NCBI GenBank assembly: GCA_965603825.1
Contig: CBFDEM010000013.1
Location: 558,001-622,000 of the forward strand
Length of the DNA: 64,000 bases
Source of the DNA: Blepharisma stoltei ATCC 30299
Taxonomy: Eukaryota; Protista; Ciliophora
Direction of reading: 5' to 3'
Shown here: piece after piece, positions 1 through 64,000 of the stretch
Position numbering within the stretch: position 1 is the stretch's first letter
Layout: each line of letters begins with the position of its first letter
Notes under the pieces: generated by a model
What the model was told of the DNA's origin: nothing
The model's input: the letters and a program-made list of their open reading frames with translations, nothing else
Databases searched by the model: none
Position numbers and translations under genes: made by a program

Positions 1-2
1 GT

Positions 3-320
3 ATTGTAAAAAATATTTCAATAGGAAAAAAACTTTTAGCGATTTTTAAAAACGATAATGTGAAATTTTTGCAATTTCAAACCCTTTTTAGCAAAGGTTT
101 AATCAGGAAACTGATATTGGATGTCGCAAAGATTTTGCAGTCATCGAAATCACGGCACATTTCTCCTTTTATAGCGATATCAACAAGGAGAAGAAAAATT
201 TTGCTGTCAAACGCAATCAATAAATCTCACAACGAATTGAGCGTTTTTCAGCAAATCAATGATTTCGAATCAGAGTACAGTAAAATTTTCATTAAGAATG
301 ATATATATCATAATTGTTAA
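3..320 (+). CDS. possible 3' end of a hypothetical gene entering from the left edge
   Basis: Frame is open from position 3 to TAA 318-320; no recognisable motif. Confidence 0.3.
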   Translation: MVKNISIGKKLLAIFKNDNVKFLQFQTLFSKGLIRKLILDVAKILQSSKSRHISPFIAISTRRRKILLSNAINKSHNELSVFQQINDFESEYSKIFIKNDIYHNC

Positions 321-635
321 TAAATTTCAATTTAGCTTAAAATTTTCTTATGACTTAATTCTAAAACTGAATAATCAATAACTCATTCTTCTTGTTGTGG
401 TATTTTGGATCCTCTTTATCCTCTATCAACTGAGTCAAGCTATGAAAAAATTGGATATTTAACTATTTTACTTTAATTATCAGCAATTCTAATATTAACA
501 GCTTCTTATTTCAATAAGATTGAATTTGAGAAAATTTTATATACTTTAAACTTTTAATTTTCCTCAAAAATTTTAAGAAAAATGAAAAAACTCAATATTT
601 ACAATTGCAAAGATTAGATAAATTAATATAAAATT

Positions 636-1328
636 ATGAAAGATTTTAGGAGGTCAATAACAAATTTGCAGCTAAGATTGGTGATAAATTGAGAAATAAA
701 TGTAAGCAGAGTTGTAAGTGTTATAGAAGTATTCATTGAAGTAATTTTAGGAATTTTGCTAATTGCAATAGGAACAACTTTGCAGGTGGAGCTTGTAGTT
801 CTTTCAGAGCTTCTTGCTTTTGCGATCGCTGCACCTAGTGCGTTTTATATCAAGATGCCTGACTATAATAAAGTAAGGCTTTGCTTTGGAGCTGAAATAA
901 TTGGACTACTTGGAAGTATCATTATGATTGTGTTTGCTGATACATGGCTAAATGCTTCCAATGCATTTTGTGATGAAATTTTTACATATTCAAGCGATTC
1001 AAGTTCAGAGTCATCATGCAAACAATTAATGACTGCCCGATATATGATGGTTTCTGCGCTTTCTATTCAAATCACTTCCAGATTTGTTTGCTCTATTTTT
1101 ATTGCCTTAGCTATAAGACGATATATAAAAACCCATGAATTGTCAGAACTATTGAAGGAAGAAAGAAAGAGGAAAAGAGCCGAAGCTTTAAGACAAAGAG
1201 AAGAAAGGGATAGAAGAATCAAGGAAGAAAAGAGAAGAGATTTAAGAGAAAAAATCGAAAAAATGAAGAAAGAAGAGGAAGCGAAATTAAATGAAAAACT
1301 GCCATCTCCCATTATAAAAAAAGTGTAA
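636..1328 (+). CDS. hypothetical multi-pass membrane protein with charged coiled-coil C-tail
   Basis: ATG 636 is in frame with ORF 756..1328 through TGA(Trp) 690-692; about 4 hydrophobic segments, then a K/E/R-rich tail. Confidence 0.7.
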
Positions 1329-1905
1329 ATTTAAATTTAAAAATTATGGAAATAGATAGTTAAATTTACTTCTGAAAAGTTATGAATATTTCGGCTTTTT
1401 CTGCACAACTCCAGAAAATCACTCTGCTATTTTTAAAAAAATCAAAACAGCTGCATGCATCAAAGTTTAGAAATAGCAAGCTAAATCTTAATATAAAGTT
1501 AGTAAGAAGAAGCATTAAATTCTCAGGAATGCTAAATATGGATTTTTTTTATTATAAATGTCTGTATGACTCTGGGAATCAAAATTTTGATTCAAAAGCC
1601 ATAAGTATATAATTCATCCATTTAACAGATTCAGATTTTTATTATGTTTTGAATAATTTGCAATCGTAACCAAAAAGTAAAGATATCACAAATATGATAT
1701 TTCTACTGTCAATAATATAAATAAAATAGAAGCATTCGTAGTTAAACAAATTTGCCACAAAATCTATTTTCATATCTTGAATAAGCCAAATAATATAGAT
1801 AGTCACGAATGTTAGTTCTATATTTGCTAAAATAAATTTTATATGGAAAAGCTATGGATACTAAATTGAATAATAGGCATTTACTTACATAATATTTAAG
1901 CTAAA

Positions 1906-3366
1906 ATGCAGAGTGGCATGATGTATTTTCTATATAGAATTCAAGCAAAAATAGCAACATGGGAGCGCGATTCTCATGAACTCTACGACTATAACACAAA
2001 CGAAATAATAAACACCACAATCACTACCAGTAACCCATGCTATTTATTACGTAATGGAAACGAACTTCAATTTTCTCAGTCTTTAATGCTCCCTCCTAGC
2101 ACCCATGCAATGAAATATGATTCAAAAATATATACGCTCGAAAGTAATTTTAAAATAGAAAATATAGCGATTTCACCTGTAGATGCAGTAGATGGGAAAA
2201 AACTGGAAAGAAATCGATATGAAAAACTATGGCTTGTTGTCAATGCACTGAAGCCAGCAAATGGAGTAAAAGGCTATAAACTAGCTGAAGGTGACGTAAT
2301 TAGGCTTGGAAGACTGAAGTTTAGAGTTAAAGAATTAAAAGGAACGCCTAGTCCAGGACTGGAAGGGTTCAGCATGCACGACATGATGAGCATCAATGAC
2401 GGCAGTGACGAGTTACAAGAAAGCCCGAGCAGTCGAATGTTCAAACTTCCATGCAAAATCTGCTTAAGCGAAGCTAACGAAATTGACAATCCTTTAATAG
2501 CTCCATGCATGTGTGCTGGAACTATGAAATACATCCATATCAAATGCCTGCAGCAATTTTTAAGATCAAAACTTTCAAGCAGATCCACCGACTCCACCAT
2601 CTCATTTTCATGGAAAAAGTTGTGCTGCGATTTATGCAAAAAAGCTTACCCTTATAAGATCGTCATAAATAAACAAATAATTGAGCTTGTAGAAATCCCA
2701 AAGCCACCAGGCCAATACATCATTATAGAGTGCTTATGCAAAGACAAAAACTCTAATAAAGGGCTTCATGTGATAAGTTTCTGTAATAAGAGCTTTGTGA
2801 AAATGGGAAGAGGCCAAGACTGTGAGCTGAGAGCGAATGATATTTCAGTTTCAAGGCTGCATGCCGTCATTAAATTTGATAAAGGGAGTTTTTATCTGCA
2901 GGATAAAGGAGGGAAGTATGGGACACTCATACAAATAAAAAGACCAATTATATTGGACACGAATTTAGTTTTCCAATGTGGGAGATCACTGGTGAAATTT
3001 AATATCAAGAAGCAGTGGAGCTTAATTCCTTCATGCTTTAGGGTTTCTTATAATTTTGATTCTTTTGCAAGACCTTACCCGTCAAGTCATTTGCCACTAC
3101 TTCCGATGAATACTGGGATTCCTTTAAGTGTGAATGACCCTTACGAGTTGCTTGCAAGAGCTGGGCTAACGCATGGCCTACCAGAGGATTATAAGACACA
3201 TAATAACTTATTGTTCGAGCATAAACAGCTAGGGCTGAATAGCTCGTATGAAGGAGAAGATGATGATCCAATGGATAATGAGTCCATTGAAGAAGTGCAG
3301 ATGGCAGAACTGTCAGATGTAGAATCTGGAAATGAAGCGACAAATCGCTATGATGTCTCGATGTAG
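1906..3366 (+). CDS. RING-variant (RINGv/MARCH-type) plus FHA domain protein, putative E3 ligase
   Basis: CKIC...PCMCAGTMKYIHIKC...CDLC (C4HC3); FHA motifs MGRGQDC, DISVSRLHA, DKGGKYGT; possible in-frame 15-nt intron 1923-1937. Confidence 0.85.
   Translation: MQSGMMYFLYRIQAKIATWERDSHELYDYNTNEIINTTITTSNPCYLLRNGNELQFSQSLMLPPSTHAMKYDSKIYTLESNFKIENIAISPVDAVDGKKLERNRYEKLWLVVNALKPANGVKGYKLAEGDVIRLGRLKFRVKELKGTPSPGLEGFSMHDMMSINDGSDELQESPSSRMFKLPCKICLSEANEIDNPLIAPCMCAGTMKYIHIKCLQQFLRSKLSSRSTDSTISFSWKKLCCDLCKKAYPYKIVINKQIIELVEIPKPPGQYIIIECLCKDKNSNKGLHVISFCNKSFVKMGRGQDCELRANDISVSRLHAVIKFDKGSFYLQDKGGKYGTLIQIKRPIILDTNLVFQCGRSLVKFNIKKQWSLIPSCFRVSYNFDSFARPYPSSHLPLLPMNTGIPLSVNDPYELLARAGLTHGLPEDYKTHNNLLFEHKQLGLNSSYEGEDDDPMDNESIEEVQMAELSDVESGNEATNRYDVSM
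1923..1937 (+). other. candidate 15-nt in-frame, stop-free spliceosomal intron
   Basis: GTATTTTCTATATAG: GT..AG with A at -6 like the frame-required introns; not needed to keep the frame. Confidence 0.55.
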
Positions 3367-3498
3367 AGGAAAAGAAGTATATTTATCTATATTGTTTAAT
3401 TTTTTAAATTTCTCATTAATAAAGTGCGTTTAAATCTTTATATTTTTAATAATATATATCTGAAAGAAAGGCATCAACACTTATAGTAATATAAAAAC

Positions 3499-3633
3499 TT
3501 CTAGAAATCTTATATGCGCAAGCAATTAAAATATTGATCAAGTTATCATATCTATATAATCATTTTAATTTTTATTTTTCACACAGTAACCTCTAATTTT
3601 TATTCTGTCCCTACAAATACTAAATTTCTAGAA
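3499..3633. promoter_or_regulatory. two candidate heat-shock element cores (TTCtaGAA) upstream of HSP60
   Basis: TTCTAGAA at 3499-3506 and 3626-3633, within 200 bp of the HSP60 ATG. Confidence 0.35.
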
Positions 3634-3681
3634 ACTCTATACTCACAGTATTCTCCCACACCATTTTGATATTAATTTTAG

Positions 3682-5403
<1,722 letters not shown>

Positions 5404-5659
5404 GCCTAATCTCCATTTAAGTAATAATTTATAGACTAATTTAATTGGAGGTCACATCCTGCCAGATAAAGCAGAATTCTTAGAGAAGGTAAATACTATT
5501 TGAAAGCGCAATTTAATTATATTAAAAAATAGCAGAAATGCATTTAGAGCTTCAATTAATTCAGAATCAAAAGTGAACAATTGCTGAGCATTAATATAAT
5601 AGGGCTCTTAGTTTCCGAAATTAAAGGAAAATGCAAAATTATGAGTATTTTAATAATAA

Positions 5660-5722
5660 GTGATGATCTTGTATTGTTTCTTAAACCATGCTAACTTAAC
5701 CACCACTAATCTAAATCCCTGA
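5660..5722 (+). ncRNA. candidate box C/D snoRNA
   Basis: Box C GTGATGA 5660-5666 and box D CTGA 5719-5722 in an intergenic region; internal segments complementary to conserved U6 sequence; terminal stem weak. Confidence 0.35.
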
Positions 5723-5753
5723 ATATATAATAAGATTTTATATTAGTCTTGAT

Positions 5754-6692
5754 TTAACGGCTAATTGGTGATTTTTCAGGACTGCTTTTAAAGATCTCTT
5801 TACTTGGTGATACAGAATTCAATATTGAATTCTTATACTCAGTCAGCGAACTTACAGGCTTAGGTGTCGCAGGACTTTTCGAATACGAAGAAAAACTCCT
5901 ATAGGAATTTTCTCTTGTATTGCATCCTTCACTATATTCTCTTTTTCTCGGACGAATTGGCGTTATAGGCTGCTCCATTATTTCTTTGACTTTTTCCCTG
6001 GTTGACTCAACTTTTTCTTGGAGAATTTGGCTTTGATACTTCTTTTCGGGACTCCCTCTGTATTTCTGAGGGGTTGAGCTATAATTATTTGGTCTCAACG
6101 CTCGTTCAATTGTTTCCCTTTGATTAGCAGGCGCCACTCTTTCAATGATTTCTTCTGCCTTTGCTTTTATTCGCTTGCTAGACTCAATTTCTTCTTTTTT
6201 AATATTATCCATAAGCTCATACTTCAGTTTCTCTATTTGCCTCAACAAATTCCTTTCTAAATCTTCTACCTTTTTATTAAAATCGCCGTTAAGCTCAGTG
6301 ATTTTTCTTTGGAGTCCTTTTTGCTCATCATTTCTTATATCTTCTAGCGAATTTAAAGCGTTTTTTATATTTTGGTTGACCTTTTCTACTTCTCCATGAG
6401 GGTCATACCCTCTATTTTGAGCCAGAACAAATTTTGCATAGTCTTCTCCCCTTTTAAGAATTGCTTTATGGAGTTCCCAGCTATCAGAATCTTCAAAATT
6501 CGGAGTTTTTTTGGGTGATTTTGCAGAAAAATCACTGATTTTTTGATTTAACGTTTTGGAGTATTCAAAGACCCTTCGTTCAACTTGACTTAATTCTTTC
6601 GCTATATTTGGTTTCGGACTTTTTGGGTCTTTATAAAAACTTCCTGATGAGGTGCTTGAAAAAGTCTGTGAAAACTTTTGATTGCTGTTCAT
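5754..6692 (-). CDS. hypothetical coiled-coil protein with many S/T-P sites
   Basis: 312-aa ORF, ATG to TAA. Confidence 0.75.
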   Translation of the reverse strand: MNSNQKFSQTFSSTSSGSFYKDPKSPKPNIAKELSQVERRVFEYSKTLNQKISDFSAKSPKKTPNFEDSDSWELHKAILKRGEDYAKFVLAQNRGYDPHGEVEKVNQNIKNALNSLEDIRNDEQKGLQRKITELNGDFNKKVEDLERNLLRQIEKLKYELMDNIKKEEIESSKRIKAKAEEIIERVAPANQRETIERALRPNNYSSTPQKYRGSPEKKYQSQILQEKVESTREKVKEIMEQPITPIRPRKREYSEGCNTRENSYRSFSSYSKSPATPKPVSSLTEYKNSILNSVSPSKEIFKSSPEKSPISR

Positions 6693-6718
6693 TTAACTGA
6701 ATTTATTAATTTTTGATA

Positions 6719-8470
6719 ATGAAAAAAGTGGTAAAAAACATCCTCGCAAGAAAAAACCATCAAGACCAACCGAAAACGTTTACACAGGACGGATACCTAG
6801 TGATGGAAAGCAAATCTCTGCATAACTTATCCAGTGCAGAACTATGCGAAATTATTTATAAATTTGATTCTGAAGTCAAACGACTAAATCAGCAGCTGCA
6901 AATTCCTCAGCAGGAAAAATCTTCTAGTGAAAACGAAATTATCGCAAACCAAAGGATAGAAGCTTTGCAAAATGAGCTTAGAGCTATGAGGAAAGAGCTG
7001 GAAAATTCACAAAACGAAGCGAAAAAGCTATCGGAAGAACTGTCAGGGAAAGACAGTCAAGGGCTGAATTTTTCCGAGCAATTAGAATTTATACAGTTTG
7101 ATACTCTGCAGATGCCTAATCCGTGCTGCTCGAATAAAGACCAGGAAATAGAAAAATTAAACGAAGAAATCAGATCTTTGAAAGAATCTATAGAAACAAT
7201 CAAAACCAACCCACAGATGCAGGAATTAAAAATCACAATAAATATGATGGAAAAAGAAATTGGAAACCAAAAAAATCAAATTCAAAGCTTAAGTTCTGCT
7301 AATAAAGGATTCTTAGAAAAGCTGCAGATATTGAATAAGCAAAAACAAGCAGCAGAAATGGAAGCAAATAAAGGCAAAATTGAGATCGAATCGTTAAAGA
7401 AAGAATTAAATGCAATGAATTTTCAAAAAGAAGATTTGGTGAAAGAATTAAGAAATTGCAAAAGCAATTGTGCAGGAAAGGAAGATAAACTTCAAAAAAA
7501 ATGCAAAAAAATTAAAGAGATTAAAGAGAAGCTTCTTGTGAAAACTAATGAGTGTACAAAACTTGAAAGTGAATTAAACAATGAAATGTATCAAAATAAA
7601 AATAATTTGTTTGCAATTAAAGAAAATTTTCAGAAAGATCTTGAAAAATTAAATATTGAGAAAGAAAACCAGAACAAAGAATACCAAGAAGCAATAAAAC
7701 AACTGGAACTTTCTACAGAGAATGAAATAAAAATAGTAAAAGAAAAAATTATCGAAAAATCCAAAGAAAATGATAACCAAAAGTTAAAGATTTCAGAGCT
7801 AGAAAAATTAATTGAAAATCAAAATACTAAAATTTCTTCTCTTGAAGCTGATGAAAAATTACTCAAAGAAAAGAATTTAAAAAATAAAACAAAAAAATCT
7901 GCTCTTAAAGCTCAAATTTCTTCTCTCAAAGACGAAATTCAGCGCGAGAAAAATCGCTCTTTAACCCATCCTGAACCACAATTCACATTAAACCTTATAA
8001 ATATTTCTCCCAAAGATGCCCAAGCTTTGCAAAGCGTTTCCTTTGAGCTCGACTCTCTCTATAAGCACCTGATGATAATGATGATGAATGGATCTTCATC
8101 GCTGTCTTCAAATCCCGTAAATTACTCCATCCCATGCCAAGATTTCACTGCTTTTGAAGCCAAACTTAATAATTTACTAATGCAAATTCGTGAAGCTTTA
8201 GATTCTCACCCTGAAGAACCTCAAAGCTCATCTTGAGCCTCTAAGCTAAAATCATCTCTGAGAGCGAACTTAAATTTTAAACAAAACAGCCCTGTAAAAG
8301 TCCTCACGTGTTTTTCTCCGAAAGAGGAAACTAAAGTCTCTACTATAGCAAGGCCAATAGCCCCAAAAAAAATAATTAATAAACAAGGTGGAGGGAGAAC
8401 GCCTGATCCTACGAGGGTTAGAAATGATAATAATGCACATGAGAGAAGAAATAGTAGCAGTAGCCTTTAA
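6719..8470 (+). CDS. hypothetical long coiled-coil protein
   Basis: ATG 6719; TGA 8234-8236 read as Trp continues 78 codons to TAA 8468-8470. Confidence 0.75.
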
Positions 8471-8711
8471 GTAAAATATTGTAAAAATTCAGTTAATTTT
8501 AATATTTGGATATTAAAATATATGGTCCTTTAGAGAATTTTCTTAAATTTTAGAATTTTTGCCTTATCGAAATAAAAAAGCTGCCAAAATCTTCCAGCAC
8601 AGTATGCAGAATTATGATAAAGTCTAATAATTTTTATTAAATAAAAGTTTATATGCAACATTATATGCAACATTATAAGCACTTAATTAAGATTTATATA
8701 ATTTTGCTTGC

Positions 8712-9296
8712 TTAATTTTCGTAAGGCGATTTTTTATGCCTTCTTCCAGACGTTGGTCTTTTTATGCTGTATGGTGATCCTTCAGTTTTAATTGTTCTAG
8801 GAGATCCGTCAATTTTCATAAACCAAGGAGATCCTTGCGTTTGTTTTGGGGAAAATTTGTCATTGCTAGCAGTTGTAGGACGAGTAAAAGAATTTGATAA
8901 GACTTGGCTTGGGTCCACACGTGAAATAGCTTCACTAATGCTTGGTTTTCTTGCTTTCAATACAAAGGAAGCATCATAAACTAGGTGATTCCCAACCATA
9001 TAGTATCCATTATTTGAAGTGTCTTTGTTCCCATGAAATTTACAATATAAAGGAGTTCCTTTTATGCGTTCAGCAGCTATTGATTTCTGCTGTTGACTAT
9101 ACGATCCTGGTCCAACACGAAAGCCAGTTTTTTTTGCTTCGTCATCATATTGAGCAAAACGTCTGCTTTTCGAGAAAGATGGTCTTAATTTTCCAGGAGA
9201 ACTTGAAAGAGATCGGCCATCAAACGTCACAATAGGGTCATAAAATTCAGGAGTCCTTTCTTTCGGGCTTCGGAAGCCAAGATTTGTAGGTCGCAT
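8712..9296 (-). CDS. hypothetical basic protein with one SHIPPO-like (VGPGSY) motif
   Basis: 194-aa ORF, GPGSY motif, basic S/P-rich composition. Confidence 0.65.
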   Translation of the reverse strand: MRPTNLGFRSPKERTPEFYDPIVTFDGRSLSSSPGKLRPSFSKSRRFAQYDDEAKKTGFRVGPGSYSQQQKSIAAERIKGTPLYCKFHGNKDTSNNGYYMVGNHLVYDASFVLKARKPSISEAISRVDPSQVLSNSFTRPTTASNDKFSPKQTQGSPWFMKIDGSPRTIKTEGSPYSIKRPTSGRRHKKSPYEN

Positions 9297-9329
9297 TCTT
9301 AAAATTATTTGTTGCGAAAATTTATAAAG

Positions 9330-10238
9330 ATGCTGCTATGAGATTTCTTTGTCTGAGTTGGGGCTTTAGCAATTTTATATTACCTTGGAAAATGGGCCAT
9401 TAGGACTTTTTCTAAGATTAATATAGAAAGCTATAAGGACGGCTGGGTTATGATCACTGGATCTACAGCTGGAATTGGGAAAGAGTTTGCTAAAGAATTC
9501 TCTAGGAGAAACTTTAAAGTACTTTTAATAGCAAGGAATGAGAAGAAAATCAATGAGATTATTAGAGAAATCAAAAAAGAAAACCCTGCAGCAGTTGTAG
9601 AATATCTGGTAGCTGATTTTAAGTATTCCCATAGAGACCCTGAAAATTTTTATCGCACCCTAATTTCTTCACTTGCCAATTATGAAATTTCTATTTTAGT
9701 GAACAATATAGGAGTAGCTCACTTCAAATTTTTGCCAGAACAAAGTCTTGATGACATTGAAGAAATGCTTGGTGTTAACATTTACCCACAGACCATGATA
9801 TCTTATCATTTACTTCCTAAACTTTTTCAAAGGTATAAGAGAGAGAATAAAAGATCTCTTATCATGAACATTTGTGCAATTATGGATATAATGATCACAC
9901 CTACAGCTAGCATATACTCAGCTACTAAAATTTATAATGCATATTTAAGCGAGATTCTTAGATATGAAAATTCAGAATTTATTGATGTTGCTACTATTAA
10001 GCCAGGCCCTGTGATGACAGATTTGGTGGTAAACAACCATGGAGAAAATTTTCCTATGATGATTTCTGCTGAATCTTTTGTTAGTAGCTCATTAAAAAGC
10101 TTGCATAAAGGGATACAGTATGGCCATTGGAAGCATGCGGTTTTTGCAAAATTTTTTGAAGTGGTTCCTTATCAAATAATGATATTTTTTGTGCAAAAGT
10201 TGATCCCAATCGCTAAGAAATATAATTTAATTCAATAA
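9330..10238 (+). CDS. SDR oxidoreductase, 17beta-HSD12 / very-long-chain 3-ketoacyl-CoA reductase-like
   Basis: ATG 9330 plus two TGA(Trp) restore an N-terminal membrane anchor; TGSTAGIG, NNIG, YSATK catalytic motif. Confidence 0.85.
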
Positions 10239-10257
10239 ATTCTTAAATAATTGTTAA

Positions 10258-13200
10258 TTACTGCCTTTTCGTGTACTGCAGTATCTGATCGAGCCTACTT
10301 GTTTGCTCTGCTAAAAACTTATCTTGCTCTTTCAGCTTAGCCATGGCTAAATCACTGTTTTGCTGATTCGAGGTGTTAATTTTATCAATTGTATTTTGGA
10401 GAGCCCTTAGCTTTCCTTCCCATCCTCCATCATCGCTCTCTTTTTCATACTCTTTGCAGACTTGGATATACTGTTTGGATACAACATTTCTTCTGGTGAA
10501 CATCATGCTTTCTACTTCAATAATCATATCAAGCAGCTCTTTGGCATCAGCAGCTACACTGTCGCTGAGCACTCTTTCATACGTATCTCCGATAATGGAA
10601 ATTAATAAATTGAGCATAATGATAGGGTTTATGATTAAAGCACATGTCAAGCACATCCACTCAATAATATTATAATCTTCCCCTTCAAAGTTTCCCAGCA
10701 CCAAATTATATGAAATTTTCAAATAATCCAGCATAACAGGAACTTCCATTTTTCTTTCCAACACAATGAATAAAAATGTAAAAGCGAGCGTAGAATAGAG
10801 CAAAAGTATCAAAAATCCTGATATATCAACAGCAACCTGAAATAACAAATTAATCAGATACCTAGTTGTCGTCAGTAGCCTAAAGTATGTAATCCCTCTT
10901 AGCCAACTCAAAAAGGTCGCCAAGGCAAATATAGACGCCATCAAATCTGGCAGCAAATGAAACCATTCACTTGTTAAATAAATAAACATAAACATCCCAC
11001 GGCCCCAATCCACATAATTTCATATATCTTCGAAATAAGACGCCCCAGAAATCATCATCTGGAAACACTCGTAAAACAGCAGAAACATATTCACCACAGA
11101 CAGGACTATTTGAAAGTAAAAGTTACCAATATAAAAAGCTGTATAAACGCAAAGGGTTATCATATAAGTAAAAAACATGCCTCCTTGGTACATCATAGTG
11201 TATCTTGCAGTTTCCCATTTATAATTAATAATTTCTTGTACCAAATCGCTACGCAAGACATCTAAGTTAGGGCAGTCCGCTAAAGATTCAAGGAAATCAA
11301 TGCTTTCTTTGCTGCCCATTACAAAGTTGATTCTTACATAGCTTTCATAAAAAGTAATGCCCATCCCTTGAGAACTTAGCATAGACTCATCTAAAAAATC
11401 TTCGGGTCTGACTCTGCAATGTTCAGAAATATGGACAATTGGTAGATCTGCATCTTTATCGCAAAACTTAGGCAGGGATCTTCTATTGGCTTCTTGGTAT
11501 ATGACGTCGTATAAGTCTCCTAATAGAGAGAACCCTTTTTTATTCATATCAACGAGGTCGTTTTCAAGCATCTGCAATATAAAAGGGTTCAGTTTTCCGA
11601 TTTTACAGAGAGCAGACACGACTTCATCTCTTACACCTTTCATTTCTCTTAATAAGCAGATAGATAAAGGATGAAATCCGTCCTTAGAAGGAATAATTGG
11701 CGCTGATTTCTGAGAAAGTGATGCGCTCAGGTATTCTTTGTAGTTCAAAAATGCGTAAAAATGCAGGGTGTTAAGAAATTCTGGGAGAATGATAAAGCTG
11801 TCCATATCAGGGTCATGCTGAGGGTGGATGTCATTTATAAGCGACTTCATATAAGTCAAGAATTTTTGCTTATTTTCTTCAGGACCAAGAACTCTTGGGT
11901 TTGGAGAACTCAGAGGGTTTTCTTGTAAATAGATCATTTCAAGCTCCCCTGTAACTATAAGTTTTTCATCAGAAGAAACAGCCATCGACAATATTGGCTG
12001 CTTTCGAGTAAGAAAAGTAAGAGGAATTCTATATTTAAGCGAAAAAATTTGGATTGTTTTATCTTTTGAAGACGTTAGTAGCGTTTCGTTGTCTTTTAGC
12101 ACATATACAGAAGTGACATAATCTTTGTGCTGCTTGAAAATGGTTTCTTGATTTTTTTCGAAAATATTCCAAATTTTCACAACTCCCATTGAACTGCCTG
12201 AAATGATGTATCGATCGTTCATATCAATAGCTATCGTTGTTATTTGTTCTTGAGCTTGAATGCAGTACCGCTGAGAGCCAGTTTTCACGTTCCATACTCT
12301 TAAGGTTTTATCGCTGCTTCCTGATATGACTGTTTCTCCATCATGACTTACACAGACTGACCATATACTTTGTTGGTGGCCTTTAAGAGGAGTGTTTTCC
12401 ATCGTTCCAATATGCCAGACTAAAATGACTGAATCTCCACCTCCAGTGATTAAATAAGTTGAGTCTGAGGTAAAGCACATATCTCTTATAGGCCCTCTAT
12501 GTGCTTGTATTGCTTGGTCTCTTAGCATTTTGGTTTTTAAATCAATCACATATAGCCAGCCAAGCTCATCTCCTACAGCCATATATTTTTCATCAGGCGA
12601 ACAGCAAGTTTTAAGCCCACATCCATGACTTGTCAGTATTAAACTTGCTTCGTCAGTTTCTGGGTCCCAAAACCTTACAGCTTTATCACTTCCACAGGAA
12701 ACTACGCATTTCGTCTTATCAGTCAAAGCAACTGAAGTAAAATTATTTCCGAGGGCTTTGAAAACTTCTTCTTCTAAAAATTGAGGGAAACTCCATACTT
12801 TGACCGATTTATCGTCTGAGCAAGAAATAATGAAATCCTGTTCAGGAGATATTAAAAGATCACAGATTTGGCCTATATGTGCATTCAATGTGACTTCTCG
12901 GCGCTCTTTGTCAAGATCCCAGACTTTTATAGTAAAATCAGCACTTCCTGAGACTAAAAAGCAGCTATCAGCACTAAAAGCAAGTGATTTTATGCGCTCA
13001 GTGTGGTCTGTATAGATGACGAGAGGGGTAAAATCTTTGATATTCCAGACGATAACTTTGTGGTCTTCTCCACCTGATGCTAGACATGTAGACTTGGGGT
13101 TTGTTGCTAAGCTTCATACACAGCCAGTATGAGACTTCAAATTTAAGACCTCTTCTTGAAATTCGTTATCAAAAACTCTTATTAAGCAGTCATCGCCTCC

Positions 13201-13848
13201 AGAAAATACAAACCGATCATCAAGAGTGACAGCGACACATTTGACCGCTCCACCATGATTTATTATAACTCTTTCAGCAGTTTTTTTGTTCATATTCCAT
13301 CTCCTGACAGTTTTGTCATTACTTGCGGAGTACAATAGATCATGGCTTGCACTTAGGGTGATATAGTTTACCTGTTCAGTGTGTCCTTGAAATTCAAACT
13401 CCAGCTCGAATCTTGGAAGCTGAAAAACTCGAATAATTGGGCTTTCTCCACATACAGCAGCTCTGTTATTGTTTTCGTCTAAACAAATCCCATACAGCTG
13501 TCCATAGCCCAAAGGCACATCATCAGTAATTTTTCCTTCAAGTTTGTGATATCGAGAGACATTGCCATTTGAGCTACCATAAAATAATGTAAAACCATCA
13601 TAAGAAAGTGCTAGACAATTAATAGCAAAAGGAGTTGATACTGTTGTTTCAGCGTTTTTTAGAATGTAGGTTTCAGCATCTGTAATTTTGGAAATGAGAA
13701 GAGTTTGCTGGGGAGATAAAGCTTTTTTCATTTTGGATTTCTTGGTTCGCTTAGAACCGTCGCTTAGAAAATATGAAGTGAAGAAGGAATGCTTTGGAGC
13801 TTGCTGTGAAGGATGTGGAGGAAGAAGAGGTTGCTTTAAGTCTTCCAT
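10258..13848 (-). CDS. WD40-repeat (about 14 repeats) TRP-like cation channel, 1196 aa
   Basis: Three ORFs join in one frame through TGA 13114-13116 and 11020-11022; GH..WD repeats; IINYKW pre-S1; DIWNYVD; pore LVLGNF; S6 IMLNLLISIIGDTYERV; C-terminal coiled coil. Confidence 0.88.
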
Positions 13849-14322
13849 AATGAATTTATTGAATGTTAATTATCCATAATAACCGAGATATATAGAGATA
13901 ATTAGAAAAAAATGAGACTTTGCTAGTAATTTATTGCTTAATGGTTTTTTAGAGAAAGGATTATAAAAGGCAAGTAAAGATATTTTGATATTTAAGCTTA
14001 AAATGAATATCATAATTTTAAAAATAAATGCTTATAATTTTTAATATTATTCAATCGGCTGAAGAAAAAAATTAAGAACTCACCTTTTTCTCATGAACTT
14101 ATTATAATTTCTATCTGAGCTTATGTTAATATGATGCAAGATTAATAGATTTATGAATTTTATAGCTAATAATTATTTTTCTTATACTTGCGAAGTTCAT
14201 TAGACTTTGATATCTATTTTTTGGTTTCTTTAATGCAAATAAATAATTAAAAATCAGTTCCTTTAGTCTTTTTTAATCTTTAAGTATATAGAATTAAAAA
14301 TGTTATATTTTGATAGTAAGCA

Positions 14323-15579
14323 CTAATTAAGCCATGATTTGCTACTAAACACTCTATTTATAGCTTCAAAAACTTTGCTTTCACCTTTAATCTGCCTCGG
14401 AAAGTATCTAAATCTAATATTTGGCGAAGAGTCCTCATCATTTCTCTCATTTATATATTTCACTACTCTCTCATTTGCCACCATCACATTATTTTTCTTT
14501 TTTTTCTTAATTTTTCAAACAGACTTTGGCAGCTTAATTTTATCAACAGACTGCGATTTCATACTTTTATTTCGAATCACAGCTGAAAAATTTGTTAATT
14601 GCACTCTATCTACAACATTTGTATGAGTTAATTTATGTTTCACTTTTGATCTAATTAGGACTTTTTCATCTGAGTCTAATAAAAACTTCGCTGGAATGAT
14701 ATTTGATTGAGTTCTATTATGCCCTTGTGGAGAAGAAATTGCAGTAGAATCGAAAAACGATGAGTTTAAACTTGGGAGTTTATATTTATCGGTTGGGTCA
14801 ATATTTATTTCATCATGACTTCTGGATTTTGGCAAAAAGGATTTAGCGAAAATTGTTGAATTTTGACAACCAGCAAGTCACAATTTGTTTTGTTTATCTT
14901 CGATAAATAAAAACTCACAGTGTATTATAGTACAAATTCCTGAGAGAGAAGACATCAAGTCATTAGAAACTTTTTTGAAGGATTCTTTTATTAAATTATC
15001 AGTAATATGCTCAATTCTACTTATTCGGTTTGGATAGTTGTGGTTATATATAATTTTTTTAATGTCTATTTTATATGAATCTTCTGAGGGGTCAATACTT
15101 ACTACATAAAAAAAATCATAAGTAATCATTGAAAATTTATAAAGCTGTAATGCTTCAATATCTTGAAAAACCATAGGAAATGATTGTCCCATTAACTTCG
15201 TCAAATTTGATAAATAAAGGATTTTTCGTGTACCGTCTTTTCGTACGCTAAAGCAAGTTTTCCTGTCTCGGTATTGAATTTTAAGCCAGTCGTCTTTATT
15301 GTCTAGAGCATTCTTAAAATGTGATTGCTCCTCTTTTGAAAGATTATGCCTTAGAAAGAATCTAACGATTTCAGTTGATTTCAAATAGGATTTCGGTTTT
15401 GAATGAATGTAGCCAATATTATCTGTATAGACTCATAGGTCAATATTATTTTCAGAATCGATAAAAACAGTATCCAAAACCTGAAGCTTTATTGGAGGTT
15501 GCTTAGGATGAGTAAGGAGAGATAAGAGAAGTCATCTCCAGGAAAGCTTGATTGAATTATTTTGAGTTAAATGTTCCAT
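14323..15579 (-). CDS. hypothetical protein, 418 aa
   Basis: Single frame from ATG 15579 to TAG 14323 when four TGA are read as Trp. Confidence 0.7.
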
Positions 15580-16409
15580 AATAAGAATATATATAAAAAA
15601 GTTTTAATGAGTTGGAATATACGAAAAATAATTTTTTAAGATAATGAAATTTGCAATTATAAAGAATATTATCTCAATAATAAAATACTGAAATATTCAC
15701 AGATTAAGAACTTTTTAATATATCAAGTAAGAAATAAATTATAAAATTCTGAATTTATTAATTTTTTGTATTTTCAAAGTCTTTGATTTCTTTCTGTTTA
15801 AAATTTTTCATCTTAAATTTATATATGCTGAGCCATTAAGATAATAAATTGATCCCTCAAAATATGTGTAAATTAAAGGTATTTGGTTCAACTTTGGACA
15901 TAACAATCCATTCTTAAATTCATGAGCAAGACTTCATTCAGATAAAGGATCTTCACAGGAGTTCACTTTATTAAATTTTGAGAAAATAAAAATATAAATT
16001 TTTCCTGCAAATTTAATAAGGGTTTTATCAGCTATTTTATTAAGACTCCCATTCATCGGAGAATAGTGGCTATAAGAATCCAGAAATATATCATACACTC
16101 ATACTCCAGAATTATTCCTAGAAATAATTAATTTTTGATTAAATCCAGTGTATGATAACAGGTGTATAAAAGGTGCATTGCACAAATAAGCCCACTTATT
16201 CTGTGAAACTAAACATCTTTTTAGACACAAAATAAATAGTTACTTTATTAATATAAAATTTTTTATCTGCTATATGTTGATATTGAAGTTGCTCATCGTT
16301 GAGCTTGTCTTGGGACGCACTAAAACGCTTATATTCAAATCTACATAGCATAATTTTTTAAATAGACCCAAAATTTGCTCTAACAATTTGGCGAAAATAT
16401 AAAAATAAG

Positions 16410-17506
16410 ATGAAGATATATATTCTCTCACTTTTATTTATTGCAACGCTCGGAGTCATTGAAATTCCTCTCTCTCATATCTATAAAACAGAGGAAGAGC
16501 AATATGCTTATTTCAAGCTAATTCAGCTAAGAAGGCTGTTTGGGGCAAGTAATGTCCCGATTTCTAACTATTTAGATGCTCAATATTATGGCCCGATTTC
16601 AATTGGGACTCCTCCTCAGCCTTTTACTGTTACTTTCGACACAGGATCCCAAATCCTTTGGGTGCCATCGAAAACATGCACTTCACTAGCTTGCTATACG
16701 CACCATATGTATAACTCAAAAGCATCATCCACATATAAAAAGAATGGGGATACGGTTATTACTGGTTATGCTAGTGGCTTTGTGTCGCAAGACACTTTGA
16801 CCTGGGCGGACTCACTGTCAAAGACGTTAAATTTGTTGAAATGGGTTCTCTTGTTGGATCTGGCTGGGTGGAAACCAAGCCAGATGGGATGTTAGGAATG
16901 GCCACACAGCCAACTACTATAGATAAGCTGCCTCCTCAAGCATTCACTTATTTATATAAACAAGGGCTGGTAACTAATAACAGCTTTGCATTTTATTTAA
17001 CCAAAAATGCAAATCAAGCAGGAAGCACTCTTACATTAGGAGGCTATAACTCAACGTTTTCGAAAGGGGACTGGAATTATGTCCCTCTATACAAGCAAGA
17101 GATGTGGACTATCCTGATCTCAGCCATAAATGTAGGCGGAAAAGCTATTTCTGGAACTGGAATTAATGCAATTCTCGACACTGGGACTTCACTGCTTGTT
17201 GGAAGCTTTAATATTGTGAACGAAATTAATGAGAATATTGGAGTAGTTGCTGACGATTGCTCAAATATAAGTAAACTTCCAACAGTAAATATTGTTCTTG
17301 GAGGAGTTACTTAGGCTATGCCTCCAAGTGCTTATGTCTTGCAAATCCCTAACGGAAACACCTATCAATGCACCAACGGATGGCAACCTGAATACTTAGG
17401 AACTGGTATGGATAATACAATTATCCTTGGTGACCTCTTTTTTAGAACTTATTACACTCTCTTCGACATAGGCAACTTAAGAATTGGACTTTCAACTGCG
17501 GTTTAA
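16410..17506 (+). pseudogene. cathepsin D / pepsin-family aspartic protease with disabling lesions
   Basis: Signal peptide, FDTGS and LDTGT catalytic motifs, ILGDLF; 1-nt deletion in G run 16804-16806; in-frame TAG 17312-17314; flap shortened relative to the adjacent copy. Confidence 0.8.
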
Positions 17507-17599
17507 AATTTAAAGTGACTTTGCCCCAAAAAAATTTTGCATTCTTCTTAATCTCTTAAAGCTTAAATCAATAATTAATTGAGGAAAATGATCTTAAAG

Positions 17600-18320
17600 A
17601 TGAACTTTTGATTCTTTCTATGCTTTTCATATGCACCTTAGGACTAGTAGTTATTTCTCTAAGTCCTGCCAATAAAACCCCTGAAGATAAATATGCCTTT
17701 TTCTGATAAAGGAACTAATATTCCTTGACAAATTATTTAGACACCCAATATTATGGTCCTATTTCACTTGGACTCCTCCTACGATTTATAGTTATTTTTG
17801 ATACAGGCTCTGGGTCCCATCATCAAAATGCACCTCTTTAGCCTTGCTCTTTGCATCATACTTATAACTCGTCAGCTTCTTCCACTTATGCAAAAAATGG
17901 CACCTCTATTAGTCTTCAATACGGTAAAGGAGCTTACAGTGGATTTATATCCCAAGATACGTTGACTTGAGGCTATACAGCTAAAAATGTGCTTTTCGCT
18001 GAATGACAACTCTACCGGAACAGCTTGGATTACTAGCAAGTCTGATGGGATTTTAGGGATGTCTTGGCAATCAATTTCTCCAGATGGCCTGCCTCCAGCA
18101 TTTACTTATTTAGCTGGGCAAGGACTGGTATCAAGCAACTCCTTTGCATTTATTTGACTAAAAACGATAATCAAGCTGGGAGCACTCTTACACTAGGAGG
18201 TTATAATTCAACATTTTCTAAAGGAGACTGGCATTATGTGCCTTTATATAAGCAAGAATGATGGCTGATTTTGATGGACTCTATTTCGGTTAACGGCAAA
18301 AATGTTACTGAAAAGAACCT
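17600..18320 (+). pseudogene. degraded, 3'-truncated tandem paralog of the aspartic protease
   Basis: Remnants [49 protein letters not shown]; multiple indels and stops; ends before the second DTG; end coordinate approximate. Confidence 0.85.
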
Positions 18321-18571
18321 TAGTAAAAAATTTATTTCTATGTGCAGTTAATTAATTTGCATGAAAAAGTTGAAGATGCTTTATTCAAATTCAGAAAATT
18401 CAATAATAAAATGATATGAGTTTCTTTATGGTTAGTAAAAAAAATTTATTTTATTTAATAAAAATATATCTGTTTAGAATAAAGTTCTTCTAGACTCGTT
18501 TTATTATCATGAAAGAATTCAAAGCACTATTGTTCCATTGAAATTTTTATATTTATGTTACATAATAAAAA

Positions 18572-19177
18572 ATGGCAAGAATGTTTCTCCTTTTTGGTTT
18601 TTTTCTATCTTTAGTAGTTGCTTTAGATAAAGCCTCTAGCCCAGTTAAAGATTTTATGAATGGATTCGAAATAGGCATTAACAAATCTCCATCCTGCTCT
18701 GAGAACTGGAAAGAGTGTGGAACTTATACCGGCCAGCTTATGAAGATACCAATATCCGATTTAATTTCTTTTTTTAGAAGAGAAATTCATTTTTCTGATG
18801 CTCTAGAAGTTATTGAAGGTTTCCAAACAAGCTTCTCAAGTATCTGGGGATGCATCAGCACAGTTATTGATGTAGGAGCAGTTGCTTTCGATATCTATCA
18901 CTTTACCACTCCAGGCTTCCAGAACGAAAATACTCTAGAAATGGTTTCAGATGTCCTTAATTTCTCATGCAGCGTTCAAAAAACAGCTTTCGACTTTGTC
19001 TTTATAATGAATACTTGTGGTGCTGGAGCAAATTTAAGTTTGGAAAATGTAATCAGTAATTATTACAATCATCAAGATCAAGTCTCAAGCTTAATTGCTT
19101 ATGCTAAAAATTGTGAAACTAATTATCGTCAGTGCGGCAAGTCTGTAGGAGATTTAATCCAACTTTTACTCAAATAA
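18572..19177 (+). CDS. secreted Cys-containing protein of unknown function
   Basis: N-terminal signal peptide, 7 Cys, 201 aa. Confidence 0.7.
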   Translation: MARMFLLFGFFLSLVVALDKASSPVKDFMNGFEIGINKSPSCSENWKECGTYTGQLMKIPISDLISFFRREIHFSDALEVIEGFQTSFSSIWGCISTVIDVGAVAFDIYHFTTPGFQNENTLEMVSDVLNFSCSVQKTAFDFVFIMNTCGAGANLSLENVISNYYNHQDQVSSLIAYAKNCETNYRQCGKSVGDLIQLLLK

Positions 19178-19480
19178 AAAATTATTTCTTATATTTTTAT
19201 TATTAAAAAAGTAAATGGATTTATGGATAGAAACTAAGGATTTTTCGATATTGAACCCTTTAGTTTTTTTAAAATTTTATTTTCAAAAGCTTATAAAAGA
19301 TTATTATATCAAAATAATGACTGAATCTTATGAAGCACTCATTCAAAACTGAATTTTTTAATTGGCCATACCATTTTAAACTTCAATTGTTGCAATCATC
19401 AAATGCAATAAATCCTAAGCTATTTTGATCTTAGTATATTAGCAAATTTTTATTGATTTTAGTATACTTAATTCATAATA

Positions 19481-21103
19481 ATGTCTAAAGAACGACGAAA
19501 AGTCATTTTTCCAGGCGAACTCCCATCTTTGCATGTTCCTGTAAAAGCTTCTCCTCAAAAGAAGCGAGGCCTGCCCACAACTTTGAGCTCATTTTTGCCA
19601 TCAAAAGATATTATGAATATCCGAAAATCTCAGCGAAAAATCGCACTTTTTTCCGCAATTATTTCAATTTCTACTATTGTGTTTGCTTTTATTGAAAATG
19701 AAGAAGAATATTCCAATCATCAGACTACTAGTACTACAAGCAACATTCTTCGATGATTTATCATGATTTTAACTGGTTTACATATATATTGCATTTTCAA
19801 ATATTACTCAGGGATTATTGAAATTAAAAAAGCTTATAAAGAAATCACAAAGAAAAGCAAAATACAATATGATTATAAACTGATGAAATATATGATTATC
19901 GAGATGCTTTCCACCTGCTTTTTGGTTCCCCCTTATATTGACTGAAAAGAAAAATTTCATCAATTAGATACATATGCAATTGTATCAGTTTCCGATATTA
20001 TATATATTTTATCCTTCCTACGGCTTTACCATATAGGAAAACTTTTATTTGAGATTTCTTCGTTTAATTCTGCAAAGGCTTATTTTTATTCTTCCTTGCA
20101 AAACACTAAAACTTCAGTTTCGTTCACACTGAAATGCTATATGCAGATGAATTCCTTTTTATGCATGGTTTTATTATCAGCTATATTAACAATTACTGGC
20201 GGGCTGATTTTGCATGTATTAGAAAGAACCACCCCAACAAGTTCATTTGACTATATATGAGATGCATTTTGAATACTCTGCCAGACCCAAGAAACTGCTG
20301 GTTATGGCGATATTATACCGAAAACCCATTTAGGTCGTGCTGTAGTCGTTATAGCATGCACATTTGGAACTTTTTTTGTATCTTCGATGGTAATTGCAGT
20401 AAGAGAACTGACCTCGTTTTCTGATGATGAAATAAAATTTTATTCATTAGTCAAATATAAAAAGCACATCAAAGAAAAACTAGTTGATTTGGCTGTACTT
20501 GTAATACAAAGGTGATGGAAATATGCGAAACTTCGGGTAGCAAAAGAGCCAAGAATTAAATTTCTTACTGCTTATCGAACTGCTTCTAATAAATTTCACT
20601 TCAGCCGGACGCAAATAAAGATTCAAAGAAATCCTTTATTTCGCGAGCAAATGAATGAAATAAGTACGATGACTGATACAGTCATGAAAAAAATGCAGGA
20701 CTATCTTAAAAATTCAAGAATCTATGAAAGCTTAGGAGCTCATTTTCTCAAAGACGAGTTCACAATTTTAGAAAAAATTAAAGCAATAAATAAGAATTTA
20801 GTTAAAATCCTGAAACCTGACAGGAAAAAGCATACAACTTTAGCACTCCCAATAGATGAAATAAGGCAAAACTCTTCTCATTCAAGCAATGGAAGTAATA
20901 GCAGCAGAGCTGCTATGAAAGGAAGAAGGCAAAGCGCAGTTAAAAAAATGATTATGAATAGGCTTGGGTCGTTTGATTTTAGGGATAAAAGGAGTAAAAG
21001 CGCTCTTGGCCAAATAGTTTCATTATCAGGGATTGAAAATATTTATGATAGTGAGCCAAATTCAGCTGGAAAGAAAAATTTTGAATACAGTAAACAAGAC
21101 TAA
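19481..21103 (+). CDS. SK/KCNN-like calcium-activated potassium channel, 540 aa
   Basis: One frame with five TGA(Trp); S4-like FLRLY; pore WDAFW..TQETAGYGDIIPKTHLGR; calmodulin-binding IQ-like VIQRWWK. Confidence 0.88.
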
Positions 21104-21162
21104 AGACTTACAAAAACCTATTATTTTTCAAAAAGAATGTATAAATAATAATTATAATTAAA

Positions 21163-21639
21163 TTATTTCATATGGTATTTTGCCATGCACACAAATCTTT
21201 GCTCTAGTCCGCAAATTTCATAAAACCCTTTGATCTCATCTTTGCAATCTAGGATCACTTTGTAGCAGCCAAGCTCTCTACTTAAGTTCACTAAAAATGT
21301 GACTAATTGCTTTCCAATTCCCCTGCCCTGGCAATTTTTGGCTACTACAACATCTTCAATATGTCCGCATTTGCCTCCTTCATATAGTAATTTTTGCTCT
21401 ACTAGTAATGTTCCATGAGCTACTAATTTTTGTGTAGCTAAATCTTCAAATACAATTACATAATATTCATTAGGCCTGCTATTCATGAAGCTTAAAGTCC
21501 TACAAAATATTTCTTCAGTCAAATTTCCAACCTTGGTCAATGTTGACAAAAGCTCAATAATTCCTTTCTGAAAGTCTCCAGACTCCAATCTCCTTATCAC
21601 TATTCCTTCTATTTCTCTTGGCTGGAGAACGTTTTCCAT
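21163..21639 (-). CDS. GNA1: glucosamine-6-phosphate N-acetyltransferase
   Basis: GHIEDVVV, QGRGIGK, CYKVILDC motifs. Confidence 0.92.
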   Translation of the reverse strand: MENVLQPREIEGIVIRRLESGDFQKGIIELLSTLTKVGNLTEEIFCRTLSFMNSRPNEYYVIVFEDLATQKLVAHGTLLVEQKLLYEGGKCGHIEDVVVAKNCQGRGIGKQLVTFLVNLSRELGCYKVILDCKDEIKGFYEICGLEQRFVCMAKYHMK

Positions 21640-21735
21640 AATGAGCTTCTTATGCTTTACAAAAATAATAAATTATTGTCAATATCTGTTAAAATTCATA
21701 AGAAATATTAAAATTACTTATAATCTATTTACAAA

Positions 21736-22011
21736 ATGGACGAAGATGAGAAGCAGATCAAACATTCAGAAAGTTGGCTTCTTTTTAGAAAATTTAGAGA
21801 TATGGAAGAAGAATTACGAACTGATGTCGATTTGCAGGTTTTAGAAAGTATTTGGAGCTTTTTCAAGCCAATAGCAAAAGGCATGTCCTTTGGCTGCACA
21901 GAAATTTATGGGATGTACAACATCTTTAAATTTAAGAAAGCCAAGCAGTTTGCTCTTTATTTCTTACTGGTATTCAATGAAAAAGTTATAAAATTAACTG
22001 GACTACAATAA
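21736..22011 (+). CDS. small hypothetical protein
   Basis: 91-aa ATG..TAA ORF filling the gap between genes. Confidence 0.5.
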   Translation: MDEDEKQIKHSESWLLFRKFRDMEEELRTDVDLQVLESIWSFFKPIAKGMSFGCTEIYGMYNIFKFKKAKQFALYFLLVFNEKVIKLTGLQ

Positions 22012-22073
22012 CTAATTAACCAAAAACCTTTCTAAACTAGTGCTTATTAGATTATTATATAATAATTTTAGAA

Positions 22074-22760
22074 TTAATTTCTAGTCACAGGTCTAGAAAT
22101 TATTCTAGAGCGAGATGATAAATCATAGAGAGATTTATTAAAAGTTCCAGGAATATCATAAGCTCCTGGCCCAGGACTTTCAATCCTCTGAAAAGATAAA
22201 TTCTTATTTCTTTTTTCTTTCCCAAATCCAATGTTAGAATAATTTCCTTTTTCCTTCAATTTAAAGCTAGGGGAGTATGCTCCTGGGTCAGGTGTAAAAT
22301 TTTTAATTTTCCGTATAATTTTTGGCCGAAACGAAAACTTCGGCCCATCAGCCCCAATAGGACTGAAATTATAAGGATCATAAGCCCCAGGGCCAGGATC
22401 ATTGCTTATTTTGAATTTTGAGCTATCAACTTTTCCTTTCATACTATAACCTTTTTTTTCTAGTAGATTAAACGAGGTATTTATTGAATAAGTGTCTGGA
22501 GACGGGGAATCTCTCCCTTTAGGATTGAAAGGCTCCCAACGTTTTCCATAACCAAAAGAAGTAGATCTTTTCTCTAATGTAGATGGGAGGATAAAATAAC
22601 TGGGATATTTTGTATGGCGATCTTTAGAAAAGCGATCGGCTTTACAGAATGATCAATGAGAGGTGTCTTTCCCCATTGTAGTGAAAACTGGAGGGCAAAT
22701 TTCAGAGCTTGGCAGTGTTGAAGCTCGTGCATGACTGAGTGTGATTTTTGAGTTCTTCAT
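22074..22760 (-). CDS. SHIPPO / sperm-tail PG-rich repeat protein (ODF3-like, ciliary)
   Basis: PGPGAY, PDPGAY and SPSPDTY repeats; ATG 22760 in frame through one TGA(Trp). Confidence 0.8.
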
Positions 22761-22792
22761 TTCAGTTAAATTTTTATTAGTAAAATTGCTTA

Positions 22793-23341
22793 TTATGTAT
22801 TAATTTTTTCTTTAATGTCAATTTTTGGTCTGGATATATCAAACTGCCCTCTCAATTGACTTTTGCTTTTTCTCGGAGTTTGGGCTGCAGAAGATACTAG
22901 TCTGCTCTTAAGAATAGCTGAACTATTCTTATATCGAGCCTGCAGTGATGGATTATTTGAAGCTCTTGTTGAGGAAGGCTGATGAACCTCTGGTCATTTA
23001 TTCGCATAAATGGCTACTGTTTTTTGATTGATTTTATGACGGCTGCTTTCTGGTGTCTTTTCAAACCTTCAAACTCTCCTTTCATTTTTCTTGTCTTTTG
23101 ATGGTGAATTTACCAGCCAATTTAGCTGTGTTGATAACTCAGCATTGAATTTTTTGAACCCATTCAAAGAAGGTCCATTAGATTCTCCATCATCGCAGGA
23201 TAAAGATTTTAGGTGTTTTCTTTCGATTGATCTATTTCTTAAATCTTCATAGTATTGGTCTGCAATTTTTCTAAGTTTTTCTCTTTCTTTTTTTGTTCTG
23301 ATTAAATATTTTTCTAATTCGCTATGATTCGTTACTTCCAT
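22793..23341 (-). CDS. hypothetical basic protein
   Basis: Reads through TGA 23069 and 22994 to TAA 22793. Confidence 0.65.
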
Positions 23342-23500
23342 ATATCATAAAACTATTTTAATAAACTACTACAACAATATTTTATTTAAACAGAAATTGT
23401 ATATATTTATCAAAAACCAAATAAATATTAAAAATCTCAAGGAAACTGCTTGCGTCATCTAAATCTTATTTTTCACATTTAATTTTTCATATTTATTAGA

Positions 23501-25090
23501 ATGAATCAGCGAGCTACCCCAAGATCCAAAATTGAAGAGCTCAAAACTTTAATCAGAATTAGGCCGCGAACTGGTAAAAAAGCTGTTAATTTAAACACAA
23601 CGATCACGACAACAATTAGCAATATTTTGGCCAATTCAGATAGAAATCCTACAAATAACACTTTAATCATTTCAAAGCCATCAATGGCTTTACATTCCTT
23701 AGGGAAAAGCATAGGAAATCGAAACCCAAGAGCTTATCGAGGGATTCCGACCTTTAATTTGGCGAATGTAACACTAAATAGTTCGTTAAATTCAAGCGCA
23801 TCAACTTCAACAAGAATCCCTAAGCCACCTTCAAAGCCCAAAGAAACTCAATTTATTCGAAAAGTTTCTCAAAACACTCAAGAAAGTGGCAAACCTCAGC
23901 TTCCAATCACACCAAGTTATGCTATCCAGCACTATAAATCTGATTTCACAAATTATGAAATAGGAGAAATTCTTGGGTTCAATGAAATTTATTATTGAGG
24001 AGGAAAAATAGCTAAAGTAGTAAACCAAGGCCCAAATCATGGCTTTGATGACGCAAAAGCAAATTATTTGCTTTATAAGCATGACCATCTTGCTTATAGG
24101 TATGAAATTTTAAAAGTTCTTGGGAAAGGGTCATTCGGGCAGGTATGTGAATGCTTTGATCATAAAAATAACGAAAGCGTTGCAATGAAAATTATTAAAA
24201 ATAAAAAACAATTTTTGCCTCAGTCAGCAGTGGAGTTAAAAGTATTGAAAACAATAATGGAGGAAGATAGCGACAATTCGAATAATGTTATTCATGTAAA
24301 AGATTATTTTATTTTTCGTCATCATTTATGCATCTCAATGGAACTTCTCAGCTCAAATCTTTACGATTTGCTTAAACAGACTCAATTCAAGGGCCTTTCT
24401 TTAGGGCTCATTCGGAGATTTGCTATACAAATCTTAATCGCTCTCAAGTTCACTAAAAAACTAAAGCTGATCCATTGTGACCTGAAGCCAGAAAATATCC
24501 TCTTGAAGCAAGCTAATAAATCAGGAATCAAAGTAATAGATTTTGGTTCTGCTTGCTTTGAGTCAGAAAGAGCTTATTCTTATATACAAAGTCGGTTTTA
24601 TCGCGCTCCAGAAGTTATATTAGGAATTCCATATGGTATGGAAATAGATATATGATCTTTTGGCTGCATTCTTGCTGAATTATATACAGGAAACCCAATT
24701 TTCCCCGGAGAAAGTGAGGCTGAACAATTGCAAATTATTATGTCGTATTTGGGTGTTCCCCCCTCAACTCTATTGTCAAGAGCACCACGAGCAAGAATTT
24801 TTTTTGATGGGGAAGTGCCACGCTTGGTTCCAAACTCTAAAGGGAAAACATATGCACCTTCTTCTAAAAGTATTTTAAAATCTATCATTACAAAAGACAG
24901 TCAATTTCTTGATTTAATTCAAAGATGCTTTGAATGAGATCCAAATAAAAGAATAACCCCAGAAGAAGCTTTATTGCACCCATGGATTACAAGTGGACTA
25001 ACAAAAACTCGACCACCTGACGAAGCTAGAAGGCATCGTCCAAATCTTATAAAGGAATCACTGAAAAATATAATGATAGAAATTGATTAA
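23501..25090 (+). CDS. DYRK (class 2) dual-specificity kinase, 529 aa
   Basis: DH box FDD..NY..DHLAYRY, GKGSFG, HCDLKPEN, YSYIQSRFYRAPE; TGA(Trp) at 23996, 24653 (DIWSFG) and 24935. Confidence 0.93.
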
Positions 25091-25122
25091 ATGTAAGAAA
25101 TATGGTTTTATAATTTCTAGAA

Positions 25123-25590
25123 ATGGTCGATAGAGAAAATCTCGTAGACGAGTCTATGCAGCTCAAAGGTGAAAACTCCTATTATGCATCAAATGTGCCG
25201 GAAGAATCAAAGCTTCCAGACGACAAAAGAATTACATCAGGAGGCACCCCTCTTTTAATCGGTACAGATCAGCCACATCAATTACAGAAAAGAATAATTC
25301 CAATAACTGCCTATTCATGGAATGATGACAATGCTAATAAAAAAGTGGCTGTATACATAGAATTTCCAGAAAGCGTGAACCCTTCACAAATTCACTGTGA
25401 TTATCAGATCAGATCTCTTGTGATGAGCTATAATTATTCTGACACTGAAATAAAGAGGCTCACAATCCCTAGGCTGAACAGAGAGATCAATCCCGCTGAA
25501 AGCACCTTCAAAGTAAGGAAGAATAAAGTGATTTTGTATCTCAAAAAGGCTAAGGACGAAAACTGGCCACTATTGGAATTCCGTAATTAA
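25123..25590 (+). CDS. CS-domain (p23/SGT1-like) co-chaperone
   Basis: YSWND..KVAVYI and L.REI.P.ES..KV.K.KV.L.LKK....W pattern. Confidence 0.75.
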   Translation: MVDRENLVDESMQLKGENSYYASNVPEESKLPDDKRITSGGTPLLIGTDQPHQLQKRIIPITAYSWNDDNANKKVAVYIEFPESVNPSQIHCDYQIRSLVMSYNYSDTEIKRLTIPRLNREINPAESTFKVRKNKVILYLKKAKDENWPLLEFRN

Positions 25591-25714
25591 TTAAGAACAA
25601 AGGGATTTCTTTTTAAGTAGGTGTTAATGCTTCAAAATATATGAAAATTCTGGTAATCCTTGGGGTTTGTGACGTTCGTGAAACAAGAGGATCACATTGA
25701 TCCTTATAATAAAA

Positions 25715-27430
25715 ATGTCTAAGGATGCCAATGGTCACCAATGAAATTTCAAGGCTGAAGAATTCACACCTTTCAGTTTTAAAGTCCCATCAAGCTACAG
25801 TTTAAACCCACAAGCAAGCGCTTTTGTTCCTGATGGATTTCAGATGGATTTACCAGCACAAGTAGAAACTCCAGCCCCACCAGCTATTGAAATTCCTAAA
25901 GAAGAACCAAAAATAACCATAGAACAGCCACAAGAAGAAACAAAAACAAAGCAAAAAGTTTACACTCTAAGTTTCCTTATGAGTCTGAGAGAAAATTGCA
26001 AAATCTTGTCCCCCAACATTAAAATACCAGATCCTTACAACCCATTTTCCAAAAACTCAAACAAGCGCGGATCAAGAAACAAAGGCAAAACGGCCAATTT
26101 CGGCCAAAGAGACACAGGTTTTCAACGAAATGAATCTGTTTTTACATCTTGCAGCATTTTAGTGAAAGCCGAAAACTCCTTCGTCGACAAGCTTAAAAAA
26201 GAAGTTGGGGATATAGAAAAAATGGCAAGAAAAATCAGAGGGATTCTAAATAAGCTTGCAAGAGATAACATGGAAAAGCTAGGATCTTCCCTTGCTGAAG
26301 AATTCGAATACAACTATGAGCTTTTACATGAATTGGTGAAGTTCATTTTTGAAAGAGCAACAGCATTGAGTTTTCCAGACCTTTATGCTGATCTTTGCGG
26401 ATTCTTGAGAAAAAAATTCAAAGAAAAAGACGCTGAACTCAGCAATGGATTCAGAATAAAACTCGTCGAAAAATGCAGAGAGTGCTTCTATAATGAAGAC
26501 AAACCTTTGGAAGCTGACGCACTGATGGACGCAGAGTACAAAAGGCGACGACGGCTTATTGGGAATATTAAATTTATCGGCTTATTATACAAACAAAGAA
26601 TGATAAAAGCTGATATCATGTTCGAGTGTTTCAATGTTTTATTGAAAGAAGACACAATTTGCGATGAAACAATTGAAACATCCTGCCACTTGTTCAGAGA
26701 ATGCGCTCCTCTGTTAGCGCTTCGAAAAGCTGAGCAGCTTCTTGAGTGCTATAACACTCTTTCTTCATTCAGAGCTGATATGCGATTTTCTAAAAGAATC
26801 CAATTCATGATACAAGATATCATTGACAAGCATGAGAAATTGATGACTCCGGAAAAACAAGCGAAAAGTTTAAACTCTTCGCCTGTTAAAGAAGTCAAAA
26901 GCCCAGTTAAAGGAAAAGGTGTAAAATTCGCCTTTGAAGAAGAAGACAAAGAGACTAGCAAAGAAACAGCAGGGCCAGCACCCACAATTTTGAAGAAAAG
27001 TATTTCTCAGGACTTTAAAGATACGCTAAGAGGGACTACTAAAGCGTTTTTACTAGATAGAGATATTGCAGCTGCTTTAGAGAAATTTGAGATGATTTTA
27101 CAACAAAACGCGGACAGTCAGAGACAAATGCTGCACATTATTCTGAAATATGTTCTCAGTGAATATGGAAAAGATGGGGAGTTTGAAGCGATTTGTGATG
27201 TAATTTTACGTCTAATCGAGCATTCAAATGGTAAAGTTGATGGCAGCATATTTGAGACAAGCATTTACATGACCATAGAAGTAATCAATGACATCAGGCT
27301 TGACTCTCCCAATGCTTCAAACTATTTGAGACACATTATCATCTATTCGAAGAAAATCGGAATAGAGTTGGATCAGGATGCTTTGATAAAGCATCTCGAC
27401 GAGTATTTATCTAGAAAATTAACCGATTAA
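25715..27430 (+). CDS. EIF4G: eIF4G-like translation initiation factor (PAM2 x2, 4E-binding motif, MIF4G, probable MA3)
   Basis: ATG 25715 through TGA 25742; YTLSFLM (YxxxxL-hydrophobic); RGILNKL, LYADLC, RRRLIGNIKFIGLLY, RIQFMIQD. Confidence 0.85.
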
Positions 27431-27459
27431 TAGTCCTAGCTAAATATAAAAATTTCTTT

Positions 27460-27464
27460 AAAAA
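27460..27464 (-). terminator. RNA polymerase III terminator (T5) of the tRNA gene
   Basis: TTTTT on the minus strand, 1 nt after the discriminator base. Confidence 0.75.
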
Positions 27465-27465
27465 C

Positions 27466-27537
27466 TAGCGAAGAGTGGTTTCGATCCACCGACCTCTGGG
27501 TTATGAGCCCAGCACGCTTCCACTGCGCCACTTCGCT
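27466..27537 (-). tRNA. initiator tRNA-Met (CAT)
   Basis: AGCGAAGTGGCGCAGTGGAAGCGTGCTGGGCTCATAACCCAGAGGTCGGTGGATCGAAACCACTCTTCGCTA: A1-U72, three G-C pairs in the anticodon stem, GATCGAAA T-loop typical of eukaryotic initiators. Confidence 0.97.
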
Positions 27538-27598
27538 TGATTTTTCCCGTCAAAACTTTCTCATATACATTACAAGAATTTTATAAGAAAATACTTAT

Positions 27599-28018
27599 TT
27601 AGCTATGTTGAGAGTGAATGTAGTTCGAAAGGACCTTCCAAGCTTGGGTTTCTTCATCAACATCAGTGACGACGACTGACGAGCATTTAACAATGTGTCT
27701 GGCTGTGCCTGTAGTATCGACTTTGCACATTCCAGCCCATTCTCCAAGAGTGTTTCTATCAGAAACCATGACAAGTGGGACGTCTTTTTCAGTGCAGAGA
27801 GCACGGATGAGTCCTTTGTACTCTTTGAGGTCGCAGTTCTCAGCTAAAAAGCAAACTTTTGCATCTCCTCTATCTATGGCTCTGGCAGCTTCGTTGATGC
27901 CTCTGAGAAGGCCATCACGATGTGAAGCTTTCTTAAGCACTTCTCTGATTGCGTCGTAGATGTTCATTTCTGCTGGCGCTTCAGTTTCTTCGACTTGCAC
28001 TTGAGGTTCTTCTGCCAT
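27599..28018 (-). CDS. RPS12: 40S ribosomal protein S12 (eS12)
   Basis: DGLLRG..E, LAENC, LGEWAGMCK.D..G.AR.IVKCSSVVV. Confidence 0.95.
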   Translation of the reverse strand: MAEEPQVQVEETEAPAEMNIYDAIREVLKKASHRDGLLRGINEAARAIDRGDAKVCFLAENCDLKEYKGLIRALCTEKDVPLVMVSDRNTLGEWAGMCKVDTTGTARHIVKCSSVVVTDVDEETQAWKVLSNYIHSQHS

Positions 28019-28093
28019 CCTAGCCACTATTATTTATCAAATCAATATGAAGGAATTTAGATACTTTAATTATTAGGCTTGTTATCACAAAAT

Positions 28094-29815
28094 TTAATCT
28101 TCTTGTGAAGATAAGTACTCTTCCTCTCTTTCAGTTAAGGAAGGGATGTTTATCATAATTCCGCCTACGAAATTTGCGCCTTCTTGAGCTGCTTCACTCG
28201 TTCTACGAATCTTTCTGGCTGGGGTTGCATTTATAGGGAAAGGGTTTGTATTTATAAGTCTTGGCTTTTTCGTTGCGATGTCCTTAAGAGAGAAAAGGCT
28301 GTTTTCAGTTAGAGAGAGGTTGGATAACATGCTAATTTCCTGGGTTGTAAGAGCTCTTGAGTTTTGCCGTTTATGATTATTTATATCACTTTGGCTCATG
28401 TTGCTGGTATTAATAACACCTGCAGACTTACTTGTTGCAGTTGATATCGACGAAATATCACAAAACGCATATTTTTCAGGTGTCTTTTCTTCATCTTCAT
28501 ATGGTGGGCGAGAATAGTCAAAACCATCAAAAATTTCATCAACGACATTAGGGTTTCCATCAAGAAAGTCTGAGTCAACAGAAAGGCATGTATACTCAGG
28601 GTCAAAGTTTGAAGCCCTCACTGCTGGACGAAATGGAGGCAGTTTTAGCTTATTGAAAAGCTTATCCCATTGAATATTGTGACACCATGGATGATCTTTT
28701 ATGTCTTTAAAGCCATTTTCATTACCCAGACGAAGGTCAGGATTTTTTTCCATCAAGCCTTGCAAGAGGGATTTGGCGTTTTTTGAAAGAAAATTAGGGA
28801 CTGGAAGGTCTTCGTTGAGGATTTTCCAGTACATACGAGAACGGTTGGAGTCGTAAAAAGCTGAGAGACCTGTGAGCATTTCGTAAAGCAAAGCGCCTAA
28901 GCTGTAGAAGTCAACTGAGCGGGTGTGGCCTTGGTTGTTAAGCATTTCTGGGCTCATGTACTCAGGAGATCCACAAAAACTATAAGTTTTTTGGTGGTGG
29001 CTAAGATTTTGCTTTGAAAGACCAAAGTCAGTTAGCCTTATGTGTCCATCAATATCTAATAAAATATTTTCAGGCTTTAAGTCTCTATATATAACCCCAT
29101 TATCATGCAAATGCTCCAACCCCAGCAAAATTTCCCCAAAGTAAAACTTGGCTTGTTCTTCCGTAAACCTCCCTAAGTTATGCAAATGAAAGAACAGTTC
29201 ACCTCCTGGGCAAAAGTCCAATACTAAATGCAACTTTTTTTGTGTCTGAAAGGCCCAATGCATTTTTACAATAAAGGGATGATTGACTTTAGTCATGATA
29301 TCTTTTTCTGTCAATATTTGATTTACCTTGTCTTCGCCTTTCACGAATTCTTTGTCCATTGTTTTTACCGCATAAAGTTGCCCGGTATCTTTTTTCCTGA
29401 CTTGGCTGACTGTAGAAAACCCTCCTTTTCCTATAACTTTTATAGGGGTAAAATGACTGCAACAAACTTCGTCAGTAACTTGTTGAGAAAAAATTGCAAT
29501 CAGGTCTTCATTGTCTTTAAATCGTGATAATGAGCGATCATAAAGCGTTAAAGAATAATCCAAAATATCTGAACAAATTTGAGTGCGGAAACTTACAATA
29601 TCAGGTCGATCAGAAAGTCTAATAACTTCTGAGAGCAATCAACCGCTTGTAAGTGACTCGTCAGGTACAAAAATTGAAAATGATTCAGAGTCAACTTGTA
29701 TGCGAAGCGTCTTAGATTTGTCGATTAAGGCGGAGGATCGACGGGTTTTTGTTTTCTGGCTTGTGGAGACTAATCCATGATGAGTGTGCATTTGAGTGGC
29801 TTCTTTTGGCCCCAT
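28094..29815 (-). CDS. AGC-family Ser/Thr kinase (Akt/S6K-like), 573 aa
   Basis: GKGGFS, YRDLKPEN, SFCGSPEY, NFD and FDGFDY hydrophobic motif; N-terminus joined through TGA 29639. Confidence 0.9.
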
Positions 29816-30301
29816 AATTAGCTTAATGTTTATATTTAGAAATGAAAGTGATGCGATAAATTGAATAAAGAAATTCAATTTTATGTATCAATATTTTTAA
29901 CGCAAAGAGCAAAAGAAAGCTATTTTTATTAATAAAATCGAGATATAAATATCTCTCTCCACCCATTTATTTATTATAAAAAGGAAAAAGGAGATCCTTA
30001 AGTGAAACTTGATGATTATAAATAAATTAAGACTGTTTCGGCGTCTGAGTGTTTTTTGATATGTTGGATTTAAGCAAAGAGTAATGTTTGAATATATAAA
30101 TGATATAATTCCCAAAATCTCATATGAAATATAAATACCAAATTATAATATCATTTTCTTTAATTTTATTAATTTAGTAAACAATAAAATGCTTCACTCT
30201 ATATCAAATGAATTAATATGGCGAAAAAGAAAAGAATTATTTGATTATTCTAACCAATTTATGAAAATTTGCACAGTTCTTTTAATTATAAATTGCAGAA
30301 T

Positions 30302-31405
30302 TTATTGTTTTTTAGCCAGCTCTGAAATTTTTATTTTCGGGATATCTTTAATGCTCTTGCTCGGAGTTTTATTTTTCCTTAAATCAACTTCGATTTTATT
30401 TTTAATGCTAACTGCGGGTGAAAATTGATTTTTTATTTTTTCGTAGTATTCTTTCATTTTATTTCATTTTTCGCTTTCTCGTTTTTTGGATCTAAATATT
30501 TCTTACTTATCAAAGGGAAATTCTCTGAACATGTGGTAATATTGGTTGAATTTTCCTTTATAATCTTTTGATGTAGAATGGGATCTTGCCGTTATCATGC
30601 ATTCAGAGCCTGAAGAAGATTTATTTAAACTTTTTTGGTAGCTTAGTTCGTTTGTGTCTAATCCGGAGTCAAAATTGCCAGCTGTGTTTTGCTTTTTGTG
30701 AGTTCTTATGCCTTTAGGTTTTTCAATTATATGTATAAACATAACATCATTTGAAACCTGCTTCAGAATCATAGGAGGTGGGAGATTTCTTTCTCTTATA
30801 GTAATAATTTCTTTTCTTGGAGACTCAAAAGATGAAAGTTCGCTTTCATTTGCTGTCGACGTGTCTTCGTTATTATTTATTTTCGCTTTCTTATATTTTA
30901 TTTCTTTTTGTTCAGAAAATTCTTTTTCTTCAGAAAATTCTGTTTCTGTAGCTTTGTGTTTTAGAAAATTTTGAAAAATTTCGTATTGGCTTGATGAGTC
31001 AGCCGTTTTTATAATCGGAGTTTTGGTGACTGGTAAGGGGTGAATATTTATTGAAGTAGATTTTTGGAAGGAAAGGTTATGAATTGAATGTTTTGGGAGT
31101 ACATTTTTTGGTGGAGAAGATGCAAGAGGCTCTTCTGGAATTGATGATAACTCGGAAGATCTAGATTTCAATAGCGAAGAAGACCTTAAAGATTCCAATT
31201 TCGCTCGTTTCCGCCTAGCAAGCTCATCAAGATACTCTTGCTCTACTTTGTAATATTTAGCTAATGCATCTTCAGTTTCTTTTTTCTCAGCCTCTTCTCA
31301 GTATTTTTTGTATTGCTTTAATTGGGCTCTTGCTTTCCGGATTTCCTCACCTTTTTTGAGGTTCATCACTTTAAATTCAGCAATTTTTGATGGGTTAGGC
31401 CACAT
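30302..31405 (-). CDS. hypothetical protein, two exons
   Basis: ATG 31405; two TGA(Trp); removal of the 15-nt intron 30492-30506 deletes the TAA and extends the frame to TAA 30302. Confidence 0.7.
30492..30506 (-). other. 15-nt spliceosomal intron
   Basis: GTAAGAAATATTTAG, contains an in-frame TAA; downstream frame stays open for 63 codons. Confidence 0.75.
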
Positions 31406-31576
31406 TTGCAAACTATTAAGTTTGATTATTTATTTATATTTAAGTAAATAATGGATTTCAATTAACGCTAAATTAATTTTTCCATCTCTGAAGATACTAG
31501 TTTATAATTTTTATAATTGAAATTTAAGGAAGTCAGTGATAGTAATAATTTTGTGTATAGAATTTAATTATTACAT

Positions 31577-33199
31577 TTAACTGAATACAAAGTTTGGAAT
31601 TTCTTCTGTTTGCAGCTCCACATCAGGGACTTCTTCAACCCCATAGAATTCCGCCATTATTTTGACTACCATCTCATAAATTCTTGAATTTTTATGAAAC
31701 TGCAAATCTTCCAGTACATCTAAACCTCCTAACTCAAAAAACTTTATCCCAATTTCATTTACCCCAAAGTATTTCATTGATGAAAAGCAGTCTTTTCCAG
31801 CTGTAAGCATTTTTTCTAAAATTTTTAAAGCCAGTTTCAAAACTCCTGCTTCCTTATTTTGTAAAACTCTTATTAATTGCGGCAAAATCCCTGACAGTCT
31901 AAGCACAGTTTTTTTATTTTTGCTTTCTGAAGCATTTCCAATAACCCAGAGTGCTTCTTTCTGTATTTCCATATCGGTATCAACGAGCGCATTAGAGATT
32001 TTCCACACTTCTTGATGGTCTAAAACACAATTTATTTGGTCATCAGTTCCTCCCATAATATTACTAAAACATCAAAGTGACTCTTTTCTAATTCCTCTTT
32101 TAGAGCTATCTAATAGTTTAAACAGACTATCTAACACTCCTAAATTCAGTAAGGTTTGGGTATGAAGATTTATTTCTGATGAAAAAATATTCCCAAGGAC
32201 TCGCAAGGCAGGAATTTGAATTTTATAATTTTCTCGGTTCACAAGCAAAATTATAATCGGGAGAATTCCTGAATTGAAAATCATATCAACGTATTCTACC
32301 CCAGCTGAAGAAATATAGGAAAGAATATAGCAGCAATTTGAGAGAATATCATCTATATTATGCTTCAGAGCAATTGGGATGATTCTAAAGCTTTCTTTGA
32401 AAACATGATCAGGAGGATATGGAACTCCTTTGCATAGATTTGTGATAGTCCAAATTATTGTTGATAAATGCTTTTCGTTGATTTCACTGTTTTGTAAAAT
32501 AAAATTTGCTAAATATCCTAAAACTCCTGCTTTAATTGCCTCATCTCTGACTTTAAGAGATTCGCCAGCTAAGTTTCCAACGATTCATATACAATAATGT
32601 AAAAATTCATTTAATTCATTGTCCCTCAAAGCTCGTGTTAAAGCATGCAATAAATTCCCATCCAAAAGTGACTTCACTATAAAATTTGGCCCTGATGATA
32701 GATTAATCATACACCATGCCGCAGCAGACCGAATTTCTTTTTCTCTTTCAGATAAAAATTTTATAAGTTTAGAACAGATTTCTTGCTGAAAAATCATATT
32801 GAAGACAGCTAAATCAGCAAAGGGCAATAACTTCCCTAGCAAAACCAAAGCCTCTTGCAAATTTTCACGATTTTGTGAGTTAATAATTGCTAGTAGTATT
32901 GAAAAACGATCCATAGGGGCTATTTCGGCTGAAATTAGCCGATTTTCATGCATAGCAAGCTCAGTAGGGACAAAATTTGTAGGAAACTCGAATTCCTTCA
33001 GGTTTTCTTTATTATAGTCTGAAACTATCTGATTGCCATCTACACAAACAGCTCGTTTCTTATGGATGTTGGCTAGTCTATGTTTTCTTCTCAGCTCAAC
33101 AGCATCATCATCTCTTTTTCTTTTCAGTTCGCTTAAATCAATTCCTTTTTGATAATTGCGTTTGCGTTCTTCAATCCTTTCGCTTATTGAAATTTCCAT
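31577..33199 (-). CDS. importin alpha (karyopherin alpha), 540 aa
   Basis: IBB domain (RKR....VELRR..R...KKR); ARM repeats AAWCMIN, IWIVGNLAG, SLWCFSN, EALWVIGN; TGA at conserved ARM Trp 32585 and 32072. Confidence 0.92.
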
Positions 33200-33321
33200 T
33201 ATTCCGCCAAGCTTTGAACTTTAATTATTTAAATTTTTTAAAGAAATAGGAAACTTTTTATAAGGTAATATTAACTGAACTGTAAATTTATAATTGATTC
33301 ATAATAATTTTTTATTCAGAA

Positions 33322-34249
33322 ATGGTCACTCGCAATCGAATGGATAAATACCAAAAACTTGAAAAAATAGGCGAAGGCACCTATGGAGTTGTGTATAAAG
33401 CCCGAGAAACAGCAACTGGGGATTTGGTTGCATTGAAAAAAATCCGATTGGAAACAGAAGACGAAGGAATCCCTAGCACAGCAATACGAGAAATTTCGCT
33501 TCTTAAAGAGTTAAAGCATCCCAATATTGTACAGTAAAGCTCTATTTAGACTATATGATGTGATTCATACTGAGCGTAAATTAACATTGGTTTTTGAATT
33601 TCTAGACCAAGATCTAAAAAAACTTATTGACGCGTACTCAGGACAAGGCCTTGATATTGCCACAACTAAATCTTATTTATATCAGCTCCTTCGTGGAGTT
33701 GCGCATTGCCATGCCCATCGTGTACTTCATAGAGATTTAAAGCCTCAAAATTTACTGATTAATAGAGAAGGAGCGTTAAAACTAGCTGATTTTGGCCTTG
33801 CCAGAGCATTTGGGATTCCTGTCAGAAGCTATACTCATGAGGTTGTTACTCTTTGGTATAGGCCACCAGATGTCTTGATGGGGAGTCGAAATTATAATAC
33901 ATCAGTCGATATTTGGTCTGTGGGGTGTATTTTTGCAGAATTACTGAATGGGAAACCTCTTTTCCCTGGAACTTCTAATAACGATCAGATTAGGAAAATT
34001 TTCAAAGTCATGGGGACGCCGACAGAAGAGAGTTGGCCAGGTATCAGTCAGCTTTCAGAATATAATAGGAATTTTGAAAGATTCCTAGGAGAAGATCTTA
34101 GAGTCATTGTTCCCAGACTAGATGATGACGGCTATGATCTATTAAGTAGGATGCTGCAAGTTAACCCCATCAATAGAATTAGTGCTGCAGAAGCTTTAAA
34201 CCACCCTTATTTAAGGGATGTTCCTGACTCAATCAGAGATATGAGGTAA
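33322..34249 (+). CDS. PSTAIRE cyclin-dependent kinase (cdc2/CDK-like), 303 aa, two exons
   Basis: [32 protein letters not shown]; 16-nt intron restores HPNIVQLYDV. Confidence 0.95.
33534..33549 (+). other. 16-nt spliceosomal intron
   Basis: GTAAAGCTCTATTTAG; removal joins two frames into the conserved CDK sequence with no indel. Confidence 0.93.
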
Positions 34250-34272
34250 ATAATAATTCTCTTAACGTAAAA

Positions 34273-34818
34273 ATGCAAAACCAGGCCACGATTGAAACAG
34301 ATTTTTTATTTTTAAAAGAAAGAGTGAAGGGCTTTAACAAGTATTTAAATCGGCTGAAGAATGCTAAAAAAACAATAGATAATGAACTGCCTTATAGTTA
34401 TAGACAGAGCGTGCCAAAATTTAAATCGCCTTTGAAGGTTATTCACACAGACTACTCATATAAGAATGTAATATTATATGGAAGACTCTGTGATATTGCA
34501 CAAACTAAAAGCCCTTATCGGCATGAAAATCTGACGCCTGGACCTCGATCTTTAAATCTTTCAACTAGGAAAAATGAAGCTAAAAGGGTTTATACACAGA
34601 ATAATCTCCTCGCTAAAAGATTGGTGGGCACAGAAGCATCACTATCAATAAAGCAGTTAGAAAAAGATTACAAAACTTCTCAAAGGTACCGTTCGCAAAT
34701 ATCAAAAAGCAAAAAATTGGGCCAAATAAAAAAGCTGCTTTTCCAGTCTCCAAGCCTATCTGACAGATCTCATCACCTATCTACATCTCTGCAAGATATT
34801 AGGAAAAAATTTTCATAA
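34273..34818 (+). CDS. CFAP97/Hemingway-like ciliary protein
   Basis: SLNLSTRKNEAKRVYTQNNLLAKRL resembles the SLN..R..E..RI..EN..L..RL motif. Confidence 0.6.
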   Translation: MQNQATIETDFLFLKERVKGFNKYLNRLKNAKKTIDNELPYSYRQSVPKFKSPLKVIHTDYSYKNVILYGRLCDIAQTKSPYRHENLTPGPRSLNLSTRKNEAKRVYTQNNLLAKRLVGTEASLSIKQLEKDYKTSQRYRSQISKSKKLGQIKKLLFQSPSLSDRSHHLSTSLQDIRKKFS

Positions 34819-34941
34819 TACCTCTGCCTAATTATAAAATAAATGAAATAATTTTCCTTATTTTTCAAAAAGTATTTATTATAAGGTTCAATTATAACTA
34901 AATTTTTATTTAAGAATTACTTGTGTTCTCGATAAGTTTAC

Positions 34942-36207
34942 TTAATAACTCGGTGTTCTTTCTAACTTGAAAACCTTATTGGTTGAAAAGTATTTGAACG
35001 TTCGGTCTTCATAATTGACGATGGCGAAGTATTCTCCGTGATCCTTGTGATGGATTCTCCATGTTTTGGCTCCTTTCTTGTACCCTTTCTCTATTTGCTT
35101 CTCGATGACAGGGCCAGCCCTTCTTGATCCTTTATCGTTGTCTACTGTGTACCATTCGTAGTTGGATCCTTTCTTGCTGTGTTTAGGGGTGTATTTACTG
35201 ATAGGGCTGACACTTCCAGAAGGCTGAGAATTCGGGTTTGAAATGTGTGATGAAGGCATTTGTTGACTGTCTAATCTTCCTATTTTGAAGCTTGGTTCGT
35301 TGTCTAAAGTCCATTCTGGGTCATAATTATAAGAGTAAAACTCTACATTAGCCCCAGGAATGACTTTACTTGCCAGCTGGTTCAGCTCTGCTTGCAGAGA
35401 TGCATTGATTCCGCTCGAGCTAGAGATGACCTTTTCTAGGCTTGCTAAGCATCGATGAATAAGCTTCATCTTGTCATCGATTTCAGCGATGCATTTTTTT
35501 TCTGCACTTTTGTTTATCATGATGTAGTTTTCGGTGTTTTTGACGCATTTTTCTTCCATTTCTTGGAGAAATCTTTTAGCCGCTTGTATCTTAAGGCAAA
35601 TTTGGGCTTTGGATTCAGTGGTGATCTCATTTGCATATGCGCAGCATTTCTTTATGTTTTTCTTGGATGCTTCGAGCTCTACCATATATTCTGATAGCTC
35701 TTTCATTTTTGTGTTCGCGGTAAATGGTGTGTTTTTACGGTCTTGGGTATAGAGATTGCTGGTAAAAGGGTCCGTGTTGAGAAAATGCGAAGGAGGTTCA
35801 GAAGTGATCCCCAAACCCCAAGGTGAAGTGGGGTCACTGGGGTAGCTTTCCCATTGCGACATAAAATCATCCTCGAGTGATTTCATTGTTGGCTGGGAGA
35901 TGTACGAAAAATTACTTCTGAAATTCGGAGCTCCATTTGAGTTTGTGTAATACAGATCATAACCTAGCTGTGGATAGGTTCCGTTAAGCTCACTTTTATG
36001 TGTGAGCTTAATCGGGGACTGTGCTGAATGATCTGGAATAGTTTCAAGTGTGAAGTCAACTTCACATAAAGGGCATTTTCGAGAAGTCTTATAGACCATC
36101 TCTAAACACTCTTCATGAAATGAATGGCCGCACTGAAGAATTTTGGGCTTTATAGCAATTGTGTATTCTTCACGACAGATTGGGCATTCATAGCTATAAT
36201 CCTCCAT
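34942..36207 (-). CDS. RING finger / coiled-coil / WWE-like domain protein, putative E3 ligase
   Basis: N-terminal CPIC..CGHSFHEEC..CPLC (RING-H2); central coiled coil; C-terminal YEWY..IEKQIEKGY..Y..VNY..LER. Confidence 0.75.
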   Translation of the reverse strand: MEDYSYECPICREEYTIAIKPKILQCGHSFHEECLEMVYKTSRKCPLCEVDFTLETIPDHSAQSPIKLTHKSELNGTYPQLGYDLYYTNSNGAPNFRSNFSYISQPTMKSLEDDFMSQWESYPSDPTSPWGLGITSEPPSHFLNTDPFTSNLYTQDRKNTPFTANTKMKELSEYMVELEASKKNIKKCCAYANEITTESKAQICLKIQAAKRFLQEMEEKCVKNTENYIMINKSAEKKCIAEIDDKMKLIHRCLASLEKVISSSSGINASLQAELNQLASKVIPGANVEFYSYNYDPEWTLDNEPSFKIGRLDSQQMPSSHISNPNSQPSGSVSPISKYTPKHSKKGSNYEWYTVDNDKGSRRAGPVIEKQIEKGYKKGAKTWRIHHKDHGEYFAIVNYEDRTFKYFSTNKVFKLERTPSY

Positions 36208-37141
36208 TTTATTAACAAAATCGACATCAAGGGTTGGTTATCTAATGGAGGACTTTTGATTATTATAAGAAGACTATAAAAATTTTTAGTGAATTGAGAG
36301 GATTAAGAGATTGGTGATAATTAAGATATATTAATTTTGATAGGGAATAAGAAGATTGTGTGCTTGATAAAGGGAGAAGGAATAAGAAAAAGGGACTTAC
36401 GTGATGTCATAAGATAACATATGATTATATTATATGTAAATAAGCTTTAAAGAAGCATCGTTTGGGAATAATGAGATCAAGGAGATGTGGATCCCAAAAA
36501 AATAAATTAAGGCAATTAAACATTATGAAAAATCCCCTCTTGTTTTAAAATTGTTTAAAATGGCTCAGTCAGTCTAATGAATATTATTTATGATATAAAT
36601 ATGCTAAGAATTAAATTTTTTAAGGTTTATTCATCAGCACATAAAAATAAATAAAAAATAAATCTAAAATTAATCATTTTGATGATTCTTACTATTCAAA
36701 GTTAAAGAATAGCTAAAATTAATTTTTCCTTTTTCATAGAATATATCTACTCAATTTTCATTAAAATTTAGATCCTTCTTAAGAAAAATGCTAAAATTTT
36801 TTGGTAATAAAATGTATTTAGCAAATTTAAAAATTTGATCACCATGATATTTGACTTTATGAAATTAGCCAAATATTAAATTCATAGAATATCTCATTTA
36901 ATTAAATATTCCTTAAAAAAATCATAAATCATCAATAATTTTTGTAACATTTTTTTGAAAGCCAACCCTTTTTTTCTATAACCAATTGACTAGATGTCAA
37001 TATTTTTATAATTTAAGGCTATTATATCGTACCTATCCTATCTCGTCTAGATTTTTATAATAGATTCTGCTTTATATCTTTTCCTATAGCTCTTTATGAG
37101 TCATTATTTCAAAATCTAATGCATTATCCATTCATTAATAA

Positions 37142-37612
37142 ATGACTGATTCCAGGCAAGAGAAAATTAAATCCTATACACTTTCTATGCCTTCATTTTT
37201 AGCTAGTAAAAGAAAATTGGTCTTGAACCCTTTAGCTACGAAGAAATCACCACAGAGTTTTTCGAGAAGAAATTCAGAAGTGGGAAAGCTTCCCCCGATT
37301 GTTTCTCCAAGACCACGCATAGAAAGTTGAGATTGCCAAATAAATTCGGCACTAGACCTATTAAACTCACCAAAAACCGTCAGAAACTCACCCTCATCGT
37401 CGAAGTATCTCCCTTTTATATATGCCCAAAATGGGCTTGAAAAAGCCAACGAAATAATGCCAGATCTTAAATTGAGAAGGGATTTCGTCCTTCCAATTAC
37501 AAGAAAAGATTGTTGTGTAAATTTATTAGAAGATTGTAATGTACAAGCGAAAAATCCAGAAATTCATAAACGGCATAGGACGCTCCTTATGCAAAGTGTA
37601 CAGGAAGGGTAA
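37142..37612 (+). CDS. hypothetical protein
   Basis: Reads through TGA 37328-37330 to TAA 37610-37612. Confidence 0.65.
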
Positions 37613-37935
37613 CCTGATTTGTGCATAGGCTTATTATATAATTAAGTCGTATAATTAATCCTGCGATTTTAAGAGAATCTTCTAATAGTTATACAGCCTT
37701 AGGCTAATAAATGGATTTTTCATTAAGATTTATAGACTAAACAGATTCTCATTGGTGTTTTTGATAATCATTATTTATGCACTTTTAATAATTTTTTATA
37801 AATTTAATATTTGGATGAGTAGCTCAGCGCAGTCACCAAAAAATATTTTATCCACTTTTTAAGAGATATTAAATACACCTTTAAATCAAACAATATGCTG
37901 ACCATTACTTAAGAATATGGCAGAATGGCGCGAAG

Positions 37936-38566
37936 TTAATTGTCAAGATCGATAATCATCTCATCGATAGGATCTTGAATTTGATATGGAAGCCCACAGC
38001 TTCCTTCAGTCCAATAATTCATCATGATTTCAGTTGGAGTGCACATCTCAAACCTCATCAAATTGCTATTTAAATTTTCATAAGTTTTCCCATTGCTATG
38101 GACTTCATTAGTAGAACGCCCATGAGCCTTAACCTTTCTGATATCTGGTCTTGATCTTAGCAGCGACTCAATTTTTTCTGAGTCCATATGATACTCTTCA
38201 TAAAATTCATCATCAGTGTTTTCTATTGATTGATTATCAGATATCTCTGAAGGTGAGATTTCTAACTACATAAGGATTACCTCTGAACTGAGGGACATAA
38301 ATCTTTTCTTTGTCAGAATTAGCCTTCTGAGCTTTTGGAAGTCTCTCTAGAACTTTTGGCTTTTCTTCAATGATCTTTTTAGGACGACCAGTTTTTTTGA
38401 TTGTCGGCTTCGAAGACATGACGATTTTTGCATCAGGATCAACTGATCTGATAATCTTTTCTGTTTTTGAAATAAATTTTGAAATGGCTTTCTTTATGTT
38501 GGCAATCGTCAGTTTATGCTTTCGAGGCCTACCCTTTGCTGCTTTAGTGACTGTTGTATTCCTCAT
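37936..38566 (-). CDS. AT-hook plus PEHE-like (MSL1/KANSL1-type) nuclear protein, two exons
   Basis: KGRPRK and TGRPKK; after splicing IYVPQFREI..IENTDDEFYEEYHMDSEK carries the P-E-H-E pattern. Confidence 0.6.
38262..38280 (-). other. 19-nt intron with an internal alternative 15-nt acceptor
   Basis: GTAATCCTTATGTAG|TTAG; among GT-AG options only the 19-nt removal joins ORFs 38237..38581 and 37936..38187. Confidence 0.6.
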
Positions 38567-39047
38567 TCGATAATTATCCAATCAAAATGGTAAAATGGGG
38601 TATATGTAAGGCAATTTCAACGATATAAAAATTTCAGATAAATAATCTTTTAAAACAAATTTAAAATTATTATGCTGCAGTGAGCGCTTTAAAATGGAAG
38701 CATATTTGGTCTGATATCCTAATCACAATTTTAAAAGCATACTCTAATAAAATATTATTATAATATCCAACTATAAAAAATGCAAAACTTTTTAAATATT
38801 AAATTTACATCACTCAATTATTCACATCTCAAGACCATGAATTTCCATATCCATCTTAATTTTTGTAAAAATTTCAAAATACTATCAAGAAATCTACTAA
38901 ATTAATTTGAATAAAAATCGAAAAGAAAATTTTAAAGCATAGTTCTTCATTCTTTATGATAAATAAATCTAGCAAAAGAGTATGCTGTCTATCAAAAGAA
39001 AAATGAAGATATAAAAATTTATATCCGTTTTACAATAAAGCAATTAT

Positions 39048-41970
39048 ATGTCAGAAGAACAACCTCTCTTTAGTGCAGATTTTGATATTACAACAGAACA
39101 GCTTAAGTAAAGCTTTATATAGTCAATTTTTTGATATACATGAAATACGAGAAGGTGCGAGCATTATAAAATTAAAGACTTATGGAGGAATTAGCTCACT
39201 CTGCAATTCCCTAAAAACAAATGATAAAGAAGGCTTATCACACGTGACAAAACAAGAACTAAAAGACCGTAAAAAATTGTAAATTTCATTTAGCTTTGGA
39301 AATAATAAGGCAGAAGTTCCACCTACAACATCTTTGCTAGAAATAGTTTTTGAGGCGCTTCAAGATTTTACTATCCAATTATTGCTCGTTGCTGCTTTAG
39401 TTTCATTAGTGTTGGGTGTGTTAGAAGATCCCAATGAAGGATGGTATGAAGGAGTATCAATAATGGTCGCCGTTTTAATTGTCGTCTCTGTGTCTTCCGT
39501 TCAAGATTATCTCAAAGAACTCCAGTTCCGCAAGCTCAATTCCGAAGTAAAGCGCTTGAAAATAACAGTTATACGAAATGGGAACACAGAAGAAGTTTTC
39601 ACAGATAAGCTAGTAGTAGGAGACTTAGTTTTATTAAAGCCTGGAGACATTGCACCAGCAGATGGGATTTTATCAAGATCATACGGAATTTTAGCTGATG
39701 AAAGCACTATGACTGGCGAAAGCAAACTTGTAAAAAAAGGTGACAATGATCCTTTTATTATTTCGTCCTCAATCATCACTGAAGGCACAGGAGAAATGAT
39801 TGTTTGCGCTGTCGGAAAAAATTCTTTAATGGGCAGAAATCAAAAGCTATTTAAAAATGAAGTTTTAGACGAACAAACTCCATTGCAGATAAAGCTAGAA
39901 AAGGTGGCAAAACATATAGGAATTGCTGGAGCTATTGCGTCTGTGTTGATTTTCATATTCCTTTCTATATTTACTGTCGAAGAAGCAATTGTTGATGGAA
40001 CATGGAGTTCTGACAGTACAAGTGCTATTATATCAGCATTTATTATAGCAATTACAATACTGGTTGTAGCGATACCTGAAGGCCTTCCTTTAGCTGTCAC
40101 ATTGAGTTTGGCATTTTCCATGAGAAAAATGAAAGATGAAAATATTTTTGTTAAACATCTAAGTGCTTGTGAAACTATGGGAGGATGCCAAGAATTGCTT
40201 ATCGACAAAACTGGTACCATCACTAAAAACGAAATGAAAGTTGTGAAATTCCGAATCGGAGGGAAAAATGTGAGCTCAAAAAATTCAAAAATTGATGAAA
40301 ATCTAGGAATGATTATTGCAAACTCAATAGCAAGAAATACAACAGCCGATGTACATATGGAAGACGATAAACTAATTAAGACTGGAAATAGGACAGAATG
40401 TGCCATGCTGATGTTTTTAAAAGAATGTGGCTATGAATATCATAATTATAGAGATCTAGACACACAAGCTATGCAGCTTCCTTTTAGCTCTGACTCTAAA
40501 ATGATGACAACTCTTCATGTAGATGCACAGGAAAACGGATTTTTGTACGTGAAAGGAGCACCTGAAAGAGTCATCGAAAAATGCGCATTTTATTATAAGG
40601 AGGATGGCATCCAAGGAGAATTGACTACAGAAATCATTGAAAGCATTAATGCAACCATCGAGAAATGGTCACAAAAAATGAGAAGAACATTAGCCCTAGC
40701 TTATAAATCTGGCACCCTTGAAGCATTAAATTTGGGAAGCAAGCCAACTAAAGAAGAATTGGATGCTTCTTTAAATGGCATGATTTTGATCGGAATTATC
40801 GGAATTGAAGATCCTATCAGAGATGAAGCTGCATCTGCACTTAGCCAATTAAAAGAAACTGGAGTAACTGTAAGAATGATTACTGGCGACTGCAAAGATA
40901 TTGCTGCAAGAATAGGTAAGCAATGCTATTTATTATCTCCAGATTCAGAAGTCAATAAAAATACAGTGCTGCTAGGAAGAGACTTTAGCGTTAAAGTAGG
41001 AGGAATCAAGGTGGATGAAGATGATGAGAAAACCACATATAAGGTTGGAAATGAAGAAGAGTTCAAACTTATTGCTGAAGATTTAAAGATCTTAGCAAGA
41101 TGTAGCCCACAAGATAAATTATTAATTACAATAGGAATGAGAAACCTAGACAGAGTGGTTGCAGTTACAGGAGATGGCACAAATGACGCTCCAGCTCTCC
41201 AAAGAGCTGATATTGGAATCGCAATGATGACTGCGACTCCATTAGCCAAAGAATCGGCCGATATCATTTTATTAGATGACAACATCCAAAATCTCGTCAT
41301 AGCTGTCAAATGGGGTCGAAATATTTTCGAAAACATCAGACGATTTTTGCAATTCCAGTTAACAGTCAATATTGTAGCTTTGTTCCTATGCCTATTAGGT
41401 GCAGTTAGTGTAGCTAGCTCTCCACTATCTGCAGTCCAGATGCTTTGGGTCAACCTTGTTATGGATTCTTTGGCTGCATTAGCACTATCTACTCAAGACC
41501 CTGACAAGAGAGTATTAGAATCTCATCCTTATGGAAAGAGTGAGTATATAATCTCCAAAGAAATGATTTTCAGCATAATTGTTCAGTCCACTTACCAAAT
41601 TATAGTCCTTACCTTAGTCTTATTTTTAACTCCTACCTTACTTGGAATTGAAAATGGTTGGGATGATGGTGCACTCCATTATACCATATTTTTCAATGTG
41701 TTTGTCATGATGCAGCTATTCAATCAAATCTCCTGCCGAAAAATAAGAAAGGATGACTGGAACATTTTTGATGGAATTGGAAGCAACTGGCTCTTTGGTG
41801 TGATCATTGGGCTTGAATTTGTGATGCAGATCCTCTTTGTGCAGTTTGGAGGAAGCTTTATGAATACTGAAGAGCTAACACCTATCACACACTTATGCTG
41901 TATTGCTATTGGGATAAGTGTGATTCCAGTCGCGTTGTTCACGAAGTTTTTGATTACAAAGACGCTTTAA
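39048..41970 (+). CDS. P2B (PMCA-type) calcium-transporting ATPase, 963 aa, three exons
   Basis: TGES, IPEGLPL, DKTGT, KGAPE, TGD, GDGTND, QMLWVNL; two micro-introns restore the N-terminus (RKKFFGNN). Confidence 0.95.
39107..39122 (+). other. 16-nt spliceosomal intron
   Basis: GTAAAGCTTTATATAG; links the ATG 39048 frame to the 39073..39282 frame. Confidence 0.85.
39279..39293 (+). other. 15-nt spliceosomal intron
   Basis: GTAAATTTCATTTAG with in-frame TAA; removal restores the conserved R...FG.N motif. Confidence 0.9.
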
Positions 41971-42080
41971 TTAATTATTTGAATATGTTCAGATTGCAGC
42001 TGATATTTTTATTAATTAAATCTATGGACTATTGATGAGGATTATTTTTCAGTAAATACTGTTAATAAGTTAGCATCAAT

Positions 42081-42563
42081 TTAAAACGTAACGCAAGAGC
42101 AACCGATCTTATTTGCCATTAAATTTGAATTTGGGCCAATATTTTTCTCATAGACTTGCAGTTGCTTTATAAAACCAATATTTGGGTTGCTGTCTCTATG
42201 TCTGTCCTTGACATATTGCAATGCATTGATAGCTGTAAATTTCTTCTTATACATCAAATAAGCTGTGACAACCGCGCAACTCCTAGATATTCCTTGAGAG
42301 CAATGCACCAAAACTTTGCCGTTGTTTTGTATTGCATTCTCAATTCAAGAATTACACTCAGGAAAATGCTTTCTCAGGTTTTCTTTTTCGTCGTCCCATA
42401 CATTGATTCGCTTATAATGAAAACATATAGGAAATTCAGGCTCCAGGTTATTTCCGACGATAAGGATGTGGGTAATCCCAGTTCGCTTTAAAAGCTCAAA
42501 TTTGCCTGCAGAAAGTTTATTTCCTATATAAAGCCCTTCATCAATAAAATCAATGCTGTACAT
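42081..42563 (-). CDS. atypical dual-specificity protein phosphatase
   Basis: GLYIG, VHCSQGISRS, AYLM, PN.GF; joined through TGA 42345. Confidence 0.92.
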
Positions 42564-42586
42564 TTAAAATTTATGATAATATTTAC

Positions 42587-43099
42587 TTAAAGCGATTTTA
42601 AGATGGTTTCTGCTGATGAAATATCAGTTAGCTGCCCACCATTCTCATCGTTGAGCAAGGTAATTGTTCCATTTTCTACAAGAGCTGTGAATCTTCTAGT
42701 CCTATATCCTAAGTTTTTCTCTGATAAATCCACACCGGCTTCTATTGCTTTGGTAAATTCCCCAGATCCATCACAAATAAAAGGTATTGTAGTGTCTAAT
42801 TCTTGGGCAAATTCTTTCAAAACAAATGGATCATTTATTGACAACCCAATTACTTCAACACCTTTGTTAGAAAAACTCCCATGAAGTTTTACAAACTGAG
42901 GCAAATGATGATTTGTGCAAGTTGGTGTAAAAGCGCCGGGAAAACCTACAAGAACGACTTTTTTGTTTGCAAAAAGTGAGACTGTATCAATGTCTTTTGC
43001 GATTGTGTATTTTCTGGCTTCGCCAGAAGTGACTGCAACTTTGAGTCATGGGATGACCTGGTTTGTGTGAAGAAGACGCTTGCAAAGGCTATTCAACAT
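42587..43099 (-). CDS. PRDX5: type II / Prx5-family peroxiredoxin, possibly mitochondrial
   Basis: PGAFTPTCTNHHLP, SINDPFV, RTRRF; ATG 43099 through one TGA. Confidence 0.88.
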
Positions 43100-43178
43100 A
43101 TTTTATTGAAATTCTGGGATGCAAATTTGATGTTATGGTAAAATTTAGTGAAAACTGAGAAAATTAAGGAAAATAAGC

Positions 43179-43691
43179 TTACAAATGGTCTTTAAAATAT
43201 TTTATGCCTTTGATTTTATCAAGTATTGGAAGGTCTATTTGATTCAGGGTGTATAACTTTGGAAGAATTTTAGGGATTGGTGATGAAGCTTGTGATGAGC
43301 ATTTTTCGATTGGGTTTTTGAGATTTCCTTTTAGGGATATAGAATTGCTAGCATTTTGTGTGCAAGATAGTATCGGATTGCGAAAAGTTCTTTCTAATGG
43401 CTTACATCCATGCAGAATATGATCACATCTGGCACTTGATATTTTAACTTTTTTAAAATGTTTCAGCATAGGCAATGAGCTTGATTTCGATAAAGATTCT
43501 ACCCTTCCTTCTTTATCACCAATTTTCTCTTCTTTTTTTCACTTCACATCACTCTCCAAAAATAAATTTTTTATCGGCGAAATTTGTGACGACCCAGGAA
43601 ATTTCTTTTTTCCTCTCAAATAAATTCCCCTCCTACGCTTTTCCAAGTCTTCGTATGCAAAATTATAAAGCCCTGAATGCTCATTTATCAT
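43179..43691 (-). CDS. hypothetical basic protein
   Basis: ATG 43691 in frame through one TGA with ORF 43179..43475. Confidence 0.6.
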
Positions 43692-43705
43692 TATTTTATA
43701 TTAAC

Positions 43706-44620
43706 TTATAATCCAGGGTGTCTTCTTAAATATGTAGGAAATCTTGGAATCCCATCATTGCTTAGTTCTTGATATTTATAAGTCACAACAGAGCCAATAG
43801 GAGGTGGATCTTGCCTTTCTGCGTCAGAAAACCCTGACCCAATTTTGAATTCTTTTCCATTGTCCATGCGGACTTTTAACGCGCCAAACATTCCTTTAAA
43901 CTTGCCTTTGCCTTGTTCATGAGCTATCACAGTAGCTTCTGCGTCTTTAAAAGACTTGACTTTTAAAAGTGTTGAAGTTCTTCTGCCTTCATACATGCTT
44001 TTAGGTTGCCTCAGCATAACACCTTCACCTCCCAAAGCTTCAATTTTCGCTGCTTCCTGAGATAAATCTTTTTTTCCTGTGCAAATACGCTGTGGGAGAA
44101 CTTCTACGTATTGGTTTGTGGTGGCTGCACCGAATTTTTTTAAATATTCAAGTCTCTCTTCAAATGGAGCGTCTATAGAGGGAGCATCAAAAAGCATGAA
44201 TTTTACTTTATTTCAGCGAGACATATCATTTTTGCCGTTATTAGTGCAGCGCACAATGCTGACACATTCTTGGAAGGCTTTGCGGCCAACCCAGAGCTCA
44301 CCGTCTAAGCTGACTGTTTTAGGGAGTCCTTCAACAAAAAAATCAGGCACATCATATGGGTTTCCTTGACGCGAAACAAAAGATTTTCCGTTTCAATAGC
44401 AGCGAACACCATCTAGCTTTTCACTGAGCCACCAACCAGTTGGGTCTTGGTTTTTTAGGGTATTAGCAAGCATGAGAGAGATCACTTCTTCTGGTGGTCC
44501 AGAGCCAATTTCATAATCAAAGTCTCTTGCTCTTTTAGCTGGGAGTTGAGGCTTAGCCGCGTTTTTGGAAGATTTAGAGATCGTTTTTGGGTCTTCAACT
44601 TCTTCTATATCTGAATCCAT
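43706..44620 (-). CDS. minimal ATP-dependent DNA ligase (adenylation + OB domains; Lig E / viral-like), 304 aa
   Basis: SEKLDGVR, LDGEL, FMLFDA, EGVMLR, LLKVK, FKIGSGF, TYKY, PRFP; TGA(Trp) at 44393 and 44213. Confidence 0.92.
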
Positions 44621-44744
44621 TTTTATAAAGCCCCCAAAATTTCATGAAATATATGAGCATTAATATGAAAAAAGAGATTAATTTTGGAATTGAATTAATT
44701 TTTTTAATTATTTTATAAAATCGGTTTATAAAGCTTCCTTAGAT

Positions 44745-46400
44745 TTATTCTATTAAGTATTCCCATGGGCCTTGTGCACTCTCTAAAAGTAGCCCAAAGA
44801 TATACTTTGAAAATCCAGCTTCTTCGTCACATGCGAATACATCATTGAAGACATCATTAGAAAGCCTACAGTAAAGATATTTTTGGCATTTCTTGTCACA
44901 CTTTTTAGCCTCGAAAGGATATTGAGCAAGCCAGTTTGCGTAGAATTTTTGGCCAGTTGCTTCATCATCAAGTACCTGGTCAGCTAATGCAGCAAATGAT
45001 AGAGGTGACATATCTGGCATACTATATTCATCCTTGAAATTGAAGACTTCTTCAAATGTGGCGCTTTCAGTGTTTTGGTTAGCTGTATATAAAGGTAGCC
45101 TATATTGGTGGATATTTACAAGGTGATGTGTCTTTACGTCATACTCATAAAGTCTGAACGATGGGTTTTGGTCTGAATAAGTTCCAAATGAAGGAGCGGC
45201 AATGTAAACGCCAGCTGGATCAGCACCAGGGATCAATGAGTGAACCACAAAGAACTCATCTTGGTGAGTGTGTCCAAAGAATTGTCCTCTGATAGTGTTT
45301 TGGAACCTGTTTACAAGGGTTCTGAAATGTCTTGACCATGTTGAATCAATATATTTATCTCCGTGAGGAATATGCCCTAATATGATAACTGGCTCGTTGT
45401 TAGCTTCTGCTTGATAAAGTTCAGTTCTCAACCATGCAAGCATTCCTGCAGGATCGGTGTTGTTAGGAATGAGCCATCCGTTCATGTTGTCTCCGAGCTG
45501 ATTATTAAGTCCAATAATCCTGAACCCAGTTGTAGGCTCTAAGGCCGAGTAGTAGCCGTTTTGGGAAAATTGTTGAATTTGATCAGGGCCAAGCCATTCA
45601 CCCCATAATGAAGTCAAATTTCCAAGTAAAACTTGCTCATGGCCAGGGTGGAAAAAGTCCATTGGGAAACAATCATGATTCCCAATAATAGGGAACATTG
45701 GAACTTGTAAATAATCCTTGAACATCTGAGTCAGCTTGATTGTCACATTCATTTCTTTTTCTCTTTCATAAGCCCAAACGTCATGAGGAGGATTGTCACC
45801 AGTCCAAACTACGAAGCTGATAGGAAGGTTCTTGATCTGTTCCAGAAATGCGATTGCTGTCTGTGGAGGTGTGTCGCAGCTTGCGCGAGATCCCCAGTAT
45901 CCAGCTGTACCGTTACCTGATCTGCAACAAAGAGGATAGTTGCAATCTACTTCTGATCCAGGCTGATAGAAAAAGTCAATGTGCATGTCAGTCACCTGTA
46001 ACACAAAAAATGTTTCATTACCTGTTTGAGGCCATGGCTGAATTTCTGGCATGTCTTGAAGTACTTCACGCTCGTATTGAGTCAAGTTTTCTAATAAGTA
46101 TTCTGGATGAGCACAAGATCCAATTTTTGAACAAACGTAATCAGGGCTAAGGAATTTCGCAATGGTATTTTCTGCATACCCTGGCCCATAAATGTCAACA
46201 AGTCCTTTACAAACTTCATGATGCTCAAAGAGAGAGCAAATCCCTATAAGGATGTCAGCGCCTGAGTCAAGGAATGCTCCACTGCCCACTGCATCTTTAA
46301 GAGCTTCAACAATTGCATGACACTGTAAGCAGTCTGGTTTGCGACGTGCTGTGACTTGCAGGGCTAAGACTGCAAATGCAATGGTTAAAATCATTCGCAT
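44745..46400 (-). CDS. acid sphingomyelinase-like phosphodiesterase (saposin B + metallophosphoesterase)
   Basis: Signal peptide, saposin Cys pattern, TDMHID, WTGDNPPH, GNHD, GHTH, NPSFRLY. Confidence 0.93.
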   Translation of the reverse strand: MRMILTIAFAVLALQVTARRKPDCLQCHAIVEALKDAVGSGAFLDSGADILIGICSLFEHHEVCKGLVDIYGPGYAENTIAKFLSPDYVCSKIGSCAHPEYLLENLTQYEREVLQDMPEIQPWPQTGNETFFVLQVTDMHIDFFYQPGSEVDCNYPLCCRSGNGTAGYWGSRASCDTPPQTAIAFLEQIKNLPISFVVWTGDNPPHDVWAYEREKEMNVTIKLTQMFKDYLQVPMFPIIGNHDCFPMDFFHPGHEQVLLGNLTSLWGEWLGPDQIQQFSQNGYYSALEPTTGFRIIGLNNQLGDNMNGWLIPNNTDPAGMLAWLRTELYQAEANNEPVIILGHIPHGDKYIDSTWSRHFRTLVNRFQNTIRGQFFGHTHQDEFFVVHSLIPGADPAGVYIAAPSFGTYSDQNPSFRLYEYDVKTHHLVNIHQYRLPLYTANQNTESATFEEVFNFKDEYSMPDMSPLSFAALADQVLDDEATGQKFYANWLAQYPFEAKKCDKKCQKYLYCRLSNDVFNDVFACDEEAGFSKYIFGLLLESAQGPWEYLIE

Positions 46401-46787
46401 TTTATAATTATTCAACCGATTTGAAATGGTTAAAAAATCATCAACTTAAGAGTTTATTAATAGGAAAATTTTCGTTCCATTTCTGGAGAGTAAATAATAA
46501 TAGTGAATAAGAAAATTTTAATTCCCAATATTACTAAATCTCATATATAAATACAAAGAGACAACATATTTATATTTTTTGGTTCCGATGAGCAATTAGG
46601 CTTCCAATTTTATAAAAAAAACTTAAAAGCTTGATATAAAGATTTTATATTTGATTAAAGATGACCGAATTTTAACTTAAGAGATTATCATATTTTTAGA
46701 CATCCGAGACGTCACGTCTTAAAATTTAAAACTTTCCGAATCAAAATGGTAATTTATAATTCAATTAGAATTTGCATAAAGATAAAT

Positions 46788-47177
46788 ATGAGACCTCAGT
46801 ATAGAGAAAAACCTTCCCCTGAAGAGTGCGAAGAATTAAAAAAGCTTGGTCTTGAAAATGATGATATTAATGAAGCGTTTATTCCTTTAGATTTATCCGA
46901 AGAAAAAGTCCCATTCACTTGCATCAAAAAAATTCTTGAGTGCCCTCTCTGTGGGCAGATTCTAAGAGATCCATTGATTTCCAAGCTGTGTGCTCATATT
47001 TTCTGTATGGAATGCATTTTAATGCATTTAAATACAAGCCAAATTAAGGATTGTCCGAAATGCCATGTTCCTTTAGACAACGAATCAAATTTAGATCCTG
47101 CGTATTTTATTGAAAGCATTTTAGCAAAGATTATACAAAGTTCAGAAAATGCAGCAAGAGGAGATTATGATATATAA
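46788..47177 (+). CDS. C3HC4 RING finger protein (RING1/PCGF-like)
   Basis: CPLC..CAHIFCMEC..CPKC; alternative start at ATG 46746. Confidence 0.75.
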   Translation: MRPQYREKPSPEECEELKKLGLENDDINEAFIPLDLSEEKVPFTCIKKILECPLCGQILRDPLISKLCAHIFCMECILMHLNTSQIKDCPKCHVPLDNESNLDPAYFIESILAKIIQSSENAARGDYDI

Positions 47178-47371
47178 ATAATATTTTTTAAAGAGATCAA
47201 AAGCTAGCTGAGAGGTTTGGCTATCAAAAGCGCTTATCTAAAATAGCTTTTTCATTTTCTGCATATATGTTGGCTTTTAGGTTAATTATGTCTCTATCTT
47301 GATTTAATTATTCGTTTTTCAATAAAAAGCATTAGCTTAGCTAAAACAATAGAGATTATTTCTTAATTAAA

Positions 47372-47692
47372 ATGGTCGACATAAAGCTAGATTCGCCTAC
47401 TAAATATGCAAACCATTTAGAAGAGCTTAGAAATCTCTATTGCGATTTAACAGAAGAAATAAAGAAGGAAGAATCTGAAAAACTTGCAATTTTTAAAGAA
47501 ATGGATATAGTAGCAAATCGTCTTGCACAGATTGAAAGAGAGCTGCAATCAATGGAAACTAATAGCAATAATATTGATGTAATAATCAAAGAAATATCTA
47601 AAGGCTATACTAAAATAGAAGCCAGCACATATTCTTTATATATGTTAGCAAGTCGACAGTTAAAAATGCTTAAAAGAAAGTTTCCTCTCTAA
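47372..47692 (+). CDS. DIP13/SSNA1(NA14)-like small coiled-coil basal-body protein
   Basis: 106 aa; LEELR..I..EE.EK..I..RLAQI..D..I.E..Y.KI..S pattern recalls DIP13. Confidence 0.6.
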   Translation: MVDIKLDSPTKYANHLEELRNLYCDLTEEIKKEESEKLAIFKEMDIVANRLAQIERELQSMETNSNNIDVIIKEISKGYTKIEASTYSLYMLASRQLKMLKRKFPL

Positions 47693-48080
47693 CAATAATT
47701 ATATATTTATACTTTTATAGTCTAAAAGATAAAGAAATAATCTTGAGTAAAATAGCTAGAAAATAATTTCAAGAGTCCAATAAATTCATAATAAAGCTTT
47801 GCAAAATTAAATAAATCTAAATTAAAAATTGCATATTTAAAAAAGATAAAAGATATCTATAGGATGAGCATCACTGAAAAAATGTTCTATTATTATTAAT
47901 GTGCATGATAACATAAAATATTTTACTTAGCATGCATTATAATTAAAACAGATCTCCAGATATGAGAATAATTTTTTTAGTTAAAATGAAATAATATGGA
48001 TTCTGATATAAAGCTATGTTTGCCATATCATACTACTTCACCGATGATTATTCATAAAATCTGATAAATAATTTAAAATA

Positions 48081-48938
48081 ATGACAACATACCAAAATCC
48101 ACAGAGTGTTCCGGCTTATCCAAATCCTCAATATCCTACATATCCTACTAATCAGAACCCTTCAAATGGGTATGCAGGAGCCCAACAATACCAAGCTAAT
48201 AGAAATTCTCCTATCATTTATATACATCCCAACGAACCAAATCGAGCAGAAAATGCTCAAGAGCCCTCATTCATGAGGACTGATAAAAATGAAAGAAAAG
48301 ACTTTATCAAAAAAGTATATGCTTTGCTAACCATTCAGCTTGCCATAACCACAATTTTTGCAGGAATTACAGTTGCAGTAAAGCCTTTAAGAGATGGGCT
48401 TATATTAACTTATCCTTTATTTTGAGTCTGCATATTTATATCCATTGTTTTGCTAATAGCTTTATTTTGCAGCAGAAGATTATCAAAAAAATACCCATAT
48501 AACTATATAGCACTTTTTATTTTTACACTACTAGAATCTTATATTATAGCGTTTATATGTGCATATTCAGAGCCTCTTGCTGTGCTTGCTGCAGCAGTAA
48601 TGACTCTTTCAATTACAGCAGGATTAACAATCTATGCTTGAAAAACAAAAAAAGATTTCACGCTTATGGGAGGATTGATCACAGTGCTAATTTTTTCTGT
48701 ATTTTGGTTTGGGATTTTTATGATTTTCTTGTATAGTACATTTCTTTATTTGATATATGCATTTATTGTTGCTTTGATTTTTGGGTTCTATATTGTGTAC
48801 GATACTCAACTAATTGCAGGAGGAAGATATAATGAACTAACATATGATGATTACGTCATTGGGGCGTTGCTATTGTATATAGATATTATTGGGCTGTTTT
48901 TAATTATTTTGTCACTTTTTGGAAATAAACGTTCGTAG
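48081..48938 (+). CDS. TMBIM / Lifeguard (Bax inhibitor-1 family) membrane protein
   Basis: P/Y/Q-rich N-terminus, RKDFIKKVY, YPYNY, YDTQLI, LLYIDII; TGA(Trp) 48423 and 48639. Confidence 0.92.
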
Positions 48939-49047
48939 ATATAACTTTAAGCTCACATGAGCAATTTATAAAGATATTATATTATCTTAAAGTCATTTTT
49001 AACTAATAAATTGAATTAATTATTGAGGTAAAATCCATAACTATAAA

Positions 49048-49281
49048 ATGGGAATGAGTGCTTGCCAAAAATGCTATAAAGGGATAGAATTTGAGCTAGA
49101 ATTAGATAGAAGAGATATTTCAACGTCTAAAATGAGTCAAAATTATGAAAATGATGCTAAGTATAAAAGAGATTCAAGTTCTGACAGTAAAAGAAGAGAA
49201 ATAAATCAACCAAAAAATATTCAGAATAAGAAATCTTCATATTCAAATTCTGGAAATGAAGTCCACAACCGCCTGACATAG
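49048..49281 (+). CDS. small hypothetical protein, possible N-myristoyl/palmitoyl anchor
   Basis: MGMSACQKC N-terminus; 77 aa. Confidence 0.5.
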   Translation: MGMSACQKCYKGIEFELELDRRDISTSKMSQNYENDAKYKRDSSSDSKRREINQPKNIQNKKSSYSNSGNEVHNRLT

Positions 49282-49344
49282 ATTTAAAATATGTACGAAA
49301 ACCATAAAGACGAATTAATCATAAATTTCCAATTCAGTTTTTAA

Positions 49345-49551
49345 TTATTGTCTCTTCTTCTTAAGTCCTTCAGGAATTTTAACAGGTGGCTTCCATCTTA
49401 TCACACATATCAAAAGAGCAAAACCTATAATGCTCAAAGCAAAAGAAATAAGCAATGAATAATCTTGTAAAGGCAGCTGTGAGAGAGTTATTTTAATGCC
49501 TGGAGGAAATTGCTCTACTAGAAAAGAGTTTAGTTGAGCAAGTTTATCCAT
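49345..49551 (-). CDS. small single-pass membrane protein
   Basis: One hydrophobic segment, C-terminal KKKRQ. Confidence 0.6.
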   Translation of the reverse strand: MDKLAQLNSFLVEQFPPGIKITLSQLPLQDYSLLISFALSIIGFALLICVIRWKPPVKIPEGLKKKRQ

Positions 49552-49584
49552 TTTATATTATAGTTTAGAGAGTTAAGAAGATCG

Positions 49585-50106
49585 CTAGCTTTCTATTATT
49601 TGATCTGCCCAAGGGAACTTCTTCTTAATTTCATCCATCATTTCCTCATCAAGCTCAGGCTCAATTTCCCATTCTGCTCTAATCAGGTCAATATTTTTAC
49701 CTTGAAACAGAGAAGCAGTAAATGCACATAGTATTTTTACTAAATAATTGATGTCTAAATAATCAGCGATGTCTGCAAATTCGCATAGCTCTTCAATGCT
49801 CAATTTATTTAAAAATGCCCATTCTTCAGCAGTTACAATGTCTTGGAATTTCCGAGTCAGAGGCTGAGAGGGAGGCTCTGGAAATTGATAGGCAAATATA
49901 TTGCAATATTTTACTACAAGCTTTATCTGATGCTTTGTGAAAAACGGTATAGGAATTGATCCTTCATGATATTCATTTATAATTTCTAATAAAAATTCAG
50001 AGCATCTCCCTATTTTAGTCGACACTGGGATCTTCGCTCCTTCAGCTGATATAAAATTGATATTTCCAGCAATGTCTCCGTCAGATAAAAGAATATCTTG
50101 TTCCAT
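49585..50106 (-). CDS. divergent SKP1-family protein
   Basis: ISAEG, IPIP..LVVKYC, ADYLDI..L..LC..A..GK..IR. Confidence 0.8.
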   Translation of the reverse strand: MEQDILLSDGDIAGNINFISAEGAKIPVSTKIGRCSEFLLEIINEYHEGSIPIPFFTKHQIKLVVKYCNIFAYQFPEPPSQPLTRKFQDIVTAEEWAFLNKLSIEELCEFADIADYLDINYLVKILCAFTASLFQGKNIDLIRAEWEIEPELDEEMMDEIKKKFPWADQIIES

Positions 50107-50117
50107 AATTAAATTTA

Positions 50118-50750
50118 TTAATGGATAAATGCATATTTACTATATGCAGCCGAGTTGAAATTTGGAAACGCAATTTTTAAATCTTCCCTTGGCCCGAAAA
50201 TTTTAATTTCTCTTATGTGAGTGTCTCTTCCATTATGCTGATTTTGTAAAACCATCAGCTGCACGATATGAGTTTTTACAGGCCTAAAAGCACCTCCTTG
50301 CTGCTTGCCCAGTGAAAAATTAAACCAGCCTGTAGGCTCGTCTAAATCTACGGTTTGTACTTCTCATAGGTCAGTCGTAGTATTTCCTAAATAAATTGAC
50401 AGCTTGCTTGGGGTGTAGCTTTCGTCAGATTTAAAATCAACAAAAATACAAAATTCACTCACTGCGATTTTTCTAGGAAAGAAGACAGTAACAGTGTGAG
50501 GCTGGACTCCGTCTGATTGCCAGAAGGTATTTACATTATCATCACGCAGTTGTTCAACTCCGTTTCCAAGCTTAGCAGATGATAAGGTCCATATCCCAAG
50601 CTTTCCTATTTCCCGGCGATGTGCATTTGCGGATAGCGGGATCCTGGTTTTTGTATAAGGCCTATCAATTGGGAAACCTTCAAGTTCTGAATGACTAAAT
50701 AAATCAGTGACATCGGTGAACGGACTTCCTATCGGTGAGAGATAGCTCAT
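50118..50750 (-). CDS. APC10: anaphase-promoting complex subunit 10 (DOC1)
   Basis: WTLSSAK.GNGV..LRD, TFWQSDG.QPH, DESYTP, NGRDTHIR; through TGA 50364. Confidence 0.93.
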
Positions 50751-50842
50751 TTTTTCCTAAATATTTAAATTTGCATCTTTTATAAAACACTGCCAAAGTT
50801 TGCATATCCAAGCTTAATGTGGCCGTTAAATATTACTTTAAA

Positions 50843-52129
50843 ATGGAATTCAAAGAAAAATCTGCAATTGTGAGCTCAAGAGACTGCCCCGTGTCAAATT
50901 TTCAACAAAAGCGCCCTTTTATGCCTGGATTTGATACAAAATTCAATGATAATAAAAAACGAAAACTTTGAAATGGAGTCGAGCATATAAAAGCGGCCCC
51001 ATCTAACAATCTGACTTCTGAGGAAAGAGAATTATTAAAAATTGAAGCTGAAATTAATGAATTTGAGCGGCAAAAACTCTTAAATTTAATGACCTATCAA
51101 AGAAGCAAAAATTATACACCAATTAATTTGCCACATCATAGCACAGTCCCTCAACCGTTTGTATTAAGAACCGAACAAATACCTTGCGCAAAGGACCATT
51201 TGATAGAAGAGCGATGCTTGAACGCAAGACCTATTTTTAAAGCCCGCCCTATGCCTAGGTACAATGAGCCTCCCATATATAGAAGCGATAAAAAATTAAC
51301 AGTCCCGAGGGAATTTGAATTTTCAACCCCAACCTCAACCAGGCATATGGATTGCCACTATTCAACTCCTACAAATCTCTGCCATAGTGTGGATTTTTCC
51401 CATAGCATCTGTGACAGTCCTGCTTTTCATGCTAAAGAGATGCCTGATTTCTCGAACCCTTTTACACCCACAAAAAGTTTTACGCCAACAAAGTTCCAGC
51501 CTTTCCACTTAAAAACAGAAGAAAGAGGAAGTTCTAAAAAGAAATCAGAGCAGCTAGAATATCAAAGGAGCTTGCAAGAAAATTCTATTAGTATGTTTAG
51601 AGCAACCCCTATGCCTGATTTCACACCTCCCTCATTAAAAAAATCAGAAAGACCCCCTACTACGCCTATCCCATTCGTATTGGCAACTGAACGAAGGAGC
51701 ATGGAGCGCCCCCCCTCTTACTCCCCTTCTACCTTTCAAAATTTCAAAGCCAAGCCGATGCCAGATTTTTCCCACCCCTTCTTCCCTGTTAGTAACAACA
51801 TGGAGCTCACGCAGCCCATGGATATAGAACTTCACACAGATAAGCGAGCAGAAGAAAGAGCTGCATTTGAAGAAAGTCTTCGAGAAAAAGAAAGACAAGA
51901 AAGTCTGCTAAGAAGTTTGGAAGAACAAGAGAGAAAAAAGAAAGAAAATCATGAGGTCCAGCTCTTCAGAAAGCAGGCTGAATTTCGAGCTCGACCTATG
52001 CCAGGGTTTTACTATTCTGGCACTGAAAACAATAATCCAAATTTCAAAGAAATTGTTTCAACTCATTATTCCTTCATGGAAACAGAGACTTCAATAACAC
52101 AAGATGAGGAAATGACTGATGCGCCATAA
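50843..52129 (+). CDS. TPX2-like microtubule-associated protein
   Basis: Repeated FKARPMP/FRATPMP and T.P.PF.L.TE.R motifs; ATG 50843 through TGA 50969. Confidence 0.8.
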
Positions 52130-52143
52130 ATTATAAATAAAAG

Positions 52144-52611
52144 TTATATATTTTCTATATCTATATCGCTTTTTCGCTCTTCGTCGCTGTAATCGCTGTC
52201 TTCTTCTTCAACATTGGTCATTCTGGCGAATTGGATGTGGTCGTTTGGATCTTCTTCTTGGTTTTCTGCTACTTTTAGATTTTCAGGTAGCTCACCAAGA
52301 GATTTTAAGTTTCTGACCTCATCAGGTGTGTATTTAAGAATGATGTCAGCTTTTGAGTCTTGATAGTCCCTCAAACCGACTAAGACAATGTCATCCATCC
52401 CTATCCACACTCTTCTTTTCATCTGACCTCTAATGTGGCAAAGACGCTTTACACCATCAAAACAGTAAGCTTCTAAGCGGCCATTTCCAAGCATCCTGAG
52501 CACTTGTGCGTATTCTTGCCCATCTTCTTTAAAAGTGAGCTCTCGTTTGAACTCAGTTGATTCGTTTTTCCCACGACGCTTGTTTTTGCCACCTTTACCT
52601 TTTTTCGGCAT
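52144..52611 (-). CDS. EIF1A: translation initiation factor eIF1A
   Basis: MPK.GKGGKN.RRGKNE, QEYAQV..MLGNGRL, GLRDYQD. Confidence 0.97.
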
Positions 52612-52638
52612 TTATATTAGAAAATAAAATTGTCTAGA

Positions 52639-53130
52639 ATGTATTTTATTCTTTTAGTTGCTATTGCCTTAGGGAAGAATTTAAAAGAATCCTCTTGGTT
52701 AAAGAGCCAAATTAACCCAGGTGAAACAAAATTATACACAGTGTCAAAGAATGACCTTTACCCAGACAGTGCATATGAGATAAGGGTTTCTTATCTAGGC
52801 ACTATTGGTGCTAATTTTTTATTAAAATGAGATTGTGATAGCCAGAGCAACCTAAGACGCTTATTGGATATAGAAAAAATAGTTTTCCGTACAGACAGCA
52901 ATAGAAACATCATAGGCCTTTCTTGCTCTGAATACAAACTAAGAGTTAAAGCTTACAGAAATTCGCGAGGCTCTGATGTTAATGCAGATACGCAAATTAT
53001 CCAATATGAAATTATTATGGAACGAGTTGAAAGTTTCACGCTTATTCCTATGAGTACTTTTCCTATGATTATAGTGACTCTTTTTATGATAGGAACTGCA
53101 ATTTATATTTCAAGGCTTTTAACAAAATAA
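52639..53130 (+). CDS. type I membrane protein of unknown function
   Basis: Signal peptide, YEIRVSY..RRLLDIEKIVF, C-terminal TM helix; joined through TGA 52828. Confidence 0.7.
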
Positions 53131-53150
53131 TTAATATAAAATATTATAAA

Positions 53151-54137
53151 TTACTTGAAAAATGGCTCATAAAGCTGGAATTCAAGATTCTGATAGTTCG
53201 GAGACAAATCATTAGATTCACAATAATTTTCTAAAGGATCCTTTATAGTTGTAGAAGAGTCCTCAGATGATAACAATATTTGTTTAGGTCTACTATGAGG
53301 AGAAAGCTTCCTTGAAGACGCGAACTTCAAAGACTCCGTTTTAATTGAGTTGCTTCTTGATGAATTTCTCATTCGAGGCGTAGTTTGAAGATAACTGATC
53401 ATGCTTAAATCCCTTCGAATTTCTTCAGAAATTTGCTCTTTCGCTAATTTTTTTCGCTTGAGCTCAGTTTCAAATTCTGATTCACACGAATTAGAAATTA
53501 AAGGCAAATTTTTATCATGTTTTCTTAATAAAACTTTTCAGTCACTTGGCCCTCTAAAGGAGTATTCTCCGAACTCTTTTTTGCGTTTAATTGGTGTTTC
53601 TGGAGATTTTGACCTCTTTGCAGGTTTCGTTTCTTTGAACTCTAAGTTTTGATAGTTTTTAATCAGTGATATCTGTTCTAGCTGCTTATTTGTTAAGGCA
53701 CTATTTGGAAGTCTAGATACTTTAACTGATGAATTTTTCAATGTAAGCAATTTTCCAAGAGAATAGCTATCGTCCACAAATTCTTTATGTAGCTCTTCTG
53801 CCAGGTCATATTTTGGAAGCGGAGAAATGCTCTTTTTAGAGTGCTTATTTGTTATTTCTGCTTTGACATAAGGATGGAACCTCATCTGAAGCTGATGGTC
53901 ACTTGGAATTGTTTTATATGATCGTAGCTCATTTTTGATAGGCGAAGGCGTTTGGGAAATTTCCTTTAAAATCCTCGGCTTAGAAGATCGGGAATGAATT
54001 GAGAATTGAGGATGCTTCTGATGAAATAGTGGATCATATCTGAGACGAGGAAGCTTAGTTAATGCAAGTTGCTCTATTGTACAGCCTTTTCTTAGATTAG
54101 GAATATTTTTACACTCAAAAGATTTATTCATTATCAT
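53151..54137 (-). CDS. hypothetical basic protein
   Basis: Two ORFs in one frame through TGA 53538; start could be 54131, 54137 or 54170. Confidence 0.65.
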
Positions 54138-54201
54138 TAGTAGGATAGTAAAATAAAAACTGCTCAACATGGATTGCTATTAAGATCTATTATAAAAAGT
54201 A

Positions 54202-54939
54202 ATGGAAAGCACGCACATAGAAGTTCACAATGGAAGCATCCTCAAAAAAGCTAATCACGTCAGATTTGTATGCATTTCAGACACGCATGATTATACTGAT
54301 AATTTGATTTTGCCTGATGGAGATGTCTTGATACATGCAGGAGACTTTACACTAGAAGGGAATTATATGGAAGTTGCCAAATTTAATCATTTTTTATCAA
54401 AACAAAAACATAAATATAAAATTGTAATAGCTGGAAATCATGACTTTTCTTTTGATAGTAATAAATATAATGAACTTTTACAGTTGCATGAACTTCCTTA
54501 TCAAGCAAGCTCAAAGGAAATAAAAAGTTTATTAAAAAACTGCATTTATTTAGAAGATTCATATGTAAGAATTTATGGCTATAAAATATATGGATCTCCA
54601 TGGACAAAAGAGCATTATCCTGGAGCTTTTACAATAGCAAGTAGCAGTGAAATACAAAGAAAATGGATGATGATTCCTGATAATACTGATATTTTAGTCA
54701 CTCATTCGCCTTCATATATGACCTTAGATTTAACGATAAAGTATCATAATGCAGGCTGTCAATATCTAGCTGAAGAGCTTCTTAGAGTCCGTCCTAAAGT
54801 TCATATTTTTGGCCATATTCATGAATCTTCTGGATGAATTGAAAACAGAGGAATTACTTCGATAAATGCAGCAGTGTGCAATCGAAGATATCAGCCAAAC
54901 AACCCTGCTAAAATTTTCGATCTACCAAGGCTTGGCTAA
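54202..54939 (+). CDS. MPPED1/2-like metallophosphoesterase
   Basis: ISDTH, HAGD, AGNHD, THSP, GHIHE; reading TGA 54835 as Trp restores INAA..N.P..FDL. Confidence 0.92.
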
Positions 54940-55327
54940 TTAATCATTGTTGTATATATTGTTAATAGTATATAAATTTTAATGCACCCTAGCTATATTA
55001 ATTAAAATTTTTTATTTTATTTGCTTACATATTCTTATACAATAATAATTTCATAAAATATATTTATCTTCTGATGCTAGCTCGAAAAATTTTATATTTA
55101 AAAACAATTGATAATGGAGGGTCTAAATATTTATTTCCCAAATATTATATAAATGCAATATAATTAATCATCAATCTTTATTCACTAAACTTAAAGCACT
55201 TTCAAAAACTTTAAATTTTATGATCATCTATAATACCCAAAACTATAATTAAAGTATAACTCGTCTTAATTTTACTACTTTAAAATTAAACTTATTTTCG
55301 CTATGGAGAACTTAAATTCTTTAAAAA

Positions 55328-57538
55328 ATGCAGTCTGTTGATCAATCCTCTTCAACAAATGTCCAAGTTTTCTGTCGTTTCCGACCACTTGACGATCACG
55401 AACGAAGCCTACCAAACCAGAGATTTATTGAAATTTTGCCTAATTCAAAATCTGTAATAGTGCACCCAAATAAAGAAAGTCGTGAAGATGCACAATTTTA
55501 TTTTGATTATATTTTTGACGAGTTTTCTTCCCAGCAACTTGTATATGATAAAGGAGCAAGAAGTGTAATAGAAGCCGTCATGCAAGGATTTAATGGGACA
55601 GTTTTTGCATATGGCCAGACATCCTCAGGGAAAACTTACACAATGTTTGGCCCTAACCTTGATGACCCAGAAGCAATGGGAATAATCCCACACATGATAA
55701 CGACCGTTTTTTACAACATAGAAAATTCTGACCCCACAAATGAATACACAGTAAAAGTTTGTTGTTTTGAGCTTTACCTAGAAAAAATAAGAGACTTATT
55801 TGACACATCCAAAGAGAACTTAAAAATCAGAGAAGATAAGATGAGAGGGGTGTATTTAGAAGGATTAACAGAAATTTATGTATCAACTGGAGAAGAAGTG
55901 CATGAACTCATGAAGTATGGCCACCAAACAAGAGCGGTTGGTGCCCATAGGATGAATAATGAATCGTCCAGGTCACACTTAATTTTTTCCATAGCAGTTT
56001 CTCAAACAAGTACAGAGGATTTTACTACCAAAGTAGGAAAACTGCATTTAATTGATCTTGCTGGGTCTGAAAAAGTAGATAAAACAGGTGCGGAAGGAAC
56101 AAGACTGGAAGAAGCCAAAAAAATCAACAAGTCTTTGACAATTTTAGGGCAGGTGATAACAGCTTTGTCGGAAGGTAAAAGAGGGTATATTCCTTATAGA
56201 GATTCAAAATTGACAAGGATTCTTCAAGATTCTTTAGGTGGAAATTCAAGGACTAGCTTAATTATCACTTGCTCACCATCTTCATGGAATGAACTTGAAA
56301 CGATAAGTTCATTGAGATTTGGAATGAGAGCAAAAATGATAAAAAATACTCCAAAAGTAAATATAGAGTCTACTGTTGGAGAGCTAAAATTATTATTAGC
56401 TGCTGCCAAAGAAGAAATTCACCAGAAGAATAAAAAAATCAAAAGATTAGAAAATAATCAAAGTCAGCTTGAAGAAAGTATGAGTATGATGGATTTTGAA
56501 ATTGATAAGAAATATGAGGACGTTATTAAAGAGTTAGAAGAAACAAGGGCTAGATTATCATTAGAAATTTCAAAAAATTCCAAGCTCAATAGTGAGCTAT
56601 CGCAGGTGCAAAATAATTATGATGATCTAAAATCACAATTTGACGCTCTTTTAGCTCAATCTAAGCTTATTGATGAAGAATTCCAATCGGTGGAAGAAAT
56701 TTTAAAAGTTAAAGAAGAGCAAATAGAGCAGCTCACTGCTTTTAAGAATTCTTATGAGAATGGGTTTACAACTGCCAATGATGCAAAATTAAAGCTTGAA
56801 CAAGTTATTATTGAAAAAGATTTAGAAATAGAATTATTAAGAAGAAAATTAAAATTATCACCAACAGCTTTTTCAGAAGAGGATAAAGTTAGGCAAGAGC
56901 AAAAAAGAAAGGAAGCTCAAGAAAAAGCAATTATAAGCAAGTATGCGCCTTCTTTATTGGATCTAAGTATGGATAGCCAAATAGGTGATGAAAACTGGAG
57001 ATTAGAGAAAAAGAACTTAATTGAAAATTTGAAGCTGAGAATAAAACAAATAATTGATCTGGAAATTGCTCTTGACGATTCTAAAAATGATTATAATAGT
57101 TTAGAGAATAGCATGAATCTTGATGCAAAAGAAGCCAAACGCAGAAATGACCATTTGCAGCGAAGCCTTGAGCAGCTTACCCTTATGTACCATCAGCTTG
57201 TTAACCAAAATTCTGCATTGTCTGTAGAAAAACAAATTTTAGAAAAAAAATCAACAAGATTGTCTGAAAAATTAAAATTAATTGAAACTTCTTCTGCAGC
57301 TCTAAAAGGAGAACTTAAAAGAGCTAAAGAAGAAATAGACCAGCTTAAAGAAGAATTAAACCAGCCAAATTACTTAAAGAACACGATGGGAGCTTTAGCT
57401 CCATTAATACCCAATTCAAGAATCAAAAAGAGGATACGAGGTGGAGGAAACCAGCAGCTTTTGGCTACATTTGCTGTGCAGGCTAAAACATACTCAAATC
57501 TCAGAAACTCATTTAATCAATTTGAAGTTGGTAAATAG
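55328..57538 (+). CDS. kinesin-1 heavy chain-like motor
   Basis: GQTSSGKT, SSRSH, DLAGSE, PYRDSKLT; coiled stalk; tail SRIKKRIRGGG resembling the IAK autoinhibitory motif. Confidence 0.92.
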   Translation: MQSVDQSSSTNVQVFCRFRPLDDHERSLPNQRFIEILPNSKSVIVHPNKESREDAQFYFDYIFDEFSSQQLVYDKGARSVIEAVMQGFNGTVFAYGQTSSGKTYTMFGPNLDDPEAMGIIPHMITTVFYNIENSDPTNEYTVKVCCFELYLEKIRDLFDTSKENLKIREDKMRGVYLEGLTEIYVSTGEEVHELMKYGHQTRAVGAHRMNNESSRSHLIFSIAVSQTSTEDFTTKVGKLHLIDLAGSEKVDKTGAEGTRLEEAKKINKSLTILGQVITALSEGKRGYIPYRDSKLTRILQDSLGGNSRTSLIITCSPSSWNELETISSLRFGMRAKMIKNTPKVNIESTVGELKLLLAAAKEEIHQKNKKIKRLENNQSQLEESMSMMDFEIDKKYEDVIKELEETRARLSLEISKNSKLNSELSQVQNNYDDLKSQFDALLAQSKLIDEEFQSVEEILKVKEEQIEQLTAFKNSYENGFTTANDAKLKLEQVIIEKDLEIELLRRKLKLSPTAFSEEDKVRQEQKRKEAQEKAIISKYAPSLLDLSMDSQIGDENWRLEKKNLIENLKLRIKQIIDLEIALDDSKNDYNSLENSMNLDAKEAKRRNDHLQRSLEQLTLMYHQLVNQNSALSVEKQILEKKSTRLSEKLKLIETSSAALKGELKRAKEEIDQLKEELNQPNYLKNTMGALAPLIPNSRIKKRIRGGGNQQLLATFAVQAKTYSNLRNSFNQFEVGK

Positions 57539-57558
57539 CTTAATTAAGACTAATTAGG

Positions 57559-59388
57559 TTAAGCATTAAGCAAAGCATTATAAGCCTCTTCAATATTGAT
57601 AATAAAATTGTCCTTTTTCTGCCATTTTCTCAACAGAGATGCTTCTTCTTGAAATGTAAGTTTAACTCCAAGGCCTTCAATAGCATCCAAAAAGTGCTTA
57701 TATTCTATTTCTTTCCCTAGCTTAGGGTCAATATTTTTCAGCATTTCGATCAAAAACGTTTGTGCTGAGCCATATGATTTTGAATATCTCATAATCTTTT
57801 TCAATATTTGTGGATAAGAGGCTTGAGGAAAATCATTAGGTCTTTCTTCCATGTAATTGTGAGTGTATTCATCACACTTGGTAAGGAAAAATCTGTAGCT
57901 TTGCAAAATCAGTGTATTTCCAATCATACAGTCTTTGTGTTGATAATATTCTTGACTGTATGGATTTTTGAATTTTCTTCGTTCCAAAAATTTGCCTCCA
58001 ACGACTCCTGAGTTTCGGTCAACGACTTCGAAAACTTTTATAGTATCATCACCAGGGAAAAATAAGACAATAAATTTCCCGAGCTCATCTTCTGGATTTG
58101 AACTGACAAGTTTTGCTTCAAATCTGAGCACGTGTTGGTCATTATCAAAAGCTTTGTACATGTCAACTTTTGGAGCATTTGGTAAGAGCTTCAGAACATT
58201 TCCTATTGAGTCTTCTTCGCTGCCAAAGCCATTGTGAGGAGGAATAGGGTTAGGAAGGATAAATCCTTTTGGTCTTTGTATTTGAATTGGCTTTACTTCT
58301 ATGTTGAGTTCTTCTAAATACCATTTTTTGGTGAACTCATCACAATCAAAAATGAGTAAATCTTTTCCATATACAGTTATACTGTTACCACAAATTAAAT
58401 CGTTAGGAGTATAATGATCTTCACTCCTCAGCGCTAGCGCTGGACATGGGGTCAAAATCGGTGTCTTGGGAACTTTCATCCTTCTCAATAGCATCGGAAA
58501 AGTTTCATTTCCAGTGTTCACCTGCTTAAGCTCCTTAATTTCCATTGTATCATCATATAAATAATAATTCATCCTATAAAACTTCAATCCTCCATCATAC
58601 GAGGTATCATTCCACATCACATCAAATGAAAGCACTTTTCTATCATTTTCTATGAAACTTCTCAGCTTTTTATTAGGATGTCCTCCTCCAAGCTTTACTT
58701 CATTATATTCTTTTACGTCCATGGTATCTGGTGGCGGTTGCTTAAAATTCACCATTAATCTTGTTACGTCAAACCTGTCCTCAGGATAGTTTTCAGCTTC
58801 CCCAAGATCTACCCCTTGCTCAGCGTAAAAATTCCTAGTAAACTCATCACAGTCTAAAATCCTGAAAACTCGTCCATACATAGTAGCATTTTGCCTTAAT
58901 CTAAAATCTCTCCATGAGTAATAAACCCCATCACTCCTAGGAATCCTATGCTTTTTCACAAAAACTCCTTGAGGAATCCCACTGTTTTCAACTTTAGGCT
59001 CTGTAATAAATGTAGTTTCGTCGTCTAAATAATGCATGATGACGCATTTTCTGACACGAAAATTTTCAGTTGAGCTTTCATGAACTGCCTCTTGGAAATA
59101 GCCATAAAAACGCAAGACTTGACGATCGTGCTTAAGCCAAGCTGGAGGGTTGCGGGGGATTGCATAGTTGTCAGGAGTTTTAGACCGAGCTTGGGAAGGA
59201 TAATTCATGAGAGTTAGTGTCTTACGGAGCTCTGATACAAGGTCAGGAGTGGCACTTTCTTGATGAAATTTTGTACTTTCAGTCATGTGGCCATCACGGA
59301 CTGTGAACATCTGGTGACGGTGGAAATTCGTTTTGGTTGGGTCTCGGAATTGATGACCTGGAAGCTTTGGGATTGAGGCTGAATCCAT
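57559..59388 (-). CDS. EFHC1/RIB72-family DM10-domain axonemal protein
   Basis: Three DM10 domains (VLRFYGYF, VLSFD, VLRFEAKL; NSGIPQG, CDEFT). Confidence 0.92.
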   Translation of the reverse strand: MDSASIPKLPGHQFRDPTKTNFHRHQMFTVRDGHMTESTKFHQESATPDLVSELRKTLTLMNYPSQARSKTPDNYAIPRNPPAWLKHDRQVLRFYGYFQEAVHESSTENFRVRKCVIMHYLDDETTFITEPKVENSGIPQGVFVKKHRIPRSDGVYYSWRDFRLRQNATMYGRVFRILDCDEFTRNFYAEQGVDLGEAENYPEDRFDVTRLMVNFKQPPPDTMDVKEYNEVKLGGGHPNKKLRSFIENDRKVLSFDVMWNDTSYDGGLKFYRMNYYLYDDTMEIKELKQVNTGNETFPMLLRRMKVPKTPILTPCPALALRSEDHYTPNDLICGNSITVYGKDLLIFDCDEFTKKWYLEELNIEVKPIQIQRPKGFILPNPIPPHNGFGSEEDSIGNVLKLLPNAPKVDMYKAFDNDQHVLRFEAKLVSSNPEDELGKFIVLFFPGDDTIKVFEVVDRNSGVVGGKFLERRKFKNPYSQEYYQHKDCMIGNTLILQSYRFFLTKCDEYTHNYMEERPNDFPQASYPQILKKIMRYSKSYGSAQTFLIEMLKNIDPKLGKEIEYKHFLDAIEGLGVKLTFQEEASLLRKWQKKDNFIINIEEAYNALLNA

Positions 59389-59488
59389 AATTTATTAAGA
59401 ATAACCGAAATTTTTATGCTAAAATTATTGAAAGTGATTAGGAATTATTGACATGAAATTGCTTATTTTCGGTTAAATTTTAAAATTT

Positions 59489-60214
59489 TTAAAGTCTTCC
59501 TCTTCCTCTTCCTCGACCTCTTCCTCTGCCAGTTGGAGAGTTATCTTTAGCCTCTCCTCGAGGTCCTGGGCTTGTATCTCTAGGAATTATGCTACCAGTT
59601 GTAGTTTTCAAATTGGTTACTTTATTGTCTTTATCAGGCTTCTCTGTAGTTGGAATTTTAGTCTCATCATTATCGTGGACATAAAAAGAGTCTCCTCTGC
59701 CTGTTGTATCTTTCATTTGAGTCGCGACTTGAAGTTTTAAATTTTTTACAAAAATCTTTTTGATGTAGAATTCTCCTATAAGCGTCTAAATAGAAGTTAC
59801 CATTGAGGTAATCATGAAAAATAAACTTGAAATATAGAGAAATGATTGGTAGGTTTCTGGACTAGACATATTTGCGCAGTCCATGTCTGATGGGATCATT
59901 GATGGATCTGTTTGATCTCCACAGAGCTGAGTTGAGGCTACGGCGAGTCCAAAAATTACATAATAAATACATCACGCAAAGGTCAAGACTAGAAAAGCGG
60001 CTGAAGAAATCAGCAGTTTTTTATTAGCTCACCAAACGTTTAGGATCATGAATATTGCACTAAAGAAGCCACATATGAAGAGAAACAGTTTTACCCAAGG
60101 TCTCCATTCATCTGTATCAAAATCATCTTTATAAGATTCGTATAAGTAAGGAATTGATAGTAGACTTGCTATTGCAAGAGTGATCGTTATTCCTAAATTA
60201 TAGTAAAGAGTCAT
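59489..60214 (-). CDS. four-TM membrane protein with RG-repeat tail, two exons
   Basis: Two TGA(Trp) plus the 15-nt intron 59786-59800 join ORFs 60029..60295 and 59489..59716; start uncertain (60214 or 60286). Confidence 0.7.
59786..59800 (-). other. 15-nt spliceosomal intron
   Basis: GTAACTTCTATTTAG, phase 0, its terminal TAG is an in-frame stop. Confidence 0.8.
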
Positions 60215-60430
60215 ATATTTATTATGAAATTCAAAGCATGAATAAATTTGAACTGCAAATGAGCAAATTTTACCATTTATTAACATTGAATTCAAATAAC
60301 GAAAATTAAATGCATTGTTTTTTTACTTAAGAAATTTTATCGATTTTTTATTACAATTTTTTTCTAAATTCAAAAACAAATTAGAATAATTTTTTAATGA
60401 TATATATTTTTTTAATTTTTATCTATTAGC

Positions 60431-62647
60431 TTAAGAAACTAATTCAATTTGAGTGCTTTCTATCTGATATTCATCTTCAAATCTTGCCACTACCTCATCA
60501 CCTTCATATTCCAACACATTAAATTTAAGTGTTGTAGGAACTCTTCCTTTTCTAGATCCTTCAAGTTTTCTGAGAAGTGCATAAGCTGTGCCAGTTCCTT
60601 CTCTGTCTACCCTTGGACATGGATAAATTTCAATCCCTCCATCTACACTAAGTAGTGGTTCTAAAAGTGTAGACTCAAGATGCAAGTTTACCACAACGTC
60701 TTCTAAAGCTTGGTTATGCAAAGTATTTGATATAGAAAATTGCAATAATAAGCATGAAGGGTAATTATGAGCAACCATCGTAACTATGTATTCTGCAGTT
60801 TTTTCAGTCAAAATTACACTATTGGTAGAGGATAGAGGTTTTCCTAATTTTTCAAGTTCAGCTATCCCTTGATATAAGTTTGTCTGAGTTTTCTCTGGCA
60901 GTGATGGACCTTTATATTCCTCTGGCTCTTCTTGTATATGCCTTGCTAGTTCCAATGTAAAAGTTCTTCCTGTATCTCTACATTTTTTGACAGCTTTTTC
61001 TATCTGTGCAATCGAAACAGGAAGTGTAGTCTTAGGGAATTCATCCTTTTCTAAGTAATCTAAATAAAATCTGGCCCTTTCTCTGACCTCATCATCTTTG
61101 TCTTCTAAACATCTATTTAATAGGACTTTTACGTTCTGTGCCAGTTCTGGGACTTTAGCGAATTTTCCTAGTGCAGTGACTGCAGCTGCTCGGGATTGTC
61201 CTTTGTCGAGGATAAAGCGATTGTAGATAAATCTGATAAGTTGTGATGGGTCTTCTGACTGAGGACCAAGCTCGCCTATAAGATGGATTGCTTTGCATTG
61301 GAGGATTTCATAGTGACAGTCTTCAATAAATTCAGCAAGAATAAGCATTATTAAATCATGAGAGCTCGGCAAGTCTTGGAGAATTTGAAGTAAGGTGTCT
61401 AAGACAACAGATTTTAGCTGAAATCCACCTTCCCCTTTTAAGATGTCTCCTACAAAAGTTAATAAAGTTTTTATTTTTCTAGGCATTCTCAAGCATAAAA
61501 TTTTCAAGGATTCAATTAGTTCGATTTTGAAGTCATCAGTAATTTCTGTCATAAATTGAGTGATTTGTGTAATTAGCCTATCAACATTTTTTTCTGTGCT
61601 TAATTTTAGTAATGTAGAGATCGCTAATGTTGCTAATGATCTATTAGATTCAGTGATTAAAGGTTCATAGTCAACGAGTGATCCAACTAATAAATTTTGG
61701 CATTTTATTGCATACTGATTTATGGTTTTAATCCCTGCGAATTTTGTTGTATTTTTTCCAGAAGCCAAAAACAGCTGCAAAACTGAAAACCCAGAGCTAA
61801 CATTTTTATTTTCCCATAGCTGCAAAGCGTACTCAGCTAAAGTTTTGGAAGCTTCAAACACAATCATGTCTTGATTTCTTTTGAGTGAGTCACAAAGATA
61901 TTTTTCTATGCTGGCCAACGCTGGCTTGTCAAATGGAATAGTTTTTATTGAATATCGTATAAATCTAAGAAGCTGAACTTGTGCCAATGGGTTTTTAAAA
62001 CCAGAAGAAATCATAAATTCAAAGAACTTGGAAAGGGCAAGAGGGTCATTTTTCTTCATCTCGAACAATAAAAGCATAGCGTGGTAATGAATATTTAAAT
62101 TTTTTGAAGATAGCTTTTCTTGGACTTCTGTCACCCATCTTCTCACTACTTCTGGATGGCTTTTGCATAATTTGAGACCAGCGATCATAGCAGCTGAGCT
62201 GACTGTATCATTATTATCGACGATTGAGTTTTTAATAAATCTCTCCATTTGAATCAACAAAGAAGGATCCAGAATCCTGGCCATGACTCTTAGCGCGCTT
62301 GCTCGGTAATAAGGATTATCTGATGTGCTCACATCTCTGGATAAGGAACTTGTAATCATAAAAACTTCGCCTTCTTTAGGACTGAGCTCTTTAAGCAACA
62401 GATAAAGCATCTTACGAATGTGAGGGTGCTGGGATTGATAGAGCTTAGAAGCTCTGAAAAATATTTCAGTTGATTCGTTCTGTGAAAGTTCCTCGCCTTG
62501 GTTTATGAGGTATAGGATCTTGGACATCACTGGAATTACTTCTTTAGGATCAATTGATGATGCGTCAAAGCACCGGGAGTCTTGAAGAACACGAGCTTTT
62601 TCGATTTGAGCGAGAGGGTCAGTTTTTACTTCATGTCCTTCTTTCAT
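60431..62647 (-). CDS. COPG: coatomer subunit gamma, 738 aa
   Basis: VLQDSRCF, SKILYLINQGE, EVVRRW..EVQE, NRSLATLAISTLLK, EFIEDC, DDEVRERA, EDEY. Confidence 0.92.
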   Translation of the reverse strand: MKEGHEVKTDPLAQIEKARVLQDSRCFDASSIDPKEVIPVMSKILYLINQGEELSQNESTEIFFRASKLYQSQHPHIRKMLYLLLKELSPKEGEVFMITSSLSRDVSTSDNPYYRASALRVMARILDPSLLIQMERFIKNSIVDNNDTVSSAAMIAGLKLCKSHPEVVRRWVTEVQEKLSSKNLNIHYHAMLLLFEMKKNDPLALSKFFEFMISSGFKNPLAQVQLLRFIRYSIKTIPFDKPALASIEKYLCDSLKRNQDMIVFEASKTLAEYALQLWENKNVSSGFSVLQLFLASGKNTTKFAGIKTINQYAIKCQNLLVGSLVDYEPLITESNRSLATLAISTLLKLSTEKNVDRLITQITQFMTEITDDFKIELIESLKILCLRMPRKIKTLLTFVGDILKGEGGFQLKSVVLDTLLQILQDLPSSHDLIMLILAEFIEDCHYEILQCKAIHLIGELGPQSEDPSQLIRFIYNRFILDKGQSRAAAVTALGKFAKVPELAQNVKVLLNRCLEDKDDEVRERARFYLDYLEKDEFPKTTLPVSIAQIEKAVKKCRDTGRTFTLELARHIQEEPEEYKGPSLPEKTQTNLYQGIAELEKLGKPLSSTNSVILTEKTAEYIVTMVAHNYPSCLLLQFSISNTLHNQALEDVVVNLHLESTLLEPLLSVDGGIEIYPCPRVDREGTGTAYALLRKLEGSRKGRVPTTLKFNVLEYEGDEVVARFEDEYQIESTQIELVS

Positions 62648-63003
62648 TTTGTTTATAATTAATGGTCGAATGGGATTTTTGGGGATGAAATATTGAGAAA
62701 GTTTGGGAAATTGAGGAGTCATGACAAATAATGAAATTGAAATTAAATAAGAAAAGATACTCTCAGAAAAAATTAGAATATTTTGGCTTGTATAGAACAA
62801 TTAAAAGGATTGTTAGACTTGGAGCTGACGTGGAATCTTAGAAAATATATCTCATAATTTTATATAAATATGAATTATATAAAAAATCTATTTTATTACT
62901 TTGGTCTACTTCTATTAAAAGCTATATGATATTGTATTATATTTTTTCTGGTAACATTTTTTATATTAATTACTTCTTAACTGCATCAAATTTAAGCAAA
63001 TAT

Positions 63004-63840
63004 CTACAACAATTTAATCAGATCTCTTTTATTAGATCTTAGATAGAGTCCTTGGTTTCCTTTTCCATATACAAAAGCAATTTTATCTGACTTGAAATCT
63101 TTTACAAAAGCATGCACATAGTCTTTATTTAAATTTTCTTTAGGTTTTTCAATATACCTATTCAATCTTTTAAATGCTGATTTTATGACTTTGTCTTCTT
63201 CGTTTATTTGGTTAGTTTCTCTTTTATTTAAATTTTCTAAATTGTTACACTCGCTGATTATCTTGTCAAGACAAAATTGAGAACTTCGTCTAGTAGATTT
63301 AGGCTTTCTTGGAGAATTCGGAGCTGTGTTTCTATATAAATCACAAGAAATTGGCCGAGAAGTAATAGCAGAGTTCGTTATAAAAGGTTTTAGTTCTAAT
63401 TCAAAATTTTTTCGCTCAGTGGCTGGGATTTTATAATTTTTTTTAATTTCAGAGAGTTGTAAATGCAGTTTGGGACTTGACTGTTTTGAGGAAGGCCTAG
63501 ATAGCAAAGGATAAGATCCTATACTATGAGAAGGTTTATGCCGAGCTGATGTGAAATTATGCTTATCATTGACTATAAATTTACTTGGATCAGATGGGAC
63601 AGGCTGCAATTGTGTTGGCATCTTATTTTCAAGCCTTGTCAAAGAACGCCTTAACTTTTTAGATATAGAAATTGCATCGTTTGTAGATAAAAGCCCAGCT
63701 TCAACTTTTTTCTTTTTATGCACATGATCTGTTATACTTGCAACTGCATCTTGCAAGCTTTTTTTCGGGCTTCAGTTAAGTTTAAAATGCTCTTTTGAAT
63801 TAAGTGTGGATTTTTTTGATGTAACTAAGTTTTGCTCCAT
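63004..63840 (-). CDS. hypothetical basic protein
   Basis: ATG 63840 in frame through one TGA with ORF 63004..63756. Confidence 0.65.
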
Positions 63841-63971
63841 TTAATTAAATATAAACCATATGAAATTTCACAAGAATTTTCGAGAATCCCTTTAAACTAA
63901 TTTCTTGCGCTTTTGTCTTTGAAAAATAAATATTCTCTATTTCTCTTATAATTCTAATTGAATTACATAAA

Positions 63972-64000
63972 ATGTCAGAAGCCAAACATCCGCTTCGATC
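63972..64000 (+). CDS. 5' start of a gene running off the window, possibly eIF4E-family
   Basis: AAAATG context; MSEAKHPLR resembles the eIF4E N-terminal HPL motif; only 9 codons visible. Confidence 0.3.

Follow-up and report, generated by a model that had tools for sequence, protein, structure and literature searches.

The first question raised by this locus is whether three apparent open reading frames on the minus strand of the Blepharisma stoltei genome are one gene, and the second is what kind of membrane protein such a gene would encode. In the window, which is the whole 64,000-nucleotide stretch of DNA analysed, the frames lie within 10258-13848(-), and the sequence-only reading, which gave no strand, had joined them into a single 1196-aa frame with TGA translated as Trp, encoding a TRP-like channel fused to a double WD40 propeller. 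The joined frame runs from ATG to TAA (Table 1), and no introns were detected in this CDS by translation or by alignment to an orthologous contig. Exactly two internal stops are present, both of them TGA, at codons 245 and 943; UGA is reassigned to Trp in B. stoltei (PMC9942806), and two proteins named for this species at NCBI, P0002 and P0004, are contained as exact substrings in ORFs of the assembly. In an alignment of 19 homologs the columns of the two codons are occupied by Trp in 11/19 and 14/19 sequences, respectively. Among 34 paralogs, which together contain 236 in-frame TGAs, the column of codon 943 is Trp in 28, coded by 18 TGG and 10 TGA, and in the invariant Trp columns of these paralogs TGA and TGG are interchangeable (12 vs 22 and 12 vs 21).

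Table 1. Features of the gene, with residue ranges, positions in the window and the basis or content of each.
Feature	Residues	Position	Strand	Details
Complete CDS		10258..13848	(-)	ATG 13846-13848, TAA 10258-10260; 1196 sense codons
In-frame TGA	codon 245	13114..13116	(-)	GCV(stop)SLA; inside WD40 blade HTGCVWSLA; read as Trp
In-frame TGA	codon 943	11020..11022	(-)	DI(stop)NYVD; Trp of WNYVD motif, start of S3
N-terminal tail	aa 1-45	13714..13848	(-)	unconserved, predicted disordered; contains EDLKQPLL
Predicted alpha helix before propellers	aa 46-65	13654..13713	(-)	paralog model
WD40 propeller A, about blades 1-7	aa 68-352	12793..13647	(-)	Pfam WD40/beta-propeller families; 28 strands in model; Foldseek tandem-propeller matches
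WD40 propeller B, about blades 8-14	aa 353-643	11920..12792	(-)	Pfam, model, Foldseek
About two degenerate ankyrin-like repeats (NTLHFYAF...GFHPLSICL) and linker helices	aa 657-783	11500..11880	(-)	profile, VIA
Linker beta-sheet and pre-S1 helices	aa 784-865	11254..11499	(-)	paralog model, VIA alignments
Transmembrane domain (TMD), S1-S6	aa 868-1095	10564..11247	(-)	KW pre-S1/S1 motif, 5-residue S1-S2 loop, WNYVD (S3), TRY S4-S5 linker, S6 motif NPIIMLNLLISIIGDTY
Pore helix and putative selectivity filter	aa 1039-1060	10669..10734	(-)	MLDYLKISYNLV-LGNFEGEDYN; model helix 414-425 (paralog)
TRP-helix-like helix after S6	aa 1097-1115	10504..10560	(-)	AADAKELLDMIIEVE; paralog model and conservation
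Post-TRP-helix beta strand	aa 1126-1133	10450..10473	(-)	QYIQVCKE; paralog model; alignments reach about model residue 510
C-terminal long helix/coiled coil	aa 1143-1195	10264..10422	(-)	paralog model helix 518-570

The orthologous contig (L053), presumed to be transcript-derived, aligns to 13830-10261 with 94% identity, is colinear and gapless, and retains both TGAs in a frame that is open throughout. Codon differences between the two sequences amount to 203 synonymous and 10 non-synonymous, 200 of the 222 substitutions fall at third positions, nine of the ten amino-acid changes lie within the propellers, and the synonymous excess persists across both TGA sites. Judged by this codon pattern, the whole 1196-codon frame is under strong purifying selection. 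The alternative is a pseudogene with two stops, or a set of three genes, one for a WD40 protein, one for WD40 joined to half of the membrane part and one for a small membrane protein; indeed, the standard code cuts the frame at the two TGAs and standard-code gene callers divide the ortholog contig into products of 238, 568 and 243 aa. Against it stand the reassigned code, the position of both TGAs on Trp-conserved columns (a WD40 blade and the WNxxD of S3), the continuity of the 203:10 ratio over both sites and the abundance of in-frame TGAs in the paralogs, while a split at codon 943 would sever the six-transmembrane domain between S2 and S3. The three-gene or pseudogene reading is effectively refuted by these sequence data, and 10258-13848(-) is read here as one continuous gene with both TGAs decoded as Trp; the single frame first proposed is borne out by the Trp columns of the homologs, the TGA/TGG interchange of the paralogs and the codon pattern of the ortholog.

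The gene belongs to a large family, with 57 matches in its own genome. Classification covered 41 of about 55 loci, and 34 of these 41 carry the complete set of modules in one ORF, so that the paralog count called for by the sequence-only reading comes, on sequence, to at least 34 intact B. stoltei paralogs sharing the full architecture. Close relatives of about 1200 aa occur in Stentor and in many protist assemblies, and the long representatives generally combine WD40, linker and TMD (90/92).

The N-terminal half is dominated by WD40 repeats, recognised by Pfam on the gene's own standard-code pieces (E 3e-18 and 4e-59). The AlphaFold structures are those of a 63%-identical paralog (P0002) that stands in for the 1196-codon protein; its WD40 region contains 56 beta strands with a pLDDT of 90.8, in agreement with the approximately 14 repeats counted in advance. 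Foldseek searches with this propeller model retrieve 2ymu, Apaf-1, UTP proteins, Aip1 and axonemal WD proteins (best E 2e-41), and the strand count and the double-propeller matches to the paralog model also favour the tandem arrangement initially suggested; the 14-blade region is most likely folded as two seven-bladed propellers, the 7+7 split being drawn from the modelled strands and these matches. The tandem-propeller proteins Apaf-1, Aip1, UTP21/WDR36, PWP2 and Nostoc 2ymu have in common a 14-blade or 7+8 fold that is matched over about 600 residues at E 1e-28 to 2e-41, but they are soluble and devoid of a channel domain, and the likeness is at the level of fold only, with 14-22% identity.

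The segments flanking the propellers are less regular. The N-terminal tail is poorly conserved among paralogs (13.8% identity) and has low pLDDT in the paralog model (below 50 for residues 1-32, with a mean of 57 for residues 31-40). In this tail, EDLKQPLL had been regarded as a dileucine-like hint of endomembrane targeting, a suggestion that fails to fit the canonical [DE]xxxL[LI] because, counted from the first Leu, the acidic residues are at -5 and -6, and that also meets the low conservation and low pLDDT of the region. On the other side of the propellers, the degenerate ankyrin-like stretch noticed at the outset is recovered by the family profile, which matches ankyrin-1/2 at 5e-14 through linker positions 66-118, and the VIA alignments to TRPV/TRPA1 begin in the last ANK repeats of these channels. 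In the C-terminal halves of six paralogs no Pfam Ank family was found at E<=0.05 and Ion_trans alone scored. An ankyrin domain of the TRPA/TRPV/TRPN type, with at least 5-6 and up to 29 repeats, is absent; there are about two degenerate repeats and the N-terminus is formed by WD40.

The membrane half contains the motifs on which the channel assignment was first based; TLHFYA and GFHPLS, IINYKW, WNYVD, LVLGNF, MLNLLISIIGDTY and the coiled-coil tail were all located, the last as a predicted helix in the paralog model. The Pfam scan, expected to return WD40 and Ion_trans, did so in part: WD40 was detected on the gene's pieces, whereas Ion_trans remained below threshold on the three separate pieces, its domain being interrupted by the TGA at codon 943, and was recovered in six full-length homologs (27-40 bits against a cutoff of 25). 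PKD_channel was likewise below threshold on the three pieces, and reached only 9-10 bits against a cutoff of 22.4. The paralog model of the TRP core (pLDDT 90.3, pTM 0.82) has S1-S6 and, between S5 and S6, a pore helix; it is matched by Foldseek to TRPA1 and TRPV3 (E 4e-10, about 560 columns) and by VIA-align to TRPV5/2/6, TRPA1 and Nanchung-Inactive with Z 19-21 over about 430 residues, in keeping with the proposed TRPV/TRPA-like core. The ESM Atlas shape search gives a TM of 0.69 to pyrexia, and painless, TRPC, TRPV3 and TRPA1 are the neighbours in the language-model comparison. A 63-sequence profile searched against the PDB finds Inactive (2e-15), followed by TRPM2, TRPA1, TRPV3, crTRP1 and TRPM8; the best 60 profile matches are TRP channels, together with ankyrin proteins reached via the linker, with no Kv, Nav or Cav among them.

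Some searches with less sequence allow a different assignment, in which the membrane domain derives from another voltage-gated-like branch such as polycystin/TRPP, TRPML, CatSper, Kv or CNG. The third piece of the gene alone has polycystin-2 as its best PDB match (E 1.6e-4), alongside TRP channels, a shallow 7-sequence profile places PKD2L1 first (1e-9), and Pfam recognises only the generic Ion_trans; the linker and S1-S2 piece alone had no match among PDB sequences. This derivation is nonetheless highly improbable in view of the best matches of the 63-sequence profile, of the alignment to TRPV/TRPA1 (Z about 21), which takes in the linker, the TRP-helix-like helix, the strand after it and the coiled coil, and of an S4 that has no periodic Arg ladder. 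Moreover, the large polycystin/TOP extracellular domain that is the hallmark of TRPP/TRPML is absent, since the S1-S2 loop has about 5 residues (aa 905-909, S1 ending at aa 904 and S2 starting at aa 910).

In the pore region of the TRP-like core, the acidic residues of the putative filter (LGNFEGED; the paralog consensus is LGDFDTDGY) suggest cation selectivity. The TRP-helix-like helix follows S6 after a break, is without the canonical TRP-box Trp, aligns within the TRPV/TRPA1 matches of the paralog model and shows the highest conservation of any segment between paralogs (41%). In TRPV/TRPA1 the strand after the TRP helix joins the linker sheet. The protein could instead be a pseudo-channel, a scaffold or regulatory subunit that does not conduct and works only in heteromers with its paralogs, and in this regard about 50 paralogs have highly divergent coiled coils (16.7% identity), position 1118 is Thr where 29 of 34 paralogs have Trp in FW[RK]R after the TRP helix, and truncated copies lacking S1-S3 are present in the B. 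stoltei genome. Such a role is very unlikely, given that the pore helix, the filter glycine, the acidic filter residues and the N/P/LNLL motif of S6 are intact and conserved and that the gene itself is under the purifying selection described above (203:10).

A TRP-like core preceded by WD40 propellers corresponds to an architecture that the sequence-only reading believed to be functionally uncharacterised, having itself named an existing description in the literature as evidence against its proposal; this view is outdated, since Coyle et al. characterised in 2026 the TRPW family, defined as TRP channels with N-terminal WD40 (bioRxiv 2026, doi 10.64898/2026.06.15.732144). WD40-TRP channels are treated as TRPW also in PNAS (October 2026, PMC13663828), and in the account of a second group TRPW channels have 'one or more' propellers. 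For Salpingoeca rosetta TRPW1 a cryo-EM structure and bacterial-lipid agonists are reported; the agonist site is a transmembrane vanilloid-like pocket, away from the propeller, located between S1-S4, the S4-S5 linker and the TRP helix and including R898, Q927, R950 and R1063, while the propeller is proposed to be a protein-interaction surface (doi 10.64898/2026.06.15.732144). The architecture is also reported in ciliates, often with ankyrin repeats between WD40 and TMD, and ciliate candidates, of species unspecified in the main text, were placed in the TRPW clade (doi 10.64898/2026.06.15.732144). A literature search found no paper on Blepharisma TRP channels. A 2016 Chlamydomonas ADF1/TRP15 paper was considered as a WD40-TRP precedent and discarded, as its mentions of WD40 concern FAP16, a different protein.

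In the B. stoltei protein, WD40 propellers and a TRP TMD are found on one polypeptide (a single ORF with TGA as Trp) and the C-terminal coiled coil is represented by a predicted 53-residue helix at aa 1143-1195. With TRPW1 and other TRPW it shares N-terminal propeller(s), a type-I-like TRP TMD, a putative TRP helix and the C-terminal coiled coil, as well as ankyrin repeats between WD40 and TMD, which occur in many members, and paralog numbers that have expanded greatly within single lineages of free-living protists with cilia or flagella. In contrast, TRPW1 has one 7-blade propeller, as opposed to 14 blades in the B. stoltei protein and in almost every relative of about 1200 aa, and the ankyrin element is reduced in comparison to TRPW, to repeats below Pfam detection. 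R984, R996 (in the S4-S5 TRY) and E1113 are invariant or near-invariant among paralogs and are situated in regions corresponding to the TRPW1 pocket, by an equivalence that is putative only.

The animal relatives of the core show other combinations. TRPA1, painless and pyrexia are the best Foldseek/Atlas matches over linker, TMD, TRP-like helix, post-TRP strand and coiled coil, and TRPA1 likewise has no canonical TRP box and an S6 motif of the LNLLI type; however, TRPA1 bears 14-17 ankyrin repeats in place of WD40 propellers and the identity is only 13-15%. TRPV1-6 and Nanchung/Inactive give the top VIA Z (about 21) and, with Inactive, the best profile match (2e-15), and the TRPV channels share the pre-S1 'L..KW', the linker beta-sheet closed by a C-terminal strand and the S6 'LN(M/L)LIAxMG(E/D)T', but differ in having a six-repeat ARD and neither a C-terminal coiled coil nor WD40.

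The product of the gene is thus probably a single subunit of a cation channel of the TRPW type, a type-I-like TRP whose N-terminus carries WD40 propellers, and its placement in TRPW rests on architecture. By analogy with solved TRP channels and TRPW1, four subunits would surround a central pore with their coiled coils bundled below, and the acidic filter, by a similar analogy, would allow the passage of cations including Ca2+. Gating may start from the transmembrane S1-S4/S4-S5/TRP-helix region in which R984, R996 and E1113 reside, the equivalent region in TRPW1 being the site of lipid-like agonists. The propellers could serve as paralog-specific docking platforms, e.g. for ciliary or cortical partners, with the main ligand site lying elsewhere, and Ca2+ entry would alter ciliary beating or contraction.

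On the role of the propellers the original proposal diverges from the literature. It held that the twin propeller is the sensor, clamping a protein or a small ligand in the manner of Apaf-1 and cytochrome c and opening the pore via the ankyrin-like linker. Among the Foldseek matches of the paralog propeller model Apaf-1 ranks second (E 4e-34), and of the large modules the propellers vary most between paralogs (about 21% identity vs 34% for the TMD), which fits paralog-specific binding partners. The ortholog changes are also concentrated in them. Yet the likeness to Apaf-1 is that of a fold common to dozens of unrelated tandem-propeller proteins (UTPs, Aip1, axonemal WD proteins), and the quicker divergence may reflect weaker constraint. 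Gating by a propeller clamp is unlikely and finds no support here, because the agonist of TRPW1, the only characterised TRPW, binds in the transmembrane vanilloid-like pocket, with the propeller proposed as an interaction surface.

Within the TRPW placement, a broader and rather doubtful proposal is that the twin-propeller form of about 1200 aa constitutes a distinct, heterotrich-expanded TRPW subfamily (about 50 B. stoltei genes) acting as the main receptor repertoire, in which the rapidly diverging propeller pair and the coiled coil would set the partner, location or assembly of each paralog, or even sense ligands directly, and distinct cues, for instance prey lipids, gamones, touch or signals induced by light, would be coupled to ciliary reversal. 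The WD40-TRP architecture itself is already known as TRPW and the large heterotrich expansion is of modest interest; the gene at 10258-13848(-) alone leaves the picture of the 2026 TRPW papers unchanged. TRPW is a newly recognised, ancient sensory branch of TRP channels that was lost in animals, and ciliates provide a large, electrically excitable single cell that can be studied by classic behavioural assays. The intact twin-propeller genes of Blepharisma, at least 34 in number, and their Stentor relatives offer a tractable system in which to address the role of the WD40 module and whether sensing of lipids or other ligands in the transmembrane pocket is ancestral.

TRP channels set apart by N-terminal WD40 repeats have been named TRPW by Coyle et al. 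(bioRxiv, 15 June 2026; doi 10.64898/2026.06.15.732144), and an independent study (bioRxiv June 2026; PNAS October 2026, PMC13663828) uses the same clade name for proteins with "one or more" propellers. In S. rosetta, bacterial lipids activate TRPW1, a channel that governs flagellar beating. Cryo-EM at 2.37 angstrom resolved a C-terminal coiled coil and a TRP helix in addition to a 7-blade propeller, and located the agonist in the transmembrane region, in a pocket comparable to the vanilloid site (Coyle et al. 2026). The WD40-TRP architecture is also found in euglenids, ciliates, diatoms, and chlorophytes, and ankyrin repeats often intervene there between WD40 and transmembrane domain (TMD) (Coyle et al. 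2026). With TRPW defined, and function and structure given for TRPW1, the class is already known and functionally characterised, and the sequence-only reading, which knew of no functional characterisation, is superseded on this point by the work on TRPW1. The Blepharisma gene is an uncharacterised member, placed by architecture; neither TRPW study names Blepharisma or Stentor in its main text, and a literature search for Blepharisma TRP channels found no paper.

In the N-terminal half, the window's own pieces match PF00400 (WD40; E 3e-18 and 4e-59) besides many other beta-propeller families in Pfam. The structure was modelled from a 40-sequence alignment on P0002, an intact B. stoltei paralog standing in for the window protein, to which it is equal in length and 62.7% identical overall, the gaps (five positions per sequence) all falling N-terminal to residue 643. 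The N-terminal model (mean pLDDT 90.8, pTM 0.80) has a predicted disordered start (residues 1–32, pLDDT below 50), followed by one helix and 55 strand elements, one a fused pair; the propeller region thus holds 56 strands, i.e., 14 four-stranded blades, whereas TRPW1 has a single 7-blade propeller. The top Foldseek matches are all tandem-propeller proteins, aligned over ~580–700 columns, the best being the Nostoc 14-WD40 protein 2ymu (2e-41), with Apaf-1, SSU-processome UTPs, Aip1 ("two seven-bladed propellers"), and axonemal WD proteins among the others. The blade number and these matches make 7+7 the most likely arrangement of the modelled blades, in agreement with the ~14 repeats and tandem propellers originally read from the sequence.

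The channel half is related to TRP channels by sequence and by predicted fold. The third window piece (S3–S6 and tail) matches polycystin-2, a Chlamydomonas TRP-like channel, Inactive, and TRPV5/6; the Pfam Ion_trans cutoff is passed by all six full-length homologs tested; and a 63-sequence profile of the C-terminal half matches Inactive/TRPV (2e-15), the TRPM2 chanzyme, TRPA1, TRPV3, crTRP1, and TRPM8, as well as ankyrin-1/2 (5e-14) via linker positions 66–118. In the AlphaFold model of this half, likewise that of a paralog (pLDDT 90.3, pTM 0.82), helical hairpins, a small beta sheet, and pre-S1 helices precede six long helices, of which the fifth and sixth flank a short pore helix; S6 is followed directly by a helix, then by a beta strand and finally by a terminal helix of 53 residues. 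Foldseek places TRPA1 and TRPV3 first (4e-10, ~560 columns), and VIA-align gives Z 19–21 to TRPV5/2/6, TRPA1, and Nanchung-Inactive over ~430 residues (model positions 23–514), from the last ankyrin repeats of these channels through the post-TRP strand. The ESM Atlas shape search reaches TM 0.69 to pyrexia, and language-model neighbours are the painless, TRPC, TRPV3, and TRPA1 clusters. A polycystin/TRPML-type ectodomain is ruled out by the S1–S2 loop of ~five residues. Codon 1118 encodes Thr, with no amino-acid change in the ortholog; most paralogs (29 of 34) carry Trp in this column, as part of the conserved "FW[RK]R" motif that immediately follows the predicted TRP helix, and the family's counterpart of the TRP-box tryptophan may be this residue.

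The single frame with TGA read as Trp, as first proposed, is borne out. Under the bacterial/standard table the 1196-codon frame has exactly two internal stops, both TGA, opposite which Trp is aligned in 11/19 (codon 245) and 14/19 (codon 943) homologs; upstream, the frame is closed by a stop seven codons before the ATG (ORF of 1203 aa versus CDS of 1196). The 34 intact paralogs together contain 236 in-frame TGAs and 489 TGGs, which swap at invariant Trp columns (W560, 12 TGA/22 TGG; W878, 12/21). This evidence agrees with the published somatic genome of B. stoltei (41 Mbp), in which UGA encodes Trp and introns are tiny, of 15–16 bp (PMC9942806). The present assembly comprises 41.46 Mb in 64 contigs, and the NCBI-labelled B. 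stoltei proteins P0002 and P0004 are contained, residue for residue, in ORFs at its other loci; two contigs (C27 and C35) share a listed length of 780130, by coincidence, contig duplication, or a display slip. The 5′ flank has ~20% GC, and the stop codons of the channel gene and its dehydrogenase neighbour are 19 nt apart, an example of compact intergenic spacing.

An ortholog is carried by the 3572-nt contig L053 (JGI 3300016922, Ga0186641_100132), which spans only the CDS, codon 7 through the final sense codon, and is 93.8% identical without gaps to window 13830–10261, hence with no intron-sized indel. Third codon positions hold 200 of its 222 substitutions, and codon differences are 203 synonymous versus 10 non-synonymous; both TGAs are retained and neither TAA nor TAG occurs in frame, and therefore the frame is under constraint unbroken across both TGAs. 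Standard-code gene calling cut the contig into three "genes" at these TGAs. That both ends lie within the CDS, with the genomic neighbour just 19 nt off, suggests that the contig is transcript-derived, its source being probably a Blepharisma transcriptome, from a sister strain or species.

Features of the channel gene, its neighbour, and paralogous loci
Feature	Location	Strand	Remark
CDS, ATG to TAA, 1196 codons	window 13848-10258	minus	translation
In-frame TGA, codon 245	window 13114-13116	minus	internal stop under bacterial/standard table
In-frame TGA, codon 943	window 11020-11022	minus	internal stop under bacterial/standard table
Codon 1118	window 10495-10497	minus	Thr
Short-chain dehydrogenase gene	window 9450-10238	plus	convergent; adh_short, E 5e-27
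L019	this assembly, contig 34		pre-S1 "KW", few residues of S1, in-frame TAA, resumes at S4; without S1–S3
L021, L024, L026	this assembly, contig 34		in-frame TAA immediately ahead of S4 sequence shared with L019
L023	contig 45		upstream frame riddled with stops; no recognisable S4 downstream
L047, L022	this assembly, contig 13, 817.9-830.4 kb		adjacent intact paralogs; window's contig, ~250 kb away
L028, L035	contig 63, 312-321 kb		adjacent intact paralogs

Searched with the channel piece, this genome gives 57 matches; 40 of these were classified together with the window. In 34 of these 41 loci propeller A, propeller B, linker, and TMD lie in one ORF of ~1180–1380 aa with TGA as Trp, in most cases with the tail too. 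The other seven are fragmented, and the five inspected (L019, L021, L024, L026, and L023) may be pseudogenes or truncated variants; members without S1–S2 were noted in choanoflagellates too (independent TRPW study). The first four form a truncated-looking tandem cluster at 70.7–87.9 kb. An exhaustive search found 1788 representative clusters at E<=1e-3; among the matches retrieved, 90 of 92 long proteins combine WD40, linker, and TMD, the channel beginning near residue 940. The relatives with a species name belong to B. stoltei and Stentor coeruleus, and the paralogs carry the deposited label "Ion transport domain-containing protein". Mean pairwise paralog identity is 41% in the TRP helix/strand, 34% in the TMD, 28% in the linker, 21% in the propellers, 17% in the coiled coil, and 14% in the N-tail. 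Side-by-side paralogs in Blepharisma, and two genes on one 34.9-kb Stentor contig (SteCoe_27307 and SteCoe_27309), suggest that the family expanded by local duplication.

By analogy with TRP structures and TRPW1, four subunits would assemble into a tetramer with the coiled coil bundled beneath the pore, and the acidic loop LGNFEGED, where the paralog consensus is LGDFDTDGY, would form a filter permeable to cations and Ca2+. Gating would arise from the S1–S4/S4–S5/TRP-helix region, in which R984, R996, and E1113 vary little or not at all among paralogs, and the propellers would be docking modules. The sequence-only reading, confirmed in its observations and supported in part in its interpretation, had the propellers clamp a ligand and so gate the pore, a mechanism of low probability that nothing specific favours; its dileucine-like EDLKQPLL departs from canonical spacing, in a tail that is unconserved and of low confidence in the model. 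The main interest of the Blepharisma gene, a modest one, lies in how large the heterotrich expansion is and in its uniform twin-propeller architecture.
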